From contig NW_025767190.1 in NCBI RefSeq assembly GCF_003918875.1, positions 62,001-126,000 on the forward strand: a stretch of DNA of 64,000 nucleotides, written 5' to 3'. Position 1 is the stretch's first letter, and each line of letters begins with the position of its first letter. This stretch comes from Haliotis rubra. Taxonomy: Eukaryota. The notes beneath the pieces are model-generated. The model did no database searches. It had not been told where the DNA came from and saw only the letters and a list, made by a program, of their open reading frames with translations. Below, piece by piece: positions 1 to 64,000 of the stretch. The position numbers were made by a program, and so were the translations under genes.

Positions 1-307
1 GGTTTGATTGTGTTTATTGATAGAAAAGACCCACCGAGAAAACGTTTTGTTGGAGAGATATAGATATGTACATATTTGAAAACATTCTGATTTGCAGTAA
101 ATGAGACACCTGCATTGCCATGTAAGATACAATTAATACCAATCAGTGTTCTAATTTTAACAATTCTTTCTAAAGATTGTAACAGTTTATGTCTTTGAGT
201 AGTATACAATGGACATTCAAGTAAGTATTTGAAAAATATTCTCACATTGACATGATACGTCATATTTTAAATATCAATTCTAAATAAATCGTAATTAAGT
301 GCACTCG

Positions 308-342
<35 letters not shown>

Positions 343-527
343 TATTGTGTGCAAAACATATAACTTCTTTAGTCCATATGAATAATATTTAGGTTCACAT
401 TTGTCTTTATTTCATTTATATGATAGAACAGTGTCGCAATTTCTAATAGCTAAGCTTATGTTTTCAATATGATGATGCCGATTCCCGTTAGACTAGAATG
501 TTAAACCGAAATGTTTATAAAAATAAA
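1..527 (-). mobile_element. LINE (CR1/L2-group) 3'-end relic; inverted copy of 42124-42672
   Basis: Reverse complement matches 42124-42672 almost throughout, with short deletions and a (TA)n expansion at about 311-340. The partner copy encodes a CCHC-type ORF2 C-terminus. Confidence 0.8.
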
Positions 528-682
528 GGTCAGGCTCGCTGACTTGGTTGACACATATAATCGTATCCCAACTGCGTAGATCGCTGTTCATGCTGTTGAT
601 CACTGGACTCTCTGGTCCAGACTCAGCATATTTACAAACCGCCAACATATAGCTGGAATATTGCGTTAAACAACAAACAAAT
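528..682 (+). mobile_element. Short retroposon family B, 3' part
   Basis: ggtcaggctcgctgacttggttgacac...ggtccagactc...atatagctggaatattgc aligns with the full copy at 44934-45185. Confidence 0.75.
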
Positions 683-915
683 CAAAACAGAAAAAGAAAT
701 GTTAAAAGCGTTCGTTCCGTTCTTGGTATCAGTGCGTGAAGCCCGTTTCCGGTGACTCCTCTGGAAGAATTCCCCAGAACCATATGATGGTCGTAAGAAG
801 AGTCTTAAAGAACTGCCTGATCCGAGTTGATTGATTGTGTGTCATTATGCGTGGAAGACGTGTGATGTTGCATATTATTTCATCTGCTGGAGGTTTGGTT
901 CAGATTCCATTGTTC

Positions 916-1081
916 AGTAAGTGTGAGTAAGTATTGTTTTACGCCGCATTCAGCAATATTCCAGCAATATCACGGCGTGGGACACCAGAAATAGGCTTCA
1001 CACATTGTACCCATGTGGGGAATCGAACCCGGGACTTCGGTGTGATGAGCAAACGATTTATCCACCAGGCTGCCCACCACC
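916..1081 (-). mobile_element. tRNA-derived SINE family A
   Basis: Reverse complement of the consensus: B-box GGTTCGATTCC, body catgggtacaatgtgtgaagcc, tail gcggcgtaaaac. Confidence 0.9.
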
Positions 1082-1789
1082 AGATTGTTCAAGGACCTTC
1101 GTGGTAATGAATATTGCTAAGAACGACTTTAAGCAACATGCACTCTCTAGTAATGTACCCTAGCTTTAAGGGTACGAAAACTCGCTGGCTCAGCCAACAC
1201 ACACCTCTTGCTGTATATACATCATCGATAAAAGCTATGGACACATATCGGCTTGCATTGTGTACTTCCCATGGAGCAGAATCGAATGTTAGCGCTTTAG
1301 AGTCTATAAAGCAAAATATAAGCGACATATTACTATTATCATCGTTAGAGCTGAGACAAAATTTACACATATACTACTGAAACGTCCATTACCCAGATTC
1401 GCCATTAAAAACCAACAGGACTGAATTACGGTTATGCACAAATTCAAGGACATGCCGTTGTTAGTTCAACAATGCGACAAACAGAATCTATGCAGTTTAC
1501 CCTCGGAAAGCCGTTTTGAAAGCAAACCAAATGGAAGTTAACGAAATAGAATCTGGGATTAGTTCTTCAGATAGAAATATATCAATTTGACCTCGGACCC
1601 TGCAGTAAATGAAAACATTATCTTATATTGGATTGTTGTCTGTATAGTGAAGATTTGACCTTCTCCCTTGCGGGCTGGTGAATCAGTCAACGGAATTAAT
1701 CTTTTTTCCAAAAATACTCCGTCTGAACACTGGTCAGGGCGGCCCCGAGCATGTCCCACCTGTCTGAGTGGATCAGATGACACTCCTGG

Positions 1790-2535
1790 GGTGGAAGGTA
1801 TATCATACACACACACACTGATACTGCATGGTGGAGTCGCAGTGGAAGTATGCCACACACGCACATACACACACACACACACACAGTCGTAGTGGAAGGT
1901 ACATACACACACACACTGATGGTGGAGTCGCACACACACACACACTGATGGTGGAGTCGCAGTGGAAGGTATGCCATACCTACACACACACACTGATGGT
2001 GGAGTCGCAGGAAGGTATGTCATACCGATTAGTCGCGGAAGGTATGCCGTCACACCACACACACTGATGGTGGAGTCGCAGTGGAAGGTATGTCATACCT
2101 ACACACACACACACTGATGGTGGAGTCGCAGTGGAAGGGTATCATACCTACACACACACTGACACACAGTGGAAGGTATGGTTGAGTGGGTGCAGTGTGA
2201 AGGTATGTCATACCACACACACACACTGATGGTGGAGTCGCAGTGGAAGGTATGTCATACCTACACACACACACACTGATGGTGGAGTCGCAGTGGAAGG
2301 TATGTCATACCTACACACACTGATGGTAGGGTCACACACTGATACACACACACACAGTGGTGGAGTGGAAGGTATGTCATACCTACACACACACACACAC
2401 TGATGGTGGAGTCGCAGGTATGTGGTAAATATCATGGTCAGCCTTATACGACACACACATGCAGCTGATGGTGCCTAGTCGCAGTTGAAGGTATGCCATA
2501 CCTACACACACACACACATGGTGGAGTCGCAGTGG
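1790..2535. repeat. Compound minisatellite: ctgatggtggagtcgcagtggaaggtatgtcatacct plus variable (AC)n
   Basis: Roughly 15 recurring units visible directly. It accounts for the Cys/Val- and His/Thr-rich ORFs here. Confidence 0.95.
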
Positions 2536-2659
2536 CGTAAATATCGATTCCACTGGTATACACGAAGGATGGCAGAGATATGATAGCCTCAGTTGTTTGA
2601 TTTTTGTTTCGGCGACATTTCAGTTTTATCACAGTGGGATAATTTATAGACGATTCCTT

Positions 2660-3260
2660 TGGGGCTGTAACAAGGGTGGATTAACTAGAACTAACAATGA
2701 TACTATCGATGGATTGCAATTGTTGAGCCTCCGATAGCAATTAATCGATGGTAGAAACGAAAACTATCGATGTGTGACTATCGATAGTTTAGTACTTGAC
2801 TTCCATTGATAAATGCGCAGCGGGGCCAGATTAGTTCACTTTGATTTAGAGTTCTCCGCCCCTGTTACCTCTTAAACTTGATCTGGGTTTCAAGACTGAC
2901 TGACTGACTGACTGAGTTTGGTTTTACGCCGCTTTTAGCAATATTCCAGCAATATCACGGCGGAGACACCAGAAATGGGCTTCACTCATTGTACCCATGT
3001 GGGGATTCGAACCACTAGACTACCCCCCACCGCCCCTGGGTTTCAAGATATTAAAAGAGACTGAAACTACTTCAGTTTGTTTTTATTTCATATAAACTAT
3101 ACATTCATTTGGGAAATGACTCCAAATGAGACAATTCAAGGAGAGAAAAAAGCTATTGCAATACTATTTCAATAGTTGGTCGCAATAGACTATCACTATC
3201 GTAATAGTATGTTGCAATAGTCTATCGCAATAGTTGTTTCCCCCTCAACAGTCACACCTA
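2660..3260. mobile_element. Degenerate MITE, possibly hAT-like, with a nested SINE
   Basis: Subterminal (ct)atcgat / tcgcaatag repeats at both ends; imperfect inverted ends (agggtggattaacta versus reverse complement of tagttgtttccccct); flanks attccttt / atgcctta resemble a decayed 8-bp TSD. Confidence 0.4.
2896..3036 (-). mobile_element. SINE family A with 12-bp TSD and internal deletion
   Basis: TSD tgggtttcaaga at 2884-2895 and 3037-3048; (GACT)n tail; deletion between two aacc motifs in the tRNA head. Confidence 0.93.
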
Positions 3261-3470
3261 ATGCCTTATATAAAACGTCACGTGTGACTATGTTTGTGTG
3301 CGTGCGTGCGTGCGCGCGTGTCCGTATGCGTCTAATGTTTGGTCCACTCATCGAAGGCGCCTCTATTCGCTCTGCAGAAACCTATGATCGAGTCCCGTTT
3401 CGCCCCGGTGATGTTTCTAGGTATGTTAGCGCCATAACCGTGCTTACTTCGGTCTTTCCTCCCACATCAA

Positions 3471-3632
3471 GGGTCGGTGTGGTAGCCTAGTGGTTAAAGC
3501 GTTCGCTCGTCACGCTGAAGGCCCGAGTTCGATTCCCCACATGGGTACCATGTGTGAAGCCCATTTCTGGTATCCCCCCGCCGTGATATTGCTGGAATAT
3601 TGTTAAAAACGGCGTAAAACCATACTCACTCT
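3471..3632 (+). mobile_element. SINE family A, full length, nested in an older SINE-like element
   Basis: A-box TAGCCTAGTGG, B-box AGTTCGATTCC, tail ggcgtaaaaccatactcactc; atcaa(g) duplicated at 3466 and 3633. Confidence 0.92.
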
Positions 3633-4708
3633 ATCAAGCTGACACGCCTCTGGAATACTGTTCAAACCGGCGTTAAACCCAGTTTACTCACTCACTCACT
3701 CTGATGTCCTCGGAACCATCTTCAACCACCAACAATCAACAATCATTAAACTACAGGGCCATGATAAATGATACCAGCGAGTTCTGTAAGTCTACATGTT
3801 AATGTATAGCGGTTCAAACAGCTGCAGCTAACAACCCTTTGTGCATGCGGGCCTCCGTAATGTAAATACACGGCCTGCTATATACACCGCCTTCAAACGA
3901 CCAACACATTACAATAACCAGAAAACAAATTCCCCTTGATTAGAGGGTAATCATATAATCCAAAAATAATATTATCTTTTCAATAGTTTCATTCTCAAAT
4001 GATCTTACACGCAGAACATCAAACGGCGAAAAATAACGCCGTCCGCTCGGCCGAACGTTCAGACGACGCTTCGGTGTGGAAGAGAACAGATCCCCCACGG
4101 CCATTAGTCGGTCTGTGTGCTAATTCCCTATGTACGGTTAAGTCTTTGATCAGCCGCCCGTAATGACACGATGTGCCATAAACCTACACGGAGGTTAATT
4201 AGATCTGCCTGTTAATTACCAACGCCAGTGACGTCACACACGGCGGCTTTGATGTAGAAAGGGAACGGAACGTGTTAACGTTGTGCAACGTTTGCGACAA
4301 TCGTCAACGAGCGTTTTTAAAGTCTCGCATCACGGAAACTTTTCAACTTAGGTGGATCAAAGAGAAAGATGTTCTCTGAAACGAAGAAAACCCGAAAGGC
4401 AGAAACGAATCTGTCTCATGATGAATTACAAGTCACCTCTATGCTGTGTTGTATCTTTTCAGTGCACGGTATATTCTACAAGGAGCAGTGGAAGCTGCAA
4501 TTCACGGTCAGTATTGTGACCCCTACTTATACAAGGATCCGATGATCCAGTGCTTCGAATTTCAGAGTTGCCGGCATTAGGGTCCCTGGTTTCAGCAGCA
4601 GGAGTGCATGTTAAGGGTGAAGTCGTACTTTATTGAACTAACAGCCGTGATATAACTGAAATAGGGTATACTAATCACTCACCTCTACAGTACTGTCACA
4701 TATACCGT

Positions 4709-4855
4709 AGTGAGTGAGTGAGTTTAGTTCTACGCCCCTTTCAGCAAGATTCCTGCAATATCAGGGCGGGGAACACTAGAAATAGGCTTCAAACATTGTA
4801 CCCATGTAGGGATCGTGACGAGCGAACGCTTTAACTGCTAGGCTACCCCCCGCCA
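4709..4855 (-). mobile_element. SINE family A with 12-bp TSD
   Basis: TSD cacatataccgt at 4697-4708 and 4856-4867; (GTGA)n tail. Confidence 0.92.
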
Positions 4856-4919
4856 CACATATACCGTGAATATAATGTCATAAAGCGTACCCATCTTTCT
4901 CTATTTTCTTTCTTTGTTG

Positions 4920-5118
4920 CCATATTGCTGCTCTACGAAGATTACATTCTCTACGCATAATCGAGTTTGGGTCAGGCAATCCAGTGATTGGCATAATGAC
5001 CATCGACCTACGCAATTCCATCAATCAAGTCGGCGAGTCTGAACACTCGATGCCGGTAGTCGCCTATTACGACAAACATGGATTACTGAAGACCAGATCT
5101 AACCCGCATGTTCACGGG
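4920..5118 (-). mobile_element. Short retroposon family B
   Basis: Reverse complement begins cccgtgaacatgcgggttagatctggtcttcagtaatccatgtttgtcgtaataggcgacta. Confidence 0.8.
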
Positions 5119-6650
5119 AGGCGTCCCTATCTGTGATCGTATGATATCATATGCATACACTGTCAGCGGAGACGAGTCGCGAGTGGAAACGTGCTTTGTC
5201 GTCCTTGAAACGGCGAGTGGTAGAAGGGAGATAACTCCGAATTGTTGGCTCCACCCAAGCAGTTTTTACGCAACGATTATTCTCGACGACTCGTTACTCT
5301 CTGCGTTAGTTCTCGCTAATTCCTTTTATATGTTGTACACATCAGGGTAGTGGGAAGCAAGGGGTTGATTTGGAAACATTCGTACACCGCATTGGATCGC
5401 ATTTTGTTAACTTAAATCAATTTAATGCTATCTGTCCCTTCCCTTTTCCCAAACAACCCCCGTGTAAGCCACGCCCCCAAATCACACGCATTGGTATGAA
5501 CGCTTCAACGCTCTCGACATAGCAACGTTATACATACATCATGCCCTAGATAGAAACGTGTCATCGTCCCTCTCCATAAATAATACACCGGAGAGATATC
5601 CCTTATCTCTAAAAGCATTTCCACCTCCGCGAACTTTAAAAACACATGATAGCAGAGAGGGAGCGAATGTTTTCAATAATTGATCGAGTGAGCACCTATA
5701 TTTGATTTGTGTCGATCACCTGTATCAGTTTTCATCAAATGTTACACCTCTGTCATAAATATGAGATGAAGCTAGTGTATTAAATGAATGAATCAATACG
5801 AAAGCAGACCTAGATTCGCCGGCTCCACACTAATTCCTCCGAATTCCCTAAATAATTAAATACCAATCTTCCGGAGCTTCTAATATCTGCCTGTGTTCAC
5901 AAATTGGAGAGAGGGTCATGCACGCAGTCACAAAAGCCACATGAGGACATTTGGGTGAAGATGCATTATGAAATGTCAGCTATTTCTGTTTATTGCCCCT
6001 ACCATGTATACTATTTTCTTTCTCGAGGATTACGCACCGTGTTATCAATTTGTACTGAGCGGTAAATTTCTGAAGAGAAAATCTGTTTTGAATTGTATCA
6101 AGTTGTTTTATTGCATGCCTTTTGGTGATAGTTTAGGATGTTTGGCAAGGAAATCCTCCAGACAATATGGTTAACACTGATTCCACAAAAGGTATTAATG
6201 TATTCTGCTACATTTTCATTTCCTGTGTAAGGAAGTTACTTCCCACTGAATGTGGCAGATGGCGCATACAATAGATGACTCTAGACCAAGGAGGACATGA
6301 AAATAAAACTTGATTTCACACTGGACTCTGCTCTCAAAGGAAGAAATTCTGTTGANNNNNNNNNNNNNNNNNNNNNNNNNNNNNNNNNNNNNNNNNNNNN
6401 NNNNNNNNNNNNNNNNNNNNNNNNNNNNNNNNNNNNNNNNNNNNNNNNNNNNNNNNNNNNNNNNNNNNNNNNNNNNNNNNNNNNNNNNNNNNNNNNNNNN
6501 NNNNNNNNNNNNNNNNNNNNNNNNNNNNTGTATGTAGATGCAAAAGGATGTATGTGATAGAGGGGGTGTGTGGTGTGGGTGTGGTGAGGTGACGTCAGTG
6601 TAATTGCTAATTGAGATGGATATGATGGACGGGATAGGGTTGGAGGTGGT

Positions 6651-6742
6651 GACTGAGGTGGAGGTGACGTCAGACTGAGGGGTGAAGGTGACGTCAGACT
6701 GAGGGTGGAGGTGACGTCAGACTGAGGGTGGAGGTGACGTTA
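6651..6742. repeat. About 23-bp tandem repeat gactgagggtggaggtgacgtca (4 copies)
   Basis: Direct inspection; units carry TGACGTCA. Confidence 0.9.
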
Positions 6743-6928
6743 GGGATGAGTGTGTGTGTGGAGGTGTGTGGGGGGGGGTGTTGGGTGATGGTGTATGTGA
6801 TTACATTCAATTGCAAAACATTCACCATGTCATGTTTGAACATACAGTATTAGAGTAACAGTTCTACCGAGTAATAGGCCACACTGCTTTGACCTGCAGC
6901 GTGTTGGCTTCTTTAGGAAAGAGAGCAA

Positions 6929-7081
6929 TGAGTGAGTATGGTTTTACGCCGCTCTTAGCAATATTCCCGCAATATCACAGTGAGGGACACCAGAAATGGG
7001 CTTCACACATTGTATCAATGTGGGGAATTGAACCCAGGTCTTCGGCGTGACGCTTTAACCACTAGGCTACCCCACCGCCCC
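6929..7081 (-). mobile_element. SINE family A
   Basis: Matches the reverse-complement consensus from the tail to the 5' ggggcggtggggtagcctagtgg. Confidence 0.92.
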
Positions 7082-7929
7082 TCCGAAGTAATTTAGAGCG
7101 TTGGACTTTTATAACTATCGTGGAACCCCGCACCGAAGGCATTGGTGTCGTTGATGTTGTGAGCTTGGCGTTTATATTTTACCTCTTCTCAAACCGCACC
7201 AGTCTCGGAGGATTTCTACTTACATAAATGAAATAATCTTCTTAGCGCCGGTATTTTATTTGAGTACCAAGGCATTTTGCCAAGAGCCAACGTTTCAGAT
7301 CTCCACCCAATGGCAAATGATCTATGGGAGGTAACTCTGTTTAACACTCTGGTACTTCGTCAAACAGCAAAACATGTCCCATCAAGATATGACTTTGCTC
7401 CGCTATATATATACATTCCCTAATATCAATCAAATGTCAATATATGTTATCAGTGTAATATAAGTCCGTATTTTGAACCGAACAATATGCCAACAAGGTG
7501 AATTTGACGCCTTGGTGTTTTTGAAAGGCAAGTTGTGGAAGCGCAAATAAAATACCGTCAAGACAGGTGATCGTGGTGTTACGGTAGAGTACACGTCCAG
7601 TGACAAACGTCCCTCGCTACCAATTATTACACGTCTGATCTATTTGATCGGCATTTTAGAAGTTGATGAATAATAAGAAAGGTATGATACTTTAAAATGT
7701 CAATCAATCAACATCATTCATCAGAACATATTACAGTAGTTGTTATCCATAAAGTATCCTACCTTTCTTATTACGCGTCTTGTTACACATAGGTGACTCA
7801 CAAAAATTAACATTTGCCCGTCATAGAGAAAATATTTAACGTATCATTGTAACGTGGCATCTATATCAAGACTTTCGAGGAATAAACTGTACCATTTTGT
7901 GAATGCTACTTATTTTAAACTCCGGCAGT

Positions 7930-8125
7930 TAGTCTCTCATAGTCCCTGAACCACGTTATTTCCCCTACTGCCAAGTCCTATCGGCAGTGCTAAAGCCCTA
8001 AATAAAGCAAGTCTAGATTTCCTCAAGTTCTGAATCTCTGGTCTCCCTGGGGCTCCTTTTCAAATTAAATGGGCTTGTTTGTTACTATCACAATTATATA
8101 TATTCAGAGACTAAGCGTTAGTCTA
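7930..8125 (+). repeat. About 195-bp dispersed repeat family C, copy 1
   Basis: tagtct...agtccctgaaccac...ggctccttttcaaattaaatggg...gcgttagtcta; homologous to 11439-11626 and 30276-30469. Confidence 0.85.
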
Positions 8126-8356
8126 TTCGGCAGCCTGTTACAGACCCTGGCGTGTTACATAGGAAGCACTGGCTTCTAAACTCTGATTAGTCCACATATC
8201 ATCATCATTATTGAGACGGGGTGGTATGAAGTGGAGTGTGAAGTCGGCTTATAATAAGTTGTCAAAATGGCGATTCAGATCCTCGTCACTATGACAGAAG
8301 GAGCAAATGCGTTGCACTTCACAACTGGGTGAGAAGTTTTCTGTCACTAGACGATA

Positions 8357-8565
8357 TGAATTGGTCATACACATAAACGCTAACATCATACACACCTGTG
8401 AAATGGTCATACATATAAACTCTAACATCATACACACCTGTGAATTGGTCATACAGATAAACTCTAACATCATACACACCTGTGAATTGGTCATACAGAT
8501 AAACTCTAACATCATACACACCTGTGAATTGGTCATACAGATAAACTCTAACATCATACACACCA
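8357..8565. repeat. 42-bp tandem repeat (5 copies)
   Basis: Unit tgaattggtcatacagataaactctaacatcatacacacctg. Confidence 0.95.
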
Positions 8566-11438
8566 GTCAAGACAAAATGCCCGATATGCTATATTCATTG
8601 AATATCACATTTGTTGAAATGGGACATACGTGTCGACCAACTATGGGGAGAGAGTTGGGAAAAAAGGTTAAACAGTTTAAAAATTGGGAATTTGGCAATT
8701 CGCGTTTAGTAATCTGTATTTGTTATAAATTTATATACATCACTAGTTGGATTAGATTTGCGTTCAGTATTCCCCAGCATCTGGATACTCCACCCGATCA
8801 TACAGATAACGTATTCAACACAGTAGCCTGGCACAGAGCAAGTGGTGATGAATTACCAACCACTGCCTTATCAAAATATTTCCATGGAGGATACAAGCCC
8901 AACACTTAATATCCCGTTAACAAATATTCCGATAGCGTGTCAATGCCTGATCCAATTGGTCCCCTTGCACTAAACTGACCGAACCTGGACAATGACGGCG
9001 ATTGCTGCACGTAGACCACATATCTCCGCGGAGATATACCACAACTGGCATCATGTAATCTTCCAATCCAGGGACAATTTTCATTTCTGTAAACAAGCGG
9101 CGTAATTAAACTGATGCGGTATTTGAGTTATCTCCCTTGGCACGATACCCGCGATAAGCGCGATGAGAGCCGGTTGGTTATCTGCCGGGAAATGTGCCAA
9201 CAGTGTTTCAGTAATTGTTAACATAGAAGCAACCGTCTCGTTAACATCGTTAACATGCTTAATAATTCTACTTGCATTAAAGTTAGAAGCGGGACAAAGA
9301 ATCATGCTCAAAGAGTTTTCACTGTGTGGTGCGAACAATATATATTGTTCGCATCACACAGTGAACCTTTGAACATGAATATTAGAACTATAAGAAATTA
9401 GAACTATCAGAAATTAATGTTACTATAAACGCCAAGTTATATAATGCAATTTCCTGTACTTAAAATGGTGTTAAAACGTTCACGAGAAGCATTAAGCCAG
9501 CTACGCTCTGTCAGTTTATTTACAAGCAGGAAAGATAGCATATGTCTCGAAGTGTAAATGTCTTTTCTAAATTACTAATAGGAAACCTCCACACATTTAT
9601 AGAGACATATATAGTTCCCCATATCCACATCTTGTCAGTAGGGAACCTCTACAAGTACAGAAAGATATCCTTCATTATATCCACCTTTCCGAGGTGCATA
9701 CGTCAATATCACTCACAGTCACTGTCTTAGTCACCCTCAACAGGACGTTCCAAAACTAAAACTTTGGGGGACATTACACATGTACACATGGAGTACTTTT
9801 TTTCCGGGCGTCTCGATGGCTAGGTGGGTTAGATCGCTGACTTTGCTCTGCAGATTTGGCACCTCACTCTGAGAGTATAATCATGGACAAGAAATTGTTC
9901 TTTCCTGAGAAAGTGTAATCCCAAACATACCATGTTTGACCACTTTCTAAAAGGATTTGTGCATTCGTGCTGGATATTGACCTTTGCACCAAGGATATAG
10001 GGGAAGACCTGTGTAACATACCCATACGTTATTCATGTGAAAATTTCCCCAACCTGTGTGATTTCATCGGGAACGACATTTTATGGGTTCGTTGTATATC
10101 GGTCACATTTTCCTTTCCAAAGTGTGTTTGATTTTTTTTTTACACTGAAATATATTTTAAATAGATCTTTGTGTCCGAATTGAGCTATAAACAGACCTGT
10201 ATCACACCAGTCTGTCTCTGTGATGCGTTAATGTTTATGATTGTGCAACCAAAGATATAGCTATAAGATATACACACCACTCTCAATCATTTTACGTCCG
10301 TACTAGAATCGGTACTTCGCTGAGAAAGTGTAATCCCAAATATAACATTTGACCACTTTCTAACTTGGCATTGTGTATTTAAACGAAATATTGATTAAAA
10401 GGAATGAGTAGTTCTGGAACTGACATGTTTTTCAGATATCTACAAATTACACAGAATATTCCTTGGGTATGCACATGATTCATTATGTACATCTAAATGA
10501 CGTACACAAATGAATGTCTTTTTAAATATAGCTTTCTGAAGCATAAAGATTTGATTGTTTTGTACGTATGATGGATTGCCGTGGTGAGGGCAGTCGACGA
10601 GCGCGTTAATTACTACCCCGGGGTCAGTATCGGCCATGGAATGTCAATCACCGCCATGATAGGAAATGTCAGGCGCTTCAAGGAGAAGATAAGACAATTA
10701 AGCTTATCGATGATAACTATCATTCTAACCATGCAAGTCGTTGACAGCGTGATTGCAAGGGGTATTTTAAATTGAATTTTGACGAAAGCGTTTGTTTGCT
10801 GCTTGTGTGCAATCAGAGTTAAAAAGAATCCTCAATGGTTCATTCAAAGAGATTCATAGAGAATGAATTATTCGCGGGATATTACACATCTTCACTTGAA
10901 ACATCAAAGAAGGTTTCTTCTGAGATGTTAGTTATGGCATTCCCCGACAGGTGGCTCTGCAGGTGAATCACGCACGTGCAGGGGCACTGAGAAAAGGGGA
11001 AGTCATTCTGTCGGCGCCTCCTTTCAAAGGTGACCTTTGCCCTCTCGCTTCATCTCGGCTGCCAACGCGAGCTTTCACCAACTGTTATTTCATGCCCCTT
11101 GATCGGAAGTGGTCACTGTTCAATCAGACAGTATTCATCTTCTCCACCTTTGAAGATGCTTACCTGCCTATCTGATTCAGTGGAAGCATTCTGCCAGGTG
11201 GAACAAACCTGTCCTTTAATGCACTGTTGCAGCCTCGGACTGGCCGGCAAAACCTGATTTTGATGAATCAGCAACTGGTGCATTGTCACAGTGCAGCGAT
11301 CGATCCATCATAGTTGTTATTGTAGAAAAAACTCATCTCGTACAAAGACGCAATGCCTTGACAATAGCTTTTTAAATCTTAAATATTCTATGGTCTTTGT
11401 AAACAAAGAACACTCGATTGAATCGTGTGTTAAAACCG

Positions 11439-11626
11439 CCACAGTCCCTGAGCGGCATTATGTTCCCTACTTCCTAGCCCTCCCTGCAATACTAAAACAG
11501 TACATGAAGCAAGTCTACCTTTCCTCGGGTTCAGGGTTCTGAATCTCCCATCTCACTGGGACTCCTTTTCAATTAAATAGGATTATTTGTTACATGACAT
11601 ATATCCAGACACAAAGCGATAGTCTA
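11439..11626 (+). repeat. Dispersed repeat family C, copy 2
   Basis: Same internal motifs, ending gcgatagtcta. Confidence 0.8.
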
Positions 11627-12312
11627 CGTTCGGGCTTGCATGAGTGTAACATGTCGGGGACTGAAGTGCGCCAGGCCATTACTGGACGATACATCAACAC
11701 GAGCTGTAGTCAGCCGGCGTATCACGTATTAATGCCAATTCCATAAAGGCACTTATTGCACCGAGGGGCCATAGTAACTCGTTTTGTTGAGTGTCGATTC
11801 CTGGTAAAATAATGCTTATCCAAATACTCAGATTGCATCAGATGGTTTGAATGCAAGGTGTCTGTTGTCGAGTGACGATCCCCAAGAGCAACGCTACCCA
11901 AATAGCCAGAATGCATCTGTATTCAGTTGATGATCATGAAGAATGTACGTGCCATGCTATTTATAACAGGAAGGTATCTTAATTTTGTGTCTGTCACTGC
12001 GGTTTTTAAGAAAAATTAATTTCGCCGAGCACGCTAATCCGGCACTGTGAAACCCAAAACGATCTGATTCTAATAGAGACAAAGTTAGGGATTTTCATAT
12101 AGAATTAGCATGACCAAAGACATTTTCAGAGGGAGAAATGAATTGTGTAAGTGTCTTGTGAACAGTGTTTCTATTCATAGAGACGAGTTCAAAGTACTGT
12201 AAGTATATTTCATCCTGGTATTGTCATCTCCGATTGCATCGTGTACATGTTTCACGTTGATCTGCAGTAGCTAATGTTGTTCCTTCTCGACAAACGCACG
12301 AAACAGTTTTCT

Positions 12313-12456
12313 GAGTGTGGGTGAGTTATGTTTTACGACGCGTTTCGCAATATTCCATAGATGTCAGTGGGACACCAGAAAGTTTCACTCGATGGGAATC
12401 GAACCCACGTCTTCGACTTGAAGAGCGAACGATTTACCCACTAAGCTACCCCACTG
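12313..12456 (-). mobile_element. SINE family A, diverged
   Basis: gggaatcgaaccc...gagcgaacgatttacccactaagctacccc plus tail gttttacg. Confidence 0.75.
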
Positions 12457-14697
12457 ACGGTAAGATCGTTATGTATTTAGGTGGCTGCCCACCTATCTGC
12501 TGGAGATAAAGTAACGGACAACTTTCTGTTTTTATTGTGGTCGTTTCCTTCTAGATGGGCGTAGTATCGAACTACCTGATAATGAGACAAGCCTCAGGAA
12601 GCTGCAGAATGGTCTTAACTGAGAATCCTCCCCTGTGACTCTACTGAATCCTTCAAAGGGCACTGAAACTAGTTTTGATGGTGTAAAACAACGAGCCATC
12701 TTATCGTGTCCGGCGCGCGATTCATTTCCCTCTTACATTCCTAACCTGGTTCACGAATGACAAGGCTTCTATAATTGTAGAGAACAATTCAGTCCAACAG
12801 GCCAGCTATGCACAGCACAAAAACACCAATATCTAGAATTCCTAGCCCAATGTTTGTGTCGGGCTGGTCTACAGTTTACAGTGGGCCGCCATGATTGTTC
12901 TCATAACTGTCAACATAGCTGAACATGATAGTATTTTCCTGACTCCTAACATTAGGAATCTCTTTGAAGGGCGCGGGAGTCGGCCAACACCTGAGCTCAT
13001 ATAGTCTATTCGTGGGTAAAGCTGTTGATAATAAAAAGGCTATTTGTTTCAGGCTAAAACCTCAGTTTGTAAGCTTTAGACGAGAAGGATTTGTTAGAAT
13101 CTCTCAGCATATGACCAACACCAGCCACAGTAACACGCTTATGTATTGTGTTAGGTTGTTTGATGAATATATCACAATACAGGGATATCGCTGGAGTTGA
13201 TAGGAGGTCCAGGGAGAACGTTATTGAAGTCGTTCCCATCGCTCCACATCATGGCGAGAAGGAAACAGAGAATACTACAGTTTCAACAAATACAACGCCA
13301 ACACTACTCGTTGTGTTATTCGAGATTTTAAACAAGAGCTTAAATAATTCTGGACACGATCTGTAACTGTAAGAATGACTTGTGGTTTAAAGTACCAACT
13401 GACTAACATCCCGTCTCTGAAATGAACATATTTTACAGAAAGTACGGTACCTACATTATATTCATTAAATATAATGAAAAAGATTTGTGGTAATCTAGGC
13501 TTGCCACATATTCTAGACTCGCGTGGGCTGTATTGGGTAAATTTGTTTCAGGGGCAGATAATCAGGTCAGGTTAATAGATTAACCTACCACCTGAGGCCA
13601 AGTGTCGATGACATACTTATCATTGCATTCCTTTGAATGTTTATCACGACCTACATATTGGTACTTGTAACCTGTAACGATATAACTGTAAATAGCTAAG
13701 ACAGGGTGAGCTGTGGACTGCTAAAGCCGGCAAACTCTAAGTTTATTCCGATTGTGGACTTAAACTATCCCATCCAAACATGATGCTTCGCTGTTTCGCC
13801 AAGTTTGCAGATACTATGCGCATTTGTAGAAAGTGAGACAAAGCTTTCAGTACAGATGTCACCAAACCTCAAGTATATCAGTAGACGTGTAAGTGAAGCG
13901 AAGGGGTCTTTCTCAACCAGATGTCGCCACACTTCCATTACGTCAGTAGACGTGTAAGGTAGAACTTAAACCCCTCTCTACTGGAGCCACCAGACCATTC
14001 ACATGTTTGGTGAAAATTTGGGGGAACAAGATGTGTTATAAAGGTTCAGTTTCATGACAGGTATTGTGTTTATCTGTACTTTACATTATTATATACTTTT
14101 GTATTTCATCACAAATAATGACGGAATCCTGTAGATTTATTGTAGCACCCTGGTCCCTATTACCAGACCGTTCTCCTCTGATCCTGATTGTGTTTTACTT
14201 GTGTTCCAGCAATGGCTCCTGACCTACATCTTCTCAGACAACAATATTCACGACGTCAGGGCTCGCCAGACGTCTGGTCAATCTGCGAGTGTATTATTCA
14301 CCCACGGAATACTAATCACCTGAGTATGCAACGTCGTTGGCGGGCTGTCATCGACGCAGGAGATGAGCATACTTGTTCCAGCAGGTCTGAGACACCTGAC
14401 GCTCGCCCCAGGGAGTGAAAGGTCGTTTCCATGCCATACACTGGGGGGTCATGTGTTAAATAGTCACGTGTATGTTAATGGCTCTGAGGAAATGTGCATG
14501 AAACACGATCAGATTTAAATACGTTAATATCTGAAATACCTGCAGGTATGCCTGTCAGTACTACAGCTTTGTGTGAAAGTAGATGTTCTGTGTTATAGGT
14601 GTGTCACCAAGCCCCTACTGCGTAGGAAGTTATGCCATGATACCTGCTTCGTCTGGTCCACACCCAGGTATCTAAAAGCTCGGTTGTACTAAAAGAA

Positions 14698-14845
14698 TGA
14701 GTGAGTGAGTATAGATGTACGCCGCTTCTAGCAACATCCCAGCAACATCCCAGCAACATCATCACGGCTTCACACATTGTACCCATGTGGGGAATCGAAC
14801 CCGGGTCTTCGGCGTGACGAGCCAACGCTTTTACCACTAGGCAAG
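14698..14845 (-). mobile_element. SINE family A with imperfect 13-bp TSD
   Basis: tgtactaaaagaa (14685-14697) / tgttctaaaagaa (14846-14858); internal agcaacatccc triplication. Confidence 0.88.
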
Positions 14846-15224
14846 TGTTCTAAAAGAAACTGAGTGAGACATGAAGACATGTCAGAGACGCTTCATAATG
14901 TAATTGACGTTAATGGTCACCTCGATCTACCTGAATTTAATAAATGACGTATACGGCACGTAAAAGCTGTAATTACATTACGTACCATTTCGTTACATCT
15001 TGTATTACTCGTTATCACCCGTTAACATCCACTGTCATTTAGTGTTTTTAATATTTTCTTAAATAAAAAACTGTTAAACCCCTCTGTACACAGTGGTCAA
15101 CGGCTGTGATTCACCCGAATGAATGTCGATAGCACAATGTTTATGGCGTACTTCATACAACCTGTTTGTTTTTTGATGTTTAGCTTTTGTCTAATTATAT
15201 TGATAATTCATATATACAGTCGGG

Positions 15225-15345
15225 AAGCAATCGAGTCTAGACAAGACAACCCAGAGACATACATCGTGAGCACCCTATTCCGATAGTCGTTTCTAACGAC
15301 AAGCACGGGTTGCTGAAGACCAATTCTAACCCGATTCCTCACGGA
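15225..15345 (-). mobile_element. Short retroposon family B, internally deleted
   Basis: tagtcgtttctaacgacaagcacgggttgctgaagaccaattctaacccg matches the reverse complement of the family B head. Confidence 0.75.
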
Positions 15346-16747
15346 TTCACAAAGTCTGTCGGCAACTGGGGAGAATATTATTATAATGACGTGAGAGTTT
15401 AACATGTTACAGTTAACTTTTTCCCCATTTATCACAATAACTGTAAATATATTGGTTTTTATAAATTCCGTTTGATTGTTTGGGTGTAGGTCAGTTATAC
15501 CAGTGACAGACATGTGCAGTCAACCAACTCACAGAACCTGGCCACACAGTTCCTGTAGCAATCAAGCATATATTGGCGGGATAGCTATTCTAACCTGGAA
15601 TGTTATACCGAGTGTTCTTTAAGAAGTTAACGCCGTCTGTAATTAAGGTGTAAACTAATTATCCACGCCCGGCCTATTTGACTACTCTTTGGGATTTTAC
15701 CAAAATTGTAAACATCTTAGACTTAAATCACTTCCGGATTTCCCCCAGCATGGTGCTGACACATCTGACCAAAGTACTGGACTTCCATTCTGTCTGCAGT
15801 ATATCTTGAACCTTTAACATGAATTCAGGTTACAAACAGCTCGTCTCGTCTCAGTGTAATGGGATCTCGGAATGCACTGGCAGGAATCCCTATAAGAACT
15901 GGTTCCGTCCACGTGACAAACAAAACCCCTGGGTCGGTAATAGTGTGACTGAAAAACTAATTTCTGGTGAGCAAACGATACATTATCTTCAAAAAGTGCC
16001 GTGAAGTAATTCAAAGGATATATTGTTAGACCCGCCGTTACAGCGTAATTCATGTTATGGCACAACACCATTTCTACCAAACGTCTTCAGTCTGTCATAC
16101 AAAAAATGAAACTGATATAATCAAGAAAGCCCATTCAAGTCAATAATATGTGCCAGGTCCAGATTACGGCAATTTCACTTGAATACTTCTTTTTTTATTT
16201 AAAAAAAAGTTAATTTAAGAAACGTTTCTCTGTTAAATATGTTTATTTCAGAGACTAGATGTAAGTACGAAGTATTGTACAAAGAAAACAGTACCGGAAT
16301 GAACCGAATGCATCGGAATGGTTCCGCACTACTGATGGTTGCTTTTCCAACATGGGAACACGATGTTCAGGACAGTACCACCCAGTCGTTACAAGGTTAC
16401 CCTTGCCGTGTCATACACGTGGGGCATGTGTTATTGTTTGCTCATCATTGTAGACGGACTGGGGTAGGGGGGGGTTAATGGTGCTGTTTGAACACAACGC
16501 CGGGGAATGCCCCAGTGTTTACGTCTCCCCTGATTAACAGCAACACGCTTTGTGGTAGTTGGAGTGAAAACATCAACACTATCATAGACATCAACAACAA
16601 ACATTACGGTTGTTATCGGTTCTTGTGAACAGCGTTGATGAACAAAGTGACAGATATTCAGTGACGCATATATACTGTTGTACTGAAGAATCGTTAGGAT
16701 GGGGTTAATAGCTGTAAAGGTCACGTCAGATAGTCAGGTGTACTAGA

Positions 16748-16773
16748 ACGTCACGTCACGTCACGTCACGTCA
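16748..16773. repeat. (ACGTC)n pentanucleotide microsatellite
   Basis: acgtc repeated five times. Confidence 0.9.
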
Positions 16774-18385
16774 GTTGCTAAGAAGATCAACCTGCTGTAT
16801 TTTGAAATTTGAGGTCGTTTCACTCAGAAAACGAAACATTTGCTTCTGGTCTGGAACCGAGAGTTTGTACAAATCAGTATCAATCACTGTTTGATGTCAT
16901 GGTAGAAGGTAGTGTATATCAACGACAGGTAAGCTACTTAGATTTACCCATACCCTTTACATCACCACAGCAAAAATAACTTCGTTTCCATTTTTGCGGA
17001 AACCTAATGGATACTGGGTAATGTACGTTTCCGCTAGGTTTCAGCATCCGGAAACAGACAATGTGAGTTTCCGCGTAGTTTACCAAACTGAAACTAACAA
17101 ATCTAGGTTTCCGTCTGATTTCTACAACTGAAACTGTCATTATGAGTTTCCATTTAGTTTCAGGTCGCTGAAAGATTCATAGCAAAATGACTTAGTTGTT
17201 GCGGAAACCTATTGGATACTGGGTAATGTAGGTTTCAGCTAGGTTTCTGTACCCGGAAACTAACAATTCTGTTGATTTCAGCTTAGATGAAATGGCAAAC
17301 TTAGCTTTGTGTTGTTCCATTGGGGGCTATATTAGTTTACTGTTACACTTGTAAAATAATTTCTATATACAGTATCCAGCTTGGGTCCATGCAGGGAGGA
17401 AAAGCAATAGCCCATTTTATACTGTACTGTTAAAGTGTTTATGGTTATATGTTTTTTAGTGTACATTTGTGATAGACTAGTTATTTTACTGTCTTTCGAA
17501 GACAGGTAAAAATTTTTATATATCGCACACATTTAAATTTCCAAGGTTAGTTTCAGCGACTGGAAACTACCGGAAACCAACAAAGTTAGTTTCCAGAACC
17601 GGAAATTTAAAGTAAAGTATCATTGGTAGTTTCCATTGCATAAAGCAGCTGGAAACCATCATTGATGGGACCGTCAATGAAACGAACGAACGAAATTACT
17701 CCATATATACCAGTATATACAGCATATAACCGACATTAACCTACGCTAAACTGTCTATGTATTCCATGTATATAAGTTTCAGTTTAGTGATCTCAGTGTT
17801 TTTGTACACCAGAATTCAAATAAAAGATACTGTCACATGAAAGAAGAATAATTTCAGGAAAAGTTAAACCATATTACGGAAACTTAAGATTCTACTTTGT
17901 CTCCTTAACGATTTGTTAGGTACACTCACAGATGCCTTAAACTTTTAAATTACTGAAGAACCGGTAAGGCTCCATTAGGTTTCAGTTACCCATTGGCTTT
18001 TCATTTGTTTTTCTCAAAGTGATACATACTAACACAACTAACTGGGAGTGGTTATGCACATTACACATATCTGTACTAAAAAGGACAATAATTTCGTAAA
18101 TGTCCAATAAAGAACATAATACAGGCTTCAACAAATTACACAGTAGACTTATAGATATAAAATATGTTTAAGTTTAACGTCATCTGCCAGTGGTGAAAAA
18201 TGTTGGGATTGAAAGAAAATGAAGTCAATGAACGTTTTGCCTTTTAATTATAGCATTATCATTATTGATCCATTATCATATTTATAAGCACTTTGGAACC
18301 TCATATATTTATTAAATGGCTTTCTAGATATGTCATAGAGTACCTAAAATATAAGGGAATCAGTTTACGACCTGAAAAAACTAAG

Positions 18386-18445
18386 AGATCTTGTTGGGTA
18401 CGCCCCTGGATTATCAGAAGAGGAGAGGTGGGGGCTTATAACTCA
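18386..18445 (+). pseudogene. Fragment resembling a PIF/Harbinger transposase N-terminus
   Basis: RSCWVRPWIIRRGEVGAYNS resembles the W-V-R-P-W-x-x-R-R-x-x-x-G-x-Y motif I recognise from Harbinger-type transposases; no DDE domain follows. Confidence 0.5.
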
Positions 18446-20460
18446 CATGAACAATGTTGTTTGTGGAATAATTTTGTTGAATGCTACAAGAAAAATGCAA
18501 ACAAAATACAGATATCAAACCAACTAACGTTATAACAAAACTAATGGGCTATTACCTTGTTCGAGAAAAGTATCCATCAGTATCCACATAATGGAACGAT
18601 ATGCCATTCATCGGCAGCTGCCCCCAAAACTGTTCCATGTCACGTGACCGGGTTTCACTGGACACCAAAGATAATACACCTGACAAGTTTTTACATAATG
18701 TCACAATTCTTTAAAAACGGTGCATGTTGTTTTAAGGGATTAGCTTTCTGAAATACCTAGCGAAATAGGTGACACGAACTCACCCCTTGTTCACTTACAT
18801 GATGAAAATCAATGAAATTGAACTCACTTAGCTTGTTTTGATTGATATGAGTAAGCACCAACTCATCAATTTTGGTACATAATATGCTGGCCATACTGGT
18901 CATCACTTTTATTATGGCAAACAGCAGTTACATGTGTAAAGTAAAAGTTCATTCCGACTTCACGAGGCTGTATGTATGGATGGTACATCTTGGATGTCCT
19001 GGGTATGTTGTAGAGTCTCAGCTGTCTCCACTGTCGATGATATAGTCACCAAACATCCTGACATACGTAACCACGAACGTGTCAACAATGATATAAAGGT
19101 ATAATTTATAAATATCCGCTGTGACAATGAATACAACATGTAAGATAAATATATTTTACAATACCACTGATGATTTGTCAACAGGAAGAATAAATGTACT
19201 TGCGTTCGCAGAAACAGTTTCATACTTAATGAAACTGCAGTGTAGACTGGATGTGTACTATGTACATGTATTATGAAATTGTTTTATCATTATGATGATT
19301 AAAATAATTTGTCCCAAGATGTCATTTTAATGGATTTTATTGTTGTTGCCATGTCATGAATATGTAAAATATTATCTAACATCTGGTATTTGCTACGGAT
19401 ATCACTTCGTTGTACAATTTATTTTGTTTTCAACTTGGGAATTTAGTGTTACCTGCATGCCTATCATCACAGATTATGTCCATTGTTCTCCAAGTGCGGT
19501 CAACCTGAAAATCCCTGTGTGTCGCCCATATTGTTGTTACAAACATCACAAATACTAAACCTTTTCAGTATACGTTAGTAACTCTACAAACATAAAGACT
19601 ATCTTTTGACGGGCCCTTTGACAAAGACGTCGTGCAAGATAAAAGTAATAAATCAATTAGCGTGTTATCGGTTAATCCTTTCATCTGTGTTTGTTTTTAA
19701 CTCAGCTGATAATTCCTTTTGCTGCTCCTGCATGCATATATTACATAACATGTAGTTCACTAGATGACCATCAAGTGAATGATGACAAATAAACGGGTAA
19801 AATCGTTGTATTGCATGCAATATTAATTGCCTACAGAATCTTAGGGAACTACGCTGTGTGGTTTTAAAATAATAGGTCATCAACCATCACATTGTTCTTG
19901 ATATGATTAAATATCAGGTAATAGTTTTAAAGAAATACACAGAAATAGGATCAAATTGGATCGGTCATATACGATCAACGCAACGGAAAATCTGAAAAAG
20001 CTTATACTGACTGCTGGAGTACTTTATTACGGGAAATACATCCACTGTTCTTATTGTTTCATTCTTTAGGTTGAGGAAATTCTGCCATGGTTGACAGCTG
20101 CCCAGTCCCTGGGTCCGTCACGGTCGAGGTAGCATGTGCTGCAGTCAGACCACATACTAAAATTGTTGTCCCGAAACCGGAAGCGCTTGATTTGGAGTGA
20201 ATGAGGCGTCGCGAGATGTGACGGACATTGTAAAACAAACAATTTACATAAACACATATTGCAGTTATCAGTGTTTTCCAAGCTTATGAAGGGTAAGCAG
20301 ACTATTGGCATGTTAACAATAGAAATGAAAAAGCAACCTAATTGACTACCCATAAGTCTTTGTTTGAAATGCCGCCATCTTTGTTCAAACGTACACGCGC
20401 GAGGATTGGAAAAACTTCGTTGTTGTTTCCAAGTAAGTCTATGAGAGTAAGGTAGTAGAA

Positions 20461-21816
20461 ATGGCAGTCTGTATACTTGCTATAGTTTTCTTGACACATG
20501 GCAACAAACTTGACAATCGAAGCTTTGGAAACAAGGATCCGGGAACTCAAGCTGATCTCAACGGAAACCCAAGACAGAGAAATTGGCAGGTAGGTTTCAG
20601 ATAAAATTAATTATTTTCTTCTTATCATAGCAGTCAGTTTGCATCGAATTAAACGTTTTCGGTAGGACCCGGAACCTTTATCGTACATTAACTGTGCGCT
20701 CGCATTTCGATTTCTCCCACGGTTATAAATGTGAACATTGCATTTTGGTGTGAAATTTGTTAAAAAACAACATTATTGTTGATACCAACTGAACATTCCG
20801 TTAAAATATAACCATAAGACAAGTATACCCTTGTGTTCCTGTACGTTGAGTCTGATGTTTATATAATTTTGATTTCCTGCGGCAGCTCATTTTGTTGCTG
20901 GGCACAACCAACACCATAACCAAATATTTATTCTTCAGTCATTTTTCTGAGTGTAATTTTGTCTCAGTATTATTCTTTTCTTGTCGGACTATTTCAATTA
21001 TGTATCCAGCTAAATTGGAACCGTGTACTGGAGCGGTGTTTATATAAGACACTTGGCTTGTTCACCTTTCCAGGTTATTGATGGAATAAAAATATATTTT
21101 AAGAAATTGTTATACATGTATCCAGCAAGGCAACAAATATAGATGAAACCAGTAGTTCATGATATTCCGGTGGAAAATATTACCAATCGACATATGTTCA
21201 TGATCCAAATGTGTGTCTCTTTTTGTTTTAGGCTATTGTGAGAAGAATCATGGAAAAGTTCCCGGAGTACCTTGAAAATCGATTAAAAGTTACTTATTTA
21301 AGGTAAAAAAACTTACCCCAAGTTTTATTATTGCTCGTCATCATAATCAAGATATATGTTGGGTTTTATAAGATTAGAGACGTCAGTATTACAAAATACA
21401 ATTAATTCGTTTATTGTTCACCATTGGGTAAATCTAGCATCTAATTATTTCATTGTTAGGTATCTAGTACTAGCAGTAGAATTGACATAGCATACTATTA
21501 TGTAGTGCATATTTGCTGCATAATCATGTCTGTCATGTTAATAGAAAACTTCTCACGCCCGGGCTGTAATGCATATACGTGTAGTTGATATACCACAATT
21601 ACTTATTACTTGGTTTGATACATGATAATAATCAAACTTATGAATGTTTGTGTCGGATTGTAATAATCTATTATTGGACGAATGAAACTTAATTCATTTG
21701 CTTTTCTTAATAGAAACCTTTTGGATAATCTGGAGGAGCAAGACGGACGATCGACGTCGGCAGACTACAGGAAAGAAAACACAGGAAAGATGCTAAAAAG
21801 AAACAAAAGAATCTGA
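20461..21816 (+). CDS. Putative 3-exon, 100-aa transposon-borne gene of unknown function (may be decayed)
   Basis: Exons 20461-20589 (CAG|gtagg), 21232-21302 (ttttgttttag| ... AG|gtaaa) and 21714-21816 (ttttcttaatag|, TGA) splice in frame; a further donor gtaagt lies at 21820 and AATAAA downstream. Confidence 0.4.
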
Positions 21817-22791
21817 TCTGTAAGTTCCTGAAACTGGATAATATAATATAATTTGTACCGGTTTATACACTTCCTGACACCAGTTTAAAACACTCTGAGT
21901 CACTGACATGATGTGCTACATATTATCACATCGCTATATACCTGTAATAGAATAACTTTCCTTATCACATGTCATTACCCATCACCGTAATGTGCCATTA
22001 TCTAATTAGAACAAGTGCCGCACTCAAGAATAAATGTTGGACATAACTTTCGCAGTGCAAGAATTTCATTTTTTTCCCCAGAAACTCCAACACCTCCTGA
22101 AGAATCTAGCTGGGCAGAGAAAAGAACACAGAAGGTGGCTGCAGTCCTAACCCTTGAATTGACATCGCCAGTGGTGTCTGAAGCTCCAGCGGCAAAATGA
22201 AGAACTTGCGACACCATCCAACAAGATTCTTTCCAACCACCTAAAGGTCTTAGGAATAGGATGGAATGTCTAAATGTACATTCAATTATCTCCTGTAGTC
22301 ACCCTGTTTAGGACAAGAACATCTGTCTCTCTCTCTCTGTCCCTCTGTGTGCTTTGTGCCAATGTTTAATTGTAACATTGAAACATAGATATGATATATA
22401 TGTTTATGATGAATAAAGAGAAATCGATTGACATGCCTGATTTTGTATTTATTTATTTCTATGTCCATGTGGTGTTGAGGTAACTGTAGTTGAAATGAGT
22501 TTATTTTATATTTCAATGTATCATGAATAAAATATATGACCTAATACATTCAAATATATAATACACTCATTTCACCTACAGTTAATTTAGTTGAATAATC
22601 ATAATTTAATATGGACATATGGTAATCACTGAATACTAATGATTGAAACCAAATGGAGCCATACAGATTCTGATTTACTGAAACTTATGGAACATGGTAA
22701 ATGTGTTTAATAGAATCGAAATTCACAGGGAATCATAATTGAACTAAGTAAATACAATGTATATGAAACCATCTAAAAGTAGAGGATAAGG

Positions 22792-22990
22792 GAAACCCAA
22801 TGGAACCTCATAGGAATCTGCGTAACGGAAACGCACTGGAACCATACAGGAATCTGGGTTACGGAAACGCACTGGAGCCCTACAGGAAAAAGGGTAACGG
22901 AAACGCACTGGAGCCTTACTGGAAAGTGGGTAACGGAAACGCACTGGAGCCCTTACTGGAAACTGGGTAACGGAAACGCACTGGAGCCAT
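22792..22990. repeat. 36-bp subterminal tandem repeats of the transposon (about 6 copies)
   Basis: ggaaacgcactggagcc-tac-ggaaa--gggtaac repeated. Confidence 0.9.
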
Positions 22991-23146
22991 GCCGGTTTCT
23001 GGGTAATTTGTAAGTTTCCGTTTTCCGGAAACTTGAAGGAAATGTAGAGAAACGTTCCGGAAACCTAGTTGAAACGTAAGTTTCCATTTTGTTTCCGTTA
23101 GGTTTCCGGGGTCCGGAAACCAAGTTATTTTTGCTGTGCACATTAG

Positions 23147-23772
23147 GTACATAGGTGTATACAGCTATCACGTCATATAAATAGGTGTATACAGGTATCA
23201 CGTCAGATACATAGGTGCATACAGCTGTCACGTCAGATACATAGGTGTATACAGCTATCACGTCAGATACATAGGTGTATACAGCTGTCACGTCAGATAC
23301 ATAGGTGCATACAGCTATCACGTCAGATACATAGGTGCATACAGCTATCACGTCAGATACATAGGTGCATACAGCTATCACGTCAGATACATAGGTGTAT
23401 ACAGCTGTCACGTCAGATACATAGGTGTATACAGCTGTCACGTCAGATACATAGGTGTATACAGCTATCACGTCAGATACATAGGTGCATAGGTGTCAGA
23501 TACATACAGCTATCACGTCAGATACATAGGTGTATACAGCTATCACGTCAGATACATAGGTGTATACAGCTGTCACGTCAGATACATAGGTGCATACAGC
23601 TATCACGTCAGATACATAGGTGCATACAGCTATCACGTCAGATACATAGGTGTATACAGCTATCACGTCAGATACATAGGTGCATACAGCTGTCACGTCA
23701 GATACATAGGTGTATACAGCCATCAGATACGTCAGCTGTCAGATACGCTGATACAGTATCACGTCAGATACA
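23147..23772. repeat. 30-bp minisatellite (about 20 copies)
   Basis: Unit gatacataggtg(t/c)atacagct(a/g)tcacgtca; source of the YVSDVIAVYT ORFs. Confidence 0.97.
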
Positions 23773-25321
23773 AACAGTGTAGGTATATACATTTGCGCCA
23801 CTTACCACAGGTAGCACAATCACAAGTACAACCTTTGTGATCACAGTCCGCAAAGCAATGTTCATACATTTCGAAATCGACTTTACTGAGACATTACGAC
23901 ATTACTTAAGTGGGCCTGTCAGCTGAATGTATGGGTAAAGCCCGAGATGTGCACCACTTTAGTGAAGTCAAGGAGCAAAAGCTGCTGACAAACATAGACA
24001 CATAATCCGGGCGACTTGGAAGCCCGATGAAAGCTCTGTGCTACGATAAAGGGACGCAACTCCGCAAAGCGAATTCCGACGCCTAAACCATCTGGCAATC
24101 TGAACACACCGTCAACGGAAATGCTCATAATTCTTAAAACAATTCGTGACAAGATCCACTGGGGTCGAATCCCAGTTTCTCTCCGAGATTGAACCTTGCT
24201 TTCAGGAAGAATCAGCAATAATTGGTTTAATTAACTTGTAAACGCCTGCGTTCACTTCGACCTTAATACTCATTTAAATACTAAATACAGGTGAAACATA
24301 TTGTAAAAACTACATCGCTATACTTTGAGTAAAAGATAAGTACACTTTAGCGACAGGTACAGATATACATAATTGAAAATAGTCATAAACGTAACTGTGC
24401 CGTTAAAATGCAACCTTATTTTCTTGAATGTTTTCATAAACTTCATAAAATCTTATATTTAGACAATACAAATAGCAAACAGGGTTTTGTTTGTAGATTC
24501 TACATCTTACATATAGCGATGCTTCATTCTCTAGAACGTTTCCAGCGATAAATAACGAGATTGCTGTCGAGCCGAGCCGTTCTTCACGTTCTCCAGGAGA
24601 ATGTTTCCCAGACATATTGACTAATCTTTGCAAGGCGATATCTTTCTTTTTTTTCAGCCTTTTTTCAACAACTATCGCGGTGTTTGCTAATATTTCTTGT
24701 TACTTAGTTGTTCTGCTGTCATTAATCCAATATTTGACAACTTTTCTGACACGCTCTTTCATCACAAGCGTCTGTTGACGCCATTCCCAAGCTTGACTGT
24801 CAGAATGTCGTACCTCTAATTAAATACGCGTTGAAGCCAGCTGCCGCCCAAACCAATATGCTACATTCTAACCTCGTGTAAATGTGACCATGGAAATGGA
24901 TTTCCATAAATAACACTTCAAGGATACTTTTGTTTTTGGAAAAAACGTTGACAGATATGGAAAAAAAGTGGGTACAACACCGATGACGTGGCTGTGGAGT
25001 AAAAAATAGTGAGAGATGCTTTGTATAGTTGTGGCGGAAAATAACGACCATGACCTTGACAAACACGGTTCTACCGACAGAATGAACGGCTACGCGAACA
25101 TTGACTTTGGGCAGAATGTTAGACACACACTTCAGTATGTGAGTAGGTGAGTGAGTGAGTTTACACCTCTGTTAGTGAGGGAGTAGGGGGATGGATGGGT
25201 GGGTTGGTGAGTGAGTGAGTTTACACCAATAGAAGCATTTCTCCAGCACTTACATGAATTACAGAAATATTAGACACACTTCAGTGGGTGAAAAGACAGG
25301 GATTCAGTGTGGACAATCATA

Positions 25322-25878
25322 TCCACAAAGTACTTAGTTAAGCACCCCTTGACATATCTCACGATTCAATGAGCCCCGATCTTAACCTTTTGGAGCATAT
25401 CTTGGACATGATTGGTCGTCGTGTGCAACAAAGCGATTCTCTTGTACAGAACCTGGCCCAATTGGAAGCTGCTTTACTCGAGGAATGTCGTAGAATGCCC
25501 CTTCAGAGGATCAGGAGGCTGACTAGAGGTATGAGGAGGAGAGTGCTGGCTGTCATGCAGTCACATGGAGGTTACACTTGGTATTCACCTTGAATCGTGT
25601 AAGACACGCAAAATGACATTTTGAATGTGAACATTCACCAATAAATTCAACATTAAACATTCCAGGCCCATACTTGTACAGACATGGTTTTAAAATGAGC
25701 AATTATCATCATAAAATCAACATGGATTCTAATCATTTTGTCGTTTATAGGAGTCAATGGATCATGCAGGTCAGAAAAACTCATGTTTTCCCATCGTGGT
25801 CACCACGAGAAGCTTTATGTACGTGTTGAAAAAATCATTGCAAAAATACAGGGGGTGCTTAATTAAGTTCTTTGTGTA
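25322..25878 (+). mobile_element. Internally deleted Tc1/mariner element
   Basis: TIRs tccacaaagtacttagttaagcacccc / ggggtgcttaattaagttctttgtgta with TA on both sides. ORF 25369-25593 (SPDLNLLEHILD...MRRRVLAVMQSHGGYTWY) is a Tc1 transposase C-terminus. Confidence 0.92.
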
Positions 25879-27778
25879 TATTTCATAACTGTCCTTAGTT
25901 TACAATATTATATAGAGCACGCAATCTTCCTTTAGACTGTATTTGAACTGGATGCATTTAAGAGTCCCTTTACTGCAATGAAGAAGGAAATTTCAATATC
26001 TTTCATTGACTTTCTGTCTGTGTTTCTTTGAAGTCATTACGTGCTTCACTGCACCATCGTGTGTACATCTAGTCTACATGTGGTGTTTCCTTCCTTTGAT
26101 GTTTCCGGATGATGTTGAGATAAACTTTTATTCCCCAGTTTGTAATTGTGTTAGTGACTCACACGGGACTCTCGCTGCCCAACAAAATGACAGTTTGATA
26201 TAACATCTGGAACTGTTTTGATGACGTCAGGGCGAGTTTCGACGCCTGCAGCAGCTATGTTGTCATCAACAATTGTTGTTATGCTTTAACATCCACGCGC
26301 GGCTATAATACCGAAGTATGGTCTGCTAAATAAATTTCATACCACCAGCAGTGCGCCGGAACGTTTTTCTCAATTTGTAAAACGTTAAGTGCATTATCCG
26401 TGAAGCAGTGCCTTCACAATAGTTTATGATAAATTGAATTGAAGACCTGTAGGTCCCGCAGACGTGGACCACACACAAAATAGACTCTACTGTCGCCTGC
26501 CACTTGTCAATAACACAATCTCTTGTATAATAAACACGTGTATATGAATCAGCAGGGTAGGGGACGATATGTTATTCTCTTAGCGAGAGGGAAATGAACA
26601 CAATGGAGTCCCACATCTGTCAAGGCGCTATATATTCCTCATGAAAGGTTTCACTGATAGACATTTTAAATTTTACATATTATGCCGTTTAAACAAGGAA
26701 TCTTTATCTGTACCGCGCGACTTAAAAACCTTTATGTGTATTTGAAATTTTATAGGAATGTTTGGAATAATACGTTAACTTCACTAGCATAACAGAGACA
26801 TTTTTGTGTAAACGTAAAACTCATTCTTATGTGTAAATATAAAGTTTTTTATGGATTAAGCGACATCAATGTGTGCATATTTCTTTCTTAGATGTAGATT
26901 TAGATCCTTTTTGTGACCTTTTCATATTTTCTTTTCAAGAAGTAAACATTTGATTCAGGTAAACTGTTCATCACAAACAATCCGTCTACACTCTTCTTGG
27001 CTTCTCATCTCTGTCTGCAACCAGTTAGTGTTCGGGACATGCAGACTTCGTATATCGGGGTGTATAATACACAGAACTGTGTGTAGGGTGGGTTGGGGTG
27101 TGTGGGGTGTGTGTATAGGGTATGCACCATACTTTCCCCTGCAACATTCACTAGGATCCAGGTATGAACACACTGTTTGATGCCTGTGTCGACTTAGAAT
27201 GATGAAAGACGTTTCCCTGTTACAGACTGTCTTCATCCTTCTCTCAGAAGATAAACCTTTTACAGACGACGGAGCTTCCGGAAGACTTAACTGACGTGCA
27301 GCCTCGGCAATGACATATTTCTTTAACAAGGAATATCTTCAGAAGTAATAAATTGTTCACGTGTCCTCGCCCGCGCCTGTTTTCGACACTATCATTTTCA
27401 AAATGGCCGCTTTGACTGTGACTTCCGGTGCGAGGCAACCCATCAATGCCACAAGAAACAGATCGAGAAAGTCAGTTTTGACTTTATGATGACGAAGTGA
27501 ACCAGGCATGTTAACTTTCTATTTTCTGTTTTGAAATATTAGACTGATAAAGATATCAGTTCTATGCTCGTTGGCGTATTTTAGTGTATCAGCCATTAGG
27601 CGTCGGTAATAGCACATGATGCAACAGCAAGGCTCATACTGCGACCTAAGTATAAACAATTATTGCTTGTGTCCATGACAACTACCTCTAATGATGAGTT
27701 TGGGGAATATTGGGGTGACTGTCTCAATGGTTAGGTTACATATGTTACATAGGACAAACAACAAACTCTCGGTTCCAC

Positions 27779-27905
27779 TCGTGAACATCCGGGTAAGAAT
27801 TGGTTTTCAGAAACCTATGCCAGCTTGTCCTAAGAGGCGTAACGGGGCGTAAGTCAGGCTAGTTGACTTTAAATGTCAAACAAACAAACAAACAAACAAA
27901 CAATC
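27779..27905 (+). mobile_element. Short retroposon family B, 5' part with (CAAA)n tail
   Basis: cgtgaacatccgggtaagaattggttttcag...taagaggcg...gtcaggctagttgactt. Confidence 0.7.
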
Positions 27906-28854
27906 AGTTCTTCGGGGCAAGATGGTCCTTTTTCCCAAGCCGAAATGAGAAAAGTCCTTACCGCTTTTAAACTTTGACAAAACATTCTTTTTATCAAAAA
28001 ATTTGAAAATGATAACAGAACTCGTCGTCCTCCGCTTATTTTCCACATGCGTCGCTCGGGCATGCTGCACGAGAAATATGCTAATGGTCACGAACGATGC
28101 TCATGCGCAAAGCTTCGTCTCGAGTTGATATCAACAATACATGGTACAAGGATCCTTGCTGTTTCGTTAAAGTATTCTATTCCGCAAGTGTCGGTTTTAG
28201 TACAATAGGAAAAGTGCCCTCCATATGGACGTCCCTTTAGTTGTTTTGTTATCGAAAGGTTATCTGTAGGTAAATGCTATAATATGACCATCACCATATT
28301 TATAATACTGTAGCACTCTATTATGTGCATTATTGAGTAAGATCTTAAGATTTATACAAATTTAAACAATTTTAACATGGTTTTTCACTGTGTTGTGTCA
28401 TAAAGTCAAAAACGAGATCGACTATTAAAAATCCACAAATTACAGGATGTGAGCTCGAACCTCTGGCGACGCATATTGTCCAATAAATGTGAAATCATTC
28501 ATTATCAAACTGAATTGGCGTTTTTAATTCCATGTGTACAACTGACAAGCAAATGTCCATTTGTAGAATATAATGGATTGTTTAAATAATGGAGTGACGC
28601 CACAGATGCGATTTTTTGCGTGATCAATGAGGTACTGGTGTTTTGTAAATATTCAGAGCTAAAATGAATTTAGATATTCGCAGTCTTAGAAAAAAGTAGT
28701 GCCGCGCTGTAGATCTGGCTTGGTATCTGTAGACAGACATCGTTTGCAACATATTGAATTAACGGTTCCGGTTTATCGAGTTTTACAGGCAATTGTTCAT
28801 GGTAAACTGTTTCTCGGATTCATAGTAATTGTTTATCCAGTTCATAGCTATACT

Positions 28855-29255
28855 GATTTATCAAGTTCATGGGTACTGAGTTATCAAGTTCATTGGTAAT
28901 GAGTTATCAAGTTCATGGGTAATCAAGTTCATGGGTAATTTATCAAGTTCATACAAGTTCATGGGTAATGGCTTATCAAGTCTATGGGTAATGAGTTATC
29001 AAGTTCGTAGGAAATGATTTTCATCATGGTAATGATTTATCAAGTTCATGGGTAATGATTTATCAAGTTCATGGGTAATGATTTATCAAGTTCATGGGTA
29101 ATGATTTATCAAGTTCATGGGTAATGAGTTATCAAGTTCATTGGTAATGAGTTATCAAGTTCATGGGTAATGAGTTATCAAGTTCATTGGTAATGAGTTA
29201 TCAAGTTCATGGGTAATGAGTTATCAAGTTCATGGGTAATGAGTTATCGAGTTCA
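28855..29255. repeat. 23-bp minisatellite (about 17 copies)
   Basis: Unit ttatcaagttcatgggtaatga(g/t). Confidence 0.95.
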
Positions 29256-30275
29256 CAGTTAATGGTAAATTGTGTTCTCGAAGATATGCGGTGTATTGTG
29301 AGACGTCATTGAATTGACATTTCTGAAGCATGTTTCTCTGAGTTGAATTTTCAGAAGTTTAATTTACGACAATTGTTTCTTCTTCTAGTAAACAGCCCTG
29401 ATACCTCTGTTCTGCATGTGTGTTATCGGTCTTTGAGTATAGGCTGGGGCTGTTCACTGCATGCCTTTCCCTCCGATGTAATTTTCATTACGACCCACGC
29501 ATGTCATAACATAAATAACTTTATTTCTTCTGTCGCTCTGCTTTGTTTGATGGTAAATATCTTGTCTTTTGGAAATGCGTATTCACTCCTAATATGTTGA
29601 CATATTACCACATATGTTCGACATCTCGACTGCATTCAATCATATCGTGACTTGTCAGATTTATGTGAGGGGTGAATGAGGTATAGTGCAGCGTTCAAGA
29701 AANNNNNNNNNNNNNNNNNNNNNNNNNNNNNNNNNNNNNNNNNNNNNNNNNNNNNNNNNNNNNNNNNNNNNNNNNNNNNNNNNNNNNNNNNNNNNNNNNN
29801 NNNNNNNNNNNNNNNNNNNNNNNNNNNNNNNNNNNNNNNNNNNNNNNNNNNNNNGTTAGTGCCGTTTATATAATGCACACTCACTGAGATAAGATGCCAC
29901 AATTCAATATGGATACACAACTCAGGCTCCGAGGCGACCGGTCCCTGTTTTGAAACTTGATACACAACGCAGGCTCCAAGGCGACCGGTCCCTGTTTTAC
30001 ACTTACAGGCAGAGTAACAACAAGCACCATTTTGTTATGACGCGTCTAGGGATGGACCATCGCCATTCCGTTCACCTGGCAGAAGCTCTCTTCACTACAC
30101 CTAGGGGGATATCAGATTACGGTTAATAGTGACGATGTCTTTGTTTCCCACTCAGGATAAATACATTCAGTACCTAATATTTTATATAGGCTGAATTTTA
30201 GATTCGAACTCAGGATGACGACAGGATCACATGACTGGAGAATCTTTTACCACGTCGGAGGCATAAGTGGCCCAG

Positions 30276-30469
30276 TAGTCTGTCTCACAGTCCCTGAACC
30301 ACATTATTTTCCCTACTGCCTATAGCCCTCCCTGCAATGCTAAAGCCCGAATGAAGCAGGTCTAGATTTCCTCGGGTTCTGAAACTCCAATCTCACCGGG
30401 GCTCCTTTTCAATTTAAATGGGATTATTTGTTAATGTGTATATAGATTCAGAGACCAGGCGTTAGTCTA
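30276..30469 (+). repeat. Dispersed repeat family C, copy 3
   Basis: tagtctgtctcacagtccctgaaccac...ggcgttagtcta. Confidence 0.85.
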
Positions 30470-30612
30470 GTGGCTCAGCGGGCTTGTGCGCTGTCATTGT
30501 TTAGGCATGAGTGGCGCCCCTTTACCATTCCAGGATCTACTGGTCGTGGTTACTAACTCAAGATTCGCCCTGAAAATGTCCATGCTACCCGTACTCATGA
30601 TTTTGACCAAAC

Positions 30613-30768
30613 GGGGCGGTGGGGTAGCTTAGTGGTTAAAGCGTTGGATTGTCACACAGAAAACCCCGGGTTTGATTCCCTTCATTGGTACAATGTTTGA
30701 AGCCCTTTTCGGTGTACTCCGCAGGAACATTTCTAAAAGAGCCGAAACACTAAACTCACTCACTCACT
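30613..30768 (+). mobile_element. SINE family A, diverged
   Basis: ggggcggtggggtagcttagtggttaaagcg...taaactcactcactcact. Confidence 0.88.
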
Positions 30769-31693
30769 GTAACTTTACACTCACTCAATTTTGGTCCAGA
30801 GAGTTAACACCCCTCAGCCCTGTGTAACAGTGGGATGGGCGACGCAATGAAACTGATACGCTGTGAAATATTCAAAGTAGCGGAAAACCGAAATCGCTCA
30901 CTCAATTATTTCTGTTTTATGAGGTGCGGTTTAAACAGGACTCAGGGGTTCACCCATCAAACATTCATCAGCAACAACAATATCCGCAACGCGGCGACGC
31001 AACGTTGTCCTCACATCCTTCTGCGGCTCTGATTCCTGAAGGTTGTAAGAGTGGAGATATCATGTAGCTGACAGCCTTTTATTGGGAAATAGGCGTTCAA
31101 GTGGATTATATAATTTATCACAGCTTTGAATGTTCTCAAACGAATGCATTTACTTCAGACATTGTCTGACATTTTGTGGAAATTGTGTTGATTTTGAATA
31201 AATTATTATCGATTAAATATAACTCACATTGGATGAAAAAAGGCGATAGAAATGGATGTATACAGTTTTCACAACTTATTCAATACATCATGGAGGATAT
31301 AATAGGTTATCTAGTACTTTGTCCCAATAGACATAATACCCCAACTTGAATTTTCATGATTCGTTTTATCCTCCCAAACGCCTCATTTTACCATGCAGTT
31401 GCCTCCCTTGGGCATGCCAGGATATTGGGATCTTTGGTTCGTTTACCTTCATTCTTCAAAGTGTGTCCGAGCTATACTCGTAGTCCTAGGTTTTACTAAT
31501 TTGATAAACGTCTGAGATCTTTTCCGCCCTTTGAAGACACCATGTTATATGACGTGAATAATACTGTAAAACCACGTTAAGCAACACCACATTCTGTTAA
31601 ACCCTGACTTTACACGGAAAGCCTGATTATGTTTGACCTAATTCACAAGTACATGTATATTCGAATATTTCATGACATTATTAAAAAGTACAC

Positions 31694-31858
31694 GGGCGAT
31701 GGGGTAGCCTAGTGACTAAAGCGTTCGCTCGTGAAGCCGAAGGCCGTGTTCGATTCCCGACATGGGTACAAGGCTTGAAGACTATTTCTGGTGTTCCCCG
31801 TCGTAATATTGCTGGAATATTGTTACAAGCGGCGTAAAACCATACTGACTGACTCACT
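31694..31858 (+). mobile_element. SINE family A
   Basis: A and B boxes, body and tail gcggcgtaaaaccatactgactgactcac. Confidence 0.9.
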
Positions 31859-33233
31859 AAGAAACTACAATTGATTTTTGTGTAGAATCATGTGTCGTCT
31901 TTGCTATTTCTTATGTAATATACTTACTCCGGGAATAGGAATATCTTTATCTGTAAAGGATACACAAAACATGTCCTCACAATATGTTAGGCATATATTG
32001 AAATACATGTGACATATCTGATTATTTCCATCAAACGTGTAGTAATAAATGTCATGATGACCCTTTAAGGCGTCCGTGGACTTCCGTGTGACGCTCGCAA
32101 GGCAGATCGAGACGCTTGATTGCACACTTACAGTCTCCCTTACACATAACAACCTGAATTAGACAAGCCATATATACGTTGTATCCTGCTGGCTAATGAC
32201 GTTACGTGAGCCTAGCGGTAATAACAGCTTCGCAGTTGTCAGGTGTTGAATGCTGACAGTAATAGCAGTCCACCACGTCTCTTGCAAATTTCACCATTAA
32301 CACAATAAATCACGCGCTCTGGTCGATATCTAGACACGCAAGACACGCACTTTGCGAGACTTTTCCATTCATAACCAAGTCGTTCATGATATTCATGACA
32401 TAATTCACGGACACATACAACCAGTCTGTGACAAATGGGAAATTCAATATGGCGACTACAGGGTGACTAATAACGCGGAAAGCCTCTCCGCCATGTTGGA
32501 AACTTTTTTGACATGCGTAGTAACGACATTCCCCCAGAAACACAGCCAGTTGTACTAGATGTACACTGACAGCCGGAAGGTTTGAAAAAAATAGATGAAA
32601 AGCGTGATAGGTGCGTTTTGACATACGGCAAGATTGTGAGATAACGGAACGGGAGGCTTAAACCAAGCGTACTAACAGAAAACATGGAAATGTGGCGGCC
32701 ATGTTACCAGAACCCGTTGATAACGTCCCTGCTATGTATTATCAGTAAGCGGATGAAGGGAGTTTTCGTCTCTCCTATCATTTAGTTCAATACACTCACC
32801 ACAACGTATGTTGTCGTAATGTTCTGTTCCGAGCAGATACCCGGACAATATGCTCATTCAAACATTCCTTACCGTGTAATAAATAAGAATGACTTTTTAT
32901 TTAATAATGTTAAAACTTCATTTTCTTTGAGTAGCATTTGTAACTAATGACAGGACAGACTTTATGCAAACATTATACATGTAATTACACCTACAAAGGA
33001 GGACATGTAATTAAAATGAGAATATGACAATCAAAAGTGACAACATATTTTGCTGATGAACAGGCAACTATATGTTTCATTTTTTTGTACACTGTACCCC
33101 ATTTTTCATATATAGCCACGTTGTCGGGGGCACGAGTGGGAGAAGGGGGACGGGGGTTTTGTTACTACCTCCAGTAGTCACTGATTACCGACAGGAGACC
33201 ACTGTCATCTAACATTGTTGTTATAAGCCACAG

Positions 33234-33544
33234 AACCAAATGGTCGTGCTCTCTAGGGAGTAGGGGGGCGGTGGGGTAACAAAATGGTCATGGTCATGCC
33301 TCTAGGGAGTAGGGGGCGGTGGGGTAACCAAATGGTCATGCTCTCTAGGAGTAAGGGGGCGGTGGGGTAACCAAATGGTCATGCTCTCTAGGGGGTGTAG
33401 GGGCGGTGGGGTAACAAAATGGTCATGCTCTCTAGGGAGTACGGGGGCGGTGGGGTAACCAAATGGTCATGCTCTCTAGGGAGTAGGGGGGCGGTGGGGT
33501 AACCAAATGGTCGTGCTCTCTAGGGAGTAGGGTGGCGGTGGGGT
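33234..33544 (+). repeat. About 44-bp tandem array (7 units) built from flank, TSD and SINE 5' end
   Basis: Unit aaccaaatggtc(a/g)tgctctctagggagtaggggg(g)cggtggggt; the last unit runs into the SINE. Confidence 0.93.
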
Positions 33545-33697
33545 AGCCAAATGGTTAAAGCGTCCGCTCGTCACGCCGAAGACCCGGGTTCGAATCCCCA
33601 CATGGGTACAATGTGTGAAGCCCATTTCTGGTGTCCCCCGCCGTGATGTTGCTGGAATATTGCTAAAAGCGGCGTAAAACCAAACTCAGTCAGTCAG
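33530..33697 (+). mobile_element. SINE family A, near consensus, with 11-bp TSD
   Basis: TSD tctagggagta at 33519-33529 and 33698-33708. Confidence 0.94.
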
Positions 33698-33916
33698 TCT
33701 AGGGAGTAAGACATATCGTCTTGGCGTGTTGGAATTATCTCGCAAAGGGAAACAACTCTTCCACTTCAAAGACCGCTCGATTCCCACCCAGTCACTCTGT
33801 TAATCGATTTACATCGACAGCTGAACATGAACATAATGGTACTTGTCTTGCTGAATTTTAATATTTTTTTGCAAGAAAGAGGAAGGAGCTTACATTTGCA
33901 CTGCAATAAATATGCT

Positions 33917-34092
33917 TTGTTTGGTTACTTGGTAATCAACCCGTACTGGGCAATACTCCAGCTATATTGCAGCGGTGTGTAGACAATCGAGGCCTGACCA
34001 GACAATCCAGTGTTTGGTGTCATGAACATCCGGAAAGTCAGCCAGCCTGACCGTAAGTTGCATCTTACTCCAAGCATGAGTTACTGAAGACC
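33917..34092 (-). mobile_element. Short retroposon family B, running into the 13-bp satellite
   Basis: caatactccagctatat...ccagacaatccagtg...agtcagccagcctgacc...aagcatgagttactgaagacc. Confidence 0.75.
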
Positions 34093-35381
34093 TCTACTGA
34101 AGACCACTACTGAAGACCACTACTGAAGACCACTAGTGAAGACCACTAGTGAAGACCACTACTGAAGACCACTACTGAAGACCACTACTGAAGACCACTA
34201 CTGAAGACCACTACTGAAGACCACTACTGAAGACCACTACTGAAGACCACTAGTGAAGACCACTACTGAAGACCTCTACTGAAGACCACTACTGAAGACC
34301 ACTACTGAAGACCACTAGTGAAGACACAATGAAGACCACTACTGACTGACCAAGACCACTACTGAAGACCACTAGTGAAGACCACTACTGAAGACCACTA
34401 CTGAAGACCACTACTGAAGACCACTACTGAAGACCACTACTGAAGACCACTACTGAAGACCACTACTGAAGACCACTACTGAAGACCACTACTGAAGACC
34501 ACTACTGAAGACCACTACTGAAGACCACTAGTGAAGACCACTACTGAAGACCACTACTGAAGACCACTACTGAAGACCACTACTGAAGACCACTACTGAA
34601 GACCACTACTGAAGACCACTACTGAAGACCACTACTGAAGACCACTACTGAAGACCACTAGTGAAGACCACTACTGAAGACCACTACTGAAGACCACTAC
34701 TGAAGACCACTACTGAAGACCACTACTGAAGACCACTAGTGAAGACCACTACTGAAGACCACTACTGAAGACCACTACTGAAGACCACTACTGAAGACCA
34801 CTACTGAAGACCACTACTGAAGACCACTACTGAAGACCACTAGTGAAGACCACTACTGAAGACCACTACTGAAGACCACTACTGAAGACCACTACTGAAG
34901 ACCACTACTGAAGACCACTACTGAAGACCACTACTAAAGACCACTACTGAAGACCACTACTGAATAGACCACTACTGAATACCACTACTGAAGACCACTA
35001 CTGAAGACCACTACTGACTGAATACCACTACTGAAGACCACTGCACTGAAGACCACTACTGAAGACCACTACTGTGAAGACCACTACTGAAGACCACTAG
35101 TGAAGACCACTACTGAAGACCACTAGTGAAGACCACTAGTGAAGACCACTACTGAAGACCACTACTGAAGACCACTACTTAAGACCACTACCGAATACCA
35201 CTACTAAAGACCACTACCGAATACCACTACTGAAGACCACTACCGAAGACCACTACTGAAGACCACTACTGAAGACCACTACTGAAGACCACTACTGAAG
35301 ACCACTACTAAAGACCACTACTAAAGACCACTACTGAAGACCACTACTGAAGACCACTACTAAAGACCACTACTGAAGACC
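34083..35381. repeat. 13-bp satellite (actgaagaccact), about 100 copies
   Basis: Direct inspection; variant units agtgaagaccact and actaaagaccact. Confidence 0.98.
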
Positions 35382-35639
35382 TACAATGAAACTATGAAAC
35401 TACAATGTTTATTTTCAACACAACTCCAATCAGTGAATGCTACCGTTAAATGTTGCAATATTTGACATAAACATTTTCATAAACATGTACAGCATGTCTA
35501 GTTGCCAGTACAAGTTGTGTAGCACTCGTCAGTGAAAGACTGCGGCACCAAAACGGACTTGGTCGACACTTCATCTGTACGGCCATATTCCGCTGTTAAG
35601 TAGCGTGATCACCTGTGTGATCGTTGTATATGAACAAGA

Positions 35640-36395
35640 ATTGTTGCACTATGTGACATAGGTATGTACAACAGATTGTTGTATTGTGTAACATGGGTAT
35701 GTACAACAGATTGTTGTATTGTGTGACATAGGTATGTACAACAGATTGTTGTATTATGTGACATAGGTATGTACAACAGATTGTTGTATTGTGTGACATA
35801 GGTATGTACAACAGATTGTTGTATTGTGTGACATAGGTATGTACAACAGATTATTGTATTGTGTGACATAGGTATGTACAACAGATTGTTGTATTGTGTG
35901 ACATAGGTATGTACAACAGATTGTTGTATTGTGTGACATAGGTATGTACAACAGATTGTTGTATTGTGTGACATAGGTATGTACAACAGATTATTGTATT
36001 GTGTGACATAGGTATGTACAACAGATTGTTGTATTGTGTGACATAGGTATGTACAACAGATTGTTGTATTGTGTGACATAGGTATGTACAACAGATTTTT
36101 GTATTGTGTGACATAGGTATGAACAACATATTGTTGTATTATGTGGCATAGGTATGTACAACAGATTGTTGTATTGTATAACATAGATATGTACAACAGA
36201 TTGTTGTATTGTGTAACATGGGTGTGTACAATTGTTGTATTGTGTACCATTGGTTTGTACAACAATTGTTGTATTGTGTACCATGGGTTTGTACAACAAT
36301 TGTTGTATTGTGTACCATGGGTTTGTACAACAATTGTTGTATTGTGTAACATGGGTTTGTACAACAGTTGTTGTATTGTGTAACATGGGTGTGAA
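35640..36395. repeat. 35-bp minisatellite (about 21 copies) with internal palindrome
   Basis: Unit gtacaacagattgttgtattgtgtgacataggtat; right-hand units are a 34-bp variant containing tacaacaattgttgta. Confidence 0.97.
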
Positions 36396-37281
36396 CAAAT
36401 TAAAGTCCCACGGTTAGAGATACCCAAATGTCAGTTTTCAAATTTAATTTTTAAAAAACCCCAAATGAGGTTGCTCATTCTGTGATGTGTCCAGGCCTAC
36501 AGAAGAGGGAATTTCTGGGAGAACACAAAAAAGGCATATTTTTACCCTGGCACAGGTTTACGGAAATATACTGCGGTTCCCACGGAGGAGTTTGACCAGG
36601 GAAATGTATTGCCCGAAATCCAGCTTACATTACACAGAGCCCGAATAGCTTTACGGACTGGGAATAGTGCATGCGTTTCATGTTTTTATGGATAATACTT
36701 AAAAAACAACAACATAAAAATATCATAGTGAAAATGTTTCGTACATCTGTCACTCCCCGTAGTGGCAACTGTGAAATAAATGTAATGCTCTGTCACACAC
36801 CTGTCGTAAAGGCATGTGTGTTTATGAGGTGAAGCGAACACAATCTGCCACATATTGATAGACGAAGCGGCAGCACACATATGAAATGTATGAAGACAGG
36901 CACCAATATTTTAGTAGACACAATATCAGTAACCCATAGATGCTGTTAATCAGCATTGAATGGCAAAGAAGCACAATGTGTCTAGATCAGTCTCATACAG
37001 TTAAACTGGGAATATGGAAATAGATAACGTGAATTAAATATACAAGTGGATGTCGGTGTTCTGTACCTAACTATTAAAAAATAGGGGATTTTGAATAAAA
37101 AAGGTGTCACCACTGTTGATACGTAATATCTTTAATGGGATTAATAGTTACAGTCTTACAGGGACATCTGCCCGATATTTGATTCAGTCGTTGAAGGTTG
37201 GATGACGATGGAATTTGTTGGGTTATTGGTCAAAGCGCCCTACTGTTGATCACGTCATTTACAATAAAAAGCCCAAACTAG

Positions 37282-38054
37282 TTAATATCGCGTGATTCCG
37301 TCTCCATTTTCAAAACGATCTCGGATTCTACGACACATACACCTAATCAAACGTCAAATATCAACTTGGTCCATTTCATCCCATTCTTCCTACAGGGCAA
37401 CTCCAAGTTCGTTGAGAGTCGGTGGTTGTTGACGTTGGCGAACCAGTGAAATCCGAGACAGGTTTGAAGGGTGACACGTCCGTGAATAACATGTACATGT
37501 GGGGCTGTGGGGTAGCCTAGTGGTTAAAGTGTTCGCTCGTCACCCCGAAGACCCTGGTTCTATTCCCCACATGGGTACAATGTGTGAAGCCTATTGGTGC
37601 GCCCCCCCACCCCCCACCCCCCCGTGATATTGTTGGAATATTGCTAAAAGCGGCGTAATACTAAACTCACTCACTCGCATGTACAGGTGTTCTGCCAGCC
37701 ACAGTGATGCCACCCCACACCGTTACCGAGCCACCACAAAAACGATCGTCCTGTCTAACGTTAACGTCTACGCCATTCACTGTTGCGTCTGTCAAGGAAC
37801 TCAAAAGTATACCAGTCTGCCCAACGATGGTTTGTCCATCGCTGCCGCTCTTGACACCGACGACGACAGTTATCGCCCTTGGTCGACCATATGGACGTCG
37901 TTGTCATCAACGTTATTCGTCTATCGATATCGTGATAGAAATCTGCTTATTCTGACTACGAAACGTTAAGAGCTCGAACTACAACGCTCTCTCTTGTTCC
38001 AGCTTCCAACATGCCATATGCTCGTAGCCGTTCTTCACGTGGCCGACGCAGCAT
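37282..38054 (-). pseudogene. Tc1 transposase pseudogene
   Basis: Manual translation gives N-terminal MLRRPREERLRAYGMLEAG...RALNVS, a GRPR motif, DRFCGGSVTVWGGITVAGRT, and C-terminal PTLNELGVAL*EEWDEM...MCRRIR...GITRY*; stops, frameshifts and deletions are present. Confidence 0.85.
37501..37677 (+). mobile_element. SINE family A inserted in the Tc1 transposase
   Basis: TSD catgtacatgt (37490-37500) / catgtacaggt (37678-37688). Confidence 0.92.
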
Positions 38055-38884
38055 TTATAAAAATGTTTAATTGTGTTTATTACAATATACGAACAATTTT
38101 AGTCTGGTTTTAATCACTGAAATGTACAGCAACACACTGACACTTTGCTCTGTATGATGAACCCCGACCACATGCACATCATGAAAAACACTTGCACGAA
38201 TTTGGCGTGTTTGCAACATGCTCAGTCGTGAATGGAATAATCATTTTCTAAATCCAGATACATCCATACAGTTTAATTCCCAAATAATATCACCCCGAAA
38301 TGGAATATCCCCTATTACTTTCGAATAGTATACATGTATCATATTTGCATATTGGTCTATATTTCTACAATACAGGATTACGTTGTGGTCCTTGGAATAA
38401 CTCATCGATAAAAACACAAGTTCACGCACTGTAATGATAACGTCATAATATCAGAGTTGGTGTTTACCAGTCACTAAGCCTCAGATATTCACATAATAAC
38501 TTGATTTGACGTTATTATCAACATGTCAGCATGATGAATTTACGTCGTTGTATAACTGACGTGATGTTCACAGCTGTGTTAAATCCTACTCACTCACTCA
38601 CACAAGATCGGTTCAAGTAAAAAGAATGTTCAATTATACTTCTGGTTACCGGACTCACTAGCAATGATAACATCACATTAATCACAATAACTGTATCTTT
38701 TCGCGGACCCCTTGTGTCATCATTAATTTGGGTATTCCATTCATGTAACTTTCATCACTATTTTGTCTTTTATGCCCATTGAAATTTGTTTCGGCAGATA
38801 ATCGAAACTGATTATTTGCACTTAACTTCTACATGTCATTGCTTTCATACATGTTATTTATCGTTAAAAGAAGTTTCAATTCAT

Positions 38885-39041
38885 GGGGTTCCGAAAATGG
38901 TTAAAGCGTCCGCTCGTCACGCTGATGACCCGGGTTTGATTCCCCACATGGGTAAAATGTGTGAAGTCCATTTCTGGTGTCCCCCGCTGTGATATTGCTG
39001 GAATAATGCTAAAAGCGGCGTAAAACCATAATCCCTCACTC
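38885..39041 (+). mobile_element. SINE family A
   Basis: tggttaaagcgtccgctcgtcacgc...gctaaaagcggcgtaaaacc. Confidence 0.9.
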
Positions 39042-40930
39042 CGAAACTAATTATTATCATCATTCCTTGTGAACACTGCAACAATTCAGTGACCCACCCT
39101 CCTTGTCCGTGACTCATTGTTAGGGAAATTACTGGTATATTGTCAATATCCAAATTCATTCACCTATTCATTACATCTAAGGGTAATTTAACATTGTAAA
39201 CATGAAACATAGAAAATGTTTTAAAATTTAAACTGCATAACATCAAAACTTTATTACAGTCTGTAATACACACAAATCGTTTAGCGGAGGAAGGGACAAA
39301 ATGATAATAACCGAACATGAATTGAGGAACAACATACTACACAAACGAACTTAAGGAATACCCTATTCTTTGATTCAGTGACAGATTAAATAAGCAATAT
39401 TAAAGAATCGTGTGTTGTAGTTTCTTTTGTAATATAGGAACAAATGTGCCATGACATTGTTAAATGTTTTTTGTCTACAACGATCATCGTTTATATACTT
39501 TCCATTAAAAGTAACCACTTACTTCAGGCAACGGTTCTAAACTAAATATCGCAAAATATTCCATACTGTTTAAAGGTCATGTTTACACATGAACTGATGT
39601 ATTGTAAAACAAATTCGTAACGCTGAAAAGATTATTGTCATGAGATCAATAAATCATAAAAATCAGTGAAAATTGGCGAATTCTTAACAAAACTTTACAC
39701 CAAACTCAGCTGTTCACATACACGATATTTGTGCACATGCTTTTCAGCAATTCGATGCATGATCCTCGTGCAATTCATCTGCATATGATTTGCAATGTGT
39801 TCACGCAAGTTTGTGGAGAAATCAGTCTTTGATATAACCATATATATGTACATAACATATAGTGAGTTTTAAGTGAGTCTAAACTTTTGAAAGGAAGTAC
39901 ATTTATTGGTTCTGGTGATGTAAACAGTATTTTATCATTATCATATTTTTTCTGCAAGATTCTACAATAGTCTAGCCAGGAGAAGCAGTGGAGGATACCA
40001 TGAAAAACACATGGAACCATCCGATCCTCATTATACGGTTCCTGTAGCAAACGTGGTATTGATGAGATCTATTCAGACCAGGAATTCCCATTATTAGATT
40101 TTTTACGATGTATGTAAAATGGAACCTGGTGTAGTCTTGTTCTCTTGACACAGGGAAGTATGTATGTCTATAGTTTGTGACATTGTACTAAACGCCGAAC
40201 CGTCAGTAATGCTGAGCACGTTGATTACCTCTTCACGACATGCTATTTCCCTGACAACTACTCTTTGCACATACCGCCTATACAAACATACACGTAGTTT
40301 TGAGACACAGTGAGACTATTTCCAGTTGTTCTTTTGCTATATCCGTATGCAGATGCCAATCAGCAACTGGCACTGACATATCTCGTTGATATATCTTCTC
40401 GATATATGTGCAGATATATCAGACATACCTTGTTTGCAACTGCTGGGGCAGCGTTATCTGCCGACATACCCACGCGTGCATTCAAGTGCATGTTGACGTC
40501 ACATGCAATATCAGATGTTCCGTCTGTCAGTAACGACCGCGGCAACAGACCCACTCGATCACGTTCCGTTTGTATTTTCAGCGACAGCTTTTTGGTGTTT
40601 CCACATGTCCGTTGGAAAAGTGTAGACTTCCGGTGACGCTACACTAACGTGTAGGAAATTAAGATCAAACGGAAGACAGAAGCAGCGAAATGTCAACACG
40701 GCAAGTTAAAACTTCGGCCTCAGGTTCCCGACAACTCTGATGCTATGTGCCGCCGAGGCTTGGAAACAGCATCGTGGCGGGAATCACAAAAAGTGGGAAC
40801 GGATTTGGCAGCAAGAAATTAAATATCCTCTTGCTGACATTGCTACATTCATGATTTTTACGAACATGTTCTGGTTTACGTCTAGTCGTATGGAGATAGT
40901 ATCTCGTGTCTCAGCCTTCAGACTATTAAC

Positions 40931-41095
40931 CTCGTGAAGATTCCGGGGAAGAATAGCTTCTCTCTTTGTCGTTAATGACGACTGAAGAGAATCGGGAGCT
41001 CAGTGAATTTTGGACTGCATGTCATCGTGTTCCGATGGAACTATGCTCACACTTTCACCCACTGGTTTGTCTAGACAACGAGCCAATTACAGCTG
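40931..41095 (+). mobile_element. Short retroposon family B, old and diverged
   Basis: cgtgaagattccggggaagaat...ttgtcgttaatgacgact...catgtcatcgt...cactggtttgtct. Confidence 0.55.
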
Positions 41096-42123
41096 TTATA
41101 ATTGTATAAAGGGAGCCAAAGCTTGGATCATCTGACAGCCCTAGCAAATGAATTCATCTTTGTTTCATTTCGTCGATCGTTAACCCTTCCTTGGGGAATT
41201 AAAACAACGATTTGTCGGCTCGGAGTTCGCCCACTGTGACTGAGTGAGGTATCCATGTTTGAGTAGGGCACTGTACCTGAGTCACAAACGCACGCGCACA
41301 CACACGCACACACACACACGTCGCCATATACGCACATTGAACTTGTACGCAAAGTTAAACCCCATTTCACAGTACCTCGCCATTTTGTTTGCAACTTTTA
41401 CAAGTAAATGAATATAGTTGTATATCAATTTATGCCACAAGGAGTTAACCGCAGTTTCACACAAGTAATTACATTTAAACAAGTCTAGACTGGGCAGCGC
41501 CCCGTTAACGTGCAATACACAGAATTCCACAGACAAGCCCCATGCTAACCGATAATAACGTGGTACGTGGATATTTGCATGCAGGTTTTGCATACGGACG
41601 AGTGCTGGTGATTATGTTGCTATCAATGCATCTAGAATAACTCCTTACTTACAGCAGAAATAATCAGTTCTGCATGGCACACATCCATGTCATCCTGTCC
41701 TGTTGTGTGACAAGCGTGTTGTACACCACGTACATAACACTTATCTATCTCACCGAATAAAACAAAACCTATCCTGGTTTAAAGTATAATGAATAACATC
41801 TTACTCTGTTCCAGCATTGACTCATGGTCATCCATTAAGTGCTCGACATTTGCTTGCAGTGTTGTAGAAATGTCCTCTGAGTCCGCTCTAGGTGTCCTCC
41901 AATTACGCAGACAGCCAGTTCGCAGACACCTTAAAACAACAACATTTACGGTTCAGTGAACAGATTATCTACTACCAGTAACCTACACATTAACATGGAA
42001 TAGTCCAAATAAAAACAAAGGGACAAACTGAAGCTATATTATCTAGTTTGAAAGATTGACGAAAAAACAGTAATTTGAATTTTTATTGCTGCAAGATAAA
42101 AACAGTTTATTTATTACAGGTTA

Positions 42124-42672
42124 TTTATTTTCATAAACATTTCGGTTTAACCTTCTAGTCTAACGGGAGTTGGCATCATCATATTGAAAACATTAGCTTA
42201 GCTATTAGAAATTGCGACACTGTTGTTTCATATAAATCAAATATAGACAAATGTAAACCTAAATATTATTCATATGGAATAAAGAAGTTATATGTTTTGC
42301 ACACAATATTAAGATATATGACGAGTGCACTTAGTTACGATTTATTTAGAATAGATATTTAAAATATGACGCATCATGTCAATGTGGCCATGGATGTGAG
42401 AATGTTTTTCATTACCTCCTTGAATGTCCATTGTATACTAGTCAAAGACATAAACTGTTACAATCTTTAGAAAGTATTATTGAAATTAGAACACTGATTG
42501 GTATTAATCGTATCTTACATGGCAATGCAGGTGTCTCATTTACTGCAAATCAGAATGTTTTCAAATATGTACATATCTATATCTCTCCAACAAAACGTTT
42601 TCTCAGTTAACTTCTGTTGTACATATTCTATTATTGGGAGGGGTCTTTTCTATCAATAAACACAATCAAACC
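42124..42672 (+). mobile_element. LINE (CR1/L2-group) 3' end
   Basis: 42368-42610 translates DASCQCGHGCENVFHYLLECPLYTSQRHKLL...NQNVFKYVHIYISPTKRFLS*, a CCHC motif typical of ORF2 C-termini, followed by a short UTR with AATAAA. Confidence 0.85.
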
Positions 42673-43175
42673 TCTCAGTGACAAACCTGTTTTTATATTC
42701 GATAGTAATTGATAGTAAAATCAATTTTGAGAAGAGAAATCATTTAATCACAACAAAGTTCTATTTACCCACAATCAAACTTCTCAGTAACGAACCTGTT
42801 TCAGGCTCACCTTGCTCTACTCACTAGACAGTGGACTGTTCCATCACACCCGTAGGTGTTACCCTAATTAACCTTCTAGTTCAGTGTCTGTCAATTGGGT
42901 GTCTGTCAAATGGGAGATAACCCCGCTCTAGGGCCCGCTTTTAAACTGCGCATGAGAATATACCTCTTTCATGGCACTTTTATTACGTTTCTTGATTTGT
43001 GTAGCAAATATAAAAATATGTTAATGCACATGAATAGGACTCTACCCCGCGATCTCATGTCCATGTCTAGCTATGCTCTCGCTTTGTAAGAAATGGGGAG
43101 GAGAAAGAGGCTGTCTTCTTGTATTAAAAGTAATCATTTACAGCTACATTGTATTAAAAGTAATCACCAGTACGA

Positions 43176-43700
43176 CATACTGAACACCTTCCGAATTACC
43201 ATGACAACAGTCTGACATACTGAACACTTTTCGAATTACCATGACAACAGTACACCTACTGAACAGTAACACATATTGGTCACCTTCCGAATTACCGTGA
43301 CAACAGTCTGACATACTGAACACTTTTCGAATTACCATGACAACAGTACACCTACTGAACAGTAACACATATTGGTCACCTTCCGAATTACCGTGACAAC
43401 AGTCTGACATACTGAACACTTTTTGAATTACCATGACATCAGTAAAGCTTATTGATAACTTTCAGGATTAGCATGACAACGGTCTGACATACTGAACACT
43501 TTTCGAATTACCATGACAACTGTAACACATACTGAACGCCTTCCGAATTACCATGACAACTGTCTGACATAATGAACGCCTTATAAATTACCATGACAAC
43601 AGTCTGACATACTGAACACCTTATGAATTACCAGGACAACAGTCTGACATACTGATCATGAACACCTTCTAAATTACCCAAGAGCGCAGTCTGACATAAA
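43176..43700. repeat. 40-bp minisatellite with a 96-bp higher-order repeat
   Basis: Unit acatactgaacacyttycgaattaccatgacaacagtctg; alternating 40- and 56-bp units at about 43216-43410. Confidence 0.92.
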
Positions 43701-44933
43701 TATGTGAAACAAATATAAATAATGACATTTCCTATACGCACGAATGTGAATATCACAACGATATTTGAAAAATCAAAAGAACGCGACAGAAACGTGTCGT
43801 AATCAGTTGTCCCTCCTCCGGCAAGTGATATATTACCAAATGTCAAACATCCTCCGTGAAGGGTTAGCCTTGCTCCAAGGCTGTACTAAATGCTAAGCCT
43901 ATGGATGTATGGTAATTCTGTCCTTTAAAGAATCAAGTCTAGATAAACGTACAGTGTAAATGTGATTTATATTATATTAGAAATGATCATTTTACCTATT
44001 AATCATTACCTTAGAGACTTGTCCAAGTCTAGTGAAGGGTCGGAATAACACACTACCGACAGCGACACGTTAAGAACACGTCCAGTGTTTCCACAGGGAC
44101 AGTATCATGGGATCACTCCTTTCATTGTACAGAAGTAATCTACCCCATAGACGTTAAAGAACACCCGATTCTTTCATCTTACTGTTGCTAATCCCTCACG
44201 GCACAACACAAATATCACAGACTCGGATGTTCTTTAACTTTTTCTGTATTGTACATATTCGCGTAGATGAACCAGGAAATGTTTTAAAGAGTCATGAGGG
44301 GTGGCCTTTTTGTGACTCGATTGAGAAAATCTTCCAAGTTTCAATATCTTCAACTTTCAGCACAAAAATCCAGTTGAATATATCTTGAACATTGATATGG
44401 CTTTTATTTGATCAAAAACACAGACATAACAGTCATGATTAGTCACAATCTCTCTTGTTATTTTCTATAGAGACTGGCTAAGCTGCAGTAATACCTATTT
44501 TTAAAATATTTTGAAAAACTATTTTGCTTTGATAGGGGAAATGACATTTAGGCGATTAAAACGTAATCACTCATCTTGACGCATAGCTATGTAGTTTGTT
44601 GGAATGAATGGTGAAACACGATGACAGTGCTGTCTATAGACGGAGTCAACTGCTATTAACTTCTAGGATATTTGTCATAAATTGTAAAGAACAAAAACCA
44701 TCCTCCATGTCTTTCCGTGATTAAGATGCTGTGACCTCAACTTTGGATAAGGAAAGAAATAAATGCTTCTCGTCCGTGTTTAATTAACCAATTTTCGATA
44801 TAATATCGATAGTAATTAAAATTAACGATACACATGAAAACTGTATTTGACCAAACTGTTACTTTGGTTATCAAAGCATTACTGGTCTGAAAACAATCTC
44901 TGAAACACTACAACCTCGAGGTTCGAAAGACAA

Positions 44934-45185
44934 CCCGTGAAGATCCGGGTTAGAATTGATCTTCAGTTACCCATGCTCGTCGTAAGAGGCGACTAACGGG
45001 ATCGGGTGGTTAGACTACCTTACTTGGTTGACACATGTCATCGTATCCCAATTGCGTAGAGCCATGCTCATGATTTTGAACACTGTATTGTTTGGTCCAG
45101 ACTCGATTATTTATAGACCGTTGTCATATAGCTTGAATATTGCTGGGTGCGGCGTAAAACTAAACTCATTCACTCACTCGCTCAT
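44934..45185 (+). mobile_element. Short retroposon family B, full length (about 250 bp)
   Basis: cccgtgaagatccgggttagaat...gtcgtaagaggcgactaa...gaatattgctgggtgcggcgtaaaactaaactcattcactc; 3' tail shared with family A. Confidence 0.88.
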
Positions 45186-45932
45186 TTGTCTGAAGACATA
45201 CTGACATACTGTAATCTCGAGGTCCAAATCACAGCTACGACGCCCGTATCAACTTCATCACCTTCGAATTACCTTTTTTGTTGATTTTTGATTTAAACAT
45301 ATTTTATTCATTGAAGAAAAGGATTGGGCACAAGTTATCCAAATTTATGAAGCCCTCTCCCATTTTTGTTTCATGTTTTGCCGCAATCTAAAAGGTTGTA
45401 CATTTGTTTTTAGCCGGCAGTTTATCTATCTTCATAATTTAAGAGCTCCCTTCACTTTAAAATCTATTTTTAGTGTTATGACTAATAGGGGAAATCATCC
45501 GCGTGTTTTACATTCCATTTCTAATTGCAGGGCAGCGAATATCGCTTTGTGTTTTGTTGCTGAACTCCACCACCTGCAATATTCCAGCTATTTAACCTCA
45601 GCCTGTAAATAAGAAGTCAGGACAGACAAACCTATGATTGATAATACGTACAACGCCCTTCTCCATGGGGGTGACATGCAATCGACCAGGTGACTTGGGC
45701 GACAGCCCGATCCATTAAGTCTCCCTGGACGAGAAGCATGTGATACAGGGAGGTTTTTTTCTAACACGGATCCCCACCCGCAGCTCTGAATCCGAGCGTC
45801 AAGCAAGAGCGACATACCCTATTCCATTATCATAAGAAACATCTGCTGGACGCTGAGACCAGTGTGCGGTGGATTCTGACTATGTCATGAACATGTGCTA
45901 AAGAGTCATTGATCTCAGTCATCTGACACGAG

Positions 45933-46440
45933 TCAAAGTCAAAGTCAAAGATTTTTATTGTACAAAAGGCCTCCGGCCCATATAGATTGGAGTTATACAT
46001 ATACATTATACATATGGTGCAATAAGTAGTAATTAGTGATCCAAACAGCAAATCATGTTACAGGCAGTAAATTACGTACAAGTAGTGAAATACGATGGGT
46101 CTACAAAACTTTATATCAGATTGTTACGTTTAATAAGAGCATAATTGCTATAGTACGACAGCTTTATTATTACATGCTGGTCAGTTGATGAAAGAAGTAG
46201 TTTAAAAGCTAATGAAGGTGGCTTACATAGATAATATTCAGCTATATATTTCGTACGATAATCTTTATAAAGAGGACATACAAGTGAAAAATGGATTTCA
46301 TTTTCCACATCTATATTACACAGAGGGACATTCTCTTGCATCGTTCTATATATAAAACGTCTTCCTTCGTTTACCATTATGTTGATCAAGCCTAACCTAA
46401 AACGTATGAATGGATATCTTAATTTCTTTGATGTTAAAAA
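45933..46440 (-). mobile_element. LINE 3' end (RTE-X-like)
   Basis: ORF 46111-46389 with RFRLG upstream and ...EGRR...LC...VENEIHFSLVCPLYKDYRTKYI; AATAAA and (CTTTGA)n tail. Confidence 0.8.
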
Positions 46441-46608
46441 CGACAGTCATGGTTTGATCAATTGCTCTGAATTCAGATAAGATATGTAATTTTCAACGTT
46501 GATGACAGCGGGCATTCATATTTGACTTTGTGTCACAAAAAATGAGTCCTAACACATTTGAAACGAAAAAGAAAATTCAAGAACTTTACTTTCACTGTGA
46601 AGTTACAG

Positions 46609-46773
46609 TGAGCGAGTGAGTTTAGTTTTACGCCGCTTTCAGCAATATTCCAGCACTATCACGACGGGGAACATCACAAATGGGCTCACACATTGTACCC
46701 ATGTGGGGAATCGAACCCGGATCTTTGGCGTTACGAGCGAACGTTTTACACACTATAGGCTACCACACCGCCC
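46609..46773 (-). mobile_element. SINE family A with 13-bp TSD
   Basis: tgtgaagttacag (46596-46608) / tgtaaagttacag (46774-46786). Confidence 0.92.
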
Positions 46774-49577
46774 TGTAAAGTTACAGGAATGACACCGGGT
46801 GTTCGCGATGGACACTAGGGAGTTGAGTTTATCTGCCATACAATTGTCGATCAGACCATTCCTCAGAGTTAACCCGCACAGCCTAAATGCCTGTGGTTTT
46901 AGGTATTTCACCCAGAAAGTTCAATTACACAGTTTAAACACGAAAACCTGAATAATGTCCGTATTGTCTGTCACTACTGGGTGCCCTTCCCCATTTCAGG
47001 CTGTGAACTAATACAGACTGATATATATCATCGTGTTATGGGTTTCGGACGCTTAAAACGTCCGTTTCTTCTCGCTTTTCGCATAAACAATTGTAAAACA
47101 TGTGACTAACGTATTAAAGACAACATTGTCTCAAACACAAGTATTTTACAATATCTGCGTGACGCAGCACACCGAGTCATAGCGCGAGTAAACACTGTCG
47201 TCCGAAAACATGTGATGTCCGAAAACATATATTATTAATATTTATTAGTGAATATTAATACTACAGGTTGCCATAATGTTGTTTTTAAATTAGAATATGT
47301 TTTCTTAGAGAACAACATATTCCGTGAAATTCACATTCAGTAATCAAATCTTGGCAATCTGCCGAAAGGAATATATCAGCGATGTGAATAAAATTTTACA
47401 GACATTTTGTGGCTTGAAATATGCGCTTCATACATCCATGTACTTGCATAACACATAAAAAGATGTTCGCTTTCGTCATAAAAGCTGACCATAAATACAT
47501 CAACTGGTTGGCTATTTCTTAAAGAAATGTAGAAAACATATATTATCATAACCTAATGTTTAACAAAGAAACAATACATCGCTATTGACAACATCATGAT
47601 TCATGTGGAATCAATGTGCATTGTATTGAATGGGCAATTCACTCTGTTCACCTCCATTTTAGTAAAGATGTTACCGAGAATTGACCAACTGATTTTCTGT
47701 CAAAGTGATTTGTATATATGGAAGATGGTTATGTGTGATCGTTAACTTTTATTGATAACCCAAGTATGTATTCTCATCTTGTGAATGAACGCTGGCCATA
47801 GTTTCGCCCTCCGTCATTTTAGGCTGAATGTCTATGTCATGTTGGCACGCCATCATGTAACTGAAATATTCTTAAACAGCGCTAAATCACTCCATCATAG
47901 TTTTTCAAGCCAATTTTGCTGTATCTACACATTGATTCAAAAAGGGAAAAATAATAATCGATATAAATATTTGTTGAACTGGATGTACAGAGGCGGATAT
48001 TAATCGTTCCTGTCCTATCCTCATCAATCAAACCGAATATTGGAAATGTTCGAAAAGACCCACTATATGTGGTCAAATAGTCATTGGCGGTCAACCGATT
48101 CCTGTGACCTCACCGGTCAGTATATGTGGTCAGGATGATCAATTACCCCCCTCGAAACACGTGCAAATACAGGCTTAGTCTTAAACCGCAAGGGTCAGAT
48201 CTCCACACCACAACCACTTCAAGATGATCAAACGTTAAGCACTACCATACGACGTCGTGTAGAGGCGCGATGGTACAGTAAATACAAGGTCTGTCGGACT
48301 TAATCCATCACTGCACGCTTAAACCGTGGCAGAAGAATTAGATCAAACACATAAATCAAGCAGGTTTCAATATGACCGTAGCATTCCGGAGCTACGTTGA
48401 TTGCTTCTGTTCCATTTTAACCTCCCGATCAATCTGAGAGCCTACTTGGGTGCCCACCACGACCATGCTCGGGATTAACGCCTTAATACCAAAGACAAAC
48501 AAACCATCCTAGCTAATCTGCAAGGCTTGTCTGGAGCAGTCATAAACAATTCCCAATGCATCATATTCAGCCAGTGTTTAAGCTTCAGTGGTTGCTCTGT
48601 CTCTTATTCTATTACGCTTGGTGGGCTCTCTCAGAAGCAAGCGACTCTTGTGATTTACTGGACCTATACTTTAGACGAGAGTGCTGTTACAGGCGGGAGC
48701 GGAGTGGGTGAACTGTCGCGGTGGGACTGAGAGTGTTAGCTACACGTGAAGGAACACGGATATCGTTATATTATACGGCCACAGCAGTAAGGTAAGTGTT
48801 AGGCAACTCGAACCCTTGTATGTTGTAAATCACTACACGTGTCGTGTTGTCGGACGGATGTACAGGCCCAACACCCGTTTACGTCGTGTCGGGTCAGGTC
48901 GTACAGGCAACTCCGTCTGTACATCAGACAAGGTTAATCTAGTTCCTGGTGTTTATCGAGAGACAGTTTGTGTACGGGGGATGTATTAGCCCTGGGAGTA
49001 TAACGTTAGNNNNNNNNNNNNNNNNNNNNNNNNNNNNNNNNNNNNNNNNNNNNNNNNNNNNNNNNNNNNNNNNNNNNNNNNNNNNNNNNNNNNNNNNNNN
49101 NNNNNNNNNNNNNNNNNNNNNNNNNNNNNNNNNNNNNNNNNNNNNNNNNNNNNNNNNNNNNNNNNNNNNNNNNNNNNNNNNNNNNNNNNNNNNNNNNNNN
49201 NNNNNNNNNNNNNNNNNNNNNNNNNNNNNNNNNNNNNNNNNNNNNNNNNNNNNNNNNNNNNNNNNNNNNNNNNNNNNNNNNNNNNNNNNNNNNNNNNNNN
49301 NNNNNNNNNNNNNNNNNNNNNNNNNNNNNNNNNNNNNNNNNNNNNNNNNNNNNNNNNNNNNNNNNNNNNNNNNNNNNNNNNNNNNNNNNNNNNNNNNNNN
49401 NNNNNNNNNNNNNNNNNNNNNNNNNNNNNNNNNNNNNNNNNNNNNNNNNNNNNNNNNNNNNNNNNNNNNNNNNNNNNNNNNNNNNNNNNNNNNNNNNNNN
49501 NNNNNNNNNNNNNNNNNNNNNNNNNNNNNNNNNNNNNNNNNNNNNNNNNNNNNNNNNNNNNNNNNNNNNNNNNNNNN

Positions 49578-49608
49578 GCTACTACTACTGCTGCTACTGC
49601 TACTACTG

Positions 49609-49649
<41 letters not shown>

Positions 49650-50310
49650 GCTGCTGCTGCAACACTACTACNNNNNNNNNNNNNNNNNNNNNNNNNNNNN
49701 NNNNNNNNNNNNNNNNNNNNNNNNNNNNNNNNNNNNNNNNNNNNNNNNNNNNNNNNNNNNNNNNNNNNNNNNNNNNNNNNNNNNNNNNNNNNNNNNNNNN
49801 NNNNNNNNNNNNNNNNNNNNNNNNNNNNNNNNNNNNNNNNNNNNNNNNNNNNNNNNNNNNNNNNNNNNNNNNNNNNNNNNNNNNNNNNNNNNNNNNNNNN
49901 NNNNNNNNNNNNNNNNNNNNNNNNNNNNNNNNNNNNNNNNNNNNNNNNNNNNNNNNNNNNNNNNNNNNNNNNNNNNNNNNNNNNNNNNNNNNNNNNNNNN
50001 NNNNNNNNNNNNNNNNNNNNNNNNNNNNNNNNNNNNNNNNNNNNNNNNNNNNNNTACGGCTGCTGTTGCGACTACTACTTCAACTACTGTTTCTACGACC
50101 ATCATTGCTACTATAGTACTGCTGCTATTACTACTACTGCTACTACTACTACTACTACTTCTACTACCGCTATGTTTTATGCTTCTACTACTACTACTAC
50201 TACTACTTCGACTGCTGCTACTGCTATGACTACTACTATCACAGCTATGCTACTACTCCCTACTACTACGTATTCTGACACCCAACTACAACCATTACTA
50301 CTGCTACTAC
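49578..50310. repeat. (CTA)n/(CTG)n trinucleotide microsatellite spanning gaps
   Basis: Direct inspection on both sides of an N run. Confidence 0.95.
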
Positions 50311-53300
50311 ATGTGTGTGTCTCTCTGTGTTTGTGTGTTTGGTGTGTAAGTGTACGAGTGTGTGTTGTTTAACGCAGGACTGAGCGATATTACAGCTCTG
50401 AGGTGACGGCCTGTTAATACTGAATTCTGAAACGATGGACATGGGTGTTTACCAATTTAGTGTAACCCACTCGTATACCATACTGACCCTAGACTGGTGT
50501 TTCTGGACACAGCCGATGGATCAAACTCCGCACAACATGATGGAGTTCTTTAAATGTATAGCTGTGTCTCCTATGTGTACAGTCACATCACCCATTAGGG
50601 TGGATTGATCGTGTTTAATAACTTTCCAATATTTGCAAATGTGCTTTCAATCGATTATCAATGCTGATTGGTCAGCTGAAGCTATAGGACGTCATAGTGC
50701 TTCATTCTTGAGGAAAACACATGACGTCACCCGTTGTCCATGACCTTAGAAATTCATTACATCTGAACACACTGCTGCCTTTGGTGAAGTTTGTCTGTGA
50801 GGGGTGATATTTCATAAGGATTTTCTTCATTTCCTTATTAAAATGTCATTGAGTAAAACATAAAAATATGGATTAACTAACTCGAATCGGAATTACAGAT
50901 TATCAGTCCTTCCCTGTTTGGTTATTTGACGGTATGGTTTTGTAACGTTGTGACGTCACGCACGTTGTGACGTCTCGTTTGAGCTGAAAACTCCCGCAAA
51001 TCACTGGATTAAATGTACCCAAAGTTTTGGAATACTACCTTGGAGTTAAATTTTAGTGAGGGAATGAGAATGTGTTTTGTGTCAAAGGTCCATACAGTCC
51101 AGCAATGCCAACACGGCTGGGGTCATAAAAAAAGGGATCTACACATTGCACCTATGTGGGGAACTGAACCCGGGCCGAGTGAACACTTAAGTACATGGCA
51201 CAAACGTAAATAAAAGCGACACAAGCATATTCAAAATTATAATTTATAGAGAACATAACTAAAACAGTGTACGATCATGACTATATCGTAAGCATGTATC
51301 ACTATCACATAGTGATGGTGCCTGGTGTTCGCGGTGTTTTAAAGCTTATCCTGTCCCTACTTTGGGCACCCGTCAGAAACACATGCAAGGGCAAGTCAGT
51401 TGTTCATCTGAAAAGAAAACATCAACACGGCAGTTGCATCGATTATAGACAAGCACATAGCTCTAGGAGGTACAAATACGGCAACTGTTATACAAATAGT
51501 TAAATATCCCTCGAACCATTTTTAACCTTGACCTTAACTGAACCCCACACCCGACGTCTTCGGTGACCCCAAGACAGAGGGTCGTACCGTTGATGTCGTA
51601 GAAATAACGTCGGTCACGCCACTTTGTAATGCTTGTCTGAATCTGGCAATTTTTAATCACATTTCAACACTTGTGTCTGACACTGCCAGCGTGCTTAAGA
51701 CGAAGACGTCTTTAAGGTGTGTGACATCATTAAAATAAGTAGAATTTAATGCTCTCGCGACCAAAACCCCACAGCCATTTTGTCAGGACCGTTTGAGGCG
51801 CTTTTAGTAAAATGAGTTATGTCTTATGTCACAGATTTTACAGTCTAATATTACATTGTGTTATACACGTGGTTGCTAAGGTTACAAACCACAGGGACCA
51901 TATCGATGAGAAATAAATGTGCGCACTTTTAGTTGACTTGACTCTGGTTTTATATTTCCAATTACCCCGTGACGTGACGTAATGCATCAAGGGAAGCTAG
52001 ATATCGCTCGCTAGGCCTTCATGCCTTCTCCTGAACATCAACTGCCTTCTCCAGCCTGTCAAATGGGAATATAAAATTACGGTTATGTGCCCAACTGCGA
52101 TTCTATGTCCTTTGTTTAGAAATGATACGTGCTTTCACCGAAATTACAAAGATCAAGCTTTTAGACAAAAATATTATTTTCAAAATGATTGCACACATGC
52201 ATGCGCGGCTGAAAGCAAGTTAAATATGACGGATTCTGAAGACCTAGATGGTGCCGCTATAAAATACAAACACTCTTTTTCTAACTTAAAGAACCTTTTT
52301 CGTCAGCTGCTCATGATCATATACGTGACAATAAAAGAAACAATAAAAAAAGTAGGAATTGTTTGTGGTTTGATATTCATGGCTGATGATGTTCTGTGAG
52401 ATCTGTTGGTCTCATAATCAACTGAACAGCCGAGAAAAGAATTAGACTCACATAGAGGCTATGAAATATTTGATTGCACAATACATTCTCTCCCCTAAAT
52501 GTGTTTTATTAGAACTAGATAGACATGCTTTTTATTATCTTTTTTATTATGCTTGGTTTTGGTTCCATAAAATACATATTTCACAGAGTCGGTACTGGAG
52601 TGGAACAAGGCCTGCAGCTCCGTGTGTAGCCATGATGAAACAGTCAATGTAGTTTTTCACAACTTACGCGTTCATGCTTTAAGTTGCTGTTCGTGTTATG
52701 CATTAAATCTGGTAGCTATTGCACGCTCCTCCCTCGGTGTTGCACTGGTGTTGAGTGTTTTACGCCGCAGGGAGCATGATGTTGCGTGTTGATTCCAGGG
52801 CTGAATCTAATGCAGCAGTTAACACGGAATCAGTCCGTAACAGAACTCGGTGTGAATCCAACTAACAGCAAAACAAGGTGATATAATTAACAATTGTATT
52901 CTAAAACTGTCTAACATCACAAATCAATACAAATCACAACAAAGATTTTAATGTGGCAGTTCAAAATTGTGTGCGGAACAAATTATAAAGTAATATAATA
53001 CAAGAGCAGTGGTTATAGCAATACAGAGAGTTATGGTAATATTCACCTCAGCAACAATAATCTAACTTGCAAGAAAGGCAAAGTATCCAGGGTGTCACAC
53101 CCAGTATTGGTCGTTTTGAAACTTGAGATTTCATGTAACGAGCACCAAGAGTTAGCTTCCCTTATGTACCTTAGAAAAGGCTTTCCGATCTTTCTATAAT
53201 GTTCTTTGCATCACAGGAGGATTGTAGTACATTCCAGAATTCTGTCTAAATATAGCACAAGTGTCAATATAAAGCACACTGATGTATCGTACTCAACGTC

Positions 53301-54725
53301 AACGAAAACAATGTAGGCCTACATAACACATGGAATATTGTATCACAATAAATAACACTGCCACATAACAATGGTAGCGTCGTCACGCTGGTAACGTGGT
53401 GATCATCTGTGCGCTGAGATCATCTGTGCACGGCGTGCCAGTCATGCCAGAGAGCAATCGGTACGGGTTCGAATCCCAGAGTCGCTCGATTATGTTTCAA
53501 GGTTTATTAGCACCATATCAATACTCATGGGTGTTATCAAAGTGTTCAACGTGTAAGACATGAATCTTTCCAGCCCCCGGACCCCGTGATATATATTACA
53601 TAACTGACCTACAACTCACTCACTCATTTTGATGGGAATCTTGGGATCCATGTGTTAGAGGTGTCACGACTAGCTAGCGAGAGACTAGGGGCGTAGAGGG
53701 ACATAGCGCTTCAAGGACAACTATAGCTGTTCTGTGTTTAACAACACATACACGTTAAGACACTGACAAATGGGAAGAAGTGTTTGGTAAAAGTGTCATA
53801 AAGTTATTGTGACATTAAAATATGTTGCTTTTACTGAATCCTGTTTGACCCAACGTGTCAGCTGCACGTGCAGGGTCGGTGGCGTCAGTTTCAAGTTCCG
53901 GCACAATGGTGTTGTTTCTTACCTACTTACTTACATAACCAACATCAATAGCTGTGTAATAGTTACGGTTATGGGGGTGCGCTGATTTAAAAAATTGAAA
54001 CAATAAGTTAACCCACAATTCTACTAGAAAAACATAAATGTGAAGTAAACAAACAACAAAGAAATGTTACACAATTACCAATTATTTAATTTAAAATATG
54101 TAGTTTTCTAATCAATAGAAACTCCTGCAAAGAAAATGCCGCGGTAGCATACAATATATTGCCAGCTGGAATTACAACAGACGTGATAATTGCAATTAAG
54201 GGGTGATGATAACGTATAAGCCTAACAGCAGATGTGGTCAAACTTCCAAATCAGACCAAGGCTATAAGATCTGTTGGTCGTGATATAATATGAGATGAGA
54301 GAGACATGCGTTTACCCAAATGTACATATGTATAGACACCTTCTGGAAAGTTACATCTATGACTATTCCAGATTACAATTGACCCCAAAAGCATTAAAAT
54401 ATAGCACCTTTCACACTAGTGCTTACAGCAGATAACAATACATTCCTGAAAACTAACTTTTAATAAAACAAAATATCATGAACTTCATCTGAATCGTTAA
54501 AGAAACAATGTCATAAATTTACAACATTCCATATATCAATATGTAAACGTATGACAACACTATTATCTAATATAACACGCCAACTCGAGAGAATTTATAG
54601 TCTTGAGATTCCATTGTGCTGAAAGGGCCAAAAAGCTGTGAAAATTAACTGAATGGGTTACTGAAAATTTGGGATGACACCGGGTGTTCTCGGCAAAGGT
54701 AAGCACGTCTTGTGGAAAAGATTTA

Positions 54726-54887
54726 GTGAGTGAGTGAGTTTAGTTCTACGCCGCTTTTATCAACATTCCAGCAATATCACATCGGGGGACACCAGAAATA
54801 GGCTTCACACATTGTAAGTGTGGAATCGAACCCGGGTCTTCGGCATGACGATCGAACGCTTTAACCACTAGGCTACCCCACTGCCCC
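54726..54887 (-). mobile_element. SINE family A
   Basis: Full reverse-complement consensus; flanks aaaagatttag / aaaacgtttag resemble a TSD. Confidence 0.92.
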
Positions 54888-55451
54888 TAAAACGTTTAGA
54901 ATGTTGACCAATCTTTCTGTTGTTCTGTTTTCAACAAAGCAATACGAGTAATTTTCCATGATTTGTATCGAGTGTCCTTTTTGTAGCACTTGTACCATGC
55001 AGCTGTGATCACTAAACAATGTCCCTCGTTTGTTTGTTGTTTAAAAAAAGATACTGTATAAATACCCTTGATATATAATTATGCAAATTTAAACCGAAAT
55101 ATGTTTGTGGTGATATCTACAGCTGCATCACTGTAGTGTTTGGTGTCTGCTGAGACTATAACTTTCAATGTTCACAATGCGTGACATGAACTCAAGTTCC
55201 TCATACTCCACGTCCTCAGAGAGATATCGCCAGATGAAACATGTTTTTAAACTTACAACAATTTGAATTAATGTTTTTAAACACTTCAGATCATGTTATC
55301 TGATTACGATGATGATGAGTATGTTGACGGGATCAGTTTCTGAAACGTAAACAAGAAAATCCAGGAAAACATACCAAATTCAATAAAACTTAAAAGACAT
55401 AATATTGTTACTGAACGAACCCTCAGTATCAAAGCATTATTAGGTCAGGGA

Positions 55452-55568
55452 GATCCGGGTTCAATTCCCCAAATGGGTACAATGTGTGAAGCTCGTTTCT
55501 TGTTTCCCCCGCCGTGATATTGCTGGAATATTGCTATAATCTGCGCAAAAGTAACCTCACTCACTCAC
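55452..55568 (+). mobile_element. 5'-truncated SINE family A with TSD
   Basis: taggtcaggga (55441-55451) / taagtcaggga (55569-55579). Confidence 0.88.
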
Positions 55569-58500
55569 TAAGTCAGGGAACAAGAACAACGGTCCATTCA
55601 AGTAATGAATCAAACCCGTGTCTTTGCAGCGTTGAACTAACCCTTCAGCTACCCTGCTACTCATTACCCCTAAATATACGGGTATAGGGATAACAACGTT
55701 TTCATTTTTAACCTAAATCATCCTCTTTAATTATTTCAAACTGCCTACCAAAAGATTTTTAAAACTAACTTTTTCTTTAACTTTTTAAATATTTAAAATG
55801 TTACGCTTTGACAACCCCCAGTTATTCCTCCACACGCCTGTGTTGTCACGCATGTACATTAATCTCTCATATTGTGCGTTTACTGGTAAGGAGTATCAGA
55901 TGTCTTAAGCCAAATATTATGTCTAGGTGTATGCATGCATCACAAACAAACACGGTAGGCGAGGATGCACAGACGCACAAACACACGAGAAGCTTTGACT
56001 GGTGCAGGAGTCTTCACAGCGCGTGCTCTAGGAGTCCCGCAAACTGTTAAGTAACGCGAGCTTCTAGACAAACACAGCTCTTAGCCCCGCTTGTGCAGCT
56101 CGAACGGATCTGTGTACACAGCGAGAATTAATACCTCGATTATGGATGTCGCTGTCGACTTATCCCTGATACAACAATAATTCTGTAAGTATTTATTTGC
56201 TGTGTATATTTTAAAATTGTAAACGTTGATTTTACAAGTCATGGTGATCTGTTTATATACAGACTCTTAAGACTGGAAAATCGTGTTTTAAATATGTAAG
56301 CTCAGCGGTTGAAAAACGAGGGTTTGTTTTGAGACACAAGCACGTTCAGGCGCCTCGAGGCTTACAGGGCAATATCACATACCGTCACATTATACACCGT
56401 GACTGTTCACAGTTTCATAGTCATATTTCATATTTCGCTAGTCGGAATTTCTTTACAAAATGCAGAAGACTTGGGCCCATATGGGTGCAAGGTGTGGAGC
56501 ATGTTCTGGTGGCATAATATTGAATAAAATTGCTAAAAACGGCGTAAGATTCGACTCACTCACTGACCCTTCAACAGAAGAAAGAACTAGCTTCCAGGAC
56601 CAGACCGAGGTAGCTCTCCAGCCCTTTATATAAATTTGGTGAATTGTCCTTTGCGTTGCAACATTTCTTGTGGATTTTTAAAAAAATCGTGTGTACTTAT
56701 TTTGAGATTGACATATTATCCGGTTTTATTTAAATCTTCAAGGATGATATCTGAAAGTGCATTTACCTAAGAAGACCTTTCTGTTTTGTATCATTAGAAA
56801 AGGTAATAATCGACACTTTACGGGTATATTTGACAAGAAACCATTCACAGGTTTTGATAATATTCAAGCAAACCAACATACTATATTGACGTAAATTCAG
56901 AGACATATTGTTTTAAGTTTTTACTTTAAAGAATTATGACAAGAAAATGTAACAAACGCTGAAATATTTCTATTACACGATATCTCTTTGACAAGTCACC
57001 ATCCAATCATTTTGCATTACTACATTAAATAGAATACTTTTTGGGGTGATGTGATGTTTAAATAGTGACCACGACTAGCGGGAAAACATGGGCTCCTTGC
57101 TGGTCATTTGTCCAACTAAAAAACTGTATATCTTAAACGATGCGTGTAGTTACTTACGAATTACTTATATATACCGTGACTAGCATACGGACTTGGTACA
57201 GTACTATAGATGCTGCTTCGTCACCTGTACAACTAATTATTGATAGAACACAATTATCTGAACTTCTCCCGAATCTTAATGGAAACAATGCAGTGCAATT
57301 ACAACATATTGTAACACCATATACACTGACATAGGACAATATATAAACGTGTTACAGCGCAGTTATTAAATAGTTAACGTGAACTCCAGAGAATAAACAG
57401 TTCGATTTCACGAAGAACAGATTCCTTTGGAAGGAAACACCCTTGAAATTACATGAATGAAATCAGTGATGATACCAGGTGTTCGCATATAGGGTAAACG
57501 ACATCTATACGTGATTTTACAATGATAGTTTTCAGAATGCAGCGGCAATATTTAACGAATTTGAGAAGGTGTTTTTTATTTGTTAAAGTAAAGAAATATA
57601 ACACAATTTGGTCTTTTATATGGAACACAATGACGTTTATAACACGCAAGAGTGACACCACGATCCAAGCTAACATTATTATCAGCACCTCTGTATTCAG
57701 ACATAAGTGGGGAGAATGGAGGACAGGCAATTATCACTTGGCATGTGTCACAAATCATGTCTATTTCACATCTGTGAAGGCTACTGCGAGCGACAACTCA
57801 ACACGCTAGCCAGACAAATTACAGCTTGCAACGTCTAGTGAGAAATCAATATTATAATTGCCTCATATGGTTAAAAAATCAAACAATTAAATATTGTGCT
57901 GCTTCCAATTTCTTAAAATGACTCAACAGCTGAAAGTTCTGTCAGAATACATTTGTAGCTCGAGATAACGCACGGTTCCTTGTTGAAATATACAATGACA
58001 GCATGATTTGTAGAAGGAATGAGTTATAAATATACAATGACAGCCTGCTATGTGCAAGACTCTGAATAATAAATATACAAAGCTTCGCAAGAAAACTAAA
58101 ATAAATAGAAAGCGATATTTTAAAAAAAACCAGGCGAATAATGTGCATATTTGGGGGAAATTTCAGAGTAGAGAAGAGCAATGATTAAAAAGTCTGGTTT
58201 CTTGGAACGCCGTAGAAACATAATGTAAACGATAGTAGCCTTTAATCGACACACAGAAAACGTTTCCATCTGAATATTCACTATGTTTTTCCCACTATCA
58301 GAAAGTATATACATTCCTAATCCTCAATGTGTTGTCTGGAGAACGGGGAATGCAAACCTCTGTGTACGTTTTGTTTTTCAGGTACATGTTGTACCTTCCA
58401 CAAGGTCAGTAAATTAAGATACTTGTTGAACATTTAAGAATACCATGAATATTATTTTTGGAATAACGGCATTAAATATCACTGCATTTTAACTGGCATA

Positions 58501-58579
58501 TTTTGGGTGTCGGATTCAGATTAAGATGGTTCTCAGATAACTCACCAGGGTTGGTACCTATTTCGGGGTCTTTTTACAA

Positions 58580-59370
58580 AGTTTATTTCAGTTTGTAGGC
58601 CATCGGCCTATGTACAAAAAACAATGCAAATGATACAGTGCATAATGGCAATAGGCAGACATTTGAGTTGTCAATTTACAGAGGATAAGTATTTAAGAGA
58701 CGATTTTATAAACTTAGCACAATTCAATAAAAGTACCAGGTTATTAGAAATTATTAACTTTATAAATTTATAAGCATTTGTTAAATTATTCTATAGAAGT
58801 ACAATGTAAATACGTTTTTCGTAGTGTTACATATCTGTCACATTCAAGCAGAAAGTGGACTTCTATTATTATTATACATCTTACAAATTACATCAAAGTT
58901 CATAGTTTACTGCCATCTAACATACATCGTTATGGTAATGCATTGAATGTTAGCAAATATAAATATCTTCTTAAGTCTCTTACAATGATGATATAATACT
59001 TTTAAAATGTACAAGATTGGGTGAATTCATGATATTGCTGCTAATACTTTGTTTTGAACAATCAACTAACCTCTGCTTAAATAATGATAAACATAATGAC
59101 AATTTCCAATGTCTCGGGAAAGCCAAACATAACCAAATCCATACTTATTAAAAGCTTACGCATTTTTTAAACCCATGTAATCATACCAACAGAATCTAAT
59201 CTAAGTATATAATTATAACTTTGTTTAGGATAACGATCATTGGACATTCTTAATATATAATCGGGGTCTTACTACAATGCAAACACCATAACTATCAACA
59301 TTTCCGAAATCAGTATTTCCTAAGTCAGTTTTATTCTTGTCAGCCACTACTTTGTTTAGGGTCAAACCTG
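58580..59370 (-). mobile_element. Decayed LINE 3' portion (RTE-X-like)
   Basis: Minus-strand peptide remnants such as KQRLVD; the 3' UTR has a GGCC-N3-GGCC hairpin before AATAAA, as in the 45933 element. Confidence 0.6.
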
Positions 59371-60793
59371 CAAAAAATTAATCGGTGAAACGGAACCATG
59401 GGTTTTATTGAAAGAGATATGGTGAAATTAAAATGTCAAATCACAGTAAGTGAACGTAAGAAGGAGTTATTATCCTACACAACTGTTTACCCCAGTGATA
59501 GGCTTAACATCCCAGTTTGAACGATGCCTTCATCATTACCGAGTGGGTGTCTCTATATAATTGAAATAGAGGGACCTCATGTTTAAAAAGTAAAAAGATT
59601 AATTATTACATTTGAATATATAGTTTAGTTCAGGTTTTTATAGTATTATTCAACTATTTTAGGAATACTAAACATTACACCTGTCATCCAATGTTAACAT
59701 AAGTCCGAGTGCTTCTATAAGAGAAAATATTAATACAGTGTAATGTAGGCATGGAATGTATACGTTTCGACAAGTGTATCTTTAATTAGCCGGCCCAGTT
59801 ACACCTTATTATCAGTCTAATGTACGTTTTGATTGACACGTATTTAATATAATGAGCATGACAGGGCATATCCGTTTGCTTGTTTGTTGGTAAACATCTC
59901 AGAAATATCAAGCAGGAAGGCAATAATGACATTTCCTTACATTTCGGTAACGACGAAAATCTTTGATATGTACAAGGCAATACCTGACAAAAACATTATG
60001 ACACGACTTTCACGTTCAAATACATTTATTGTGTACATATTAAGTATGAAACACGTGGACTTGCCTCAAAGTAAGTTTGAACATGACGTTTTCCAGAAAT
60101 GTACAGATATGTTCCATACACTTAACCGTTAGTGTCTTGAAAATAAGATAAAAAATTGAGTATAGTAATGATGCTTGATGAATGAATAAATGAATGAATG
60201 AATGAATGAATATTGAGACACATATTTATACGACTTTATGCTTATCGTGTCAAAAACGTCAATACAGTCATAACGCATCCTATGAGAGGTAATTACAGTT
60301 ATATCCATGTACATAGCATACCACAAATACTGATCCAGTGAATATTGTACTGTAATCAGCTCACCTTGACAGGTGATATGATGTCAATTACTCCCTTAGA
60401 CTTTTCGGTTACCTCCGTGCTGCACGTCACGTGACTTCCTGGTGTTGATGTGCAGGGTTGGTATGCGGGATGACGATAAGAAGTCTCACTTGTGTAACTC
60501 CGGATGTGTTAAATAGTTGCGTTGAAATTAAAACAGAAACATCATGTAAGAAAAAACACTTTAAACATATCAAACACTGCAAGTTCAAATCATCATTGAA
60601 AACATACTAATAATGAATAATATTTAGAAAACATATACGTTTCAAAATTGATCAGTTGTTCTCTGGTTTCCGTTTTCAACTTGGCAAAAATAATCAAGCA
60701 TAGAACAGATATATTTTGTCGAATACACCCCTTATTCAAAACCATCTGATGTTAATCGTTTAATCGGCATTATATTAGTTGGTGAATCGATAA

Positions 60794-61006
60794 TGAAGCA
60801 TACGATTTTATGGATAACAACTTCTTGTTTATTGCATAGAGCGACGTTTCAGTCTATATTCTTACGCCGTTATCAAGCTAAGAGTGACTACAAAGGAGCG
60901 ATGAGAAGTATATATGTCTTAACTTGATAACTGGTTACGAATCTGCACCGAAACGTCGCTCTATGCAATAAACAAGAAGTTGTTATCCATAAAGTCGAAT
61001 GCTTTA
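60794..61006. mobile_element. Inverted repeat of Penelope-like terminal sequence (84-bp arms, 45-bp loop)
   Basis: Arms 60794-60877 and 60923-61006 share a 44-bp perfect core; each reads cttgataa...gaaacgtcg...aataaa outward. Confidence 0.7.
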
Positions 61007-63220
61007 GTATCTTAGTAAGCTTGTTCTTCACACTAATTGTGAAGAAAATATACTGTATTATTCGTCAGATATTTTGTCAATTCCATTTCGCTGAACATCA
61101 CTAGAAATTCAAAGAAATATCTCATACCAATTAAATATACCAAAATACCAGCCTCCATTCTTTCATATTACTCTTTTCTTCTAGTAAAAGAAAAGAACTG
61201 AAATCCCTTGCAAAATGTATAAATATTATAGCAATAAGAGTGTCATAGCCTTTCGTTTCCTCAGTTGTATCAAATTCTATCATGTTGCTATCATATGTAC
61301 TGCCACCTTGCTCACCATGTTGTAAGTAGTATACCCTGTATTTCACTCTTATACCACCGTTGGTGGTTTTATGGAGAAGAAAAGAATCTTGAATCTTGAA
61401 TGATCAATTTCATACGTACTTCTCCTTTTGCCACCATGTGTGTAATACCTGTAGCTACACAGACAGACACAGGTGTGTTCACCTAATGTGATGTAAATAT
61501 ATGCATGTCATTCCAGCAATGATGGCCCGTGCTGGGTGCCAAGGGCATTGTGACATGGTCAGTCTACCGAGACGACCGATAATTAAAACACTCCAGGTCA
61601 AATTACAATCATTAACCATTTAATCGCTGTTGGCAAGTTAGTCTGTGCGGCTTAATCTTAAACTCTAAAACACGATCAACGTGTCACTGTTACCTCAATA
61701 ACTCCATGACAACATAAGCCCTATCACATCAACTTCAGGATATATCCCAATCGCGATACGATAGTTGCTAAGCAAGGGTAATCTCTGAACTTATGTTGAT
61801 TAAAAGTGATGTATATAACTATACCGTTCTACTTAACACGGCACCAGAACTATCAATCAGAACGCGTTGTGATATGACTTCAAATGGACCACTATGAACA
61901 GGAGAACTTAGACGGTACTCGACCTCCGAACTAGGACCCTGATGACTCGACTAGCTGTCATCTCGAGGGTCGAGATACTGTTTGAAATGTCCAGGTAACA
62001 TTCTTAAATGATAACATATCTCATTGTTATCTCATCAAATAACACGTTGTTCTCCATTAACGCCGCAGGTTACCACACAGAGACTGATCCAACATGCCAA
62101 ATGCATTAAAAATAAGATTAAACAAATAACCCAAACTTGATATTCAAAAGTTCAGCAAATACACAGCATTTCAGATATCCAGACCCGGTTTACGAAAGGG
62201 AGGTAATTATTGAAGGGATAAATCAAAATAAAATTTAGAGTTATCTACCTTCCTTTGCAAATATTTCACATCGACGACTCGGAGTTTAAGGAACTGTAAC
62301 TTAACACGCCACACAAGACAAAGAGGGACAGGAGTTGTTTCACACGCTCGTGGTGAGAAGCGAAATATGTAGATATGCGGACCAATGTATCGGTTACTCA
62401 TAAGCGCAATTACAATGCACCAGACAGACTAATTACAGTGTTAATCACAGCTGAGTCCCACTCGGCTCGGCGCGAGGGCAAAGTTTGACGGTATCTGACA
62501 GGTAGAATGTCGAAAAGGGAGTGATAACATCTCGCCATGAATGCATAACCTTGTTGTGGATGGCGACCAGTCACGACTACAGCACGTATCGTATTCAACA
62601 TTATGACGGCTTTTGAGTAACATACATTTTTAATGCTCCCAACTTCTTGATATTTTTTAAGCGTGACTAAGACCGACATGGACAGAGAAAATCGTTTAGG
62701 TATAAGTTAATTATGATGGAGTGAGTTATATATCAAGGGCGAATGACAGGTTCATTTTGCATTTTTAAAGATATTTTGTTTTTGATAGTCAGATTCTTCT
62801 CTATTTAAGCATTACCGTGCCAATCACTCCCGTGTTAGACATCATTGTGGCATTGTCACGTATTGTAAATGTTTATTATATTGTTATATGTTATGTTTAT
62901 TTCTGTTCGTATTCTCCTTATATATTTGGTTATTTGCAGATCAGCGACATGTTTAAGGACCGATTTTTATGGAATGTTTATTTGTTCAGTCAGTGTGTAA
63001 ACACTTCTACACTATCATAAGAAAACACTTGCACTGGGGTCAGATATGTTTTTCCATGTTTCACAGCTCACAGCACTGATAATGAGAAATTAAACAAACC
63101 CGCGTGCTCCCACTACCAAACCAGGCACGCGCCAAACTGGTCTAAATTACTCTGTGAGTGCCGTTATGTCCACAGCATATTGTTTACATCGGGCTTTCAT
63201 TCACTTCGCGCTGCCCGAGT

Positions 63221-63253
63221 AGCCAATCAGGAGCGCGGGACAAGTCACATGAC
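63221..63253 (+). promoter_or_regulatory. CCAAT box (NF-Y) plus USF/MiT-type E-box
   Basis: AGCCAATCAG at 63221-63230 and GTCACATGAC at 63244-63253 in CpG-richer sequence about 300 bp upstream of ATG 63532. Confidence 0.55.
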
Positions 63254-63531
63254 CCACGGCACACAATACTTACACATGTGCTGTAAGAGCTGGCATAGAG
63301 TAGTTGAGTTCACGTTGTATTGATGTTTCAGGTAGAATGCCCTCCGCGTCGTGACTAACTGACCAGCCGTGACGCAGCTAAAGGATGTTTACTAAACAAG
63401 ACGTCGGCTAAACGGAGCCTCCTTCGACGTTGGTGTAGTCGTGGGAAGGCTGGAAGACGAAGTCGGATGAATGAAGGAACGATGGATGGACCATTGGAGG
63501 GGTGCAACTTAACCCTGTGTTATTCTTGGAT

Positions 63532-64000
63532 ATGTTTGTGTTTCGTTGTCTGAGAGTGAGACGAAGTGTGTTGCTGGTCATTATGAGTCTTGGAGGGTTC
63601 CTGATAGTCTGTGCCTACCTCCTCGCCCTGTCTGTCCTCTATGTGGTGCCTCTGTCCGACTCGCTCGTCGTCAGCGAGAGATCCTCCACGTCCGACCTCT
63701 CCGCCCTAGGGGACAAGCTTCAGCGAGAGGAATTTAGTGACAAAACTCAGGATTCACCTTCACTGCTTGTCTCAAGACATAACAGAGTACTTCAAAATTC
63801 ACATGCTCAAGAAATATCGGAGCGAGGCGGGAAGGTTATCAGCGGGAGAAACAAGCCAAGCTTAGGAGGGAATACTGGAGACAACTTTGTGAGCAAACGA
63901 TCTAAGATGGATAATCGGTTGACAAATACCGCGAGTACGATTTATCTGGATGAGGAGTGGAGCGATTCTGGGAGAGGGGAGGAGGAAGAGGAGGAGTATG
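63532..64000 (+). CDS. First coding exon (partial, open at window end) of a type II membrane or secreted protein
   Basis: In-frame TGA at 63472, ATG at 63532, then 156 sense codons without a stop: MFVFRCLRVRRSVLLVIMSLGGFLIVCAYLLALSVLYVVPLSDS...DEEWSDSGRGEEEEEEY. Basic N-tail, about 28-aa hydrophobic segment, polar stem; higher GC than surroundings. Alternative ATG at 63583. Confidence 0.8.
   Translation, partial: MFVFRCLRVRRSVLLVIMSLGGFLIVCAYLLALSVLYVVPLSDSLVVSERSSTSDLSALGDKLQREEFSDKTQDSPSLLVSRHNRVLQNSHAQEISERGGKVISGRNKPSLGGNTGDNFVSKRSKMDNRLTNTASTIYLDEEWSDSGRGEEEEEEY

What the first reader, a model, noticed from the sequence alone, without database searches (positions are those of the whole stretch)
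16966..23138. 6.2-kb CACTA-like transposon carrying intron-containing cargo instead of a transposase
Seen: 24-bp TIRs beginning CACAG, a perfect 3-bp TSD and subterminal repeat arrays, including a 47-bp duplication at about 16997 and 17201 and 36-bp tandem units at 22792. Known: CAC termini, 2-3-bp TSDs and subterminal repeats characterise CMC/EnSpm elements. Inference: this is a non-autonomous derivative whose interior holds several canonically spliced exons of unrecognised proteins, so it may be an undescribed family or a gene-capturing element. It is the strongest candidate for a novel system in this window.
Basis: partly seen in the sequence, partly recalled or inferred. Interest (0 to 1): 0.7.

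Follow-up and report, generated by a model that had tools for sequence, protein, structure and literature searches.

The report
Non-autonomous EnSpm/CACTA transposon, young family
This is one copy of a young family of a few hundred ordinary cut-and-paste (EnSpm/CACTA-type) DNA transposons that has lost its own transposase and borrows one from related elements in the genome; its interior shows no sign of carrying genes.

Summary
Window 16966-23138 is a 6,173-bp element with 24-bp terminal inverted repeats (23 of 24 bases complementary) starting CACAG. It has a CAC target-site duplication, a duplicated subterminal block and a 36-bp tandem array.

It is a real and very young transposon. The 24-bp terminus occurs 194 times in the 1.38-Gb genome (reversed control 0). 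Nineteen of 20 copies examined have perfect 3-bp duplications of varied sequence. The window copy differs from its subfamily consensus by 0.39%.

The CACTA-like, non-autonomous reading is supported and now has a direct link. At G000:C2227 the same terminus and an 87%-identical left subterminal region sit 0.56 kb from an open 877-codon frame with Pfam Transposase_21 (TNP2/EnSpm type). A sibling family of about 8.3 kb consists of deletion derivatives of that element and carries the matching right terminus.

The "intron-containing cargo" reading is not supported. A 16-copy consensus has no frame over 109 codons, and frames are broken by non-triplet indels between subfamilies. All 109 stop-free pieces lack Pfam hits, and two large protein searches found no relatives. 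About 1.6 kb of the interior derives from another abundant repeat. RNA data could not be obtained.

Verdict: a new member of a known kind, of low interest.

The parts
16963..16965 (.). Left copy of the 3-bp target-site duplication (CAC).
   Evidence: Read. A 3-bp TSD is seen in 19 of 20 copies.
16966..16989 (+). Left terminal inverted repeat, CACAGCAAAAATAACTTCGTTTCC.
   Evidence: pair I5. There are 194 exact genome matches against 0 for the control. It is 23 of 24 bases identical to the terminus next to the transposase frame at C2227.
16990..17994 (.). Left subterminal region. It holds 15 copies of the (C/T)GGAAAC motif in both orientations. It also holds a 72-nt block duplicated at 16991-17062 and 17196-17267, and one inverted copy of the 36-bp unit at 17961-17994. 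These are the likely transposase docking sites.
   Evidence: The first 300 bp are 87% identical to the left end of the transposase-bearing element. Motif columns are conserved 53 of 54 against 227 of 276 for the rest.
17995..22643 (.). Interior of 4.6 kb. It is unrelated to the transposase-bearing element and shows no evidence of coding.
18467..20081 (-). Stretch of the interior that is fragmentarily 72-92% identical to an unrelated repeat. That repeat has at least 3,752 first-look candidates in the genome.
   Evidence: It also accounts for the more than 2,000 candidates found for 17300-21300, against 191 for 21301-22780.
22481..22584 (.). Palindrome of 104 bp inside the element (41-nt arms, 90% complementary, 22-nt loop). 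Its role is unknown.
   Evidence: pair I1. Self-matches on the minus strand appear.
22644..23114 (.). Right subterminal region. It holds 14 GGAAAC motifs and includes the 36-bp tandem array at 22787-22988 (5.6 units).
   Evidence: Compared with the right end of the sibling family, motif columns are conserved 63 of 78 against 136 of 252 for the rest.
23115..23138 (-). Right terminal inverted repeat (reverse complement CACAGCAAAAATAACTTGGTTTCC).
23139..23141 (.). Right copy of the 3-bp target-site duplication (CAC).

Best explanation
Window 16966-23138 is one copy of a young, non-autonomous family of the CMC superfamily, EnSpm/CACTA type, with at least about 190 copies.

The proposed mechanism is as follows. 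A TNP2-type DDE transposase is encoded elsewhere in the genome by related elements with the same termini. It recognises the CACAG termini and the arrays of (C/T)GGAAAC motifs in about 1 kb of left and about 0.5 kb of right subterminal sequence. It cuts the element out and pastes it elsewhere, making a 3-bp duplication with little target preference.

The 4.6-kb interior is passenger DNA without a gene. It is unrelated to the transposase-bearing element, and about a third of it comes from another dispersed repeat.

Shown here:
- the structure, the family and the target-site duplications;
- the youth of the copies;
- the physical link of the termini to a Transposase_21 frame;
- the lack of coding signal in the interior.

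Inferred, not shown:
- that this particular transposase moves the family;
- that the GGAAAC motifs are its binding sites;
- that the family is still active.
For: TIRs, TSD and subterminal repeats are present.

Family size: there are 194 exact terminus matches against 0 for the control. First-look candidates number 441 for the left end, 399 for the right end and 191 for the interior.

Target sites: 19 of 20 copies have perfect 3-bp TSDs, in 13 different trinucleotides.

Age: copies are 0.16-0.5% from the subfamily consensus, and the window copy is at 0.39%.

Link to a transposase: at C2227 the terminus (23 of 24 bases) and 306 bp at 87% identity, including the same internal duplication, lie 0.56 kb from an open 877-codon frame. 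That frame matches PF02992 Transposase_21 at E=3e-16. It has 151 relatives carrying the same domain in molluscs, amphioxus, brachiopods and corals.

Sibling family: it is collinear with C2227 over 9.5 kb and retains positions 11-218 and 2433-2621 of the frame's 2,631-bp DNA. It ends in the same right terminus at a constant 6.7 kb in at least six loci.

GGAAAC motif columns are better conserved than the spacers between them (P=0.0014 and 2e-5).

Interior.

Published criteria: CAC..GTG termini with 3-bp TSDs mark EnSpm (PMC12730594).
Against: No transposase-bearing copy with both termini and a TSD was recovered. The C2227 copy has no right terminus within 16.5 kb. So 'autonomous partner' is an inference.

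The left ends are 87% identical, not identical, so a closer and unseen transposase source is possible.

No RNA data were available, so short spliced exons or a non-coding RNA in the interior are not excluded.

No empty-site allele was found; the left flank is single-copy in the assembly.
Confidence: 0.85

Rival explanations
1. One reading: the interior is cargo made of canonically spliced exons of unknown proteins, making this a gene-capturing (Pack-like) or otherwise novel element.
For: The interior is long (4.6 kb), uniform across copies and unrelated to the transposase-bearing element. RNA evidence could not be obtained.
Against: - The 16-copy consensus has no frame over 109 codons.
- Non-triplet indels fall inside the frames, and substitutions by codon position are 7/9/5.
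- None of 109 stop-free pieces has a Pfam hit at E<=0.01.
- The 109-codon frame's only hit in 1.84 billion proteins is the translation of a tandem repeat.
- The 107-codon frame has no hit in the word search.
- About 1.6 kb is a diverged piece of another repeat.
Confidence: 0.07
2. It is a PIF/Harbinger-type element. These also make 3-bp duplications and are very abundant in this genome.
For: The TSD is 3 bp. There are about 1,879 DDE_Tnp_4 candidates in the genome. A WVRPW..GAY motif at 18269-18532 recalled, from memory, the N-termini of animal Harbinger transposases.
Against: - The TSDs are not TWA-biased; they include CAC, CCT, AGC, TGT and ACT.
- The termini are CAC..GTG.
- Three Harbinger transposases from this genome gave no tblastn match.
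- The WVRPW frame found no Harbinger protein in 1.84 billion representatives.
- The termini are physically linked to a Transposase_21 frame instead.
Confidence: 0.02
3. The 6.2-kb element is itself autonomous and encodes a transposase in many short exons that the scans missed.
For: Nearly all copies have the same 6.2-6.4 kb length. EnSpm transposase genes can have many introns (PMC4158355, abstract seen).
Against: - No Transposase_21 signal appears in any piece of 30 or more codons.
- 120 EnSpm-type homologues give no tblastn hit at E<=0.1 against the copy or the consensus.
- The related transposase in this genome is a single uninterrupted 877-codon frame.
Confidence: 0.02

Closest known systems
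EnSpm/CACTA elements of the CMC (CACTA-Mirage-Chapaev) superfamily, including non-autonomous derivatives such as dSpm/I of maize
   Same: CAC...GTG termini, 3-bp TSDs without a strict target sequence, and arrays of short subterminal motifs in both orientations. There is a TNP2/Transposase_21-type DDE transposase in related copies, plus deletion derivatives and non-autonomous relatives that outnumber the coding copies.
   Different: The terminus reads CACAG, not CACTA. The host is a mollusc, probably an abalone. The transposase frame of the relative is intron-free over 877 codons, and no second (TnpA-like) gene was seen. The interior of this family is not a deletion remnant of the coding element but unrelated DNA that includes a piece of another repeat.
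Animal EnSpm-type transposases annotated as 'uncharacterized protein', for example LOC125381851 of Haliotis rufescens, and relatives in Branchiostoma, Pinctada, Lingula and Mytilus
   Same: They carry the same Pfam domain (PF02992, often with PF06869), are of similar length (800-1000 residues) and align over 90-97% of the query.
   Different: The best is only 49% identical, so this lineage's transposase is not among the annotated proteins at close range. Those records give no termini to compare.
Pack-type gene-capturing DNA transposons (Pack-MULE, Pack-CACTA)
   Same: Long non-autonomous elements whose interior is foreign to the autonomous element.
   Different: Pack elements carry recognisable host exon fragments, and none was found here. 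The only identified source of the interior is another repeat.

Membership tests
CMC superfamily, EnSpm/CACTA type | Termini 5'-CAC...GTG-3' within terminal inverted repeats. | tested here: met
   CACAG...CTGTG in 24-bp TIRs. The termini are the same in all copies examined. Criterion as stated in PMC12730594.
CMC superfamily, EnSpm/CACTA type | 3-bp target-site duplication. | tested here: met
   19 of 20 copies, in 13 different trinucleotides.
CMC superfamily, EnSpm/CACTA type | Multiple short subterminal repeats in direct and inverted orientation. | tested here: met
   29 (C/T)GGAAAC motifs lie in the subterminal regions against 3 in the interior. The motifs are preferentially conserved between lineages.
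CMC superfamily, EnSpm/CACTA type | A TNP2-type DDE transposase (Pfam Transposase_21) encoded between such termini in autonomous members. | tested here: inconclusive
   An 877-codon frame with PF02992 (E=3e-16) lies 0.56 kb inside the same left terminus at C2227. Deletion derivatives of it end in the same right terminus. No single copy with the frame and both termini was recovered.
CMC superfamily, EnSpm/CACTA type | This copy encodes the transposase, i.e. it is autonomous. | tested here: not met
   No Transposase_21 signal and no tblastn match to 120 homologues. The copy is therefore a non-autonomous member.
CMC superfamily, EnSpm/CACTA type | Mobilisation by that transposase. | not testable with these tools
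   This needs an excision or transposition assay.
PIF/Harbinger | DDE_Tnp_4 transposase, with a 3-bp TSD that is usually TWA. | tested here: not met
   The TSDs are varied. There is no similarity to DDE_Tnp_4 proteins of this genome and no Pfam hit.
Transib/RAG-like (the CMC branch with CAC termini) | 5-bp target-site duplication. | tested here: not met
   The 5-bp flanks differ (atcac against cacat). All copies show 3 bp.
Pack-type gene-capturing element | Interior made of recognisable host gene fragments. | tested here: inconclusive
   No protein similarity of any kind was found. The host's own gene set and transcripts could not be searched, and copies of the family crowd out weaker genome matches.

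The most novel reading that the evidence does not exclude
The 4.6-kb interior is kept uniform in about 190 copies and is unrelated to the coding element. It might carry something that favours this family's own spread, such as a spliced small gene, a non-coding RNA or a cis-acting sequence. That would explain why this family has more and younger copies than the plain deletion derivatives of the coding element.
Probability: 0.06. Interest if true: 0.5.

Novelty: new member of a known kind. Interest (0 to 1): 0.2.

Why it matters
The main value is for annotation. This is a large, very young DNA-transposon family: about 0.2-0.5% divergence and at least about 190 copies of 6.2 kb, or more than 1 Mb of sequence. 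It sits in what is probably an abalone genome, and it is now tied to its transposase type.

Its youth suggests that EnSpm-type transposition was active very recently, and perhaps still is, in this mollusc. That makes insertions such as this one useful polymorphic markers. It also makes the transposase and its termini a candidate for a native genetic tool.

It does not reveal a new kind of system.

Tried and rejected
1. Harbinger remnant idea. A WVRPW..GAY motif in the frame at 18269-18532 suggested a decayed Harbinger transposase N-terminus. This was rejected: tblastn with local Harbinger proteins was blank. The full HMMER search returned only P0001, which is the translation of a tandem repeat.

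2. Longer copies as autonomous forms. The 11.8-kb copy at C404 is the 6.2-kb element with a nested non-LTR retrotransposon. The 9.6- and 7.1-kb copies (L040 and L041) are the 6.2-kb element interrupted by single extra blocks of 3.4 and 0.7 kb, which I did not characterise.

I did not try another route.

4. Empty-site allele or haplotig. The left flank 16200-16965 is single-copy in the assembly.

5. Right end of the C2227 transposase-bearing copy. It was not found within 16.5 kb, where a tandem array follows. Guessed stretches at C2586 missed.

6. Rfam. Only a sub-threshold miRNA-family match in the right subterminal repeats, at 25 bits against a gathering score of 88.

7. dN/dS between subfamilies. 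Only 21 substitutions fall in the frames, too few for a rate test. The indel pattern is the informative part.

8. PDB sequence search with the transposase found no match.

9. Spliced models.

10. Consensus. A majority consensus of 16 copies of this DNA transposon (not a virus or provirus) was made inside a script, only to count open frames and substitutions. It was not printed.
Full report
**The observation**

The two ends are 24-nt inverted repeats with one mismatch, CACAGCAAAAATAACTT(C/G)GTTTCC. Both are flanked by CAC.

A subterminal block is duplicated at 16991-17062 and 17196-17267. A 36-bp unit is repeated 5.6 times at 22787-22988.

The common element of all these repeats is the motif (C/T)GGAAAC. 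It occurs 15 times in the first kilobase, 14 times in the last 420 bp and only 3 times in the 4.7 kb between, in both orientations.

**It is a real, mobile family**

The genome (G000) has 1.38 Gb in 2,855 contigs. The window is C2300:62001-126000.
- The exact 24-bp terminus occurs 194 times, against 0 for the reversed control.
- The left 335 bp gave 441 first-look candidates and the right 359 bp gave 399, with the best 40 of each at 88-100% identity.
- The interior segment 21301-22780 gave 191 candidates. I take this as the rough copy number of this family.

I fetched 20 paired copies plus one more. Of the 20 in which both ends were found, 19 have a perfect 3-bp duplication. The trinucleotides are CAC, TTA, ATT, CCT, ACT, TAC, TGT, ATA, TGA, AAT, AGC, TAG and TAT. 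One of the 19, L044, needs a 3-bp correction of my end call, and one copy, L029, has no duplication. This fixes the element boundary, which is ambiguous in the window copy alone because its TSD equals the first three bases of the TIR.

Copies are 6.15-6.4 kb long. Three are longer. One of them carries a nested non-LTR retrotransposon. The other two are interrupted by single extra blocks of 3.4 and 0.7 kb that I did not characterise.

The window copy differs from its subfamily consensus at 24 of 6,170 aligned positions (0.39%). Its closest relatives differ by 0.16-0.5%, and a second subfamily by 2.0-2.4% and by indels. The burst is therefore very recent.

**What kind of element it is**

The genome holds a few loci matching Pfam Transposase_21 (PF02992), the TNP2-type transposase of EnSpm/CACTA elements. 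One, at C2227, is an uninterrupted 877-codon frame that matches PF02992 at E=3e-16.

Reading its flanks gave the key result. The frame runs on the opposite strand, towards the terminus, and ends 0.56 kb from it. At that point lies CACAGCAAAAATAACTTAGTTTCC, which matches 23 of 24 bases of the window's left TIR. It is followed by 306 bp that are 87% identical to the window's left subterminal region, including the same internal duplication.

The frame contains stretches that I recognise from memory as the conserved blocks of TNP2 transposases...LALNIDWF......AAADIPAARKLCGF..HQGCSHC......DPMHN......FSFERYNG.... I did not align these to a reference. [quoted passage not shown]

The word search found 151 relatives. 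All but one of the 120 listed carry PF02992. The best named one is from Haliotis rufescens at 49% identity, and others come from Branchiostoma, Pinctada, Lingula, Mytilus and corals.

**The link to the right terminus**

A DNA search with the frame found about six long copies at 90-100% identity. It also found more than 25 loci in which only positions 11-218 and 2433-2621 of the frame's DNA remain, joined together. One such element, at C441, is collinear with the C2227 element over 9.5 kb at 67-93% identity. It ends in the same right terminus as the window element.

In at least six loci that terminus lies a constant 6.7 kb from the frame remnant. A 27-bp version of the terminus specific to this sibling family occurs 85 times.

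So three kinds of element share these ends:
- a few transposase-bearing copies;
- deletion derivatives of them, about 8.3 kb long;
- the 6.2-kb family of the window.

With CAC..GTG termini, 3-bp TSDs, subterminal motif arrays and a linked TNP2-type transposase, assignment to EnSpm/CACTA within CMC is well founded. The published criteria are in PMC12730594.

PIF/Harbinger is the other common 3-bp-TSD superfamily and is very abundant here. It is excluded by the varied TSDs, the termini and the lack of any protein similarity. Transib-like elements are excluded by the TSD length.

**How it most likely works**

The window element shares about 540 bp with the coding lineage at the left end and the last 140 bp at the right end. 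Within these shared regions the GGAAAC motif columns are better conserved than the spacers:
- left end: 53 of 54 motif columns against 227 of 276 other columns, P=0.0014;
- right end: 63 of 78 against 136 of 252, P=2e-5.

One caveat applies: the motif columns were defined on the window copy. This pattern is what is expected of docking sites for the element's protein, as in En/Spm, where subterminal motifs are bound by an element-encoded protein (established knowledge).

I therefore infer trans-mobilisation by the TNP2-type transposase. It would recognise the termini and the motif arrays and generate 3-bp duplications. This step is inferred, not shown.

**The interior**

The claim of spliced cargo genes finds no support.
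- The window copy's longest stop-free stretch is 137 codons. The 16-copy consensus has none above 109.
- Between the two subfamilies the frames carry indels of 1, 14, 18 and 148 bp. The 21 substitutions fall 7/9/5 by codon position.
- None of 109 stop-free pieces of 30 or more codons matches a Pfam family at E<=0.01.
- The 109-codon frame was scored against 1.84 billion representative proteins. It found only the translation of a tandem repeat.
- The 107-codon frame, intact in most copies, found nothing in the word search.
- Neither local EnSpm or Harbinger transposases nor 120 EnSpm homologues match the element by tblastn. The interior is therefore not a decayed transposase gene.
- Rfam gave nothing above threshold.

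Window 18467-20081 is fragmentarily 72-92% identical to a different repeat with at least 3,752 candidates in the genome. That repeat also explains why 17300-21300 draws over 2,000 candidates while 21301-22780 draws 191. The interior is thus best read as passenger DNA that includes older repeat material.

The limits of this conclusion are:
- no RNA data were available;
- the host gene set could not be searched;
- family copies crowd out weaker genome matches.

**Surroundings**

The element sits at the very edge of a 30-bp minisatellite at 23139-23725, in a region rich in transposon fragments. One example is a Tc1/mariner C-terminal piece at 25342-25590.

A short open frame ending in CAG|GTAAGC lies 35 bp upstream of the insertion, at 16809-16928. 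It might be an exon, but I did not test it.

The left flank is single-copy, so the assembly holds no empty-site allele.

**What remains open**

No transposase-bearing copy with both termini was recovered. The C2227 copy has no right terminus within 16.5 kb. Comparison with Repbase or Dfam was not possible.

Earlier notes of this scan call the organism an abalone. That fits the best named protein hit, but I did not test it otherwise.

N stretches were left alone.

**Verdict**

The 'CACTA-like, non-autonomous' reading is supported and is now tied to a transposase. The 'intron-containing cargo / novel system' reading is not supported. This is a new member of a known kind, notable mainly for its youth and copy number.

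Noticed in passing
window 23139-23725: A 30-bp minisatellite (about 19 units, with higher-order periods of 60, 90 and 195 bp) begins exactly at the right target-site duplication. The element inserted at the edge of the array.
   Followed up: partly
G000:C2118:289325-290230: Six exact copies of the 27-bp element terminus at 176-bp spacing. This is a tandem array built from a transposon end.
   Followed up: no
G000:C557:989164-989417: Two inward-facing exact TIRs 254 bp apart, a MITE-sized derivative of the same family group.
   Followed up: no
L045 2139-7032 (G000:C404): A non-LTR retrotransposon nested in one copy of the family. It has open frames for a 492-aa gag-like protein with zinc knuckles, a 315-aa endonuclease, a 648-aa reverse transcriptase and a 168-aa RNase H-like piece, so it looks recently active.
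   Followed up: partly
L050 and L052 (G000:C1546 and C738): Harbinger-type DDE_Tnp_4 frames sit next to frames that look, by eye, like a YqaJ-type exonuclease (one with a PHD-like finger). The genome has about 1,879 DDE_Tnp_4 candidates.
   Followed up: no
P0003 and P0076: EnSpm-type transposases of 634-900 aa are filed under bacterial MAGs (Sedimenticola, Candidatus Thiodiazotropha). This may be animal host DNA binned with bacterial MAGs; not checked.
   Followed up: no
window 22481-22584: A 104-bp palindrome (41-nt arms, 90% complementary) inside the element, present in other copies too. Its role is unknown.
   Followed up: no
window 16809-16928: A short open frame ending in a good splice-donor consensus (CAG|GTAAGC) 35 bp upstream of the insertion. 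If it is a real exon, the element lies at the start of an intron.
   Followed up: no
L053 1-3465 and L057 1187-4733: The DNA left of the C2227 transposase-bearing element is itself a copy (95.6% identical) of a repeat of at least 3.5 kb. In the other copy the homology stops exactly at the transposon terminus, so that copy serves as a paralogous empty site for the left junction.
   Followed up: partly
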